A stretch of DNA of 64,000 nt, from the NCBI GenBank assembly GCA_037447605.1, contig CM074804.1:4193909-4257908 (forward strand). Reading direction: 5' to 3'. The notes beneath the pieces were generated by a model. It did no database searches and had not been told where the DNA came from. It saw only the letters and a program-made list of their open reading frames with translations. The number at the start of each line of letters is the position of its first letter. The stretch's first letter is position 1. The stretch comes from Zygnema circumcarinatum SAG 698-1b. Lineage: Eukaryota; Plantae; Zygnematophyceae. The translations under genes were made by a program, and so were the position numbers. Shown here piece after piece: positions 1 to 64,000 of the stretch.

Positions 1-372
1 AACCCATAAAACACCATACCCTTCGCGCCAATTAAAGTAGAGAACCTTGAGGAATGGGAGCAGCTCAAAGGAGGAAAGTATGCCTACCGACATGGCAACT
101 ACACGTGGTCCCACGTGGCGACTCCATTTCTTCAACCACTATTACTCTAAACACAAGGCTCATGTCTTGGGAAGTTCCCATATCCCATTTCTCCCCTCCC
201 CCTTCCTCCATCTCCGCTCTAGCCTGCTTCCACTCAACAGTCTCCCACCCATCCTTCCTTTTCCCTTCCCTATTCCCCCCTCTCCCTCCCAAACCCACCT
301 TCGCCACCTCCATTTCCACATCCACGTGCAGAGCTTTAAGTGCAGCAGTTACTTCACGGTCCCAACTCTCAC

Positions 373-2013
373 CTTCCAATCTCCCGTGTGCACAATGGTT
401 CCGTCGTCACATCGCAAAACGAGCCCGCAGCAATCAGGAATGGAGTGAGTGACTCTCATGGGCTCAACTTGGAAGGGTCCCGCCTTGAAGGGAGTGCGCA
501 TTTCAAAGGAGTGGCAGCGGTGGTCGCACGGCACATTGTGCTCCTTCAAGCGCCTCTTGATCAGCTGGAGGAGAAACAGGACCCACATGCCTGTAAATGA
601 AGGAAACTTTGCAGCCACTTATGATGGTGATGATGGTGAAAACAATCAGACTGGCAATGACTGTTGGCAGGCCAAAGAAGTGAGGCGAAGTAAGAGAGGT
701 TAGCTGGGCAATGTGGGAAGAAGGATGCGTGCGATTGAGATAATGAATGACTGAAGAAATGGATTGGATTACTCTTTGCACAACTAGTCTGGACATCAAA
801 CCAACTTGCTCGCCAACGGTAGAAAACGTGACCCCTTAAGATAGTGTGCTGAGAAACGCTAAACTCGGAGTAAGAAGTTATTATCAAGGTTTTCTATGCT
901 GCACGTTGGTTTTTGGGGCATGTCAACGAAAGACCATTAAAAAAAAGCAAGATGTCTTGATTGATGATGACGTTTGCTGATGGAAACAGATGTAAGTCGA
1001 TTGAACAATGTCGACTTTGTCTCACCTCTAGTGTGAATGGTGTTCCAAAAATTGGAGTTGAAGGGTCCAAGGCCGGGACAACCTGTTTCCATGAGCTCAA
1101 ACATCCGGACGGATCAAAAGGAGGGTCAATCGTATCAAACAGTTTAACATTCTCATCATCCCCAGTCAAAAACAGAGAAAGTGAAAAGTCAAACACTCTA
1201 GTAGCTGGATGAGCCACAGAGCTTGATGAAGAGACTGTACTACCGTTCTCCCATGTAAACCTGCAGTGGCATTCAGTGCAGTGCAACCGTACACTGGCGA
1301 TGATGCCAAGGTTAAGATTGACAGACAAGTGCAAAATTAGATACACATGGAAGATTAGGTTTGTACTCACCCATGGAACAGCTCCAATGTGGTCCTCGTG
1401 GCCATGCGTGAATATGACTGCCTCGATCTTATCTCGCCAACGGCGAATGAAGTTGGTGTCTGGTAGAACTCGTTGAATGCCCAGCTCATCATAACTGCAA
1501 GGCAAAGCGATAGGTGATAGAAGAGATTGTCAGCAAATTATGGGCCCGAAGCTGAACTTGTATTTCAAGACTCAAACACTGCTCAGTGGCAAGACATAGA
1601 AAGTAGTTAAATCTTTGAGTGTCCAGAGATGCCATTGAGAGTCTCTGAACTCTGGATCAATATGGCCCTCTCAACCTCTAAATAGACAGCAAGGCTGCTG
1701 TTGAAAAATGAAAAGCTGCGCAAAGGAAAGGAAACACAGGCCGAGGAGGAGTCATTTACGAAGCTGAGTGAATAGACTTACTCTGGAAACATGAGACCCG
1801 CGTCCACCATAATGTAGCGGTCGTAATGGCCAATAAGCATGCAATTCATGCCGATCTCTCCCAATCCCCCTATTGGCAAGATTCTAAGTGGAGGCCCGTC
1901 AAGGCCCTCATGAAAGAGCTGCATTTTGCGCTGCACTTGATCGTCTCTGCTGCTTTTGGGACCCTCACGATTTGACGACCCTCGATTGCGCTGCCCTCCA
2001 GAGGAATTTCCTC
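373..2013 (-). CDS. RNJ: Plastid ribonuclease J (metallo-beta-lactamase/beta-CASP), partial; 3' part lies beyond the left edge
   Basis: GT-AG exons 1782-2013, 1371-1494, 1026-1082 and 373-564 join in frame to ...[109 protein letters not shown]...[28 protein letters not shown]. This has the HxHxDH metal motif and the plant RNase J N-terminal signature. Confidence 0.95.
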
Positions 2014-3459
2014 CTGCAAAGCGTTAGATAGATGGGTTGGCCTTACAGTGTTGAATGGCTGGCTTACTCTGACAGAAAGAAACAATTCAAGTCCATTTGT
2101 ATCCAAAAGTGCAACAATTGATGAGATAACCTCTGCAAACTCTCTTCCCTGTTTTCGTTCTTTAGCGCAAAAGAGCAGGCAAGAACGGGTGACTGAATGA
2201 GTGAGTGAGATACAACTGAGCGAGTGATACTCTGTGAAGTGTCCTCAGTAATGCTTGAATTATTAACGTCCCACTGTGAAAGTTTGGTCCAATTCGGATT
2301 CAGCATACATTGAATTTGATCGCAAAGAAGTCAAGTTACGTGCACTCGACTCCTTTCCTGTCACGCATCTAACTCGCTGCCTTTTGCTATTCTCTCTCTC
2401 CTCTCCCTCTCGCCCCCTCACCCTATCTAGCTATCCAAAAATAACCCTCAGTGTACTGTGCCAGTCCCTTCGTCTGCTCTAAGTTGTGCTGAACCTTACT
2501 CCTAGTTTTGGTGAAGACATGTCTGCTCATCCGTTTCCTCCCATCATATTAACAAACCTACTCTCGTTATTCATCATCCGCCCGGAAACACTTCCCTACA
2601 TCGATACACCTCTACCTTAACACCATCTGATCCCGCACAACATGGCTTATTTCAAGGAATGAAGTTTTAAGTGGAAATTTGCAGATTGGACAGGAGCTTG
2701 AGAAATTAGTTAAATTACTTCTGTACGCAACTGCACATATCTCAGTTCTCTTGGCTCCTACGCTGGCTGAGGGAAACTAGGCTTGCTCAGCCAGAATGGG
2801 TTTTGAGCCAAAACATGATTTATTTGAGAGGAAAAGCTGGAGAATTCGATGTCACTAAATCAAATGTATTTCCATGAAGCATCAGAACCACTTCTCCTTA
2901 CTTTCCTTCGCTTCTCCTCTATGCTTAAAATGCAGAGAACGTAATGTCTGGTTCGGACATTCAAAATTTGAACTTATGTAACCGTTGAAGAGCAAATTGA
3001 ACAGTACTGGGCGTGCATTACTTTTATGTTATGCAATAAAATAAACAACTTCTACTAATTTGGTATGTCAGCGTGCAGCGACACTAGCCAACCAATTATG
3101 ATCTTAGAGGCGGGAAAATAGCCGTAAGAAAGAAAAGAAATAAAATAAACCATCAACCAGAATGCGAGTGCCGTGTGACACCAGGAAGGAAGGGTAAAAA
3201 AAAAAAAAACTGAAGAAAAAGAAAAGCTGAAGTGTCCCTACACCCATCCTTCCCTCCTCTCCCTAATCCCACTCGGGGTTCAGTGCCACCCAGGAAACAT
3301 ACACAACCTTTCTAAAGCCCTGTCGGAAAGTGCTAACCCTAATCCAAACTCTCACTGTGACACCTAAACTGATTTCCGGAATGCCAGCAATTTTCTTTAA
3401 AGCAAGAAGCCGCTGGAACCAAGCTTAAAGAAGAAACATGAGAGGAAGGGTGGGCCTCT

Positions 3460-3700
3460 GACCTGCATGTGACCTTTCCCTCCTTCCAGAAGAATAATTA
3501 GAAGAAGCAGCATACTGCGCCGAAAACCCTCGGTTTCGCTTTCTCCTGAGAGATACGTGAAAAAATATGGAATTCAAAAGGGTCTTCTGCTGACATAATG
3601 AGCTTCCCTCCCCTCTATTCAGAACAATACGACCTTTCAACATCGGGCTATCGCTGAAGGCGAGGCGCCCTCTGTGCACGAGGCCGCCCGGAGAGGCCAT
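3460..3700 (-). CDS. Putative first exon (plastid transit peptide) of RNase J
   Basis: ORF 3425-3700 (MASPGGLVHRGRLAFSDSPMLKGR...SLRRKRNRGFSAQYAASSNYSSGRR) is Ser/Arg-rich and acid-poor like a transit peptide and lies upstream of the RNase J exons. The splice path to exon 1782-2013 was not resolved. Confidence 0.45.
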
Positions 3701-3761
3701 GGCCGCCCGCCTGCCTGCTCGCCCAGCTGCCTGAGTGCCTGCTCAGAGCGAGCGCCGGAGG

Positions 3762-3769
3762 GCGCCAAA
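3762..3769 (-). promoter_or_regulatory. E2F consensus site (TTTGGCGC) in the RNJ/RECQ2 divergent intergenic region
   Basis: GCGCCAAA at 3762-3769 matches TTTSSCGC on the minus strand, about 230 bp upstream of the RecQ ATG. E2F control of DNA replication and repair genes is established; function at this site is inferred. Confidence 0.45.
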
Positions 3770-3998
3770 AAGCGCAGGCACGCCTGTACGGAACGCCCTG
3801 TTTTGTAAGGGCCGTACATAAACGTACGGTACTGTATGGCCAAGGAAGGCGAGGATCAATTGACGATTGGACGCAAAGTTGATCTTAAACCGGAGTGGAG
3901 TTGATTCGTGATGGCGAAAGTGGTGGATGCAAGGGTCAACGTGGTGATGTTTCCGTTTGGTTGATGGGCGGAAAGGACGGACGTGCGTCGCGGCAGCC

Positions 3999-6900
3999 AT
4001 GGCGGGCAGCACGCCCATTGACTTGGACTCGGCCTCTGACGACGAGGGGGATGCAGCCGCTGGAAGGCCTCGGGCCGCCATGGATCCACGCCTGTGTCTG
4101 GAGCTCGAAGATGAGCGGACCGCCCTTCAAGCACGACTTGCAGACATTGCAGGTGCTTCTCGAGACGGTTGCTTAACACATATTTGATCAATTCTTGATT
4201 CGTTTTCCTAGGAGCTGTGTCAATCACTATGAGGATTGCATAAAAATCAGAAATGTCCAGCAAGGAATCATCTACTTTATTTAATTTTAAAGTGTAATAA
4301 AGAAGAGTGATAACGTAGGGATTTGGTATAATGTAGATACCAAACCCTGCATGGAAGGAAAAATCTACTTTCGACGGATATTTTCTGCGTGTTTTTTTTA
4401 GTGAAGGTTTGACAAACAATTCAGTAGCTGCAAAGGACGCTGTGGCGATTAGTTGCCACAAATAGTTATTTTCCTCGTAATTGTTTGCCTGCACGGTGCA
4501 TAGCGAACTGCCTTTATCTGATTCTGCTCCAAAAAATTCAAACAAACGATGTACGAATATCATAAGGTCAGGCAGCTCCTAGAAGGACATTGTGAAGGGA
4601 AAGCTTGTTTTTGGTGAGCCCTGAAAGTATAGCTTTGAGCAAATGTAAGAAGATAGCAGTCAAGACGTAAGAGACAAAAGTTTCTTGGCTTCTAAGCCAA
4701 TTAATTGACGTCACTCAGTGTTCACTGATAAATGCCTCGTTTGAGAATATACGTATTTCCGAGTGTAAACAATGCATGACACGTCATTGCATTCCACACC
4801 TGGTTCTCTGTGTGCTATTTTTTCCATTTTTGTATCGCCGCTGCCCATTTCGCAAACTCATCATGAATCCATACTTCTCGGCAACATGATATCCGCAGGG
4901 AACTACTTTCGCTGCGTCCATTGTCGAGGGCGATATATCTAACCTTTTTCTACAATATTCTGAATGCAGAGGAAATCCAGGCCCTTCTGGGAGAGCAAGA
5001 GATGTTGCAGAATCGAATGACAGAGATTAATTCGCGCCTGTCAACAGTTAAAGAGGCCCCACGAACAGTTAGAGGGAAGGCGACATCTGTGAATGATGCA
5101 CCTGGAAGGTGGCTTGGGCCATTTGAATGGGATGAAAAAGTTGCGGATTTACGTAAAAACCTTTTTGGGCTCAGCTCATTTCGAAAGCATCAACTTGAGG
5201 TATGATGGATGCCTTTCGAGCTTCTTCCTTTCTCTTGCTACCTTGAATTTTTGGCTCCCCCAACACAATTCAGCTCTTTCACTTTCAGGTGGAGATAGAT
5301 GCCTGACTAGACATTCTGACCTCCAATTCTTATCATTGTGGTGTTACTCCGGGATACTACTGTTTCTCTGTGCTCTCTTAATTTAAAAAATTAGCGAGGA
5401 CCCTTACTCACGGAGAAGGGCGAAAGAGGGGCCAACATGTTGTTGGATGTTTGCAGTGGTCTTTATCCGCTCTTTCGTTGTAGCACTATGGTATGGTCCG
5501 TTTATTGCGGAAAGAGAAAACTGTCATTGTTTCCCCTTTCAAAGTAATTCTTCCGCCCCATCTCATAGCTGACGAAAAGCTTCTGCATCTCTCTACATTT
5601 GTGCAGATCATCAACGCAGTGCTTTCCAAGCGAGATGTGTTTGTGATTTTGCCGGCGGGTGGGGGCAAGAGCCTCTGCTACCAGCTGCCTGCAATGGCCA
5701 TGGAGGGCATCGCACTGGTGGTCAGCCCCCTCCTCTCCCTCATCCAAGACCAGGTGCCATGTCACACCCACATTCTCACTCGTTCAGCCACTTGCTCGTA
5801 TGCTTTCTTATTCTCTCCTAGTTTCACAAACATATTTGAACACACTCAAGGCTAGACAGACCATGCATTTATTTATCCTTCTTTTGCCCTAGAAAGGTCG
5901 ATGTGTAGTTCCTATTATCAATACTCTGCAGAAACCCGTCCTTGCTTTCATGCAGGTGCCAGCTTGTTCATTCTCCCTGAGAGGTGCGATGTGGTGCCCT
6001 TACCTCCCTGTAGGTGATGAGTCTGACCACGCTGGGCGTTGCGGCCACAGCCCTGTCCTCCGCCAGCGACAAGGCGGAGGAGAGGGCTGTGTACGCCGCG
6101 CTGGAGGAGGGGAGGGGCGGACTGCGCCTGCTGTACGTCACCCCGGAGAAGGTGGCCAAGAGCAAGCGGCTCATGTCAAAGCTGGAGAAGTGCAATAGGG
6201 CGGGCAGGCTCGCCCTCGTGGCAATAGATGTGCGCCTACCTTCCCATCTCCTCCGTATATGGTTGTTCCTTCTAGAGGCTTGGACATGGATCAAGTGCAT
6301 CTCTATTCCGAAATTCACACTGGTTACTTGAAGGGATCTTGCGAAAGTTGTAAGGATGGACGTGTAGATTTTACCAACTAAGTTCGCAGCTCACGGATCA
6401 CTCGCTCATTATGGAAGTAATCACACGAACCATTGGTGGGTATCTTCGATTGAAATTTTACGGCTCTTCGCCTCGCAGGAGGCGCACTGCTGCAGCCAAT
6501 GGGGGCATGACTTCCGAACGGACTATGCGGCCCTAAGTGTGCTGAAGACGCAGTTTCCGAAAGTCCCCATAGTCGCCCTCACAGTGAGTGCCCCGAAACA
6601 TGCGATCTTCTCCCTCGCACTCTAACATGGCTTCAGATAACAGGAGGCTCGTGCGGCGAATTTACGACTCTGTACTCTGTACTCTGTACTCAGTACGACT
6701 TGAGCATTCAGTCATACATGTACATGCCTTTAACTGGTAGTTGGTAGACTTCTTCTCAATTGTATGTGCCGGAATTGAGGAGGGGTAAGTTCCTTTAAGT
6801 CAGAAAGGGCAAAGGGGGGGAGGGGAGTCAGGCTACCGCCACAGAGCGAGTGCAGACGGACGTGCACGAAATGCTTCACTTGCGGCAGTGCGTCACTTTC

Positions 6901-8806
6901 GTGTCCTCTGTGAACCGACCCAACCTCTACTACGAGGTGAGAAGCACATCTTTGCTGTCCAAAAGCTTGAGCCTCTCATGTCTGCGGATGGCTCGTAATG
7001 CGGCACTTGGCGTTGCAGGTGAGAGGAAAAAAACCGCAAGGAAGTGCGGTTATTGACGATATCGTGAACATGATAAAGGAGAGCTACTCTCCCAACGACT
7101 CGGGCATTGTGTACTGCTATTCAAGGCGGGAGTGTGAACAGGTGCAGAAGGCAATGCCTGTCAAGAAATGAATCTACCTTGTCTCCCTCTTGTCTGAGCC
7201 TCTTCTCTGTGGCAGGAGGGCGAGAAAAGGCCATGGTTCTCCCGTCTTGAATTTACGAAATTTGAGGGCGTGTCGCTTCTCCTGTGGCTGACAGGTGGCA
7301 GGGCAGCTAAAGAAGGGGGGCATTCGGGCGAGCTACTACCATGCTGACATGGATGCCTCGCTACGGACAAAAGTGCATATGAGGTACCCTTATTAATAAT
7401 TCCTACTCTGCATTTTCCAATTATCCAAACAAGAGAAATAGCAGAGTTGCTGATGAAGAGTATTTTTTGGAATGGTGAGGGATTATGCAGTTGGAGCAGA
7501 GGGCAGGTGCAGGTCATTGTTGGAACGGTGAGTTTGAGTAGGATCTCTAAACTTGCGCGTTTGTTCCTGTAGCATGTGAACAAAACTTGTGAAAAATCAT
7601 CGCCAGCTCCATTTTGGTGGCATTCTGGGCTTGTATTCTGTCTGGAGAGGCGCATTGAAAAACAGGAAAATGGGGTGTGGCAGGTTGCCTTTGGGATGGG
7701 CATCAATAAACCGGATGGTATGGCATCTTCCTTCCAAAGACTTTCGCCTTTAGAGTTTCTATAGTTTTGATTCATTTGAACTTTTTATGCTGTCTATACG
7801 GAGTGGAATAGTAGCGTTAGCTCTCCCTTACCATGCCCCGTTTTATCATCCTTATATAAGTAGTCGAATCACTGCTGAGTTATTATTAAACTACTTCTGA
7901 ATTCCATCTCTATTGCCATTTGAATGGAAGCCCTTTCTCAGCCGATCCACTGCGTCTCTCGTGAAGGAAGGGAAGGAAAGCTGGTTGAGCTGACCCCAAT
8001 ATTTTGTTGCCCCCTTTGATGGTTCGAAATCCCTACCATGGACATCATCTCCAGTCCGCTTTGTGATTCACCACTCTTTGAGCAAGTCCATCGAAACATA
8101 TTACCAGGCAAGTCTGATCATGTGCTCGTAAGAAATCCCCAATCACAAGCTCACATCGATCAGCAGAGAGACTAAAGAGCCAAAGTATGTCCTTTAGAGG
8201 TCGCCAAAGTCTTCTGCTGTACGGTGCATCATTACCTTCGTATCACTCGTGAATGCAATGGATAATTTATGTCGACTGCAGTTTTTGTTTTTTTATTTAT
8301 TTCGCAATAACTGCATTTTGCCTGCACTTTGCTGGAAATTTCGTTTGTATGGGCAGAGCAGGAGAGTGGGCGGGCGGGACGTGACGGTCTGCCGGCGCGA
8401 TGTGTTCTCTACTTCCGATGCGGCGATCTTCCCCGGCAGGTGTGCGACTTGTGCAGAAGGAAAATGAGAATGGGAGGAGGGGGGAGGGAGATAAGGGAGG
8501 AGCAGAAGTCAGCACCCACTGTTAGCTGGGGGGAAGGGGAAGGTCAAGTACTCTAAAAGGTTTAAAAGCAGCGTCTGCAGATTCTCTGCGGGTCGGTCCT
8601 TTGCCTCTTGTTCAGTTCAGTTCAGACTCTGCGTTTGTCCGTACTGAGAGCAGTTCCACTCTCCGTTGGCTGGTGGAGGAGAGAGTGCAGAGCAGCATGG
8701 TGTTTTCTGAGGCAGCGGGACTCGTCAACCTCTACTCCATAGCTCGCTTCTGCCTTGTAAGCCGCCTTCTCGTCGAATTTCATCCACTCGCTTATCTGGT
8801 TTTTCG

Positions 8807-8860
<54 letters not shown>

Positions 8861-11670
8861 AGAAAGGGAAATGGAGAAACATAGCAGTGCCTTGAGGGCA
8901 AGTCTATCGGGCTTGAAATCTATCTGCAAACTCAAATTGTAGACACAGGCAATTGGACTTGTGGAGTTTCAGATAGAAATCTTTCCACATTCTGAGCTCT
9001 GTTTGCTGAAGACGAAAGGTTTTGATGTGTGTTCTTTATGAATGCATGTTGCGTGCTTCGCATGTATGTTCTCTTGCAAGGCAGGCGAAGAATGACTGTC
9101 GAAGAGCGGCAATTTTTCGACATTTCGGTGAAGAGCCTGAGGAGTGCAATGGTGGGCATGAAGTTCTCTGCCTTCAAAATGAAATGGCTCACTGCCTGCC
9201 TCCTACTGTGCAAACCAAATGTCGACTAATCCATGCACGAGTCGATGAATTGTGTCCATGTTTCAGTGATCTTGATAGCGTTTGTAACAAGATCACTGGC
9301 TGTATATTTACAAGCTCTGAGGGGCAGACACCATAAATGATTGTGTAAAAACTTCGCAAAACACAGAACTGTGTTCCACTTATAGGTTGACCGACACATG
9401 TGCCATTGTTGGTCATTGCGGTTATCTCTACTCGCCCTCGCCTACCTTTCTTCACTCATTGATCTTGCCTTCGTAACGTGTAAACCATGAAAAAAGTTGC
9501 AGTTGTAGGTCGATAGACGTGGAAGTGTTTTAGACTCGATGTCTGCTATTCCGCTCAGTTGGGACGGACTTGTTGGTAGAAATAAAGCACTGAGATGAGA
9601 GTACACACGTGCAGGAATGTGCGATAACTGCGCGGAGGAGAGGACTGTGACGAGACAAGACCTGACAGGTGATCACCTGCTTCATTATATAAAGAATGAA
9701 AGGTTGCGTGGATGACGGTGTTCACAAAGCTTTTCAATGTGAGGATATTGGAGAAGATCTCGTCACTTTCTGGATATAGAAGGGCTTGTTGGAATGTGGG
9801 TAATGCAAGAAAATTGCGTAATACGCTTAACGTGACGATAGTGACAGTACGAGTGGAAAAGGCCGTGGGCTCGAATGCAGCAATGATGAGGGCTAATAAG
9901 AGCGCTATGCGAGGGAGAAAGAGGAAGCAAGAGAGATAGAGAGAGAGAGAGAAGGGCCGCAGGGGGCGGGTGTTGAGAGAGTCACAGCTGACGTTGTTTT
10001 GAAGAGTTAAGAGTTTTTTGAAAATAAGGGGCCAAAATGGATTGTCTTTTCGCAGAGGAGGCGAAAGCGGTAGTTCGGCTTGTGCAGGAGATGAGAGAAG
10101 CTGACAATCGGGCTACCCTCCTGCAGCTGACAGACTTCTGCAGAAAAGGTATCGACCAAAAAGAGTCAGGTCTGAATTTACTTTGATGGTTTACTTGTCT
10201 TGTCAGTCGGTTGATCATGTAAACTCAAGACCCAGCATGTCCTTCCGTTTCTCTATATTTTTGCTCATAGAAAGCCGAACTCTTCTTCTTTCGTTTGCTG
10301 TGTTCGTTCACAACTTCTCTATGTGTTGGTGCAAAGTCTGTGGTTCAGTCGCTGCCAACTGAGAACGGGCGCAGGTGCCCTCCGCGCTCTGCCAAAGGAT
10401 CAAATCGAGCTGCTCATCGTGCATCTCCTCCTCTCCTCCGTTCTTGTGAGTTCAGATCCGTTCGACCCTGACTCCAAGCAGTAAAGGAAGAAAAAAAACA
10501 AACATTCACGAAGTCGTTTGGTTTTGTCGTCATGGGTTCTTTTGCAAGATCACTCCTTTATTGCAATCTCCAATTGTGAAACTGAATTCGCTGGCTCAGA
10601 AAGAGGAGTTTCTTCATACTGCTTACGCCACAAACGCATACGTGACAATTGGACCCCTCGCCAAACGAGTTGTCGAAGGTAAAGCCTCTTTCCTCTTAAC
10701 CCTTGTTTAAGCCGCCCCCTCTTTCCCCCTTTCCCTCCGGAAGTCAGAATACGACACTTTGACTCTATCTCTCACCTTTATCTCTTCCTCCCGTTTGTTT
10801 ACAGGCACCCAGAAAGTGTCCCTTGAGCTTGAATCCCCCCTCCATGGCGCCACCAAACGGTCCTCTCAGAGGGGCAGAGGGGGGGGGAAGGGAGACCCCC
10901 CCTCGGGCAGCCTCCCGGCCGCCATGGAGGGCGCACTGGAGGAGCTCCGCCGGGAGGTGGCGGGCCGCCATGGAGGGATCTTCCCGCACTCGGTGCTTTC
11001 CTCTCAGCACGTTGCGTCGCTCTGCTTGGAAAGGCCAACCTCCATGGAACAGGTTAGCAGTCAGGAGCAGAGTATGGGTCCATCTTGGCAGCATTGTAAA
11101 GTGGTTGGAGATCTATTCATGGTTGTTGTGACTGGTGTTAGTGTGGTCAGAGATTACGTGCTAATGTTAGGGTGATTCTGTGTTCTCTGTGTGGGGATTG
11201 TCGAACAGATTGGCGAGATTGTGGGGAAAAGGAGAGCGGAGCAATACGGGGAGAAGATTCTTGCAGCAATTCTAGGGGTTTTGAATGGCTGTGGGGTTGA
11301 AGACGGAGCTGCAGGAGAGGGGTGGGCGATTCCTAAGGACGGGAGGAAGGGCCTTCAAGGGCAGACACAACAGGAGGGGAGAGAGAGGGAGATGCTTCTG
11401 AAGGAGGACAAAGCTGTAGAGGCAGGGAAGAGGAAGAGGGAGCATGCAGACAGAGGGAGAGAGGGAGCTAAGGCTAGTGGGAAGAGGGAGAAGGTTGCAG
11501 GCCGTGGGAGAGGTGAAGGCCAGGTAGAGGTCGCTGAGGATGGAGACTCTTTGAAGGATGGTGTGAATGCTGATGATGATTCTGACTTTGATGTCAAGAA
11601 CAGGATCCAAAAGGAAGGGCCAGGGTCAGGGTCAGGGTTAGAGTTACGATTAGGGTTAGGGTTAGGGTAG
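3999..11670 (+). CDS. RECQ2: ATP-dependent DNA helicase RecQ, plant RECQ2 (human RECQL/RECQ1-like) type; about 20 exons
   Basis: Exons encode [140 protein letters not shown], a Zn-binding CRR...C.GMCDNC segment, winged helix [14 protein letters not shown] and [14 protein letters not shown]. Stop TAG at 11668-11670. Confidence 0.95.
8810..8850 (+). repeat. (GA)n microsatellite in a RECQ2 intron
   Basis: About 20 perfect GA units followed by a poly-G run. Confidence 0.95.
11621..11670 (+). repeat. Degenerate telomere-like hexamer tract (T/C)AGGGT x8 forming the RECQ2 3' coding end
   Basis: cagggt cagggt cagggt tagagt tacgat tagggt tagggt tagggt ag; translates to [15 protein letters not shown]-stop. 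Confidence 0.8.
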
Positions 11671-11721
11671 GGTTGTCGCGTCGAGCATGTAATGGACGGA
11701 TTGTGGATGGCACTTTCCAAA

Positions 11722-11775
11722 CATGGCAGCATGGCAGCATGGCAGCATGGCAGCATGGCAGCATGGCAGCATGGC
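11722..11775 (+). repeat. Perfect 8-bp tandem repeat (CATGGCAG) x6.75
   Basis: Read directly, starting about 50 bp after the RECQ2 stop codon. Confidence 0.95.
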
Positions 11776-14700
11776 CTGCCGCGCCGACCCCATCTTGCCA
11801 CCCCCGCCACTGCGCCAGCTCCGCAATTTGCCGCCAAAAACCGGCCGGGCCGCGGGATATCTATTATTACCGTACCGTCCTGGAAGCGGCTGCGGCTGCG
11901 GGAGGGGAAGGGGTTCCAGCCGCTATAGCCCCCATTTGGTGCGATATGGCGTAAATCCCAAATTGCAATCCGCCGTCCCCTCTCGCGCCGGCACGGCGAC
12001 CACACTGCGCCCCTAGTCCCCGACCCTGCCGGCCGATTTAAACGAATCGGAGTTCGGGTACAAACGGGGTAACTCGCAGCAATCGCAATCGCGTGGCAAC
12101 GTGACCGCCGCAATCTCTCAGCCAATCGGAAGCCTGAAATAGGTTCGGACGAATCTCGAAGAACTCGGATCTTAATACTTACGGACGCCGATTTTTCCTG
12201 ACGGTAGACAAAGCACCTGTCGGCCAGTTTGCCGGCAGGGATCTGCCGGCCGACAGGAACTGGCTGCAACCGGCGGGCGCCGGTCCAGTTCAGTCACCCG
12301 GCGGGCCAATTCCGGACGGCAGCCGGTTGCGGCTTAGGAATTTGACGGCCGGCGGCGATATTTTGGCGAGGCCGACGTGGCCGGAGGGGAGTGGCCTGTT
12401 CGTACGGTACGAAACACCTGGCGTGCGTCCAGAAAGCTAACGGACGAAACAACGGTCAAACAAAATCATATGTTTTCTGGCTTTCCAATTTGCCGGGCTG
12501 CATAAACGGGCAGACAATAATTAACAATATTTTTCAAACTATTTTCAGATTGTCCATTATTTCTTCAGAATCATCCTACAAAATGTTTTCCTCTGAGATC
12601 GGGCAGCGGCGGAAGGAAACCGTTAACTGCCCGTACATAAAACGGGCAGGTGAAAACAAAACTCTGAACCAGGCGGGGTCCATGAATGGGCCGTACACTC
12701 CGAGCCCACTTCCAGACCCGTTTCGAAGCTCTTCCATGCCTCTCCCAGACCGTTCCCGAACCGTTGAACTGTGGCGTTCCAGAGTCCCAGCCCCGTCCGA
12801 ACCTGCGCGCCACCGCGCACGTGCGAGATGGCTCCCTCGCCTCCCACCCTCTGGGAATAACGCCCTCCCCGCCTTCGGGATGCTGACACCTGGCAATTCG
12901 GCGGCTGCAGGAGGGAGAAAAGAGCAAAAGGTAGGAGAAGAGAAGAAGAAAAGTGCCCCTGGCAGTTAAAGCGAGAGAGAGAGGGTGGAGGGAGGAGAGA
13001 GATAGAGGTGACGGAGAAGAACAAGGGGTGAAAGAACGCGGTGGGGAGCTAGTTGGGACTGTTTTTCGTCGACCTCAGATTTGAATTCTGTTCTTTCCTA
13101 CTTTCTGATACATGGGGGCTCAGCAAAGCAGCCATGGCGAGATGGGAAACATCGGTGCTGCATATCGACAGGAAAATCCGTTGCAGGCTGTCACGGACCT
13201 CTGGATCGCCAGCCTCCAGTTCCAGAGCGGCGGCAGGAAGTCCACGCTCGTTCTGGCGCGCACGACAGGGAGCCGATCGCAGTCGTCAGTCCGTCACGCA
13301 ACTCAGGAGGGTCTTCTCCTGCTCGCAATGCCGCTTCCCTGAAGAAAATTGAAGCAGAAATATGCTGAAATTCAATATGCTTAACATTAAGGTGAGGGGC
13401 TCTCAATTGAACACATTTTGATGAGGAGTGCTAAATCAATGGATTTATTCGGGTGGTGGATTTTTTGGGGGGTGGGGGGTTAGTGAAGTGGGAAGGATAG
13501 GAGAACAGCGGCAGAAGTTGGGTGGGGGGAGGAAGGGGGGTGCGATAGGATACTTGGATGTGTTTAGCTTTTTAGGGTGCTGTTCTCTACTTGAATCAGG
13601 GTTTCTGTTTTTAGTTCAATTGCTTACTGAATTTTGTTTTTCAGAGTTTCTGTTTAGGGGTGTCAAGTGAAATGGGAGAAAAAAAGAGAGGAAGGCGAAG
13701 TTGAGGCTTTGAAGAGATTGTTGGAGGTTGGATCTGACTGGAAGTGGGGTCTTTGAAGGGTTAGAGATTGTTAACGAAGTCTCTGATTTTCATGGGACAA
13801 TTGAAGTCATGAATTTTAGTTTTGCTGATTTCATTAAATGTGTTCTAATGGAAGTGGCTGCTGCTCTTTGCAGGTATACGCAGTTATTACATTGTACAGT
13901 GCTCAATGAACCGAAGTAGGGCCCCTCCTTGTCACTCATTTAGAATGTCCGTCTGCAGTGAAGTAAACTCGGCTTTCATCTCGACGATGATGTTTCCGCC
14001 GATCTGTCGCCTGCAGTTGAAATTTCATTTTGTTCTGGAATCACGTTGAGCTTAGTACTTTGTTGACCTTAGATTTTAGGGAAAATATCGTCAAGCAGAA
14101 AAAATAATTTCTGCTGAGTATGAGCTATAAAGTTTTCTTTTTGATTCGTATGCACAAGTACGATAGATGATGGAGGTACATTCCATCAGTAGCGTAAATA
14201 ATTGTGAAGATTTAGGACGAGGAGGTGTATGTCTTTAAACTGTCGGAGTATGTTCGAAGTGGCAGTGAAGCTATTCAGTAATTAGGGACCACTCACGGAA
14301 CCTTTCATACCAGGGGGGCTCATGGAGGGGAAGTTTGAAGGTGGAGATGAACCCATCTGCTCTCAATTTGGTTCTAAAACAAAAGTTTTTACCTTTGTAC
14401 GGATGAGATTTGTTTTTTTTTCTGCCCATGTCTATCATGATTAGAAGGGCTTTCTCAATGCCTTTTGAAATATTCTCGAAAAGCGTCATTTGCTTCATTG
14501 TCATACAGAATATTCCGATGAAAATTGCGCCAAAAGCTCGGGTTACTAGTGTGCATGATGCTTCCGCACAACGTTGGAACTTTATACGGAGATCGAACAA
14601 GTCTGCTGGTGTGGAAGGTTGCCGTAAGCTATTCATGAGAGTCGTCAGATTGATAGAATTTGAAAGGGCGGAGTTAAGGGTTGAGGTCGCTTGCCATGTT

Positions 14701-15249
14701 CATCTGGAATGCGTACAAATAAAACCTCTTTGAAAAACCTCAGATCTCGGCATCTCGATGGACGGCCTACTGCCTCATTCGAAAGGCCCAAATTGGAAGC
14801 TCCACGCGACGAGCAGCAAGCGTGCCAACCGTTGGCTCGCTTGGGTCATCAGTTGGGCATCGGTTGGGCAGGGCGCCTGGACCTGCTGTACGGCCAGCAC
14901 TGAACCCCGCCGGAATCAAAGGAAAGATTCTGCGACTCGGGTCGGTCTAAAACCCGCGACGCACTTGCGGACAACAGGGAAGAATCTACGGAGAACGAGA
15001 TCTTGAACAGCTAATCAGGGGCCGCGGAGGGATCGTGCTGACTCGGCTCCGCCGACACGTCTGCCGACCGTCCGTACGGGGCCGGCAGCTGGTGCCCGGG
15101 CGGGCCCGCTTGTCGCATCCGCGGAGTGATTCGGCCGCGCCGCCGCACGGACCTGCGCGGACGCTCGCTCTGTGAGGCGCGCGGTTCACTGTCGGGGTGG
15201 GCACCGCTCTGCTCTGCTCCGAACGCGAACGCGGAGAGGGCCTCCCTCC

Positions 15250-15532
15250 GGGGTTCGGGGTTCAGGGTTCAGGGGTCAGAGTTCAGGGGTCAGGGTTCGG
15301 GGTTCGGGGTTCAGGGATCAGGGTTCGGGGTTCAGGGTTCAGGGTTCAGGGTTCAGGGCTCAGGGTTCAGGGTTCGGGGTTCGGGGTTCAGGGTGCAGGG
15401 GTGAGGGTTCAGGGTTCAGGGTGCAGGAGTTTGGAATTCGGGGTTCGGGGTTCAGGGTTCAGGGTTCGGGGTTCGGGGTTCAGGGTTCAGGATTCGAGGT
15501 TCGGGGTTCGGGGTTCAGGGGTCAGGGTTCAG
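15250..15532 (+). repeat. Interstitial telomere-like 7-bp array, consensus TTCAGGG with TTCGGGG/GTCAGGG variants, about 40 units
   Basis: Continuous 7-nt periodicity over about 283 bp; produces the spurious GSGFRVQ-repeat ORFs in all three plus frames. Confidence 0.9.
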
Positions 15533-16418
15533 AAAGGGACAAGGGGGTCGCGCATGGCGGCGGGTACGGTCGCACTGCGGGGCGGAAATCAGGAGGGGGG
15601 CAGGCCGGCGGAGGAGCGCGGGGGGCTTCCTTTGTTGGGATTCAATGTGCATTTTGAGGAAGGGTGACAGGCAAGGAGTAGTATGAATCGGGAGGGAGGG
15701 AGGGAGAAGCGGGAAGGAAGAGGGAGGGAGGAAAGGGGAAAGGCTGCAATTTTGCCACGACTGCCTCACTTGCAAGTGGCTCTCTTTGACGCTTCTATTT
15801 GCAACAGAAGGATTTTCATAATGCAGACAACAGAGAGCTTGCAAGCTTCTATCCACATCAAGCATGTCACAGCTCGCGCAAAGCAACAAGATCACGAAGG
15901 TTTTGAGAAAGAATGGAAAATATCTCTCTTATTGCTGGGTCGTAATACATAAATACCGTTTCTTCTGACAAAGTTTGCCTTGAAGCTCTACATAATCGAA
16001 ACCTCATATCCTTGCTCCACAAATATACAACCAGAAAGAGGACGGTCAGAATGATGGATTATTTCCCCAGAGCTGCTCTGCTCCGAGAAGCCGGGAGGCC
16101 CTCACAAGGTCTAACAATGATTTTTTTTAACGAGGGATGCTGCTGAACTCTAGGTCTCATGCGTTGTTCAGAGCTTGATGGAAGATCCTCAAAGGGAGCA
16201 ACCATCAAGCACGGACACAAAAAGCGCCTGAAAAAAGTGGAGTCTATAATATGCAACAATGGGCTCTATCGAAGCCCAAAGTCACCAACACGATCGGTTA
16301 TTGGCACAATGGAGGGACGGATCAGCAGATGGTTATTATACACGTGTCACTCCTAAAGTCTCCGGACCGAAGCCTGTAAAGCCCCTTGCTCGGGTGAAGC
16401 CCCCAAGGCCCCCTCCAT

Positions 16419-17378
16419 TTACCTAGGCTCCTCTTCCACAGCTGTCAGCCATGGATGCTCGAGGACCTCGGCGACAGAAGGCCGCTTCTCCGGGTCACTC
16501 TGGATGAGTTGTTGAACGAGATCTTTTGCCTCCGGCGAAATCGACAGCCACGCTCCCTTCTCCAAGTCGACATTTGCTAGCTTGGAAGCTTCAAAAATTT
16601 CCGAAGTTGTGCTCCCATTGAAAGGCTGCTCTCCCGCGAGCATGGCGTACAGCACAACACCCAAAGACCAGAGGTCCACCTTCTCCATGTACATGTCTCC
16701 GATAACGATCTCAGGCGCCATGTAACATGGGGACCCGGCAATGCCCTCATGAAGCTCCCCGGGCGCGTGGGCCATAGCCAGCCCGAAGTCGCCGAGTTTA
16801 GCTTCATAGACCGTGGCGACTTTATTGCGAGCAAAGAGCGATAAGAGAACGGAGGCGGCGGTGACTTTACGGCAGAGGAAAATGTTTTCAGGCTTGATGT
16901 CGCGGTGCAGCCAGCCGCCCACGTGGCAGCTTCCCACAGCCGTCACGATCTGCCGGAAGAGCGCAGCAGCTTCCCCCTCCGCTAGCCGCCCCTTAGTCGC
17001 GATTAGGTCGAACAAATCCCCCCCATCACAAAGATCCATAACAAGATGAACGCAGACGTCATCTTCAAACACATCCTTCAAGTGCACCACATTTGCGCAG
17101 TCTTGCAAGTCGCGCATAGCCTGCACTTCTGCGCGCAGGCCCTCCACATCATCATCATCCAAAAGGTCGCTTTTGAACACAGTCTTGCAAGCGAATCTCT
17201 CCCCCCCTCCCCCCCGGCGCGTGCAGGCGCGCACGGTCCCCCAACCCCCTATCCCGAGATCGCCGTTCTTCACCAAGGCGTACTGCTCCTCTATGTCGCA
17301 GAAGGGCGCTCCGAACACTACGGGCAGAGCAGGCGGTGCGGAATTTGCCATGCGTGCGCGGTGCCGTGCCGGCGCCAT
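16419..17378 (-). CDS. Intronless Ser/Thr kinase of the CDPK/SnRK (CAMK) superfamily, kinase domain only (PPCK/PEPRK-like)
   Basis: Single 319-aa ORF with LGIGGWGTV, ACK, HRDIKPEN, KLGDFG, GSPCYMAPE, DLWSLGV and ISPEAKDLVQQLI...RPSVAEVLEHPWL; no junction or EF-hand domain before the stop. Confidence 0.92.
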   Translation of the reverse strand: MAPARHRARMANSAPPALPVVFGAPFCDIEEQYALVKNGDLGIGGWGTVRACTRRGGGGERFACKTVFKSDLLDDDDVEGLRAEVQAMRDLQDCANVVHLKDVFEDDVCVHLVMDLCDGGDLFDLIATKGRLAEGEAAALFRQIVTAVGSCHVGGWLHRDIKPENIFLCRKVTAASVLLSLFARNKVATVYEAKLGDFGLAMAHAPGELHEGIAGSPCYMAPEIVIGDMYMEKVDLWSLGVVLYAMLAGEQPFNGSTTSEIFEASKLANVDLEKGAWLSISPEAKDLVQQLIQSDPEKRPSVAEVLEHPWLTAVEEEPR

Positions 17379-19347
17379 GCAGAGCCCGGAGGGGGCGGGC
17401 GGGGCTCAGCGGTCGAGCCGGAGCCTGCTTCCGAGTCGGCGCGAGCCGCGGGCCAAGCGGGCGAGGGCGAGGGCGAGGGCGAGAGTGAGCCGGCGCGAGC
17501 GCGTGCAGGAACGGCGAGTAACAGACAGAGAGAGAGGGACGAGAGGCGAGGGCAGGGGAAGAGACCGTGCCAGCCGCAGACTTTGAGAGGAAGGTGGCGG
17601 GGAGGGGCACTAAATGCAAGGCGCCGCGCCGTCGTGACGTGACGTCCGTGGCGTACGGCAGTGTACGGTTGGAGTACAGTATATACATGTACTGTACGAA
17701 CTGCGTACAAAACCGTACGGCCTCATACGAAGAAGGTAACGTTCCCCCGGCACCGGACGGCGGAGAGCGCAGAGCAGCAGCCGCCGATGAGGCGCCACGT
17801 GACAGCGTACGGTACATTTTGGAGGGTTCGTTGGCGACGAAGAGGTGGGCGGGCGGCAGTTGACGCCGCGCGGGCGGCAGGTCGTCGGGGGGTGGGGACA
17901 ATGATAGTTGTACGTACGGTCCAGCCGTTGAGCATTGATTCGTTGGATCGATTCTGGCGGGCGGCGGACGCGTCGGACCGTTAAGTGTCGGAATGTCATT
18001 ACTTTCTGTGTCGTATTAGCCGCCATAGGGCAGGTTCGCTGCAGCTACGTCGCCGCAGGCGCCTGTCCTATGGGCCGGGCTGGAGGGCAAATTTCATTCT
18101 GCGAATTTTGCAAGCTGCCTGAATCTTTGTGGATGATGAGGAGGGCTGACACGCCGCCGATCCGTTCATTATTTTATCCGAGATCCTAGGGCAGCCGTCT
18201 ACCGTACGGCGCCCGCCTGGGGTCGGCGCGCACTGCGAGGCTCGGGCGGCAGAAATCGAACGGCAGCTCTTTCAGCGCCGGTGCTGCTGCAGAGGGAGTA
18301 TCCATCTGCAGCTGGATCGCCATTTTCCAAGAGCACGGTACAGTACTCGTTTCGGTATCAGAATTACGAAAGATTTTCAGTATTACTGACGATTTTCTGT
18401 CGAACATGCCCTGGTGTCCACGATAGCATGGACCAAGCCCTGCCGAAAGCATTTCGTCCGCCGTGGCGAGCTGTGACTGGTCCCTCGGTGGACGCCACCC
18501 TCGTGTGAGGCTACGGAACACAGTTCACATGTCTGCCTTTCATAGCCGGCGTTGGCCCGCGGCCAAACGTTTGTTGGAGCCTTGTTCAAAACACCTGATG
18601 ACCGGCTTCCCCCGGAGGGTCGTTGGAGGCGCCATGCCATGCCCATGTGTCATGCCGTGCCCATGTGCCATGCATGTTGCAGGCACGCTTCCAGCCCCCA
18701 TGTGGTCGGTCGGTCAACCTCCCGGCGGTCTCGCTGCGAGTCTGTGACGCGGGCCCCGGCGTTCGGCCGCAGCAACCAACCGGCACCCAACGGTCGGTCA
18801 GTCGCGTTGCAGGCTGCCACGCGCACACCACGCGCGGAAATCTGCGCCGCCCTTGCACTGGTCATTCCATCCGCGCGAGGGCGATTTTTTATTTTTTATT
18901 TTTTTTTTTCGATGGAGGGAATGGACAACTACCAAACTGCCACGTACTCACTTTGGCCCATGTGGCCCGCAGTAATTGGGCTATGCGTCACAGCGTACCC
19001 TCAAAGGAATACGGTAACAACCCGATCTTAACCAGGAAACCATCGCCACAAGTTGTTTGGCCTGTTTGCCCGGAGTAGGCTACACTGAACAGCCAGTGGA
19101 CCAGTGATGACAGTGCAAAAGTCAAGACCGATTTCTTGTTTGGTTTGCTGCTTTGCTTCCACGAATTTGGAAGGAAGGCCACTTGCCTCCTGCATACTTC
19201 CACGTGGCAGGGCCGCCATGCCCGACGCGACACAACTTGAGGCCGCGGCCCCTCGTCACGAACCCGCAGGGGCCGGAGGGGGGCGGCAATCTGCGTTCTC
19301 GGGAAATCTCGGCCAATCACCAATCCGTACACGCTCTGTGCCACAGC

Positions 19348-19639
19348 TAGGGATGGTACAAGGGAGTTTTAGAGTTCTAGATATTAGTACTAGAACGTTC
19401 TAATATCCAAAAGTTCAGGGTTTTAGAACACTTTAAACGGTCGTACGATTGGCGATCGCAATTCTAGGTTAGGTTTTGGCGTTGCGAATGGCACTGCCCG
19501 TCAGAGCGGTTGCCGTACGACCGTACGTTCAGGCGGCCGTACTTTTGGATGGCCATTCTAAAAGTGTTTTATAAAACGGCCCGACTTTTAAATTTTGATT
19601 GGAATTCTAAACGACACTGCGTTGCAATATCCATCCCTA
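19348..19639. mobile_element. hAT-like MITE, 292 bp
   Basis: Ends TAGGGATGG...CCATCCCTA (9-bp TIR resembling Ac/Ds termini); 8-bp flanks GCCACAGC (19340-19347) and ACCACAGC (19640-19647), 7/8 identical. Confidence 0.8.
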
Positions 19640-19827
19640 ACCACAGCCAGGGCTTCTATGTTTCACTTTTGCCCGTGTGCGGGTTTGGACCGCGCCCGCC
19701 GCGGCTGCAGTCACGCGCGTCACGCCGCAACTCACGCGCGGATGGACGCCCATCCGGAGGGGGGCACCGACCAGGATGCCACGTCACACAGTTGCACCGA
19801 CGTAGCGTCGGCTCTGGCGGCCAGGCG

Positions 19828-19972
19828 TTCAACAATCTCAGATCCACTGTCATGTTTTCATGAATCACAGATCCACTGTGATGTTTTCAACAATCTCAGA
19901 TCCACTATCATATTCTCAACAATCTCAGGTCCACTATGTCGTTCTCAACAATCTCAGATCTACTGTACTACA
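19828..19972 (+). repeat. 29-bp minisatellite, 5 diverged units
   Basis: Consensus (t/c)tcaacaatctcagatccactgtcatgtt at 19828, 19857, 19886, 19915 and 19944, with no spacers. Confidence 0.85.
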
Positions 19973-20125
19973 GTCAAATCACGTTATAGTGACACTGTTT
20001 ATAAGAACAGCATGGATATACTGACTTTTTTTCCGGGAACGGAATTGCACCACTGCAGATCCTGCGCCAGTAGTGACGCCATTACGGATATATTGACATT
20101 TGAAAAAGGGGGACGACTATTACAG
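19971..20125 (+). mobile_element. Solo left end of a pogo/Tc1-mariner-like element
   Basis: TA followed by CAGTCAAATCACGTTATAGTGACAC, which resembles pogo/Tigger-type termini. No matching right end was found in the window. Confidence 0.4.
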
Positions 20126-20705
20126 TAGGGGGTGTCAAACTTAAAAAATTCTCGTAATACTAAAAATTCGATATTCGTAACATTTCGAGTCAACGTTAGT
20201 AAAACTAAAATTCTCGAGCGTAGTTTTTCGCACTCGCGGCGCGGTCCTGTTCGCACTCCGCGATCGCCGTCTTCGCACTTCTCCAAACGCCGTCTTCGCA
20301 ACTTCGCCCTCGCGCGGGGCCCTCAAACTTAGAAACAGCGCCGGCGCGGCGCGCGGAGACCGCTTGTCGTTGTGTCGTGTTGCGCGTCACGGGCGGGCGC
20401 GGGCGCGGCCGGGAAGCCGGGAAAACAACCATGACGTCACGTTGACGCGATTTTCGCCAGTATTTTCTTCGCACGTCCATTTCGGCGCCTCTTCTGGGTG
20501 CGAACAAAATCGTGCGAAGAAATGCAATTTCAGTAAACCCACGGGTCAATCTTCGCAACGTTGACCCGTTGACTTAGCACAGTTGACTTTCGTTCGGTTC
20601 GGTTTAGGTTCGGGGGCGAGATGATTTTTAGTACTTAGTAACCTCGATTCTCGTAATACTAAAAACTCGATATTCGTAACATTTTGTTAAGTCTGACACG
20701 CCCTA
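20126..20705. mobile_element. hAT-like MITE, 580 bp
   Basis: TIR TAGGGGGTGTCAAACTTA versus reverse complement of the right end TAGGGCGTGTCAGACTTA (16/18). The subterminal motif TCTCGTAATACTAAAAA(T/C)TCGATATTCGTAACATTT occurs at both ends. No TSD is recoverable. Confidence 0.7.
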
Positions 20706-20772
20706 TTCGTAACATTTTGTTATTCTGAATGTAGTGTACGTTTTCGCCGGGCAGCAAAAGAAAGGATTTATT

Positions 20773-21316
20773 TGGCGAAAAATGCTGTTTCATACTTTTC
20801 AGAATAGATACAGACCCTTTATCGTCGGATGTACGAATGGTGATTTGAAATGTACGAAGCGCGCGCGTCTACAAGGTATAAGGGCGCAACACGTGGAGCG
20901 ACATGATTGGTCGTGCCAACATATGACGTGACGATGTTTTGGACCGTGACGTGACGAAACGAGACGCGAAAAAAGTGGAGTCCGCGGACGGCAGTCGGAA
21001 ATGGCGGGAATTAAAACTGACAGATTTTTCCTGAAACACGCTACGTTATGTGCCCTATCTATTTCTGTCAGTTTTAATTCCCGCCATTTCCGACTGCCGT
21101 CCGCGGACTCCACTTTTTTCGCGTCTGGTTTCGTCACGTCACGGTCCCAAACATACTTGTCACGTCATATGTTGCCGCGACCAATCATGTCGCTCCACGT
21201 GATGCGCCCATACCTTGTAGACGCGCGCGCTTCATACATTTCAAATCACCATCCGTACATCCGACGAAAAAAGGTCTGTATCTATTCTGAAAAGTATGAA
21301 ACAGCATTTTTCGCCA
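20773..21316. mobile_element. Foldback / long inverted repeat (about 250-bp arms, 39-bp loop), probably a MITE
   Basis: 20773-21024 is the reverse complement of 21064-21316 with scattered mismatches. Confidence 0.85.
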
Positions 21317-21966
21317 TAAAAGGAAAATGATACAGCGGCCCCACTTTTTGGATATCGGCGCCCCCTTTTGGGAAAAATTGTACTTCTTTTTTTGCCTAAT
21401 CAGCCCCCCCCTTAGATCTTTCGGGAGGAGAGATCTTGTAGACAATCGGACCCCGCGCCTCGCGCGCAGGATCCGACCGTGCACCGACGTACGGCACCGC
21501 GCATCGCGGCGTGGCCCGCGAGATGCGGCGAGCCTACGGAAAAGTTGTCGTCACCTGACCCGTTTGGGTCGAGGTTGCCACGTGGCAGTCTGCCATTGGA
21601 CAGCCCTGCTGCCGGTCCCCCATGCCGATGCAGTGGACCCCCATAATATTTTTCACCTTGTACAGTGCGTCCCCAAGAAATTCGCCCCGATTTTGCCGAA
21701 ACCACCTTTTTGTACGGCAACTCAATGTTAACGTATTAGGGGTGTTAACCTAACCTGACCTATTCTCCAATACAAAATCTGTTAATCGAAACGGATTTCA
21801 AACATGGGTCACGCTTTTACGCTGTACGGTAAGTACGAATAAAATCTCGAAGTCATACGATATACGTACGGCACTAATAGAAGCTCGTGTACAGTAGACC
21901 CCCCCAATATTTTCGCCATGGTTTCGGCAAATATTGGGCGAAAATATTGGGTAGCGAAAATATAAG

Positions 21967-23211
21967 GGAGAACTATATACCGCCCCCCCTTTTTGGTTAT
22001 CCCGCCACTGTTTTTTTGAAATCCGACCCTCCCATTTCGGCTATTCTGCCCCCCTCCCCCATTTTGGATATTTCGGGAGGAGACCGCCCCCCTGTTTTGA
22101 ATATTTCTTTCCCGCCCCTCCCGTCCTCTCCCCGCCCCTCCCCTGCCCTCCCCCTCCCCTTCCCTTCCCTTCCTTTCCTCTTTCGCAGAAAGAAAGTGAA
22201 AGAGAGTGAGAGAGAGAGAGCAGAGTGAGAGCAGAGGAGAGAGACTACAGGAGAGAGCAAAGGAGAGAGAAGAGAGAGAGAGAGCAAAGGAGCGAGAGCC
22301 GAGGAGAGAGAGTATAGAGGAGAGAGAAAGAGCAGAGGAGTGAGAGCAAAGGAGAGAGAGAATGAGCAGAGGAGAGAGCAAAGGAGAGAGAGAATGAGCA
22401 GAGGAGAGAGCAAAGGAGAGAGAGAATGAGCAGAGTAGAGAGCAAAGGAGAGAGAGAATGAGCAGAGTAGAGAGCAAAGGAGAGAGAGAGAGTGAGTAGA
22501 GTAATAGCAAAGGAGAGAGAGACTAGAGGAGAGAGCACAGGAGAGAGCAAAGGCGAAAGAGAGAATGAGCAGAGGAGAGAGAAGAGGAGAGAGAAAGACT
22601 AGAGGAGAGAGAGCAGAGGGGAGAGAGAGAGAGAAAGAGAGAGAGAGAGAAGACAGAGCAAGCAAGCAAGCCAACCATTACATCATGACAGAGCTTCACA
22701 CCCACCAAAAGAAAAAGGATAAAAAGAGAATAAAAAGTTCCTAAATATAGAAAAAATCGCAAACCGAGAGGAAGAAGGGAAGGGAGGGGGTGGGCAGGGG
22801 AGGGGAGGGAGGGAGGGAGGAGGAGGGAGGGAGGGGTGGGCAGGGGAGGGGAGGGGTGGGCAGGGGAGGGGAGGGAGGGAGGGAGGGAGGGAGGGAGGGA
22901 GGGAGGAGGGAGGGGAGGGAGGGAGGAGAGGGCAGGGGAGGGAGAGGGGAGGGGAGGGGTGGGCAGGGGAGGGGAGGGGAGGGAGGGAGGGAGGGGTGGG
23001 CAGGGGAGGGGAGGGAGGGAGGGAGTGGGGCCGAGAGGCGGGGGCGGGGAGAGGACGGGAGGGGCGGGAAAGAAATATTCAAAACAGGGGGGCGATCTCC
23101 TCCCGAAATATCCAAAATGGGGGAGGGGGGCAGAATAGCCGAAATGGGAGGGTCGGATTTCGAAAAAACAGTGGCGGGATAACCAAAAAAGGGGGCGGTA
23201 TATAGTTCTCC
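21967..23211. mobile_element. Mutator-like (MULE) non-autonomous element A
   Basis: About 175-bp TIRs starting GGAGAACTATATACCGCCCCC; perfect 9-bp TSD AAATATAAG at 21958-21966 and 23212-23220; interior is GA- and GGGA-rich satellite. Confidence 0.9.
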
Positions 23212-23605
23212 AAATATAAGGGTGTCCGTGTTAACAATAGGCGGGCGGTATTAGGTTAGAGTTACTGTTTGTCCATACGTATCGTATCGTATCGTACCGT
23301 ATCGAAGCCAAGAAGAAGTAGGAGAGGAGCGAGCGCCTCTTACGGCGGCACGTGCGGGAAGAGTCTTGAGCCCGTAACGGCTAGTACAGCTAGTACAGCT
23401 CATAAGGTTAGTACAGTACGGCCAATACGGCTAGTACGGACCTTAAGGCTTGTACAGTACGGTCAATACGGCTAGTACGGTTCGTAAGGCTAGTACAGTA
23501 CGGCTAGTACAATCAGTACAGCTAGTACGGCTAACACAGCCTTACCGTACAAAAAAGTGGTTTTCGCAAAATCAGGGCGAAAATATTGGGTAGCGAAAAT
23601 AAGAG

Positions 23606-24745
23606 GGGTAACTCTACTGCACCCCCGCGTTTTGTCTTTCGCACCCCCCATTTGAAAATTTTGCCTGCCCGTTTTGGTACCCCCCAGTTTTGAATATTTC
23701 GGGAAAAATCTTTTTCCCGCCCCTCCCGTAAACCTCCGCTACACCCCCTCCCCTGCCCTCTCCTCCCCTCCCCTCCCTTCCCCTCCCCTCCCCTCCCCTG
23801 CCATGTCCTCCCCAGCCCTCCCCTCCCGCCCTCCCTCCCTCCCCTCCCTCCTCCTCCCAGCCCTCCCCTCCCTCCCTCCCTCCCTCCCCTCCCTCCCTCC
23901 CTCCCTCCCTCCCTCCCCTCCCCTCCTCCACTCCCTCCCTCCTCCCTCCCCTCCCTCCCTCCCTCCCTCCCTCCTCCCCTCCTGACCCCTCCCCCTCCCT
24001 CCCTCCCTCCCTCCCTCCCTCCCTCCCTCCCTCCCTCCCTCCCCTCCCCCCTCCCCCTCCCTCCCTCCTCCCCTCCCTCCTCCCCTCCCTCCCTCCCTCC
24101 TTGCCCTGTCCTCCCCCGGCCCTCCCCTCCCTCCCTCCCTCCCTCCCTCCTTCCCTTCCCCTCCGCTCCCCTCCCCTGCCCTGTCCTCCCCGGCCCTCCC
24201 CTCCCGCCCACTCCCCTCCCTCCCTCCCTCCTCCCCTCCCCGGCCCTCCCCTCCCGCCCGCTCCCTTCCCCTCCCCTCTCTTCCCCTCCCCTTCCCCTCC
24301 CCTCCCCTCCCCTCCCCTCCTCGTTTTCTGGACATTCCACCCCCCTCGTTTTCTCCTTTTCACTATTGATGACTTCCAACAATGTGCGACAAAGAGAGGG
24401 ATTTGCATTAGTCTCAATATGGTGAGGCCATCAAATAAACAGACAAAGTCAACATGGAACCACAAAAATTACGGAAACCGAGAAGAGGAGAGACGAGGAA
24501 GAGAGGCAAGGAGAGCAGAACAGGAGGAAAGAGAGGAATGAGAAACGAACTTGGAGAGAGGAGGTCCGAGGACAGGGCAAGGGAGGGAGCGGAGGAAGAG
24601 AAGGGAGGAGGAAAGGAAGGAGCAGGAAAAAAGATTTTTCCCAGGAAATATTCAAAACTGGGGCTTAAAACGGGCAGGCAAAATTTTTTCAAAAGGGGTG
24701 CGAAGAAAGGGTACTAAAACACTTGAGGGTGCGGTAGAGTTACCC
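23606..24745. mobile_element. Mutator-like non-autonomous element B
   Basis: About 120-bp TIRs GGGTAACTCTAC... / ...GTAGAGTTACCC; direct repeat AATAAGAG(G) at 23598-23605 and 24746-24753; interior is a CCCT-rich tract plus unique sequence. Confidence 0.85.
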
Positions 24746-24899
24746 AATAAGAGGGGCGAAAATATTGGGGGGGTCTACTGTATCTTAATCACGGTACGAT
24801 ACGATACGATACGATACGATACGAACGAACAGACATGAACTCTAACATAATACCGCTCGCCTATTGGTAACACGGACCTTATATTTGCAAATTACAATA

Positions 24900-25300
24900 G
24901 GAGAACTATATACCGCCCCCATTTTTTTTGGTTATCCCGCCCCTGTTTTTTTTGAAATCACCCCCTCCCATTTTGGCTATTCTGCCTCCCTCCCCCATTT
25001 TGGATATTTCGGGAGGAGATAGCCCCCCTGTTTTGAATATTTCTTTCCCGCCCCTCCCGTCCTCTCCCCTCCCATCCCCTCCCCTCCCCTCCCCTCCCTC
25101 ACCTTCCTTGGCCTCCCCTCCCGTCCTCTCCCCTCCCCTCCCCTTCCCTCCCCTGCCCACCCCTCCCCTCCCTTCCTCTTCTCGGTTTGCAATCTCCACA
25201 CAAATGACTGAGTATAAGACTCGCGATGAGCAAGCAAGCCACAACATAAGAAATTGCCCTAAGTAAAACGAAAGCAATGTTTTCCTTGATGATAAAACGT
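24900..25300 (+). mobile_element. Second copy of MULE element A (left TIR only), interrupted by the assembly gap
   Basis: 24900-25070 matches 21967-22140 (ggagaactatataccgcccc...gttttgaatatttctttcccgcccctcccgtcctctcccc). No right TIR is seen after the gap. Confidence 0.75.
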
Positions 25301-25400
25301 NNNNNNNNNNNNNNNNNNNNNNNNNNNNNNNNNNNNNNNNNNNNNNNNNNNNNNNNNNNNNNNNNNNNNNNNNNNNNNNNNNNNNNNNNNNNNNNNNNNN
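25301..25400. other. Assembly gap (100 N)
   Basis: Run of N; true size unknown. Confidence 1.
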
Positions 25401-26057
25401 TCTCTCTCTTTCTCTCCCCTCCCTCTCTCACAACTCCCCTCTCTCTACTTGTCTCTGAAACAGAATGAACTTACAACCTTCATATCCGGCATAAGCTAGG
25501 CGTGTTTCGCAACTTATATCCGTCAACAAGTTTTGGTTCCTTTTGGAAAACACCTGCGATCACTGTTGCTGAAGAACAACATAGTTGCCCCAAACTGTGT
25601 TATTTTAATTTCCCTTTTTCCCCTTCTACCTCAAATGGCGCTTCCTTCGACTGTCATTAATTAAAAGCACTGCCATAAAAAATACAGCGCAGGGAATATT
25701 GTTCGTGTTTACCATTGATTTGTTTTCATCAATTTTACGGACGTGAGGCTTTTCGAGAAATGAAAGAACAAACAGTAATTTCCGAAAGAGCCGAATGTTC
25801 TTTACAGTGTTCACATTGTGCTGTTAAACAGAACTTTTTGCTCCTTATCACACGAAATCTCGTCGGTGTTACTTTTCATCATTTCATTAAAACTTTTTGG
25901 CCTTTTGGACCTTCGCTTCTTGAACCAAGGTTTGAAAAATGAACTTACCGTATACGAGTGGTTTTATCAAAGTGTAGTTGTCGTCATTTTACTTTGTCGA
26001 ATGTAAAAACTCTGGAAAATAGGAAAAAACCCTAACGGATACTTTTCCTGCGCACAG

Positions 26058-29000
26058 GTGAGGAGGGCAGCAGTGTCTGCTGGGGCTGCCATCCTGAACT
26101 CAACTAAAGACTCACCTGACTGCGTGGAAATGAGGGAAAGGTGAGAGCGTGAACCTGCAGCATAGTCAAGACACCGTTTAGGCACGCCTGTTGATGCAGT
26201 AAACGACGTAGTTTTTTTTCCTCGTTTTTCATTTAATCTAATTTATTTGTTTCAGGTGGCAGGCCTGCATGTGGGCCCTTCTTGCAGTATGTGACGATTC
26301 GGAGGAGGAAGTAAAAAATGCGGCTCTCTCCTCTTACATGGAAACGGCAGCTACGCAACTGAATGGACGGGAAGAGGTGGCTATTTATGGATCATTTTCC
26401 TATCCCATTGCTTTCCTCCAATCTTTTGCATTAGAGTTGAAAATTTATCCACTTCGGCTCTCTATGGAGGCCGTTTTTTGGTCTGAACTTGCCTGTTAAG
26501 CAGAGCTGTTTGTGATTTTAGGACCTCGGCGATGTTGGTCCTCAGGAGTTTATGAGAGAATTTTATCGATCTTTTTTGAGTAAGATTTTAAGTGAGAAGC
26601 TCGAAAAGGAGAATTCCGGAAGGTCCCCAAATCTGCAATTTTTTCGAGGTGACCCGAAAGAAAAAACCGCCGTCATGGTGGCGGCAGCGACCGCAGTTTT
26701 TAGGATGAGAAGGCAGGGAGGGAGGGAGGTAGACTTTTGGGGGAGGGTAGATAGTCCTCCTCTTTATGTGGAAGCCGTCGTTATAGGGGCAGCCATGGCT
26801 CTGGAGGAAGCAGAGAAGAGAAAGGAAAACGAGTTGGAAAGGGCCCTCCATAGTCTCCTGAGGTATACTCCATTTTTCCTTGATTTTATTTATTTGAACT
26901 ATTTCATGTACTTTTTAATGTTGTGGCATAAATAAAATCAACGGCTTTTTTGGGGATTGTTGTTTTTCTGTAGTCTTTCCCATCTCATTGTTACCCTAAC
27001 GGATTTTTTTTTCTTCAGGGTGATTGCTGCAGGTGATTCTGAAGGCGTGTTGCTGCAAATGATTGTGAGGAGGGCGTCCTGCAGTTCAGAGGGGCTTTCT
27101 GAAGAAATTAGGGTTTCCTTGGAGGGAGTGAGCCGGCTAACCATTCTGAAAGCCTTGGCCTGTGCATTTGACGACAGCCGCAACTTTCTCCCTTCGGAGG
27201 AAACACTGCGAGAACGAGCTGTGGAGAAAATTCTTGAGGTAGGATTGCGGGTTTTTGAAACTAAAGTGACAGAAAGTACTTGCCCTTACATGCTCTGCAA
27301 TTTCTGCGTTTCTTTTCCGTATATTTTACGATTTTTAAAGTTATATCTTTGTCAGGAGCTACAAGTACCTTTCACGTTCTTTCAGCTCTCCCTCCCGCCG
27401 AAGCCATCGCATTTGGAAAATTTCTCCGCCTGCTCGTATGCGAATTTCCGTATCCTTCGTGCAATTTTGACAGCTGAAAAGGGGTTGGAATCAGGAGAAG
27501 CGTGTAACAGAAGGTGGGCAGAAGTTATGCTCACATGTGCCTCCTTCCTCGCGGGAAGTGATTCAGAACTGGCAATGAAAGGGAACGGAACACCATGGAG
27601 CTCCGTTGAGCTTCAGAGGGGGGCAGCTATGGCTTTGGAGTCACTCTGTCAATGCTTTGCCTCTCAGAAAAGGGAGGTAGAAAAGGGAGAGGAAGTAGGA
27701 GAGATAGCAAAGCATGGGAACGACGGAGGGAGAGGGAGGACAGTTTCAGGAGAGTTGGAGGGAGGAGAGGAGGAAGGAGTAATGAGGAGAAGGAATTTGG
27801 CGGAGTTAATAGCTGAGCTGCTGCCACCTGTGCTTCCAAACCTGCGGAAAGCTATGGGGGGAATGGATCTGGACGGAAAGTGGGGAGGAGGCCCTACCTG
27901 TACGGCGGAGTTGGCGCAGGGAGAGGAGCTTGGGAGAGCAGCTGTAGCTTCCACTCAGCTAGCTTGGTGCCTTCGGCAGGTGAGTTCAGGCAAAAGGGAG
28001 TCCTTTTTATCGTCTTCTTTTCCTTTTTTGTTAAAGACCTAACCGGTTTAATGCATGTTTCCAGAAGCAGTGACGGAGTATAAGCATGAAGTTTACGGGT
28101 AGCATTCCTTGGTTTGTAACCCAGAATAGGGGGTCCTCGAAAACGACTCTCGTTTTCCGTTTCAGTTTTAGTAATTCGTCTTCTACCTGCTTGGGGCTTG
28201 CAGCTGGACTCCTTTTCTCTGCAGAAAGTTTGCCCTCCTGTCCTCCCCTGTCTTCTCACTGCCATGGATCACTATTCACCGCTCGTCAAGGTCAGCTTTT
28301 CCCAAACCTGACTGTCGGCGGTAGAGTTCTTTGAAGATTTTAGAATTTACCAAATTTTCTCAATCGTTTCCGTAGAAAATGGGCTGCAATTTTTTCCCCT
28401 AAGGAACTTCATTGGCCATTGTTTCAGAGGCCTGCAATCGTTGGACTCTCGAAGATCGTGGAACTCGCCTCAGACAGCCAGGTGCACTGGTTTGCTGAGG
28501 TGGCGTTGGATGCCACGTGTCACAATCTCATTGGTTGTGAAGATGAAATTTGGGAGGCGGGGCTGCCTCTTGCAGTCGGCCTTTCTCGCCGTTTCCATGG
28601 CAGCAATGTGAGGGGATTCTGGTGAGTCCACTCTTTATTAGGATTGCCTGTAGTTAGGGTCTTTGTTCCTACATGAAGTTAGGAACAACCGACACACAGC
28701 TGCCGTATTGGTCCTATCTTAAGCCTTTGAAGGTCATATATGTCTGAACAAGTTTGAGTTTGCATGATTTCATATTCCTTTGCCTATCAGGGCCCTTGGC
28801 CAACTCTGCACTGAACTATGATGTTCTTATGTAAGCATATTTGTAGGCCATAAGTTATTCCTCTTTTTTTGGTGGTTTATAGGTACGACCGCGTGATGGA
28901 TTTGACCCTATCGGACATGGAGAGGCGCGGGAAAGAGCGGAGGAGATGTGAGACATGGCTCCTGCAGGCGGAGCTGCTCATGGCGGCCATGAAGCTTGTG

Positions 29001-29848
29001 ACTGCTGCGCACCTGAAGCGGCTCCTTCCTCTCCTCTTCCGCTGCCTCCACTTCAGCACCGACTCCACTGTGCTTTTGGTATGTGGGAGGGTGGCAATGT
29101 CATGTTATGTCATGGCCTGTTTCTCAAGGCATGTCAATGTGACATCATGTCACGTTCTGCGGATTTCTGTCATGTTATGTCATGTCCTGCCGCATCGTCC
29201 ATGTCAAGCCATGTGGCGACATGTAGTGTCACATCATGCCACTTTATGTCGTGTCGTGACATTATGTCATGTCATGCCTCTACTACATCAGCTCTTTTGC
29301 CTGTGGTTGGATGGAGCTGGAAGTGGCAGAGACTGGAAGGATGTTTTATATGTTGTCACATGGCAATGGGACCATAGTTTTTGCGGTGGAGGTGAACGTG
29401 TTCTGCTTTGCTTTGGTGCAGGTGCTCGCCCGCCTGAAGGATGTGGTGAGGTGGACATGGCCGCGGATGGCAGCACATCAAAAAATGTACGTCTCTGTCT
29501 CCCTTTATCTCTCTCTATCTTTCTCCCCCCTCTCTATTTCTCTGTCTCAAATTTCACATTAGTCTGATGCCTGCTCAAATGCCGATAGCAGTCTTTTCGC
29601 CTCTGCTGTGCTGCTGCTGGGAATCACTTGACAACCTTTTTCCTGTGGTGGGTAAGTTCCATTGCAGGTTTGCGGCGGAGTTGGAGGAAGCCGGCAGAGA
29701 AGCTGAGAAGCGCAAGTTGCGCGAGCAAATAATGGAAGCTATTCAAGAACTCTCAGGTCTTATCGAGGGGTGTTGTTCGGTAAACGGAGATTTGTGGAAC
29801 CAGTGTAAATTCAAAAAAGCAACAATCTGTACAACTGTAGGTGCGTAA
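26058..29848 (+). CDS. TTI2: ARM/HEAT-repeat protein, TELO2-interacting protein 2 (TTI2)-like (At2g39910-like); 5' exons not located
   Basis: C-terminal exons read VLPCLLTAMDHYSPLVK / RPAIVGLSKI...HWFAEVALDATCHNLIGCEDEIWEAGLPLAVGL...GFW / YDRVMDLTLSDMER...RLLPLLFRCLHFSTDSTVLL / VLARLKDVVRWTWPR, matching the plant TTI2 pattern as I recall it. The start codon and last exon are uncertain. Confidence 0.75.
29077..29420 (+). repeat. Degenerate (CATGT)n-type 5-mer repeat in a TTI2 intron
   Basis: catgttatgtcatgg...catgtcaatgtgacatcatgtcacg...gtcatgttatgtcatgtcc. Confidence 0.6.
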
Positions 29849-32220
29849 TTTTGAGGGTGACATCGTCCATTGTACATCGTACAGACAAGTGAATCGAGCA
29901 AGGCTTGAATGGAGGTGCTTGAGACGACCCCTCGAACAAGAAGTCGCCTCGCCTCGCTTAAAACCCCCAATATCCTAAAATCCTAAAACCCCAGAACCCT
30001 AAACGCCCGCGAGGCGCGCGGGTCGGTTTGATGGGAACATCCCGGGGCGCGATCGTACGGCAAGCGCGGACGGCGAGTCGCATGGCGCCACGTGCACGGA
30101 CGGCCGTGCCCGGCGTAACGACACTGCTGCACTGCTGTACATAGAAATGCGTGCGCATGGAGCGCCCCTGACAGTCCGGCCGTACGAGTCTTTGCGGTCC
30201 CGCGGTCACGCTGTACGGCCGTTCGTACTCCGTCAGCGAAACTCTGGTGCTGATGGCGCGCCGCCACGGCCCTCGACAGTCCCAAATTCGGCAACTTTAA
30301 ATCCCTAGGATCTGGATTCGTACAATACGGTTGTGCCCTGGCATGGGCGGGCGCCGGCAAATGAGTCAGAGTCCGCCACGTAATCCTTCCGAAGTCTCGG
30401 TAGCTGTGATTGGACCATGCGCGTCGAGGTACGGCGTATCCTCTCGCGGGTGGATCGACGTGGCCCGATCGAGCCCGGCCACGTCTGCAGACTATCTGAA
30501 AAACGATACGGCACGTCGAAAGATATTTTTTGGACGCGACGAAAAGTTCACGATTGCCCTAATCGGACGGCCCAGATGCGTTCATACGGATACTTTGATG
30601 GCGTGGCGACGTCAGAGCCGCCCGATCCCACCGCGGATCGAGTACCACGTCGGCTGAGGGCCAGAGCTAAGGGCGGTCGCCGCTTCGACAGAATCTGCAA
30701 AGAAAGATTGCGCGAATTCCCCGATGACGCTTTTGTCGTGTAGCTCGTTAATTCCGTCAGCTTGGGGCTGCGCGTGCGCGCTGTCGGTGGTAAAAGGACG
30801 AAATGTACTTCAAAAAACTGTTGCCGTACAGCGTATGCGAGCAGGTACGTCTGTACGAACATCAGGCCGTACTCCAAAGATCGCGTCCCCTGCCGCCCGT
30901 CAACGCGGCGCTTCCTGTCGAAAAAAACCACCAACCGGTTTCTGTCGCCGACGGGCAGAGGGCCAAAAAGTTGAGCGAAACAGTTGCGGGCGCTCGGCCG
31001 GTCTGCCCGACAGCTCCCCGGCCCGCCCGCCAACAAACCGGAACGGTCCGGAGCCGGGTCCGGACCGTTTTCATGTTTAAAAAAAAAAAAAAAAAAACCG
31101 TTTCTCTTTTTCCTGACGAGTCGGACACCGGCCCGCCCAACGAAGTTTTTTGGAGCCGTCCGCGGGCAGGCGGAGGGGCCGCGGCCAGCCACCACGCGGC
31201 GCGTTTCTCCCCCTCGATTTTTTTTTTGCCAAAGTTTTTGTCATCCGGTCTGCTGTACTAGCCACGTGGCAACTCTAATCTGCTCTCTCAACCGTCAGCT
31301 GGCGCCACGGCAGAGGGCGGGGCCCATTCGCCGCGTGGCGTGCCCGAAAACGACGCGGGTCTGCCTGGGGAGTTGTTTCGGAAGCAGTACTCTTTACCCT
31401 CCTGTGGCCATATAGCATGGACCTCGTTTCGAAATATACTTTTGCTACTTTGCTGTATTTTTTTGACAGGCCCTCGAAGGAATAGGCAACGTCACGTCAC
31501 ACGAGGAAAACGTCCGTTCGATTTTTGCAAGCCTGGCCTGTCTGCTGACGTAGGCAGACGTCAGATAATTTGAAGCCTTCCTTGCGAATACTTTTCCGAG
31601 AACCGCAGCAAGAAATTTTCCTTCTCCAGTTTTTTCCCTTTTTTCCCTTTCCAGCGTCCCCTCTGCCCGGGGCCTGAACAGTTTGTTTCCGGCCGCCACG
31701 TGCCTTACAATAAAACTTTCCTGCTGCCCGCCCGCGTCGGCGTCCGTACGGTCACAAACCGCCCGCTGCCCTCGCCTGCCCGCGTGCGGAAAAGCGCGCG
31801 GTCATACGCTGCGCGCCACGGTGGGGCTGTGACGTGGAGCGGCGCCATTGGCCCTCCTCTGCCTCAACATCAAATAAGCGCGAACGGGCCTCCACCCTTT
31901 GAAGCGACCTTTGCCTGAACTGCGCTCCTCTCCGTTCCTCCGCTTTCGCAGGGCCCGGGCCGGTCAGGGAGGGAAGGAGGGTCCTGAAAGCGCGGGGTAC
32001 GTATTTTTGGAATCTGTCGGATATGGCGGTGCAAGGTTCTCAGTGGGGGACCTGTCTTGGCTTCTTGGCAAGTCGGGGACGGTGATAGACAAGATAGGGG
32101 AGTGAGAGAGGGGAATCACGGGAGGAGGTGGCCTGTACAAGTGCGAAGCAGCGATTTGTCTTACCTTTTCAGAGACATAGAAGCTGAGAAGATTACATCT
32201 TTCGGGTACTACTGCAAGTC

Positions 32221-34241
32221 ATGACGTGCGGTTTCGCGCCGAAGAGACGACTCGCAGCAGGGGGGGTCGTAGCTCGGAAGCGAGGCAGGAGTGACGGTTT
32301 GAATGATGTTCATCAATTGGACACGCAGCAAATTGTTAACCATTTCAACCGCCTTTCTGTAAGTGGAATAGTGGCAATTTTACACATGGAAATTTTACAC
32401 ATTGTCTGACCCTGAAGTGCACCCTAGACCCTGCTATTTCTTCGTGCAGTTCCTTTTCCTCATCTTGCTTTTATTCTGGTGCTGAAAACTTATCGATTCT
32501 TGTATACACGTGACGTTAATGTTTGGCTTTTTCCTGCAGAATGACCCTTTGCTCCTTATTTTTGGGAAAGTATACAGCAGCGCATCAGTTCCAAGTGACT
32601 GCGCATCGCTTGCTCTGACGTGCGTATTGCTTCCTGAAACTCATCAAATCCAACAAGTCAATGTGTTATTTCCTTTGCATATGTGATCTAAAACTCTTTT
32701 CGTCATCCTGTATCCGTTGCTTCGTCTGCCTTCTCACGTTGCACCCGCCAATGTCTTTATTGCATTCTGTTTTTTCGCCTCTACTTCTTCTGCTGTCTAA
32801 AATCTCTCTAATGGTGCATACACTTACGGTGACCATGCAGCTGCAAGCGATTCCGTGCGGCAGCCATGGATCCGCAGGTCTTGCTGCACGCCTCTGAGGG
32901 AGCCCTGTCAGTTAGCGCCAAACGTTGGTGTGAATCGTCCGAGAGGTTTCTCCACAGTTGTGCTACGGCGGGAAATCTGGAAGCCCTTTACATCCTTGGC
33001 ATGGTACCCACCCTCACTCACACACTCAGTATCAAGGAAAAGTTCCTCCCGCGCGTCTCACCAGCAACATGCGAAACTGACATTTTGCACGTTTGTAACG
33101 TGCAGATTCGGTTTTATTGTCTCGGCGACAGTTGGCTTGGCGCCTTCATGCTTGCAAGAGCAGCTCTCGGAGGCCATGCTACTGCAGCATACGCACTCGC
33201 TATTGTTCATTTCAATGGGAGCGCGGGCACGCGGGAGGATCGCAACGTCCAGGGGGGGGTTCTGCTCTGCGGCAAAGCTGCAGGCTTAGGCTCGCTATCG
33301 GCTATGCGGGAGCTCGGTCACTGCTATCAGGTGGGAAACATCTCATTTAGAAATGCATGTCATGTCTCATAATCGTCTTTTCAACCTTCGCAAATCTGGT
33401 TTCCGCTGGTTTTGTGGATATTCCTGAACGACAGGGGTGCTTTTTGTGGCTGCAGGATGGCTACGGCATAATTCAGAATGTACAGATTGGCCGGCGCGTT
33501 CTGCTCCAGGCGAATGCAAGGGAGCTACTGGCTTGCTTGACTACGACGACTCTGAAGAGCACAGAGCTCCGCGCCTCTTTAGCGGAAATGTGTCCGAGTG
33601 CGATTCCTCCACCATCTCCCTCGGCAGTTCGAGCTTCTCTCATGCAGAGACCGGAGCAGGAGAGCTCCAAATCTTACCCTCAAGTGACAGCCCTGGAGGG
33701 AAGCCATGGTCTCTCGCTTGCTAATCCTTCACTGCCTCCAGTGGCGAAAGTCTCTCCGTCGAACTCTACCCCTACAGTCAACGCCTCTCCCTCTGTCACT
33801 CTCTCTCCGGCTTCGTCAACTCAAGAAGGCTCCCCATTGCAAGCTTCTGCAATTCGCAGCCTGAAGTTAACGGCTGCTACACCTGCTACGTGTGAGCACG
33901 GATTCGCCCAAAAGCACGACCAATGCAGGGGCCCCGTTTCCCAGATGTGCCTAGTTTTTGGATCGGGAGTTAGCCGTGAGCCTTTCCACCTTCCTCGCAT
34001 GCCTGTACCTGCCGCCAACAGCTTTCTCCTTGAGTGGTTCTCCCTTCACCCCCCCAAAGATGGCCTGCAGCTTTGTGGGAATGAGAGGTGTGGACGTCCG
34101 GAAACTCGCCTTCACGAATTTCGTTGCTGCATGATTTGCAGTAAGTCGAAGTACTGCACCAGAACATGCCAGGTGGCAGACTGGCTGGTAAGACACCGGC
34201 ACGTCTGTGAAGGGCAGGGGAGAGACCAGGGAGGCGATTGA
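32221..34241 (+). CDS. F-box protein with SEL1-like repeats and C-terminal MYND zinc finger (At1g67340/At5g50450-like)
   Basis: Five exons: F-box-like DPLLLIFGKV...SLALTCKRF; FLHSCATAGNLEALYILGMIRFYC; AAYALAIVHFNGS...AMRELGHCYQDGYGIIQNVQIGRRVLLQANARE; MYND CGNERCGRPETRLHEFRCCMICSKSKYCTRTCQVADWLVRHRHVC. Confidence 0.92.
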
Positions 34242-37163
34242 AAGAGAGAGCTAGAGAGTGAGCGAGAGAGAGAGCGAGAGATGAGGGAGAGAGTGGGAGG
34301 GAAGCGCAAGGCAGGAGCAGAGTCCATCTAGGAGTATGTAAAGTATATATGCAGTTATATATTTTCATTAGGATTTTTTTCAAGCGGCTGCTTGAGCACG
34401 AGGTCTGTTGTGGGGTACAGGGCTGTCTATTTGGGTCGGCTGCAGTCTTGTACCGTATCTGCATGAAGCTTTGTTGCTGAGGGGAGCGCCCATATGGCTT
34501 AGACAGTATTTAGATTGGAGGGACACGTATTTGCTTTCGTAGTGGGTCCCGCCACTACTGGTTCTTTTTTCCTTGGCTTGACAAGTGGTTTTCAGAGCTT
34601 CTTTCCGAAGTTCTGCAGAGAGGCAGTGCATATTTTGAGCTCGTCGTTGCATCAGGCGCAGCTTTCAACAGTGAACGGCGAAAAAAAATCTATCTTAATG
34701 GAATAAGGAAGAGAGGAATCTAGTGACTTGTGTGGGCTTATGTTAACTAGGGCCTTGTCACATATGTGAAAGCTGCAGTGGCAGGAAGTTTCTTGTCATA
34801 GAAGGGCGGTCAGGGGAGATCAAGCGTAGTGTTTTCGTTTTTTGTGGTAGAGTGACGTTTCAACATCGGGTTTTCTACATTCTGTAGTCACTTCAGAGTG
34901 TAAACAAAGGATGTGTTCGCCGCTGAGACTACTGGGTTTCAAATGCTCCTTTTATTTTTATCACATATAACATGAAAATTTTCATATCGTCGCAGTCAGG
35001 CGAGCTCATGCCGCTGTGATTGCTTAAGCCGCGCGCGAGGCAGGACCGGACGCACTGCAGATAATTTTTGGGTTTTCCCACACCGCAATGAATGCCGTCT
35101 AAATTGTTGTAATACTCTTCAAGAAGGAAATGTCCAGTTCGTAACGAGCCGACAGACCGCCCTCCGCTCGCCATCTTGCGGCGCGTGTGCTTGCCCACCT
35201 TCCTGCGGACTGAACTCTTGCCGGCGGCTTCGCCGTCGACAAGCCGCCGAGCGAAAGTAGCTGTCGCACGCGTTGCCGCCGTCGATTCGCCGCGCGACAC
35301 GCTCACACCGTGGATCTGGCCGTGGCCGCGTGGAGGCCCTCCCCTCGAGGCGGCGACATTTGGCCGTCGCGGCAGTCGGCGGCCTGCGTGGGCTCGCGGA
35401 TGCCGTCGGATGGCGCGCGAGGCGACCTTTCTCCTAACAGCGGTGACCGGCGCACGCGCCTGCCTCGTCTCGCCGGCCGGTCGGTCGGTCGGTACCTGCC
35501 ATACCGAATCCCGCCGGCAGCACGCGCTCATTGACCGTTCGTTGGCTTGCGATCACAGGTCTGATCTGCGCCGTTGGATCGTCCACGGAAAAACTCGACA
35601 CTCGGCCGTCGCTCGCGGGGGATAACCGTTGGATGGATGGTCCCCCACGCGCGGATAGATCGCGGCCGTCGCACAACCTCACGCGTGCGCACATCTGACC
35701 GTCCGCTGCCGCCCGCGCGTGGACGGACCTTTCCGCCGTTCGCTGTGCACGCGCGCGTTCAGGACTGGAAACGAACGAGCGCGCGACAAGCGGCGACTGC
35801 CGAAGGGGGAAACTGGCCGCCCCTCCGGCGTTCAACCGGCTGGCAGGCTCGGACGGTATTCATTCAACAGGTTGAAGCGAGTTGAATAACTTCGTTTTGG
35901 AGGTTGAAAAACTCTCCGCCTCAGTTTCCAACTCCGGATAATAATCGACCAGTTGAAGAAGGTTGGATCATGAAAACGCTCCCTAAAGCTTAACCTTTTT
36001 GAAAAATCGAACATGTTTTCGGGTAAATGTTTTTTTCACCAATCTAACTAAATTTATTGAACATTAGATACGGGATTTGGATTAGGTTGAACATTTGAAC
36101 TTTTTTCGTAGTTGTTTCACATGTTTAAAATAATCCACTCACACTTACAATTCTATCGTATTGCTAACCACGATTCAGACGATTGGCCTGTCAGACCTAA
36201 GAATGAACTGTTCAGTAATTCTGTCGGTTTAAAAATAGATTTTCAATCAACAAGAAATGGGTTACTTGTTTCATACCAAACTCATTGAATCCGATCTAGT
36301 AATGAGGACAGATGGCTTCAAAATTATTAACTCTGAGAATGTTCAAAATAATCACTTAATTAAATGTCAGGTAGGTCAGCTTTACTGCTGTCACGCGCAC
36401 AGTGTGAGCACTTTTGCATACAACTGATATTTTTCCATAGATAAAAATTTCGGTTTTCTGAGCAAATAAGTAACAGCAGCCGTTTCCTCATCGATAACTC
36501 GCAGACAATCTGGCGCTTTATTTATATGAGCAATTCGAAGCAGAATTTGTAGTCCACTTCCAGCTTGCACTTACATCGGCCGTACCACAAATTAAAGCTA
36601 GGCCACAAATACTTAATCAGGAGGGAGCACATAGAACGGACTGTTCTATGAAGACGCCGCTCTGACATTGCCCGCTATGCGGGAATCCTATCGTGGTTTA
36701 TCTCGCACCATAAAAACCCCATTCTGGTTTTTTTCCGGGCGCCCTACTGAGCGGTATACAGACATTACAGTTCTGCCCAATACAAGAAGACAGCATAGAG
36801 GCAACAAAAAGGACGAAGGGCAAAAGGAAAAAGGGGAGGAGAAGTAGAAATAGGACCGGCTGTTCTAAAGAGGGAGATTGCTTCCTGCATTTTTAATTCA
36901 CTTGTTGGGCATCCACCTGTGGCATCATATGGTGTTGCTCCATTCGTTCAGGCAATCCTGACTGCCGGCTCTCCGAGTTATTCTGCCCGGGCTGCGAATG
37001 CGCCTGCAATTCCTCCCCCGAACCCGACTCAGGTTCTGCTTCCAAACACTCTCAGCCTGAGCTCTAACAAGGATGGGAGAGAAAAAAAAAGGGGGCCGTT
37101 ACCACTCAACAATCATGCAAAGGATCGAACATATTAAGGCAATTATTCGCTATACGAGGTAAA

Positions 37164-39104
37164 CTATGGAAGAGAGAAACCTACGCCTCTTTCAAGGCTA
37201 TGTTCCATCGCTGCCATGTGCTCCCGCTGCTGGTGAAGGATCATCTGCAATACAATATGATGAAACACTCAATCTCAAGCAATTTCAAAGTTGTCGATTT
37301 TCATTGAAAGACAAACCAACATCCACATCTACATACAGGACCATATGTAATTACGAAATAGACCCACCTGCTGCTGATGAAGCATGTGAGGTTGCTGTGG
37401 CATGAGTGAAGGAGCACTCTTTGTAAGGTCTCTCAGTATGCCCTACACACACACAAGCTCTCAGTGTCCGTTCAGTTCAGGCACTTGTTGAAATCATATA
37501 GCCCATTCCGGCAACTCATCTGACCATATGTCCACGAGCAAACTGATAGTCATTCAGAAACAAGCAACAAGGTAAACTTCAACATTCCGAAGACAACGGG
37601 AGAAGACCCTTAAATTCCATGGATATACAAAATAGTCCTCCAGATCCCCATACCTTGTTTGCCCACATAAGGCCACATGCATTGCATAGAGACCGTGGTC
37701 CTTGAGGCCCCCGCCTCATCATTGGAGTGGACCTCTCTCCAGCTCCACAGTGCATGCACCTGGACATAATCCAGGAATCGATAACTTGTTACAGACTACG
37801 TGAATATGAAAACCTTCAAAACCATGAGGGCCCATCTGAAGCATGCAGGCTTACGTTGCTTCTGCAGGAGAGCTCATTGTTCCACCCTCTCCAGAACTCG
37901 GATGCCCTCCTCCCTCCATGCCACTGTTGTCATCACCTGAAGGTCTGGAAGGTGCAAATTGGCCTCGCTTCCGTTGCATCCTGCATAGGATAGGAAAAAA
38001 TAACTGCGGCAGTTTAATTGAGGTTCCACTATCAAGCAGCTTCCATCCATCCTCCTAGTAATGTAGAGTACATGCATTCGCCAAGCATCATATACATGAA
38101 TATATCTCACCTTTGAGCCACTTCCTTGCGCACGCTGTACCGAATCTTCTTATCATAGCATCGTTCCTTCCTCTTTTCACGGAATCTGGTTAAAGACGCA
38201 AGGCGTTGTGGCAAGTTCATCCGCACCGGTGGTAATTCATGGAACTGCAATGGCAAAACGAAAAGAAAAGGGTCCAGGTGTAAATAGAAAGGTAACCAGT
38301 CTCCCTTTGTTTATTCATGTCAGCTGCACTAAGGGACAGCAAAACATGGGCAGGCCGACCACCTTATGATACGGGTCCTTGTAAGCTCCTCCTCCAGATG
38401 GATTTCCACCTATTCCAGGTGGAATTTCCCTTCCCCCAAGGAGAAGTAGCACAGCTTGTACCTGCACTCGCTGATAAGGTGGTCAGCAAATGTGGTACAC
38501 GACTTTCTACCAGTCAAAAGTAGACAATGAGGTCTTGGGTGCACAAGCAATACCAAATTTACGAAGAAACTCATGTCAAACCAAAAGAAGGCAAGGAGTG
38601 ACAGCACGACAAAATTAGAAATCGCACACCAACACTGTGAAATGACCCCACCTTTTCGGGCGGCACAGTGTCGAACACATATACTTCTCCTTGATATGAC
38701 AATGTGAGTTGCGTTGCCCCTAACCCTCGACCACCCGCCAAATGGCCGTCGTCCCGCTGGCCATCTTCGTCATCCATTTCATCATCTCCCGGAACATCAC
38801 CCCCGTCGACTTCCTCCTCCGCATCATCCATTGACTGCCCATGCGCGTCTGAATGCACATGTGCATGCGCATGTGGATGCACATGTGCATGAGGATGGTG
38901 CACATGGGCATGCGCATGGGCATGATGGGGATGGGAGAGAGGGAGAGCATTCTGCGCATGGATGTCATGCCCTGCATCTGGACGCTCATTTTCCACCTGT
39001 CTATGCAAATCGTGTTGCTCTGTCTCCGCCTGAGCGAGGGCCTGTGCGTGAGCGTGATGTGCCTCAAGCTGTGCTTGAACGTGCGCAGGATCCGGCTCTG
39101 CCAT
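37164..39104 (-). CDS. ZML: ZIM-like GATA transcription factor (TIFY-CCT-GATA, GATA subfamily C)
   Basis: [33 protein letters not shown]; [35 protein letters not shown]; GATA C-X2-C-X20-C-X2-C ([28 protein letters not shown]). The terminal exon is less certain; the 5' UTR probably extends to about 40.5 kb. Confidence 0.93.
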
Positions 39105-41860
39105 GGGGTGCCTTCTTGTTCGAGGTTAGGGTTCCAGCCAATGTAAAACAGAGAATCTTCAACAAGCTCGAGAGTAGTCGTAAGAGTTAAGCCTGCAAAC
39201 GAAAAACACGGAAAAATACATTCTTTCCGGTATTTAATATTCTCCATGAGTACTGATCTACTCTTAGGATTAGGATGAAGTTTCAGGAAAAGGCTTACAT
39301 TGTTCGGCCAATGCTTACTGTTCATGTATTGAAAAGGGGCTAATCAAAACCTCAAAACTTAAACAGGCATAACTTGCTGCAACCTCAGCACATGGTGAGA
39401 ACAAACACGACTTACATAGACGGGTTCTCACTGACATGCCATAGAATGAACTCCACACACAGAAAAGCGTACTGTCGAAATTAAAACATTTAAGCAACAC
39501 ACAACACCAGTCCCTCAAAACACAATAGCTAAGCGAGTCAGTCTACTTCCTGGCGCTAACCCTCCTCCCGCTAGAACGATTAATTATTAAAGAGTGTCAC
39601 TACATACTCGCTACATGATAGTGACCCCGTTGTCTCTTTCTCTCTCGCATTTACGAGCACCCATACCCTGGTATGGACTTTGCTGTGAGGAAACGATTTT
39701 CAGGTAAAAACCACAGAAACTTTGTATCGGAATTTGAGGTCTGTGTAAGGCACTCGCTACAGTAGGGCGAATTTCTCTGTCTCAAGCCCGTCATGTGATA
39801 AAAATCATAAAACTCTACTGATGATGATGAAGACAATATGATGAATGATGTGATGATTAATGGTGAAGTCGGAGCTCTCAAACACCCATGCTCTTCAACG
39901 CAGAATGCTTAAACCTCTTTCAGTTTGGATTTCATCCCGTTGCTGTGATTCTTCGGCTGATTGAAAATGTAAATTCAACGTGACGGCAGAGTTTCCTTGC
40001 TTAATCCTCATGCCATTTAAACAAATGCTTCAGTTTCTCAGCTCTCTTCATTCCATCATCCCATTACACTCGCGCCGTACCTTCTTTGCCAGCTGTCCCG
40101 CTCAAAGTAAAAGACAAGGTTCCACTTCCTCCACTGATCAGTGCAGCATCTGATCCTCCTCTCTGGGAGAAAAGGCGTACTCTCTCTGTCCCGTCTCTTC
40201 TCCGCTCTCCTCCTACCTCTGCTTTTTCCTCCGAGTACTCTCTCCTATTTCCCTCTTGTTCTGTACTCTCGCCCCTAAGCTTTTTTCTATCCCGTTCCAC
40301 CACTCCAACGCCGCTTTTGTGACCTACCCTATTTTATCTGCTAACTCCTCGCCTTTCCTTGCTCATTCCTACTATCTGCTTTCCATCCCTTCCGCTCCTC
40401 CAATCCCTCTCCCACTCCCACTCCCTCCACAGACACCACTCCCTACAATCTCCTTCCCTGTAACTTCCCCCCTCCCCCACTCCCTCTACCTCACTCTCCC
40501 TCTCAAGCCCTCTCTATGCTGGTCCTATCGCGCCCCTCCCGCGCTTACCCCGAGCGGAGAGTTAGGGTAAGCGCTACCGCCATGTCGGAGGGCCCTTGCC
40601 TTTGCCCGCCCTTTTCAAGAGCATGGAACCTGTTGCAGTTCGAAATCGGAAAAATTCCGCTGCTCGGCGGCGGGTTCCATGTTGAGGACGCGTGATCCGT
40701 CCTGTGGCACAGCGGCCCTGTTCGGCTCCGGATGGATGGCTTGCAGGGAGCCACGTGGAGCCATCTGCGTCCTCCGCCCGGCGGGCCGCCCCCCATGGCC
40801 GATTTGTTGAACATGGAGAGTGGTTTTCTAGAGATCGTACGGTGGATTCCTTCCATCCTGCAGATGAAGATTTTCCTCATCGTGCAGCTGCGATTCAATT
40901 GATCTTACGGCTGCAATTCGCAAGTCCGCCGTCGTTTGAAGTTCGAAATTTGAATTTCGCACCTAGTCCATTTTGTAACCTACAACCAATCGTCCGGCTG
41001 AGATTCCTTCCATTCAACGGCCGAGATAGCGCTCTTCCTTTGGCTGAGATGGCGCTCACGTGCGGCGGAGGTTTGCTTCCATCGTGCGGCGGAGATGCGG
41101 CCGCTCGTTCGTACGGCCGAGATATCTTGCATCGTACGGCAGGGAGTGCAGACACGAGGGCCTTCATCCCGCGGATGACGTCTTGTCCGTACGGCCCGTG
41201 CACCATCTGCGGCTGTGAAGGCCTGACTGGCCGATCCGCCTCATCGTGCGGCGAAGATTCGTTAAATCCGACGGTTCCTGCTTCGACTTCTCGCACGCGT
41301 GTCGAATAAAAAACTTTCTGCCGTTTTGCGTACGTCAGCAGCCCAAGCGCAAGCGCGGTTCCCAGATTTGAATTGAAAGAATTGAAAGCAATAATGCCTC
41401 GGCGTCGCGACAATTTGCGCTTGAAAATGGGGTACCGTACGGCGGCGATCGGGGCGAGGGCTTTTTTGACTTGCTGCAGCGCGGCGGCGGCTGGAGCACT
41501 ATTCGATCGAGCTAAGACTTAACACACTCACGAAAGCTGATCTATCAAACAAATCCACGAATTTCATACTGAATGCTTTTGAAGAAAAAAGTGGCTGGGG
41601 GGGGGTGGGGGGACACCGGAAGTGCACAGTCTGCTTGCTGCATATCAGATTTTTCCACAAAAAATCATATTACAAAGAAACAAGTTCCTTTCCATTACAA
41701 AACGATCAAACCAATCATTTATGTACAACCAAAAAAAACGAACATAGGAACTAAACCTTTTCCCCGCAACCCTAACGAACCTCCAGCACTGCTCTCTCCG
41801 GCAACGTATGCCCTCCCACCCTCCCCGCTACTCTACTTCTCACCCCCCCCCCCCTTCTAC

Positions 41861-43291
41861 TCACTCTCCGTTCTCCCCCTTCTCTCCCTCCATCTCAATC
41901 TTCTCGGTCGACTCTCCCGCCTGCTTACCCCCAGTGGTTTCCTTAGTGATCGCTGAAGGCCCCCCTGAAAGCGGAACATCGACTACACGACTTCTTGGCT
42001 TCTCTGCCTGCACCTTTGGAAGCCTTACAAGGAGAAGCCCATTTTTAAGCTCAGCCGTAATTCCCTCTGCGTTCACACTATCAGGAATTGCAAGACGCGC
42101 CGTCACCCCGCGCCGGCCGACAAACCTCCCCTGCTCTCGTTCCTTGGCATCATCGGTAGGCGGCCTCGCAGTAATCAAAAGTACAGAAGCATCTTCCACC
42201 TGCATTATTGCAAAGGACGATCAAGAAAGCAAGACTGAAAGGCTGAAATCAACAAAACTTTGGGTCTTGTAAACATGGTTTGTAAAAATAAACTGATTAG
42301 AAAGCTGAAACCAACCGAAGTTTGAAGTTTTAATATAGGCTTTGCAAAGATAAGCTGATACAAGAACTCGGCTGCTAAAGCTAAAAAGGAAACGACTGGT
42401 TAAGCTTAAACTAATCGATGCACACGTCAAACTTAAAAAGACATAATAATCTGCTTGACGAAGTTCAAGGCAGACGCACAGGGCTATGGAATTGGAACAG
42501 TAGGCAGCTACTTGCCTGCACTTTGACATCATTACTGCTGAATCCTGGAAGTTCAAAGCGGAGAGTCCAGCCATCTGAGCTCTCCTCCACATCCCACACC
42601 TTGGCAGATCCCAACTCTCTCAGCATCTCTGCCAACGATCGACCGAACGGTTCCATGTTGGCGGCCCAGCGACGGTTTGACGGAATTCCACACGGATCCA
42701 CAGCAAACCCACAGCCTGCAAATCCCCCACATATCTTTCAGTCTGAAGCCCAACTTGCACTATTTTTGTAACTAACAATGGGAATCTGCTAATGTCTTCT
42801 CCGCTTTTGGAAACAAAGACAGGTGTCCACGTGTCATTCTTTTTCTAAGTAGAGTCAGAAGGGAAAAGACTCACCAGCTTGCCAGCTGGCAGCAAGAGCT
42901 GCTGCTCGGGCCGACCGTCGGCGCGCCTCCGTTGCACGCAATCGCTGCGCGTTCCATGCGTCACGGCAGCCCGTCGCGCGCACTACCAAACTTGCTGCAC
43001 ATGTAGAGAAGCGTCCAGCAAAAGAGGTAAGAGATTCGTACAGAAGATAAAATGTTCTAAGAAAACTATAGTATGCGCAGTCTGCAAGAAAGTTGGGCGT
43101 AAAAATTATTAAAACGAGAATTAATTACGAATACAGTATTCTTAGAATTTACCTGATGCAGGAGCAGGTTTCATGTTTGAAGCAGACGCTGCAGAACCTC
43201 GAAGACCCCCTGTTTCTCCAGTGAAGGAGGTACGGAAGTGAGGAGTCTGCATGGCAGGTGCGCTGAGAGTAGCGAGAGAGACGGCTGCCAT
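41861..43291 (-). CDS. Small heat-shock protein (HSP20/alpha-crystallin), probably plastid-targeted
   Basis: Four exons. Transit-like N-terminus MAAVSLATLSAPAMQTPHFRTSFTG; ACD WDVEESSDGWTLRFELPGFSSNDVKVQVED...IPDSVNAEGITAELKNGLLLVRLPK and a V-D-V tail motif. The intron at 42200-42515 is GC-AG. Confidence 0.9.
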
Positions 43292-43550
43292 GGCTTCTGT
43301 GCGAGGAAGACGAGGCGAGGGAGAGGGAGTGCGTGTGCAGTATGGCAGCGAGAGGCGCGGACGACGATCTAGCCTCTCGAACGCGGCTTTTTAAACCGAG
43401 GGAGGCGCCCGCTGGAGATGGCGTGGGAGCGACGCCGGCAGGTGGCCACCGACATCCGCCGGCGTTCTAGAAGGCTGGCGGGCGGGCGGGCGGGCCCCAC
43501 CGAATTGCCGTGCGGGCGAGGGGAAGCCTCCTCCCGGGCGGGCGGGCGGG

Positions 43551-43623
43551 CAGATGCAACCACGTGGACAGATGCAGCCACGTGGACAGATGTAGCCACG
43601 TGGACAGATGCAGCCACGTGGAC
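43551..43623. promoter_or_regulatory. Four tandem 18-bp units, each with a palindromic G-box CCACGTGG, upstream of the sHSP gene
   Basis: cagatgc(a/t)(a/g)ccacgtgga-type unit x4, 260-330 bp upstream of the sHSP ATG. Confidence 0.7.
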
Positions 43624-43954
43624 GAACTCGCTAATAAAACGGCGAAGGTTGCTTGCTCGCTCGCTTGGTCAGCGAGCTGTTCGCGAAAAGGCGCCTGCTG
43701 ATTGGCCGACACTCGCGCGCCGTACCGTGCCGTACAAACCGCTCTCCGGTGCGTGTTTCCGTGTCGAATTGGATACAGAAGACACCCGACCCCGACCCCG
43801 ACCCGACCCGGGGCCGCCCGCCTGCCCGCCCGCCCACCCGCTCCCACCTCGGACCCTCCCCGGCCCAGCCCGGAGGACGCCGTCCTTCTCGGAAGCCCCC
43901 CTCCGGCTACGCTCACAGCCTACCCTTTTATCGGCATCGTCGCATTGCAGCGTT

Positions 43955-44452
43955 GCACAGGTCGCACCTTTCAATCAACCTAAGGAAAGGTGCGAACCAT
44001 TGGTGCATCGCTGTTTGAGCCGTTGATTTGCGACCCAGCCAACCATTGATTTGCGACCCGAGCAACCATTGCCGGTGGTTTCATTGGATTATATGGTTGC
44101 CAGCCATTGGAATAGTTGCGAACCATAGATTCGCGCCTCTTGCAACCATTGGACTCAATGGTTGCCAGCCATTGACAACGGTTTTCGAACCATTGGTTGA
44201 GTTTTGTTATTTTTCTTCAGGATATTAAAGGAGAAAACCAAATTTATTCTATGTGTTTTGGTTGAAGCAAGTTGCTTCCATACACTACGAGGTGTGACTT
44301 CAATACCGCCAGGCAGAGAATAGTTTTTTGCACTTTCTCGTTAATGGTTCCAAGCATTTCCATGGTTGCCAACCATAGTTGTTGGAATCATCCACTGCGA
44401 ATGGTCGCAACCGCTGGATGCCAATGGTTGCCGATCCCATGTTCCGACCTGC
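43955..44452. mobile_element. hAT-like non-autonomous element (498 bp) with AACCATTG subterminal arrays
   Basis: Perfect 8-bp direct flanks GCAGCGTT (43947-43954 and 44453-44460); imperfect TIR GC(AC)AGGTCG; a dozen or more AACCAT(T/A)G-like motifs in both orientations clustered at the two ends around an AT-rich core. Confidence 0.65.
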
Positions 44453-45758
44453 GCAGCGTTGTCGCGCCTCCACGCGCTGCGGTTGGTTTTGGCCGTCCCG
44501 GCGGCCTTCTCCCCCCTCATGCGCGAAGCCCTGCATCGGCTTCGCGGCTGCTTCTACAGCGTGTTGTGCTGTTGGGCCTAGAAGCAGAGTCTAACTCATA
44601 GCTTTTCTTTCGTCCCGTGGTCCGTCGTGCCCAGTTCCTTTTGGTTCTCCGCGTTGTTTTTGTCCAATGCACCTTTGATGGCATCGCCATCGTTAGATTA
44701 TTTTTTTTCCCAACTTTGCAACGATGTTGAATGGAGCATAGACATAGTAGTGAGTAGGCCATGCAATATACGCTATTATGGAATGACACCCACCATTCGG
44801 TGCTACCTCCCGAACGATCAATCAGGGCACAAATCACGACTAATCACGACTAGTCACGACTACGATTGTACGTGAGAGGCACCCCACCTACGCCCGCCTG
44901 TCGCACCACTCATAGGCACCGTAGAGCACTCTGCGAGAGTACCGTACGACACCGTACGGTCGATATCCGCGGTCACCGCCCCCGGACCGGCCTGCGTGCC
45001 CCGTCAGCACGGGCGTGCTGACGTGGGCGGTCGGCCCCGCGGGCCGCGGGCGGGTCAAAGCCCCGAGGGCCAAGGGCCGCAGCGACGTCACCTCCCGCGC
45101 GCGGTTGGCCGCGCGGTTCGGTTCGCCGCGCGGTTGGTCGGTTTGAGGCGGAGCCCTGGTGGGCTCTGCTGCGACCCCCCTCCCCCGTGCCGGGCGGCCC
45201 GGGCCGTGCAGGTGCAGGAGGGAGGCTGGAGTTGCTCGGGCGGGGCAGGCAGGCAGGGAGGGAGGGAGTCAGCGTTTTAGGGTTGTCGAGAGGGACCGGA
45301 CTGCTTTAGAACAAATATTGTAAAACTAGGGTAACTTTGCGGTCGGAGGAAGACGGGAGGAGGGAAGGGATGTATGGATGAAGGACGATGAAGAGAAGAA
45401 GATATGCATGTTATGTTGGAAATGCGTAATTTTTTCTTAAATTGATGTCCATTTTGCGCTCTTTATAAAATGGTGGCTTGCGGGGTTATTAGGGTTTGTC
45501 CAGGATCCAAAGGAGCTGAGGAAGGATCAGAATTAGGGTTAGGTTTTTGCCTCTAGTTAGAGTTGTATCGTATCCAGAGCTAGAATGGAGCTGTAGCAAA
45601 TAAGAGTATTCCTGGATTTGTTTCCACTATTCTTGCGCCAAAAATGGGTTTCTGAACTCGTCCAATAAAGTTATCCTCTACAATTTCTGGCACGAGATTC
45701 GTTTGATTGCTGCACCGATATCCCAATATTCTAAAGCAGCAGACCGTCGTGTCTCATC

Positions 45759-48154
45759 ATGGAAAACCAAGTTGGAGATGGAGGCGGTCAAGTAATCACA
45801 GAGAGCAAAGTTTTGTCGCCGACAGTGTTGCCAGTCGTATCGAAGCCTGTAAGCTGAAGATTTCTTGAAGCCTTGGTTTAGGGCCTAGAAATTGGAGTAC
45901 TATTCGGGCTTCTCATTTCTTTACGAGTATTTCAGCAAGAGACGAGTAACGCTATTTGTCTTGTACTCTATCCTTACCTGCTGTCGACTGCGGCTTGAGG
46001 TCGACTTTGTCGAGTAACTTGCCTGATATCGGGTCAAAAGAGTTGGTTATGCATCGATATGAAAGTAGCGGATGATTCATTTAGATTAATGTCCATGTTT
46101 GTGACACAAATTCCTAGGAGTTTCGGATGCATGTCGGAGTTGAAAAGTTCGTGTACTGCTTTAATGGCACTTGAATGATCACAACGCTAGTATTTCACTC
46201 ATACTCAACTAGAATTTAACTTAACTTACATTGCTTCTCGGGTACGTCGAAACGCAACCTTCAGATTGCTGTGGAAGTCACTATGATACTCCAAGTAATT
46301 GCACACACAGGTAAGTAAATGGTGCAGCAGATAATGTTGAGCTTGAGGCACGTGGCGGGCTGGGAGACAGGTGGATGGAAAGTTTTTGAGCTTGGGTAGG
46401 CTACTGGACATTGTATCTATCCTCAGCCATCTTGCCTTTTTCGGCATCATTGGGGTATGTAGCATGAGCCTTTCATGTGAATGTTACAGTAAGTGAGCTG
46501 GCTTACGTGATTCGGCTGCACCGATGATGCGGACGACGATGCAACTGCAAATTGCTGCGTGCGACGACTATCGTCAGCATATTCTGGGTATGCGTCAGCG
46601 TATGCCAGAGAAGTAGACCCGTATTGACTGAAATGTTTTTGTTTTTTGTGCCTGTAGGTGCTGATTAGATACTCCTTCGAACTTTTGCTGGGTCCGGAAG
46701 TCGGAAGGGTTACTGATGATCAGCAGGCACTGTTCATTGACCTTCCTGCAAACATGGTAAGCTGCGTCGATGCTTCGATGTAAGTGCTCAAGTCAATGGG
46801 ATTAAAAATTCTGGGCGTGTTTTATTTGAGTGCACCTTTAGATGACAGCAAGAATCAAGCGCCGTTCAATTGTACTATTTCGATTCTGCTGGCCTAGGAG
46901 TGATTAGTAAGTTGTGTTCCAAAACACATTCAACTCATTCCAACGAAGTCCATTTTCCTGAACGTGGATCATGCAGGTCGGTTCGTTCATTATGGGATGG
47001 GTTGGTGTAGTGGCAAAAAAGACAATCGCATCCTTTTCAGAGCAGTTGGCTGTGGGGCTTTCCACGGGGCTCTGCGGCAGCATTACGACGTTTGCATCGT
47101 GGAATCAGCGCATGTTGGCCATTCTTTCCAAGGGCCTGTGGTTTCGTGCACTATCGGGATATGTTATTGGTAAACGTCGAAATGATATCCACTCAGATTG
47201 ATGTTCCGCAATCGTTTACAACATATATGCATATTGCTCAATCCTTCTGTGTTGAGGCTACTGTAGGCCTTCATTTGTTTGTCTTACAAAGCAGGGCCTT
47301 ATGATTGCAGGAGCGGAACTGGCGTACATATCGCTCCTCATCGGCATCGATTCCTGCACAGCTTTTCTTACTTTCATTGAAAACCTGCAGTGCAGACGGG
47401 AGGAGTCCGGCAAGCTCAGATTTCAACTGGTTACTGCAGATCACGTTGATCGTCGCTGGTTCAGCTTGGTCCTTTTCTTCACAACCTCCGCCCTTTTTTG
47501 GGTGGGAGGGGCTATCGGAGCCGCTGTCGATGTGCACTGCTTAGCTCGGAGAAGGCTATGGCTGGCGACAGTTTTAGCCCCATTTGGAGTGTGGCTTCGT
47601 TGGTTCTTGTCCAGGTTCAATGGTTGGGGGTTCGGGAAGAATAATGATGTTTTGCAGTGGATTCCGTGGGGGACGTTTGTTACAAACGTCGCAGCAGCCG
47701 CAATCGAAGCGATCCTCTCAACAGTGGTCCTCGCTGTAAGATTTGAAAGCCGCCCGTTTAAGGATACTGCTTGAATGCCTCAATTGGCCGAGGGAGTAAG
47801 CGAACTCTGCAGATGCATAGGTTTCTGTTGAGAAATCGCGTATATGATTCAACACCTGATCCCCTGAACCTTCGATTCTCCACATGATCTGGCATTTGCA
47901 TGTAGGTGCAAGATGACACGAACATCTTTGTAAACGGCGCGTTGCAGCTTGGATTCCTCGGCTGCATGAGCACTGTTTCAACTCTTGTTGTGGAGGTCAG
48001 AACGTTACGGAGCTCGAGCTCAGCACCATGGCGGAGTTATGCCTACATGCTAATTTCTCTCGTGGCGTCTTCCACGATCGGCATCCTCCTTTACAGTATC
48101 CCGGTTTGGGTGAATCATTATGATTCAAAATACAACGCTATTGGGTTGTGCTGA
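45759..48154 (+). CDS. FEX: Fluoride export protein FEX (two fused CrcB/Fluc domains)
   Basis: Exons encode SHLAFFGIIGVLIRY...LFIDLPANMVGSFIMGW...GLSTGLCGSITTFASWNQ and LAPFGVWLRWFLSRFNG...IPWGTFVTNV...GFLGCMSTVSTLVVE. The start codon is tentative. Confidence 0.92.
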
Positions 48155-49926
48155 TTTCGACGCATCCCCCCGCCCACAAATTTCATACAGGGCGAGTTTT
48201 GCAGTGGCCTAAGTGCCTTCTCGGCGAATACTTAGGGCTCGGCTCTCCAATCAACTCGTCGTGTGATTGGATTTTTGACTCCTTTCTGACGGAAACACCC
48301 CCAATTTTAATTCCGCAACTCATTGTAAAATTCTACAGCAGGAAGGCAAAGTGTTTAGTAAATTTGTTTGTATTAGTTTTAATGGTATTGAAGCAGAGCA
48401 TGTCTTTTAAGTGTCTTTTTGGTTAACGTTCCAAAATTCGCACAGGACAAGTAATGTGGATAGGATACATGCAGTGGTCGGGAATTCTTGACTTGGCTAA
48501 GAATATGGCTGAGAAGAAACTCTGATGAAAAAAAGGACTACCTATGTACGACTTCAATCAATTTTATACTCGGCTATAACTTGGCTTGGCTGGTCGGAGC
48601 TTGACTGGACTGGTTAGTACTTGCACGTGTTACTTCGCCAGTCCTTAGTCACATTTTTATTTTAAATTTATAGATTTGTAATTGCAATAGACCGGCGTTT
48701 GGACATCACACGCCTGAACAGGCAGTCGCAGCCCGAACCGCCATGAAACCGCCATGCAAGGGTGGTGACAGCCGCAGTGCCCAATCCTTACAGGGAGGGT
48801 ATGACGGCATGCTTGAGAGCACGGCTGTAGAAAATGTGACGAAGGTGTGGCTGTTGACCACCCCTGTGATCACTACTCGAGTGACTAATTTGCCATCCAC
48901 TGGGCAATCTTTATCACAAGTCATCATTTAGCCGAGCAAAGCCAACGATTCGATAAGTAAGACTGCCACCACTACATGTCACCAAATTTCTAGTTTGTTA
49001 CGTTTTGAGCTTGTCGATGTAAAGGTTTTCTCTCTATATTTTCTGGGTTTCTCATGCCTCCAAAGGAAAAGAAAAAACCCAGAAAGAAACCCCAGAAATC
49101 TGGTGCTGTGTAGTGTGCGCTTGATGTTTGTTAGACGGGCCTTTAGCGGTAAGGCAGGCTTTAGGTTTTACAGTTTTGAATATCTTTATCGTTAATACTC
49201 GTTGTTCGTACTCTGTAGGCCTTGTTGTTTACGATGTCATAATCCATTCTTGATTATTTTTTCTTTCTTTTTATCATCCTGACTACTTCAGTAGTCATTT
49301 CTAGCAGAGGCTGGAGAGATATTGGCGCAGCTCTGATCTGTGCTATCCTTGTGGAACCTGCCGTGAGCCGGTCATCCAAAAAGCATTCATTTTGTCTGCA
49401 CTTCCATTTTAATGAGACCTTTTGTGCTCACATTTTTTGCTTCATTGACTTAGACAGGTCGCTGTACGATTGATATGAACGCGGATAATTGTAAGTACGT
49501 CACCGAGAAACGAGCAAACCATTGATGTATTTGCATGATTTTCCTTTAAAAAAAGAACACGTATGGTAATATTAGAGACTAACGTCTGATAGAGAAGAGA
49601 TTTGGTCGTCGGCCAAAAGCCCTTGTAGTGGACGCAGCGGCGGGATTTAGCAGACGCATGCAGGCCACCCCACGCTCCAGTTACGCGAGCAGGCCCGTCC
49701 AACCCTCCGAACATGGCTGTGGCGCACATCGCCGTTCCACGCTCCTCCACTTTCCAGCCGCGCGATCTCGTCACTCTCTCCCTCTCTCTCGCAGACGTCG
49801 CAGCTCGCTCCCCAGCAGCTCCGTCATCACTTCAAAGCCAAATCCTGATCAGGATCGGCGCCCGAAGTCTGACCCCCGAATGGAGCTCAAAACATAAAGA
49901 GCTTGAAGGGTTCAGTTTGAACTCTG

Positions 49927-51935
49927 ATGCTGAACCCCGGCATGGGTGAGGGCGCTCATGGCTGCTGGACTTGCAGTCCACTGGCTGAACTCCCTCCTGC
50001 CGGAGCTCCCCCCTCGCTTTCTCTGTTGCCAGCAACAGAGCTTCCCTCTTCGTCCGCGCAGTTTCTAACGGAGGTTATGGAACGACAGACGCGCATTCTG
50101 CATAGTATTACAATGTTGGAGGAGAGGCTCTGCCTGAATGGGATAGTTGCAAAATTTGGAGCATTATCATCACATTCTTATATGTCTGGAAGTGCGGACG
50201 GACTGCTCAAAACCCTAAAGCCGGAAACTCCAGGTGAAGTGGATAAATTAAATCATGAACTTGAGGTTAATTCTCAGTGCGGTACACAAGTTCGGCTGGA
50301 AGCTATTTTACGAGCAGCTGGTGCTCAACATTTTAAGTTTGTACGAGTTCCGAGCGATTATTATGAGCATTCGTATGATTATCGGCGGGAGGCGCTTGGA
50401 GCCGCATCAGTGGAGCATCTCTGCAAAAGCATTGTCATGGTGTGGAGGCAGACATGCACGCCTTTAAGCCTAACAATGTTTCTACTTCAGGGTTTCCAGT
50501 TCGTCCTTTTTGATTTCCTCTAGAATGCAGTAGGCGTTCTTTTCCTGTACGCTGCTCTGTCTCAGCTTTGTATACAAACTGGCAGTTAACCTTGTCCATG
50601 GAATTTCGCAGGGAGCGCTTCTGTTGTCTGTGATGTAGAACTGTAACACTCTTTGTCTGTCTCCCCTCCCCCTCACCCCCCACCAAGTAAAAAGAGGAAA
50701 AAAAATAACAATTTTAGTATGGTTTTTGCCCGGCAGGTGAATACACAAGCGGCGCAAGAGGTGGTGAATTGCAGTGACCTCAAGAACTCCAAGTATTATG
50801 TGGTGGTGGTTCAGGTGGGGGGCCTATCCACTCTTGTCTCAATTTTATAACGGTTTCCGCCATTTCGAATGATTTTTCACATTTAACTCAGAGTTGCTAT
50901 CCAGTCTTTTTAAACAAAAGAGTTCCATTCTGTTCAAATTTTAAATGTGTTCAGCTTTTTCAAGGGTTACAGTTTTCCAGGCTTTTAGTTAAACTTGATA
51001 GTAGTCGGGTTATTTAAGGGCTTTCCTTTCATGCATTTTGAGATTTTATTTGAAACGAGTTGAAACGCTTCAGGTGTCTTTGGGAACTCAGGTTGTTCTA
51101 TGCAATATCCTCTACATGCTGCCTGTTATTGGAAGCTGAACTGTTTGTTGCATGTGCCCCTTTGCAGTATGCAACGCGATTAAATGCGGAAAAGGTGCGC
51201 CAGTTCATCCATTCATTGAATGAAGGAAAAATTCCCAAAAAGCGCTTCAACAGTAAGGCTTTCCACTTGCACAAAGGACCTGAGAGGGAAACATGATTGC
51301 TCAGTCGGTAGTGTTCAACATACTCTGGTTTTCATGCAAAACATTACGTTCTCCAGCTTTCCTTCTGCTTCTTCTCATCATACTTCCACTGCGCCTACCT
51401 ATCGACTCTTGACAAGACCCCTCTTATAGTCGGAACGATGTTCAGGCTGCCGCCCTTCCTCTATACCTTTTACTGTACGAAAAGATAAAGGTCTCCATTC
51501 CAACTTGCACCTTCTCCTTCCCTTCCTTGCTCCAAACTGACCTGAAAATCCACACGCTCGGGATGGTAGCACAGTGAGGTTGGCGCCTGAGGAGGACTCG
51601 CATGCACTGACTGGATTCGAGCATAACGCCGTCACTCCTATTGGAATGAAAACGCCAATTCCTGTAAGCAGTCTTCTTTCTTCATTTTTTTCTTTTAGCC
51701 TTTTTACGCCTTCCACCTCAGTTTCCTTTTCCATGCGATGTGCCCCCCCTGCTTTTATGTTGATCTGTGTTTCGATTCCGTATTTCAAACGCAGGTCATT
51801 CTGTCTGATGCGATCGTGCGACTGCAGCCCGATTTCTTTTGGTTGGGAGGCGGGGAACCTGACCTAAAGCTTGGGATCAAAACAAGCGAATTCATTCGCG
51901 TGGTCCGCCCGTTCATCACCGATTGCACCCATTGA
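49927..51935 (+). CDS. YbaK/aminoacyl-tRNA synthetase-associated (ProX-like) editing-domain protein (At4g16510-like)
   Basis: Exons: FKFVRVPSDYYEHSYDYRREALGAASVEHLCKSIVM / VNTQA...SKYYVVVVQ / YATRLNAEKV...PKKRFN / MRLAPEEDSHALTGFEHNAVTPIGM / VILSDAI...FFWLGGGEPDLKLGI. Confidence 0.9.
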
Positions 51936-51990
51936 TTTCTTCAGAAGTTCGACACCGATTGCACCCATTGATTTTTTCAGAAGTTCGACA
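51917..51990 (+). repeat. 36-bp tandem duplication spanning the YbaK stop codon
   Basis: caccgattgcacccattgattt(c/t)ttcagaagttcga at 51917-51952 and 51953-51988, one mismatch. Confidence 0.95.
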
Positions 51991-52565
51991 AAAATAGATG
52001 AGTCTTTGGCAAACATTGACGCGTCTGTCCATAGTTATTATGGTTTCATAAGCCAGTTTTTCCCTTACCGGATTCTCTCAAGCCGGTTGCCTTGAGTCTG
52101 TTCAGTGATCGGTTTTAATAAAAAAAAATAAACAAAGGAGAAGGCATTTACATGCTTAAGGAGCAAATCGCGATATGAAAAAAATGTTTTGTTTCTCTTT
52201 TCTCCAATTTTCTCAGAAAAGGGGTAAAGTAAAAAAGAGTTTGCTGTCATTATTTGTTCCATGGTCTCAAGCAAACGGAGACGATGGAGTAGAGTACACA
52301 CGTGGAAGCTGTTGGCTGTTTGCAACCGCTCCTAACTCGATTTATTTTCTGGACACTCTACCATAAAAACCCTAAAACCCCTAGAAATTTAACCGAACTA
52401 CACGATTTTGAGTGTTCGGGTACTTAGAATCTGTACAGTGCTTGTTGGAGTTTCTGCCTTGCCTTATTTTAGCAAAGTTATGGGCCCCAAAAAGATATTA
52501 AAACAACAATGAGTAGAACAATGTCAATTTTTGTTTGTCAAACACCTGGCCAGCTTTGATTTTTT

Positions 52566-55500
52566 TTATAGATGTCCATCTTTGACGGGCGTGACCAGCA
52601 ATGGTGCGGCCAATGGACTCTGCTCCTCTGCCTGTCCTCGAAAAAAACCTCCTCTCAACCTGTAACAAAAGGTGGCCCCACATTCAGCTCTCTTTCTTTG
52701 TATCACTCCCGTTTTTTTATGAATTCTAAACTTTTATTTGCGAGTTAAATTTGAAGGAAATGACACAACACCCTCCACAGCCACGGAAACAATGCAGCAG
52801 TACAACCCCCCACTTGAACTTGTTAAGCGCACCTTTGCCAAGAGTCCGTCGATTTCAAACATTGTTGGAAAATTCTTCTAGCGCTGGTGGGTCCCACCAC
52901 AAGGTACGCGATGAAGGCGAGATAGGCGCCCCCTCCTGTGCAGGCGAGAGAGATGCCGAGGCGTGTGGGAGGGAAGGAGACCGCTGCTACGTGGTACAGC
53001 AGGTAGAGGTTGATGCCTATGACAAGGACGCTGATGAGGGAGGCTATCACCTGCTCAACAACACAATGGGAGCAAGACATGAAGACTGTCGGTATATGAG
53101 TCTCTCCCTGTCTCGTTCCCTCCTCTACGCTTCAACTTATCACTCTGTCCCTTGCCATCCCTCCGCCTCTTTTTTGAGCCGTGTTACTTGAAAACTTGAA
53201 CAAAGCGAGCATGCTAAGACGACAAACAGACGGCTTCAAACCTATCTCTTATTCACCCAAAACACATTCCCACCCTAAAAAAGCGCATTCCCCCAAATCT
53301 TTGGTGTGACTTCATCTCAGCCGATACACTGCAAACCCTTTCGCTTCCATATGCAGCATTAACCCACCCATCCCGCTCCTTTCGAAAGCCGAAAGTTTCC
53401 TCAATCCAATAGTTTTTCCCTTCCCCACTCCTTGCCCACTCTCCCTGGCCCATATTCCCACACCATCTCCCCAGGTGCCCAAAAAAGACTTCCCCTCCCG
53501 GCCGCCCGGCCGCCCGCCCGCCCTCTCTCCTTCCTTCCCTCCCTTCATCTCTACCCCCTTCCCCTTGGGTGCCGATCTACAAGCACTCTCCCTCCCCCCA
53601 TCTTCTCCTTCCCCACTACCCCATCCATTCCTTCCATCCCTCCCTTCCTCCATCGTCATGCACCTTCTCCTAGGTGCCTGTCCCAAAACCCTTCCCCTCT
53701 CCACCCCTCCCATCTTCCCCCACTCTCTTTCAGGATACCCATGTAAAAACATACACCCTCCCTTCCCTACGCTTTCTCCTCCCTCCCTCCACTCCCCCTC
53801 TCGCCCCTCTCGACCCCTTTGCTCTCCCATGATCTCTTCCCCCTCGCTCGCTCCCCCCTCCCGCCCGCCCCCCCCCCCCCCCCCTTTCACCCTCCTCGCT
53901 CCTCCCCTCCTCTCCCCACCTCTCCTTCCCCTCATCTCCCCTCCCACTCATTCCCCCGCTCGCTCTTTCTTCCGTCTTCCGTCCCTCGCTTCTCCCCCCG
54001 TCCCCCCTCCGGTTCCCCTCTCCCTCCCGCTTCACCCACCTTTGTCCGCCGATTGATCACAAACACGCCCATGAGCTCCGGACTGGAAACCACGAGGAGC
54101 AGCGGCAGCAGCGCGAAGGGCAGCTGCACCGCCTGCAGCATGTTCAGCCCCTCGTTCAGGAGGTCCAGCCTGCGCTCTGATTGGTCGAAAAGGAGCGCCA
54201 CGGCGACAGTGGGCACGATTGACACGCTGCGAGTGATCACTACGCGGGTCCACTTCTTCACCCGAAGATTCAAAAATCCCGCCATTACAAACTGCCCTGC
54301 ATAGGTTCCGGTCATAGTGCTGCTCTGACCTGCTGCAAGAAGGCCCACAGCCCATATATACAATACAGGAAAAGTGCTCGTTCCAAACGCTTCCTGCAAA
54401 GATGCCAATTCATGGGACTTGCTTAGCTCTTTTCAGAACAAAAGTTTGTTTTCTGTAGGAAAGGGAGCTTTCAGCAATCAAGTGGGTGAGGGGTTGCTTG
54501 CTGACCTGCAAAAAGTTGCCAGCATTTAAAAGCCCGATTTTGTCTGCAGTTTCTGTTCCAGCGAAAAGTTTCGCAAAGACAGATACAACCGAAAGGTTCA
54601 CTAAAAAAGTGATTATTAAAGCCACAGTTGATTCAACGCTGTAGTATCTCAACGCTTCACGAACTTTTCCTTCGTTTCTGTGGTCAACGGCTCTTGATTG
54701 CACGAGTGCTGAATGCAGAAATATATTGTGAGGCATGACGACAGATCCAATAACTCCTACAGCTATACCTGTAGCTGAGCGAGGAACCGAAGGAATAATG
54801 AGTCCTGCATAAAAAAATGCAGGTAGAAAAAGTGGGTCTCATTCTCTGCAGTCATACGCATGAGACGGCCCTGTATAGCCCATCCGAGAAAAAAAACGAA
54901 CGAATTGGCTGAGTGAAGGTGATGGCCTTACCTTTTGCGATCTGGCCCAGATTAGGTTCGGTTTCGATGAACATTCGGAAAAAGGAAACCATCATGACAA
55001 CGATAAATCCGCCAAAAAGAGCCTCCAACTTCCGAACACCAAAACTCTCTAGGCTTAAAAAGAGGAACCTGCGAGAGCCGCTCCCTCAGCCCTTCAGGCC
55101 GAGGCAAGACTTTGCGCGTCCACCTCCCAATGATGTTTACTAAAAAAAAGTTTTAGACCTTCGTGGGAAGGTACATGAATTCCACCGATATAATTGTATT
55201 CTCCTTCCTTTTTTTTTTTTTTTGGAATTGACATCTTATAGAAGTGAAGTCGTACCCGTCAACTGCAGTAATGAGCACTCCAGCCCAGAGGGGAATAAAC
55301 CCCCGAGACAAAATTCGGAAGGCGATTGCGCTTCCAATGACTTCTTGAATGTCCGATCCACAGATCGCAATTTCTGTCAGCAGCCATAGGGCCCACCTTG
55401 CAGGCGCGGGATACTGCTTCCGACAAAGCTCTGCGAGATGTAGACCTGTGGCGACCCCTACACGAGCGGATAGAAGCTGCAGAAAATCGAGACAAATGAA

Positions 55501-56721
55501 ATAACGGCGTGAATGAATGGGGAACGGAATGGCAGTTCCCAACACGAAGTTCACGAAGGATCATACCAACCATACTACTTAGTTCTCTTCGGGTAAACTC
55601 ATAACACAATTGTACCTCCACTTCACTCCGCATGACGATCCAAAGTGATCAGTGCAGCAGCAAAACTGAAGGAGAACCGCCATAGAAATGGCATAGAGCT
55701 GCCGTAACTTGCCATAAAGTGCTACAAAACTAGTATGAAATAGGTATTTTGCCATAAAATTGCTGCAATCTGCTGTAGAACTGATATAGAACTGCTGTTA
55801 ATTTACAACTGCAGTTCCATCTAGGCGGGCGGTAGTTGACGCCTGCCTGCAGGAAGAGGCCCATGGCGGTGGCCCCGAGGAGGACCCAAAGCAGCGCGTA
55901 GCCACTCTTCGCGCCGGCCTGAAGGTCGCTCTCGATGTTGCCCGGGTCAAGGTACGCGATGCTCATCAGGAAGCCCGGCCCCGTGAAGGCAATAAGCTTC
56001 CTCCACGAGAACTTTGGCACTGATCGGTAAAAAATGGGCAGAAGACAAAGGCAGTAATGAAGTAAGAAGCTGAAGTTGGTTCTTCAGCTAAGAACCATGC
56101 TTATCTCATCTCCCTGATAAAAAATGATTGCGCAGCAAGTTGATTTCGGTATTGCGGATTCTTTTTGAAGGCGCAATAATTTCATTGCTCCTGAATAAAG
56201 CTCCTTTTCTGGATATGCAAGATTATGATCTCATCCATGACCCACATTTCTTTCGTCACGTCCTTTCAAACACAATAAACACCTTGATGAGAGGCTCCCT
56301 TACATCCTGACCACCTTTTCATCCATCCATCAATAAAGTATACAGGAAAACCAAAAGGAAGCGAATCTTCCGCACAATTAATGAGACTCATCTTCAAAAT
56401 TTCTCCGTGTCGCCTTAATCACGCCTCCTTCAAGTCAAAATTGAAGTTTTAAATAATGCCTCTTCCAAGAAGACCTGAGCTTCAGGGAGTTAACGTGTGT
56501 CAGAAGCTTCCGAGAAGCTGCTGATATCGAGAAAGAGAGTGCGGTTGCCTACCACCTCGGTGGTTCAATTCTTCGCCTTCTACTGCTGACGTGGCCTCTT
56601 CGCATTCTTCCACGTGAACCTGTGCTGCTGATCCGTACGCGTGCTCCTCCTCCAAGATTGCAGCGGCCTGAGACTGACATTCCACTTCAGAGGGACGTCG
56701 GAGAGGCAATGTGGGCACCAT
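52566..56721 (-). CDS. NRAMP: NRAMP divalent metal (Fe/Mn) transporter, NRAMP2/3/4-like
   Basis: [46 protein letters not shown] and the consensus transport motif [20 protein letters not shown]. The last exon (52566-52660) is tentative. Confidence 0.95.
53280..54040. repeat. Polypyrimidine/polypurine low-complexity tract in an NRAMP intron
   Basis: Several hundred bp of C/T-rich sequence on the plus strand. Confidence 0.85.
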
Positions 56722-57862
56722 GGAGAGAGAGAGAGAGAGACAGAGACAGAGAGAGAGGGAAAGATAGATAGAGAGAGGGAGAGGCACAGAGGGAGAGAGA
56801 GTAAGGGAGAGTTCAGTATGCTTTTTATGATATCTGAGAAGCTGGAGCGAGGCGGGAGGAGGAGAACGAGGGCGCGAGTCAGCCCCGAGGGGCCGCGAGA
56901 GGGAGGCGGGAGAGGCGCAGGAAACACAGCGTGCACGGCCGCTGTTCCGTTGTAGCGGACGCTCTCAACTGGCTCTATGACCAATTTAAGAATGAACGGG
57001 ACCATAGAACATGAAGGGGGGAAGTACATGGAAAAAGTTGTGTTACTCTAGCACAACTTGTACGCACGTGGCGAATCGCTATTGGAAGACGCTCCGTAAT
57101 TGGAGGAAAGTAACACAGGGCTGTGCGCCCCGCGCGAGGACGGGTCCCCCTTCGACCAATCAGAGACCTCGGGACGTGTTCTTGGAAAAAAAGGAAAATC
57201 TTTAGGAGCCTCCGATTGGTCGGGCGAGGACCGAAAGCCGGGCCGGGCCTGGGCACGGGCTTCACCAGAGACTGTAACGGGAACTGTGCACATGGAACGA
57301 GGACACTTCCGTGCAAGCTCCGTCGGAGCCCAACATGTGACGTGTCGGAAAGGCAAGGATAAACCACGTGACGTGGCACAACGTGGATGACATGTCAGCA
57401 AGCATGAGATGTCACATGCTGCTGACGTGGCAATGAACGCCTCGGGGGTTGCCACGTGTCATCCGAAGATTTGTGAACACGTATTGGTGATCAGCCATTC
57501 ACGGTCAACGTGGCGCCCCGAGAGCAGGCAGGCAGAAAGCAAGGCCCCACACAAGGTACCGACTTTCGAGGCAAAGCTAAGAAAGGACAAGTAACTCACT
57601 CTCTCTTTACAGAATCGCATCAAAAATGGCAATTGATGGCAGTGCTATCATGGTTGTCCACTCAAGGCCCAACACTGCCACTCTCCTCTCCCCTTTCACC
57701 TTTGCCTACCCTCCCTGCCCAAACATTCCCTCCTAATACCTGCTGAATATAAAGTTGACTACAACTTATCTACAATGCACATTCTCTCTAAAGTAATAAA
57801 ATAAAAACTCACCGGCGAGGAGAGTTTAGAGAGAGAGAAAGAGAACGACAACCAGCACCTGC

Positions 57863-60800
57863 TTAGATCCCCTTGTCCGGCGAGTAGGAACCGGAACTCG
57901 TGGAAGGACCGGGAGAGGGAGGGTGCCTCCTCCTATTGGCTTCTAGCCCTATCAACGTCAGGCAGAGCATGACGACAGGTGGCAGCAGCACAGAGAGCAG
58001 GAGAGCTAGCGTGGTTGGGCCGGAGTCACTCCTTTCGGGCGGTGGGGGCACGAGGGGGAGGCTGAGCTCGGGTAGGAGCACTCGCTCCAGGTAGGGGGCG
58101 AAGGTGCCCCGCCCTGCAATCTGCGTAACTTCAGCAGTGACCACACTCGAATTTTCCGCAGTTTGTGGAATAATGCCGGCGTTACTCCATGAGCTTCCCG
58201 TCCAAGCACGAACGCCCACTGCACGGTGGCGGAACAGCGGGTTTGAGGGGAAAATGTGGTGTAATGTAATTCCAGCATTTGAAATAAAGGAAAACGCGAA
58301 AGTGAGTTGCTTTAAGATTTCAACGGTTGTGGAAAAGTAGTTATGTGCGCGTATGAGCTGTCTGGGTGAAAGGGTAGAAGGCACTACCTGAGCCGTTGAT
58401 GCTGTCCGAGATAGATGCAGTGATGGTCAGATCAGCAGCTACAGGGTTGCCTCTATAGATCATCCCCACTACCGTTGCTCCTCCTTGCAGCCGCCTGCTT
58501 ACCCACGCACCGCCACCAGCTGGAACAAATTCAGCAGCAATTCATTTTTTTGGAACAATAGCAGAGGAGCCAGGACATAAAATGGAGAGAACGTCATGGC
58601 GAACTTGGAGGAGAGACGCTGCGTCGATAGAGCATCATACAGAGGTCGAGAGTACCCAAACGAGTAAAGACGATGAGACAGCCGAGCTGCAAACTTTTCT
58701 GCAGCAGAGCGCGGAGAGACGCTTACAAGTCCTCCGGCAGAGGTATGATGTCCTTAAACGCGTATATGTAAGCTGTCACGTCACCCCCAACAGGAACTGA
58801 ACTGTCTGTGCAGTCAAGTGAGCAGCTGGAGGGGCCCACAGCAGCCACAAAATCTGCTCCTCCGCTGGTTTGCACTGCAAAATGCTCACATCCAGTTACT
58901 GCAAAACATTAGAGATTCTATCAACACAAATTCAGAGAGAGAAAGCAGGGCTGCAGACATGCGCATAGCTCCATGCATGCAACCTTGAGAGAACCCGAAG
59001 AAAACTGTCCCCTATATTCTTACCTACAGCCGCCGCCATATCCACTTGCGCTGAGGTGAAAGTTTCGACGGGAGTGCCCTCCGCCTGCCCCTGCAGGAGG
59101 CCCTCTGCCAGCTGGCCAGGGAGCAGCAGCACCGCTGCAAACGTGCGGTTTCGGGCAGTCTCGCTCACACTCGGTTGACTGCCCGCCACGAGGATGCGGC
59201 TGGCGAGGGAGAAGAGGCACTGCAGCAGTTCAAACAACGAGAGAAAAACGCAAACATCTCAATCGAAAAACAAGCCAAATTTGGGTCACAACAAATGCTC
59301 GCCATTGACAAACCCGCTTAAGCGGTAATGCGGTGTTAAGTCATGGAGAGCATCATGGATAGCACTCATGGAGAGTACGAAACGCGATGCAGATTTGCGG
59401 AAAAGGACGAACCTCTGCTGTGCGGCGGGTGAGCTGCATAGAGGCCGCCGGACCACTAAACAAAGGGGTGACGTCACTCAGCACATTCAGGATGCTGGTG
59501 AGCTCGGTGTCTGTGATGCTGCCAAGTGGCAGCGCGTCTGTGGCTCCGCCGACAAAGCACAAAAGCTGCTCCAAGTCTGCTGCAGAGGGAGCGACCGCCG
59601 CCGCCCCCCACAGCAGCAGCGACCCGTCCAGGACCGCCACAAGCTCGGACGCTGCATACACGCATCGCAATAGCTTCACACCTCGGGGGTAATGATACAA
59701 GGAAGCACAATTGAAAAAGTAAAGGCAATACATTTTACACAGACACACACACACACACGAGCTCACATGAAATTGAAGAAATTTGAAAACTCACCATTCT
59801 GTGCGCCATACAGCCGTAAGTAAATATCTGCCGTTTGCAGCGCAGCTGTCACATCCCCCAGAGACAGGGCAGGCTGTAGGACGTTCACCACCCACTCGGT
59901 GGAAGATGAAGGGGCACTCACTTCAGCTGTCGTAAGAACATCGCTCGCATTTGGGACCACCAAAGTCTGCCCGTACGTGACAGTGGTTGATTGACCCTTA
60001 CTGTTGCTCACGGAAACAAAGAGAGTGACATTTCCGGGAGGGAGATAGACAACCTGCTCGTAGAAGGAGCTCGGGCCTGCCAAGAGAATGACTTGACTTG
60101 AGTTTTCCAACAAACAGCTGCAAGCATACTGAAGAGGGCGATCTTCATCTTGGGCAGCCCAATCTATTGCCGAAATCTTGTACAAGTAACCAGTCGGATC
60201 CCCATTTGCCGGCTGAACCTTGACACTTCCCCCCCAGGGGGCTTCACTCCCTTGAACGGAGAGTGTGGCGGACGCTGCTAAAGCTCCCGAGGACGACTCA
60301 AACACATCGCAGCGGAAAGGGTACAACATGCTAACGTTTAGCGTGCTTGCAGATATTGCCAACGGCCGATCTGTGACTGTACAGGCCAATAACCCAAGCA
60401 AACGAGAGCGAGAGGGGGGGAGAGAGAGAGAGTGCATGAGTCCCAGTATGGTAAATGATAGTTCCCTAACCTCCATTTTCTCTCACTCTCACCCTCACAA
60501 ATTATGTGGTACATCCAAAGAAAACACCATGCAAGGAGACACAAACTTCTCATCTCTCTCTCTCTCTCTTCTCTTTCTTCTCTCTTCTCCCTTCTCACCA
60601 TTCAAGTTTAAGTCCCCGTCGAAGCTTGCATATGTCCATGAATAGGTGTACGGCCTGCCAGGGGTAGTGCAGCTCAGTTGCAGCATTTTGGAGTAGTCTA
60701 TCGCTCCCTTTGCAGCCTGCGCATCACTCCGTTCCACAGAGATTTCCGGCACAGCTCTTTCCAGCACCTGAATCGCGGCAAATGCGGCCTGATTCACCCT

Positions 60801-63800
60801 CCCAGGGACTACCTTTCCGCGGAAGGCGATCGGATTCCGCGACACTTCAACTTTAAAAACATATGTACCACTAGTGAGGCTGAACTTGGGTATGAGGATT
60901 GACGGTTGATTGAGACTAAGGACAGATTCCTGGTTGGGAAAGCACTCGGAAATACTGAAATCTCCATTCTGGCAGCTCCAGATGTACTGGAATGGTTGGT
61001 CACCTCCCGACTCGTCAGGATCTATCGCACTTGCTTGCAGCAACAAGTCCGAATTTGCAGAAGCGGTACGATTTCCCCCGACAATTGCTACGTAGAGATC
61101 ACTTGGCTGAACTGCTACTGTAACTACGTCTTGCGAAAAGAGGCTCTCATCGGCCTCCATGGTTGCAGTGACTGCGAAAGTGTAAACTTCGCCCGCAGTG
61201 AGGGCCATGGCAGGGATCGCAAAGGACGTGGTTGAAGTGCTACGGTTTAAAGGAGCGGAGACTGAAAGGTTGAGGTCAGGGCCGGCAAGTTGGCTCCATT
61301 GCAGGCTGACAGAGGTGCCTCCACTATACTCTTCTTCAGATAAGCAGGTCGTGTTAGGGCGAGTGACTCGGGCATTCAGAACAAGCGGTTGGTTTCTTGC
61401 GGCCACAACCTCACGCACCCCTCCTTTTCCTCCAGGCACCAAAATCCGTACGGAAGGCAGTGGGTCTGCACTTTGCAGCACATTAAAGGCGGCAGTTCCT
61501 ATGTCAAGCTGCTGCGCGTCTGTTGCGTAAACCACGAACTGCACATTTCACACATCCCCTCTGCAAATTAGTCACAATAGTAGCCATGAGGAGTACAACA
61601 AAAGTAGCGATGATTACTCGAAAAGACAAGGAAATATGAATGGAATCGCTATTCACCTGATAGGTGATTCCTGGAACAAGGATCCCAGGAGGAACTGCAA
61701 GCAGTGGAGAGGTTGCATTGTGGCTGCTGAGCAGAAGGTCAAGTTCAGGCGAGCTCTGATTCGACACCACTCTGTAGATGAACTGCTCTACTATTCCCCC
61801 ACCGCTGATCGAGCCCGAAGCATCCATAGTGACAGCATCGCATATTCCGGCCACAGGAGGGCCCCATAGCTGAGCCACAATTGTGCGGGGAGACCTCACT
61901 ACTCCTCCTTTTCCTGATTCCCTAACGGCGGGGCCCACTGCCACCGAGCTGACTGAGGTGTAAGAGGCGTTTCCCTTAGCAGCTAAAACACTACGCACAG
62001 TTATCGTCGCATTCTGAGCCTCAGAAGATAAGAGTCTTGTGAAGGGTGTGAGCTTTGGCTTCACTCCGAGCAGCACTGCAAGCACGGAGGAGCTTCTCCA
62101 GAAGCAGACAGGACCGGCTCCAAGGAGAGAGACGGTGGTCTTAGTGAGAACAGAGCTGCAGTTTATCCTGCTCGAATGTTTAGCCCCTGCACGGTCAGTT
62201 GAGGATGTGAAGGTGACCGAGATTCCGCGCTGTGTCATGTCAAATAGAGCAGATTCTATGACAGGAGCCCTTTGAGGCAGCACAGTGAGTGTAGCCGGAC
62301 TCCCCCCCACCTGAACACCTCCCACAGCGGCTGAGATACTGAGAGAGCTCGCCTGCGAGGGCTGGCAAGCGAGCAGAATTCCGCCATTAGGAACATTCAC
62401 AAGCGAGGAGTTTGCTAGTGCAGGATCTGCAACTTGTACGGGAAGCGGATCGCCGGATGAAAGCTCTATCACAGTAACTTCTATGTCCACTCCAATTGTC
62501 GCATTCACCAAGTTGAAGTAGGCATCCCTCGCTACAACCACAAAGTACACAACTGATCCCGCAACCCCTCCAGCAGGTGCTAGCAAAGACGTGCCTCTAG
62601 CTGAGGTGGGGCCCGCGAGGACTGTGAGGTTAAACGGGCTACCGAGGGGTTCAATTCCAGAGGCAGCCTCTGCCACTGTTACTGCCACTGTTCCCGCGCT
62701 AAAAGCAGACAGTGTTCCCGTGTAGGGGCTCGAGGGGCCGGACTGCAGAAGGCCGGCCACTTCTGAACGTCCGATTGGGGGAGTCAAAGTGAGTGTGAAA
62801 GTCAGGTCTGGGCTGGTGTACGGATTCCCATACGCATCAGCAGCAGTGAGGTTGAGCATAGCCGAGCTTCCTGCCTGTATGGTGGTCGGAAACACACTCA
62901 CACTGCTGATGCCTCCATAGAATGCGCCTGCCATGCTCCAAAGAACAGATCATGAAAACATGAATCCCGAGGATGCTACTTTACCAAGCACAGCAGAATT
63001 TTTTAAAGATGTCGAGCTTGCTAGTGTCTCACCTGGGCGTATAGTCAGCGGGCTGGAGGCCACCTCAGTGCCATTGAGATGAAGTCGTAGCAGATAAGCT
63101 CCCGCAAAAGTGGCTTGATAGCTGCCTATGTAAGCTCCCATGCTGGAGACTCTCGGAATAGAAGTCATGACAACCTGGGAGTCGCAGAAGCAGCACAAAA
63201 GCAAAAGCAACGTGCGTCACTTTAATATACGAATTGAAGATAAAGCGAAGCTGAGATTCGGCTTTCTTTAACGCTACTCGCTTGGTTTCCAAATCTAGCC
63301 CCATCCATCTCAGCTTTCATACTCAATCTCGGACATTCAAGAAAGAAATTCTCCAGCCCCTTCTAAAAATTTGAACTCCATTGAAACGCCGCCTCACTGT
63401 TTTTTTTGGCTTCAATAATATTAATCTCCAAAATTTACTAAAGATGGTTTTTTCTAAAAGTAAAAAAAAAAAAAATACCTCCAGCCACTATGGTTTCAAT
63501 TTGAAGTCCAACTTTGCACCCAATGGAGGGGGAGAGGAACAGAGAGGGCAGCGAGTGGTACGAGTGGGCGGAAAAGCGATGTGCATTACCTTTGCAGTGT
63601 CTTCCCGCAGCAGATCAAGAGTAAGGAGGTCTGCTTCCTCTCCCGTTTCGTGTGCTCGCAGTTGACCGCTTTCATCAAACGTCTGCACTGTGACTGATCC
63701 AACAGTCCCAGCATGCGTACTAAGTGTACCGGAATATGTCAAGGTTGCATTGACAGCTGGGCCTGCCGTAGAGAAAATCATCCAAAAAATGTAATAGGAT

Positions 63801-64000
63801 CAGGTGGATTAGGATTAGGTTTGATCCAAGGCAACGCTGCTCATTACCATCAAAATATAGCAACGAGATTGCTTGCAAGTTCAGAAGACGACATGGACAA
63901 AGACTGGAGCATGTACTGAATGACACAAACAGCTGTGGTTGGGAATCCTTTGCCTGCCTGCTGACACGCCCCTAACGCTGACTGCAAACAAAACGCATCA
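57863..64000 (-). CDS. Large single-pass membrane protein: filamin-type Ig repeats, REJ domain, degenerate GAIN/GPS, TM; N-terminus beyond the right edge
   Basis: Ig repeats (AGSVVYFVVVARDAYFN...VGGSPATLTV; AGSSAMLNLTAADAYGN...GSPFNLTV); REJ hallmarks (LQWSQ, LTAGEVYTFAVTA, LLLQASAIDPD...FQYIWSC, APWGGSVKVQPANG...ISAIDW...DRPLQY); W-x4-W-S-x-x-G...TFA GPS-like motif; hydrophobic TLALLLSVLLPPVVMLCLTLIGL followed by RRR and a 26-aa tail. Confidence 0.85.

Follow-up and report, generated by a model that had tools for sequence, protein, structure and literature searches.

The window, a 64,000-nucleotide stretch of the Zygnema circumcarinatum genome, carries the 3′ portion of an intact gene that probably encodes a giant type-I plasma-membrane glycoprotein with an adhesion or tethering role. 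Reading from the outside of the cell to the inside, the protein would present a filamin/invasin-type Ig rod, PKD-like and REJ domains, a probably uncleaved GAIN-like domain, a Pro-rich stalk, one transmembrane (TM) helix and a short tail. Sequence comparison places it in an uncharacterised single-pass family that extends from prasinophytes to the Zygnematophyceae and has a REJ relative in a liverwort.

Gene layout and membrane end

Three-frame translation combined with splice-site reading gives ten exons on the minus strand, running from 63762 to 57863, all with GT-AG borders and with phases that agree from one to the next. About 1400 codons stay open over exons A–J. The gene is still open at the window edge (64000) and its upstream part lies outside the window. 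The features are as follows.

63590..63762, minus strand: exon A, N-terminal half of a filamin-type Ig repeat, placed by GT-AG borders and phase
63033..63174, minus strand: exon B, C-terminal half of the Ig repeat begun in exon A
61657..62927, minus strand: exon C (423 aa), a pair of filamin/invasin-type Ig domains followed by a conserved pre-REJ module
60599..61538, minus strand: exon D (313 aa), PKD-like domain and first half of REJ
59795..60376, minus strand: exon E (193 aa), remaining half of REJ
59413..59681, minus strand: exon F (89 aa), where the GAIN-like helical part begins, placed only by its position between REJ and exon G
59024..59219, minus strand: exon G (65 aa), GAIN-like helical part, holding LLQGQAEGTPVETFTSAQVDM
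58727..58898, minus strand: exon H (56 aa), GAIN-like beta region, first part
58388..58494, minus strand: exon I (35 aa), GAIN-like beta region, middle part, with a phase-compatible splice and a weak acceptor
57863..58218, minus strand: exon J, GPS-like motif, Pro-rich stalk, TM helix and tail, with the stop codon at 57865-57863
58082..58218, minus strand: degenerate GPS-like motif (VRAW..SSW...TFAPYLE), first part of exon J, from the family profile
58016..58081, minus strand: Pro-rich stalk in exon J, read from the translation
57944..58015, minus strand: single TM helix in exon J, from Kyte-Doolittle hydropathy
57863..57943, minus strand: cytoplasmic tail in exon J, 26 residues plus stop codon, with a basic start and rich in Ser/Pro

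Some borders are less firmly set than others. The 5′ border of exon F is uncertain, with a second in-frame acceptor about 30 nt downstream, and exon H has an alternative in-frame acceptor a few codons downstream. Taken alone, exon A has no Pfam match, exon F has no significant match to Pfam or to the family profile, and exon I, likewise placed only by position, has no significant score; by eye, exon I aligns with the segment of homologues P0001 and P0002 that lies ahead of their W..W motif. Exon B gives a weak Pfam Filamin match (profile 61–92, E 0.15) and aligns to residues 245–291 of P0001, directly ahead of the match of exon C. The predicted exon junctions give the same order of residues as P0001 and P0002, whose sequences are uninterrupted, and this holds across H-I-J too. 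Chance is excluded because the homologues are collinear.

The TM helix has a Kyte-Doolittle mean of 2.58 over 19 residues and is the sole segment above 2.0 in exons A–J. Homologues P0001, P0002, P0012, P0041, P0103 and P0156 terminate likewise; the tails (26 residues in the window protein, 22 in P0001 and 18 in P0002) are not conserved in sequence. An Nramp gene begins 1.8 kb downstream of the stop, and a Pfam search of minus-strand ORFs in this interval found no domain-bearing frame. The stop codon at 57865-57863 is real. We considered a multi-pass, PKD1-like protein with missed exons and rejected it on the evidence of the stop, the ends of the homologues and the neighbouring gene. The first-pass annotation had read a Pro-rich stalk, a single TM helix and a tail of 26 residues running to the stop, and had proposed a single-pass protein with no PLAT, channel or intracellular domain. 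The former is what exon J encodes, and the latter agrees with the one TM helix, the homologue ends and the domain search downstream.

Ig rod, REJ region and GAIN-like domain

The REJ region is the most securely assigned part of the ectodomain. Pfam REJ (PF02010; cut-off 25 bits, model length 452 positions) matches exon D over profile positions 14–248 (1.9e-23, 83.3 bits) and exon E over 265–449 (4.6e-14, 52.3 bits), such that the two exons together cover 14–449 of 452, an essentially full REJ region, as had been claimed at first pass. Its conserved cysteines and motifs are kept. Exon D also matches the K319L-like PKD profile (9e-9), and the last ~160 residues of exon C line up with the beginning of the REJ module that canonical relatives conserve. 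Searched singly against PDB sequences, exons D, E and J gave no match.

For exon C, the Pfam matches are all below cut-off: Ig_GEX2_N (PF23616) at 5e-4 and 20.6 bits against a cut-off of 27, Filamin (PF00630) at 1.6e-3 and 19.7 bits against 26.9, and Invasin_D3 at 6e-3. PF23616 rises above its cut-off in P0001 (29.2 bits), P0002 (30.5 bits), P0014 (77 bits) and also P0005, where it overlaps or adjoins Filamin matches of the same fold. An AlphaFold (AF2) model of exon C predicts tandem beta-sandwiches (pLDDT 76), for which the top Foldseek templates are FdeC (4e9l, 3.6e-12), filamin A Ig3-5 (3.6e-11) and the Dictyostelium filamin rod (1wlh, 5.4e-11), with invasin and SbsC (5ftx) among further templates. 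On this model, exon C adopts a filamin-type Ig fold, even though its Pfam Filamin score is below cut-off. The expectation of at least three filamin-type Ig repeats is thus borne out, with one predicted from exons A and B and two from exon C by AF2 and Foldseek. When the family profile is compared with PDB sequences, it matches FdeC (3e-20), filamin A (8e-13) and the FUS1 crystal structure 9qs0 (4e-10). In the atlas, exon C has REJ clusters as its neighbours rather than GEX2.

The post-REJ region, roughly 300 residues, appears to be a GAIN homologue. Pfam finds no match in exons F–J, including none to GPS (PF01825) in exon J, and a canonical GAIN profile gives no significant score against single window exons; the assignment is therefore transitive, through the family profile. 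The C-terminal profile of the family matches exon G (6e-6, positions 102–171), exon H (1.1e-12) and exon J (4.9e-12); exon G aligns with P0001 and P0002, and exon H is 50% identical to residues 1482–1523 of P0001. In turn, the family post-REJ profile matches canonical GPS-bearing REJ proteins (P0124, 2.5e-8; P0017, 2e-7; P0073, 3.5e-5) and sets the W..W motif of exon J on the canonical GPS of P0073, CRYWD..W..GC...C.C.HLTSF. An hhalign comparison of the family post-REJ region with 40 canonical REJ-to-GPS regions gives 97.7% and E 1.5e-12 over 256 columns, with a score of 91.8 against 7–20 for reversed or shuffled controls. Atlas neighbours of the C-terminal part of P0002 include GPS and GAIN clusters, which we take as a lead only. 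For the model of P0034 (884 residues), Foldseek was swamped by Ig arrays and a wide VIA-align search recovered a GAIN match. Among family members of up to 1200 residues, none combines a complete Cys-less GAIN domain with a TM helix.

In the GPS-like motif of exon J (W..W...FAPY), the four cysteines and HL^T are all replaced. With neither the cysteines nor His-Leu-Thr, the degenerate GAIN-like domain probably stays in one piece, uncleaved. The helical segment quoted in the first-pass annotation is present in exon G. Its assignment of GAIN and GPS stands in part: the GAIN-like region is supported by the transitive profile evidence, but the GPS is degenerate, lacking both cysteines and HL^T.

A green-lineage family and its animal counterparts

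The closest relatives of the window protein are uncharacterised proteins of green algae. Exon C matches P0001 at E 4e-57 and exon D at E 3e-52, and exon E matches P0002 at E 2.6e-27. The family members and relatives are listed here; P0002, P0003 and P0005 are Logan proteins.

Mesotaenium endlicherianum, ME000070S09146 (P0001): single-pass homologue
Mesostigma, Mv19333 (P0012): single-pass homologue
Tetraselmis, TSEL_000492 (P0156): single-pass homologue
Pterosperma, P0041: single-pass homologue
Cymbomonas, KAK3238988.1 and KAK3281997.1: single-pass homologues
Closterium, CAI7831654.1 (P0004): partial model, end missing
Marchantia paleacea, KAG6557914.1 (P0027): REJ relative

The W..W / F-A-P-Y-L-E motif, Pro-rich stalk, single strong TM helix and short tail recur in Mesotaenium, P0002, Mesostigma, Pterosperma, Cymbomonas and Tetraselmis, and the stalk is kept in all green-lineage homologues. 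These proteins resemble the window protein in having a filamin/Ig array with REJ, a Cys-less GPS-like motif, the stalk and a single TM helix, but are only 26–39% identical to it and have tails of 18 to 239 residues. A REJ tree groups the window protein with those of Mesotaenium, P0002 and Mesostigma and with one Cymbomonas protein (SH-aLRT 85). In Marchantia paleacea, KAG6557914.1 matches Pfam REJ at 3e-30 and window exon D at E 3e-20, and has a probable GAIN-like part (hhalign 83%, E 8.5e-6). The model of this protein is without an Ig array or TM helix, which may be a gene-model problem. The architecture is not peculiar to this genome and characterises a conserved green-lineage family; to call the family absent from land plants is too strong, given the REJ domain in Marchantia.

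Polycystin-1, PKDREJ and PKD1-like proteins share with the window protein PKD-like Ig domains, REJ and a homologous membrane-adjacent post-REJ domain, but the window protein is without PLAT, the 11-TM/channel-like part and the coiled-coil tail, and its GPS is degenerate. PLAT and the multi-pass (11 TM) or channel part occur in PKD1, PKDREJ and suREJ3, but not in suREJ1. The latter carries EGF and C-type lectin domains and a Cys-containing GPS. Like the window protein, suREJ1 has REJ followed by GPS/GAIN, one TM segment, a short tail and no channel part, and it acts through other membrane proteins. The window protein differs from it in its filamin-Ig rod, the loss of the GPS cysteines and HL^T, the Pro-rich stalk before the membrane and the green-alga host. 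Relative to the GAIN proteins of the adhesion-GPCR group (BAI3 4dlo, latrophilin, GPR110), it is without the 7TM body, the autoproteolysis triad and the disulfide cysteines. The first-pass view that a REJ-GAIN tandem normally continues into a channel correctly set the window protein apart as being without one, but a single-pass precedent exists in sea-urchin suREJ1, which has one TM segment and binds fucose sulfate (PMC10855541).

Proposed function and rival readings

The role we favor is adhesion or tethering, perhaps during conjugation, in which the Ig/REJ ectodomain would attach to a partner outside the cell, either a wall or mucilage polymer or the surface of another cell. The probably uncleaved GAIN-like domain may serve as a rigid membrane-proximal base rather than a self-cleaving switch. 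Signalling, if any, would pass through a separate membrane partner. Wall-less scaly flagellates also have members of the family, and therefore a wall-specific role cannot be general.

Two other readings concern the protein as a whole. It is unlikely to be the sensing half of a split polycystin, in which the REJ-GAIN part would respond to a ligand or to strain in wall or mucilage and would gate a separate PKD2/TRPP channel, as polycystin-1 gates polycystin-2. In polycystin-1 the contact with the channel is made by the last six TM helices together with a C-terminal coiled coil, and both are absent here; the 26-residue tail is not conserved among homologues, and a tethered agonist needs GPS cleavage, for which the motif is lost. 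The reading does draw on an ectodomain of polycystin-1 type and on the ion-flux response that single-pass suREJ1 triggers in sperm (PMC10855541). That the gene is decaying or mis-assembled and not expressed as one protein is hardly credible. The window protein itself is absent from a library of 15 billion proteins, in which its best match is 39% identical (exon D to P0001, E 3.8e-45), and the acceptor of exon I is weak; against this, the reading frame is open through all ten exons, whose phases agree and whose borders are GT-AG, the predicted junctions follow P0001 and P0002 and the hallmark cysteines and motifs of REJ are intact.

A more specific proposal is that the window protein is a member or ancestor-like form of GEX2 (land plants) and FUS1 (Chlamydomonas), acting in recognition or attachment of conjugating cells, which we regard as unlikely. 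All are type-I single-pass proteins with filamin/invasin-type Ig rods, the tail is short as in GEX2, and the best templates here (FdeC 4e9l, filamin 1wlh and SbsC 5ftx) are those reported for FUS1/GEX2 (10.1101/2021.09.03.458930). The Ig_GEX2_N score, sub-cut-off in the window and 29–77 bits in P0001, P0002, P0005 and P0014, and the profile match to FUS1 point the same way, as does the part played by REJ proteins in sea-urchin gamete recognition and their candidacy for it in Ectocarpus and Cryptosporidium. However, FdeC and filamin outscore FUS1 in that profile search, and the Ig match is therefore generic; the atlas neighbours of exon C also speak against the proposal. Moreover, the ectodomains of GEX2/FUS1 are described as consisting of Ig-like domains only, about seven, over ~800–1100 residues (bioRxiv 10.1101/2021.09.03.458930), whereas the window protein is several times larger and adds REJ and a GAIN-like domain. 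We rejected orthology to GEX2 on this ground, the ectodomain not being Ig-only. Word-index searches with P0002, whole or its C-terminal part, returned only P0002 itself and missed even P0001; with the A1 profile all that came back were long Ig/REJ proteins from protists and bacteria, with no GEX2 and no land plant. Literature searches that paired REJ with GEX2, with Zygnematophyceae or with Marchantia turned up no relevant work. The comparisons made here show no kinship with GEX2/FUS1 beyond the Ig type. It is very improbable, though conceivable, that the filamin-Ig, REJ and uncleaved-GAIN family is an ancient green cell–cell recognition receptor working with PKD2-type channels, of which GEX2/FUS1 are shortened descendants; such a receptor would mediate partner or gamete contact (conjugation here, sperm–egg contact in bryophytes) as the counterpart of suREJ1 with polycystin-2.

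Discussion of REJ and GAIN modules has mostly treated them as innovations of animals and protists, in polycystins, sperm receptors and adhesion GPCRs. Here a single-pass form that is not part of a channel has been kept in the green lineage, from algae that branched off early to those most closely related to land plants. It would also provide a natural case of a Cys-free, probably uncleaved GAIN domain on neither a 7TM nor an 11TM body. This unstudied family offers candidates for adhesion at the cell surface, for the tethering of wall or mucilage or for contact between mating cells, and its members in Mesotaenium, Closterium and Marchantia are candidates for knock-out.

Gene model and domain content

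Three-frame translation of the minus strand over 57500–64000 reveals a chain of open segments that switch frame at GT...AG borders. We modelled these as ten exons, A–J, with mutually consistent phases throughout; the gene extends past the window edge at 64000. The modelled order of residues across the H–I–J junctions is the order found in the uninterrupted homologues used for C-terminal comparison, which supports the exon model.

Modelled exons and neighboring features (window coordinates)
63762-63590, minus strand: exon A
63174-63033, minus strand: exon B
62927-61657, minus strand: exon C
61538-60599, minus strand: exon D
60546-60596: GA/CT microsatellite, intron between exons D and E
60376-59795, minus strand: exon E
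59681-59413, minus strand: exon F; border less sure, second in-frame acceptor
59219-59024, minus strand: exon G
58898-58727, minus strand: exon H; border less sure, second in-frame acceptor
58494-58388, minus strand: exon I; border less sure, weak acceptor
58218-57863, minus strand: exon J
56722-56811: GA/CT microsatellite, intergenic, after the gene
55730-56020, minus strand: Nramp metal-transporter gene, first coding exon (Pfam Nramp 3.6e-6, profile 1-31)

The microsatellite in the D–E intron resembles a Glu/Arg/Lys-rich ORF tail. The Nramp gene begins 1.8 kb downstream of the REJ gene stop in the same orientation, and no domain-bearing minus-strand ORF was found between that stop and the first Nramp exon.

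A single exon, or a database homologue, was the unit of every search. Both exon D (83.3 bits, E 1.9e-23, profile 14–248) and exon E (52.3 bits, E 4.6e-14, profile 265–449) exceed the Pfam REJ cut-off of 25 bits, and exon D also carries a K319L-like PKD domain (9e-9). The filamin-type Ig repeats proposed in the first-pass annotation stand at the level of fold but do not reach the Pfam Filamin cut-off. Exon B gives Filamin at 0.15, and exon C gives Ig_GEX2_N (5e-4), Filamin (1.6e-3) and Invasin_D3 (6e-3), all under their cut-offs. An AlphaFold model of exon C, computed with nine homologues as input, consists of beta-sandwiches in series (mean pLDDT 76); its top Foldseek matches are FdeC (4e9l, 3.6e-12), filamin A Ig3-5 (3.6e-11), the Dictyostelium filamin rod (1wlh, 5.4e-11), InvD, InvE, invasin and SbsC.

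Exon J runs from a Pro-rich stretch through a hydrophobic segment (19 residues, Kyte–Doolittle mean 2.58), the only strongly hydrophobic one in exons A–J, to a 26-residue tail with a basic start and the stop. There are 22 N-glycosylation sequons in exons A–J. The exon model, REJ matches, Ig folds, transmembrane (TM) helix and tail thus confirm the features originally read from this part of the minus strand.

A GAIN-like region without the cleavage motif

A GAIN-like domain and a GPS-like motif are supported by a transitive profile match, but Pfam is blank on exons F–J, and no single window exon gives a significant match to a canonical GAIN profile. We built a family profile from the post-REJ regions of P0001 (Mesotaenium endlicherianum), P0002 (a Logan protein), P0004 (Closterium), P0012 (Mesostigma), P0041 (Pterosperma) and a further homologue, P0103. 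In the window, exons H (1.1e-12), J (4.9e-12) and G (6e-6) match it, as do three canonical GPS-bearing REJ proteins, P0124 (2.5e-8), P0017 (2e-7) and P0073 (3.5e-5). In P0073, CRYWD..W..GC...C.C.HLTSF lies in register with the family consensus 'vRyWd..W..g...afaPy'. Aligned with hhalign against 40 canonical REJ-to-GPS regions, the family alignment scores 91.8 (97.7% probability, E 1.5e-12, 256 columns), whereas reversed, column-shuffled and block-shuffled controls score 7–20. GPS and GAIN clusters are also among the nearest language-model atlas neighbors of P0002 residues 985–1357, with scores <0.9 that provide a lead only. There is, then, good but transitive support for a GAIN-like post-REJ region in the window protein.

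All green-lineage members have substitutions of the four GPS cysteines and of the His-Leu-Thr triad. Given the established chemistry of GAIN autoproteolysis, these replacements make self-cleavage of the GAIN-like domain unlikely in the green lineage.

Relatives in the green lineage and beyond

Searched with HMMER against 1.84 billion representatives, exon D has 275 matches at E <= 1e-3, none more than 39% identical, so the window protein itself is missing from the library. The closest match is P0001 (ME000070S09146); further matches belong to Closterium sp. NIES-53, Mesostigma viride (6009 aa), Tetraselmis striata (6891 aa), Pterosperma, Cymbomonas (two proteins) and a Rhodomonas-containing cluster. 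In single-exon BLASTP, exons B–E, H and J are collinear with P0001 and P0002. In Pfam searches the examined relatives have a core in common: repeats of the filamin and Ig_GEX2_N type, with REJ after them. A ~70-residue stretch occurs nearly verbatim twice in the helical post-REJ region of P0001 (residues 1212–1373 and about 1402–1560); this appears to be an artefactual duplication from assembly or annotation.

At their C-termini, P0001, P0002, P0012, P0041, P0103 and P0156 (Tetraselmis) have one common order: a W..W motif, an F/Y-x-P-Y/F-L-E segment, a Pro-rich stalk, one strong TM helix and a tail of 18–239 residues that is unconserved in sequence. These endings, together with the sole strongly hydrophobic segment of exons A–J, bear out the description of a single-pass protein with no channel part. 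Runs of SPPPP/PPPPP, as in plant extensins, make up the stalks of P0009/P0156, P0012, P0041 and P0103, in green algae both with and without walls.

In a maximum-likelihood tree built from the region equivalent to exon D, where several branches are long, the window protein groups with Mesotaenium, P0002, Mesostigma, P0005/P0006 and P0040/P0082 with modest support (SH-aLRT 85); no member of this group has a canonical GPS. Outside the green lineage, the metagenome and cryptophyte proteins P0023, P0013, P0098 and P0016 have the same filamin/Ig_GEX2_N rod and REJ, together with a fully canonical GPS (C..W..W..GC..C.C.H[LT]T.F) and several TM helices. The fusion of the Ig rod with REJ therefore predates the loss of both the cleavage motif and the multi-pass part.

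The first-pass remark that land plants are not known for this family was too strong, since P0027, a Marchantia paleacea hypothetical protein (KAG6557914.1) on a 5.1-Mb contig, has a REJ domain (3.2e-30). It aligns with exon D (3e-20) and with the segment of exon C that precedes REJ (6e-10), and probably has a GAIN-like part, its post-REJ region matching the family profile with 83% probability (E 8.5e-6). The model includes a Pro-rich stretch and lacks the Ig rod and TM helix, which may reflect an annotation error or incomplete gene model, or a shortened land-plant form. We found no paper on KAG6557914.1 or on REJ domains in Marchantia.

Possible roles

The sequons, very long Ig rod, REJ module, membrane-proximal domain and extensin-like stalk give the anatomy of a type-I surface glycoprotein, with no cytoplasmic domain. 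Adhesion or tethering is the most likely role, at close to an even chance, with the membrane-proximal GAIN-like domain presumed to be rigid. A function as sensing subunit for a separately encoded PKD2 channel is unlikely, as the parts that join polycystin-1 to polycystin-2 are absent. The nearest functional precedent is suREJ1, the sea-urchin receptor for egg jelly 1, which is single-pass (PMC10855541). REJ proteins are gamete-recognition candidates in Ectocarpus and Cryptosporidium. A role limited to conjugation is also unlikely here.

A specific relationship to GEX2/FUS1 was sought in the FUS1 match, the atlas neighbors of exon C and published ectodomain descriptions, and no such specific link was found. 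The family profile does match Chlamydomonas FUS1 (9qs0, 4e-10) along with the PDB sequences recovered by the exon C model, but less strongly than it matches bacterial FdeC and filamin. The atlas neighbors of exon C are REJ clusters, and GEX2/FUS1 ectodomains are described as Ig-only (bioRxiv 10.1101/2021.09.03.458930).

The original interpretation, a polycystin-1-like ectodomain on a single-pass, channel-less surface protein, is partly supported. The window protein represents a new and as yet unstudied form within the REJ/polycystin-1 type, and its REJ/GAIN-like single-pass design occurs widely across the green lineage and is not confined to this protein.
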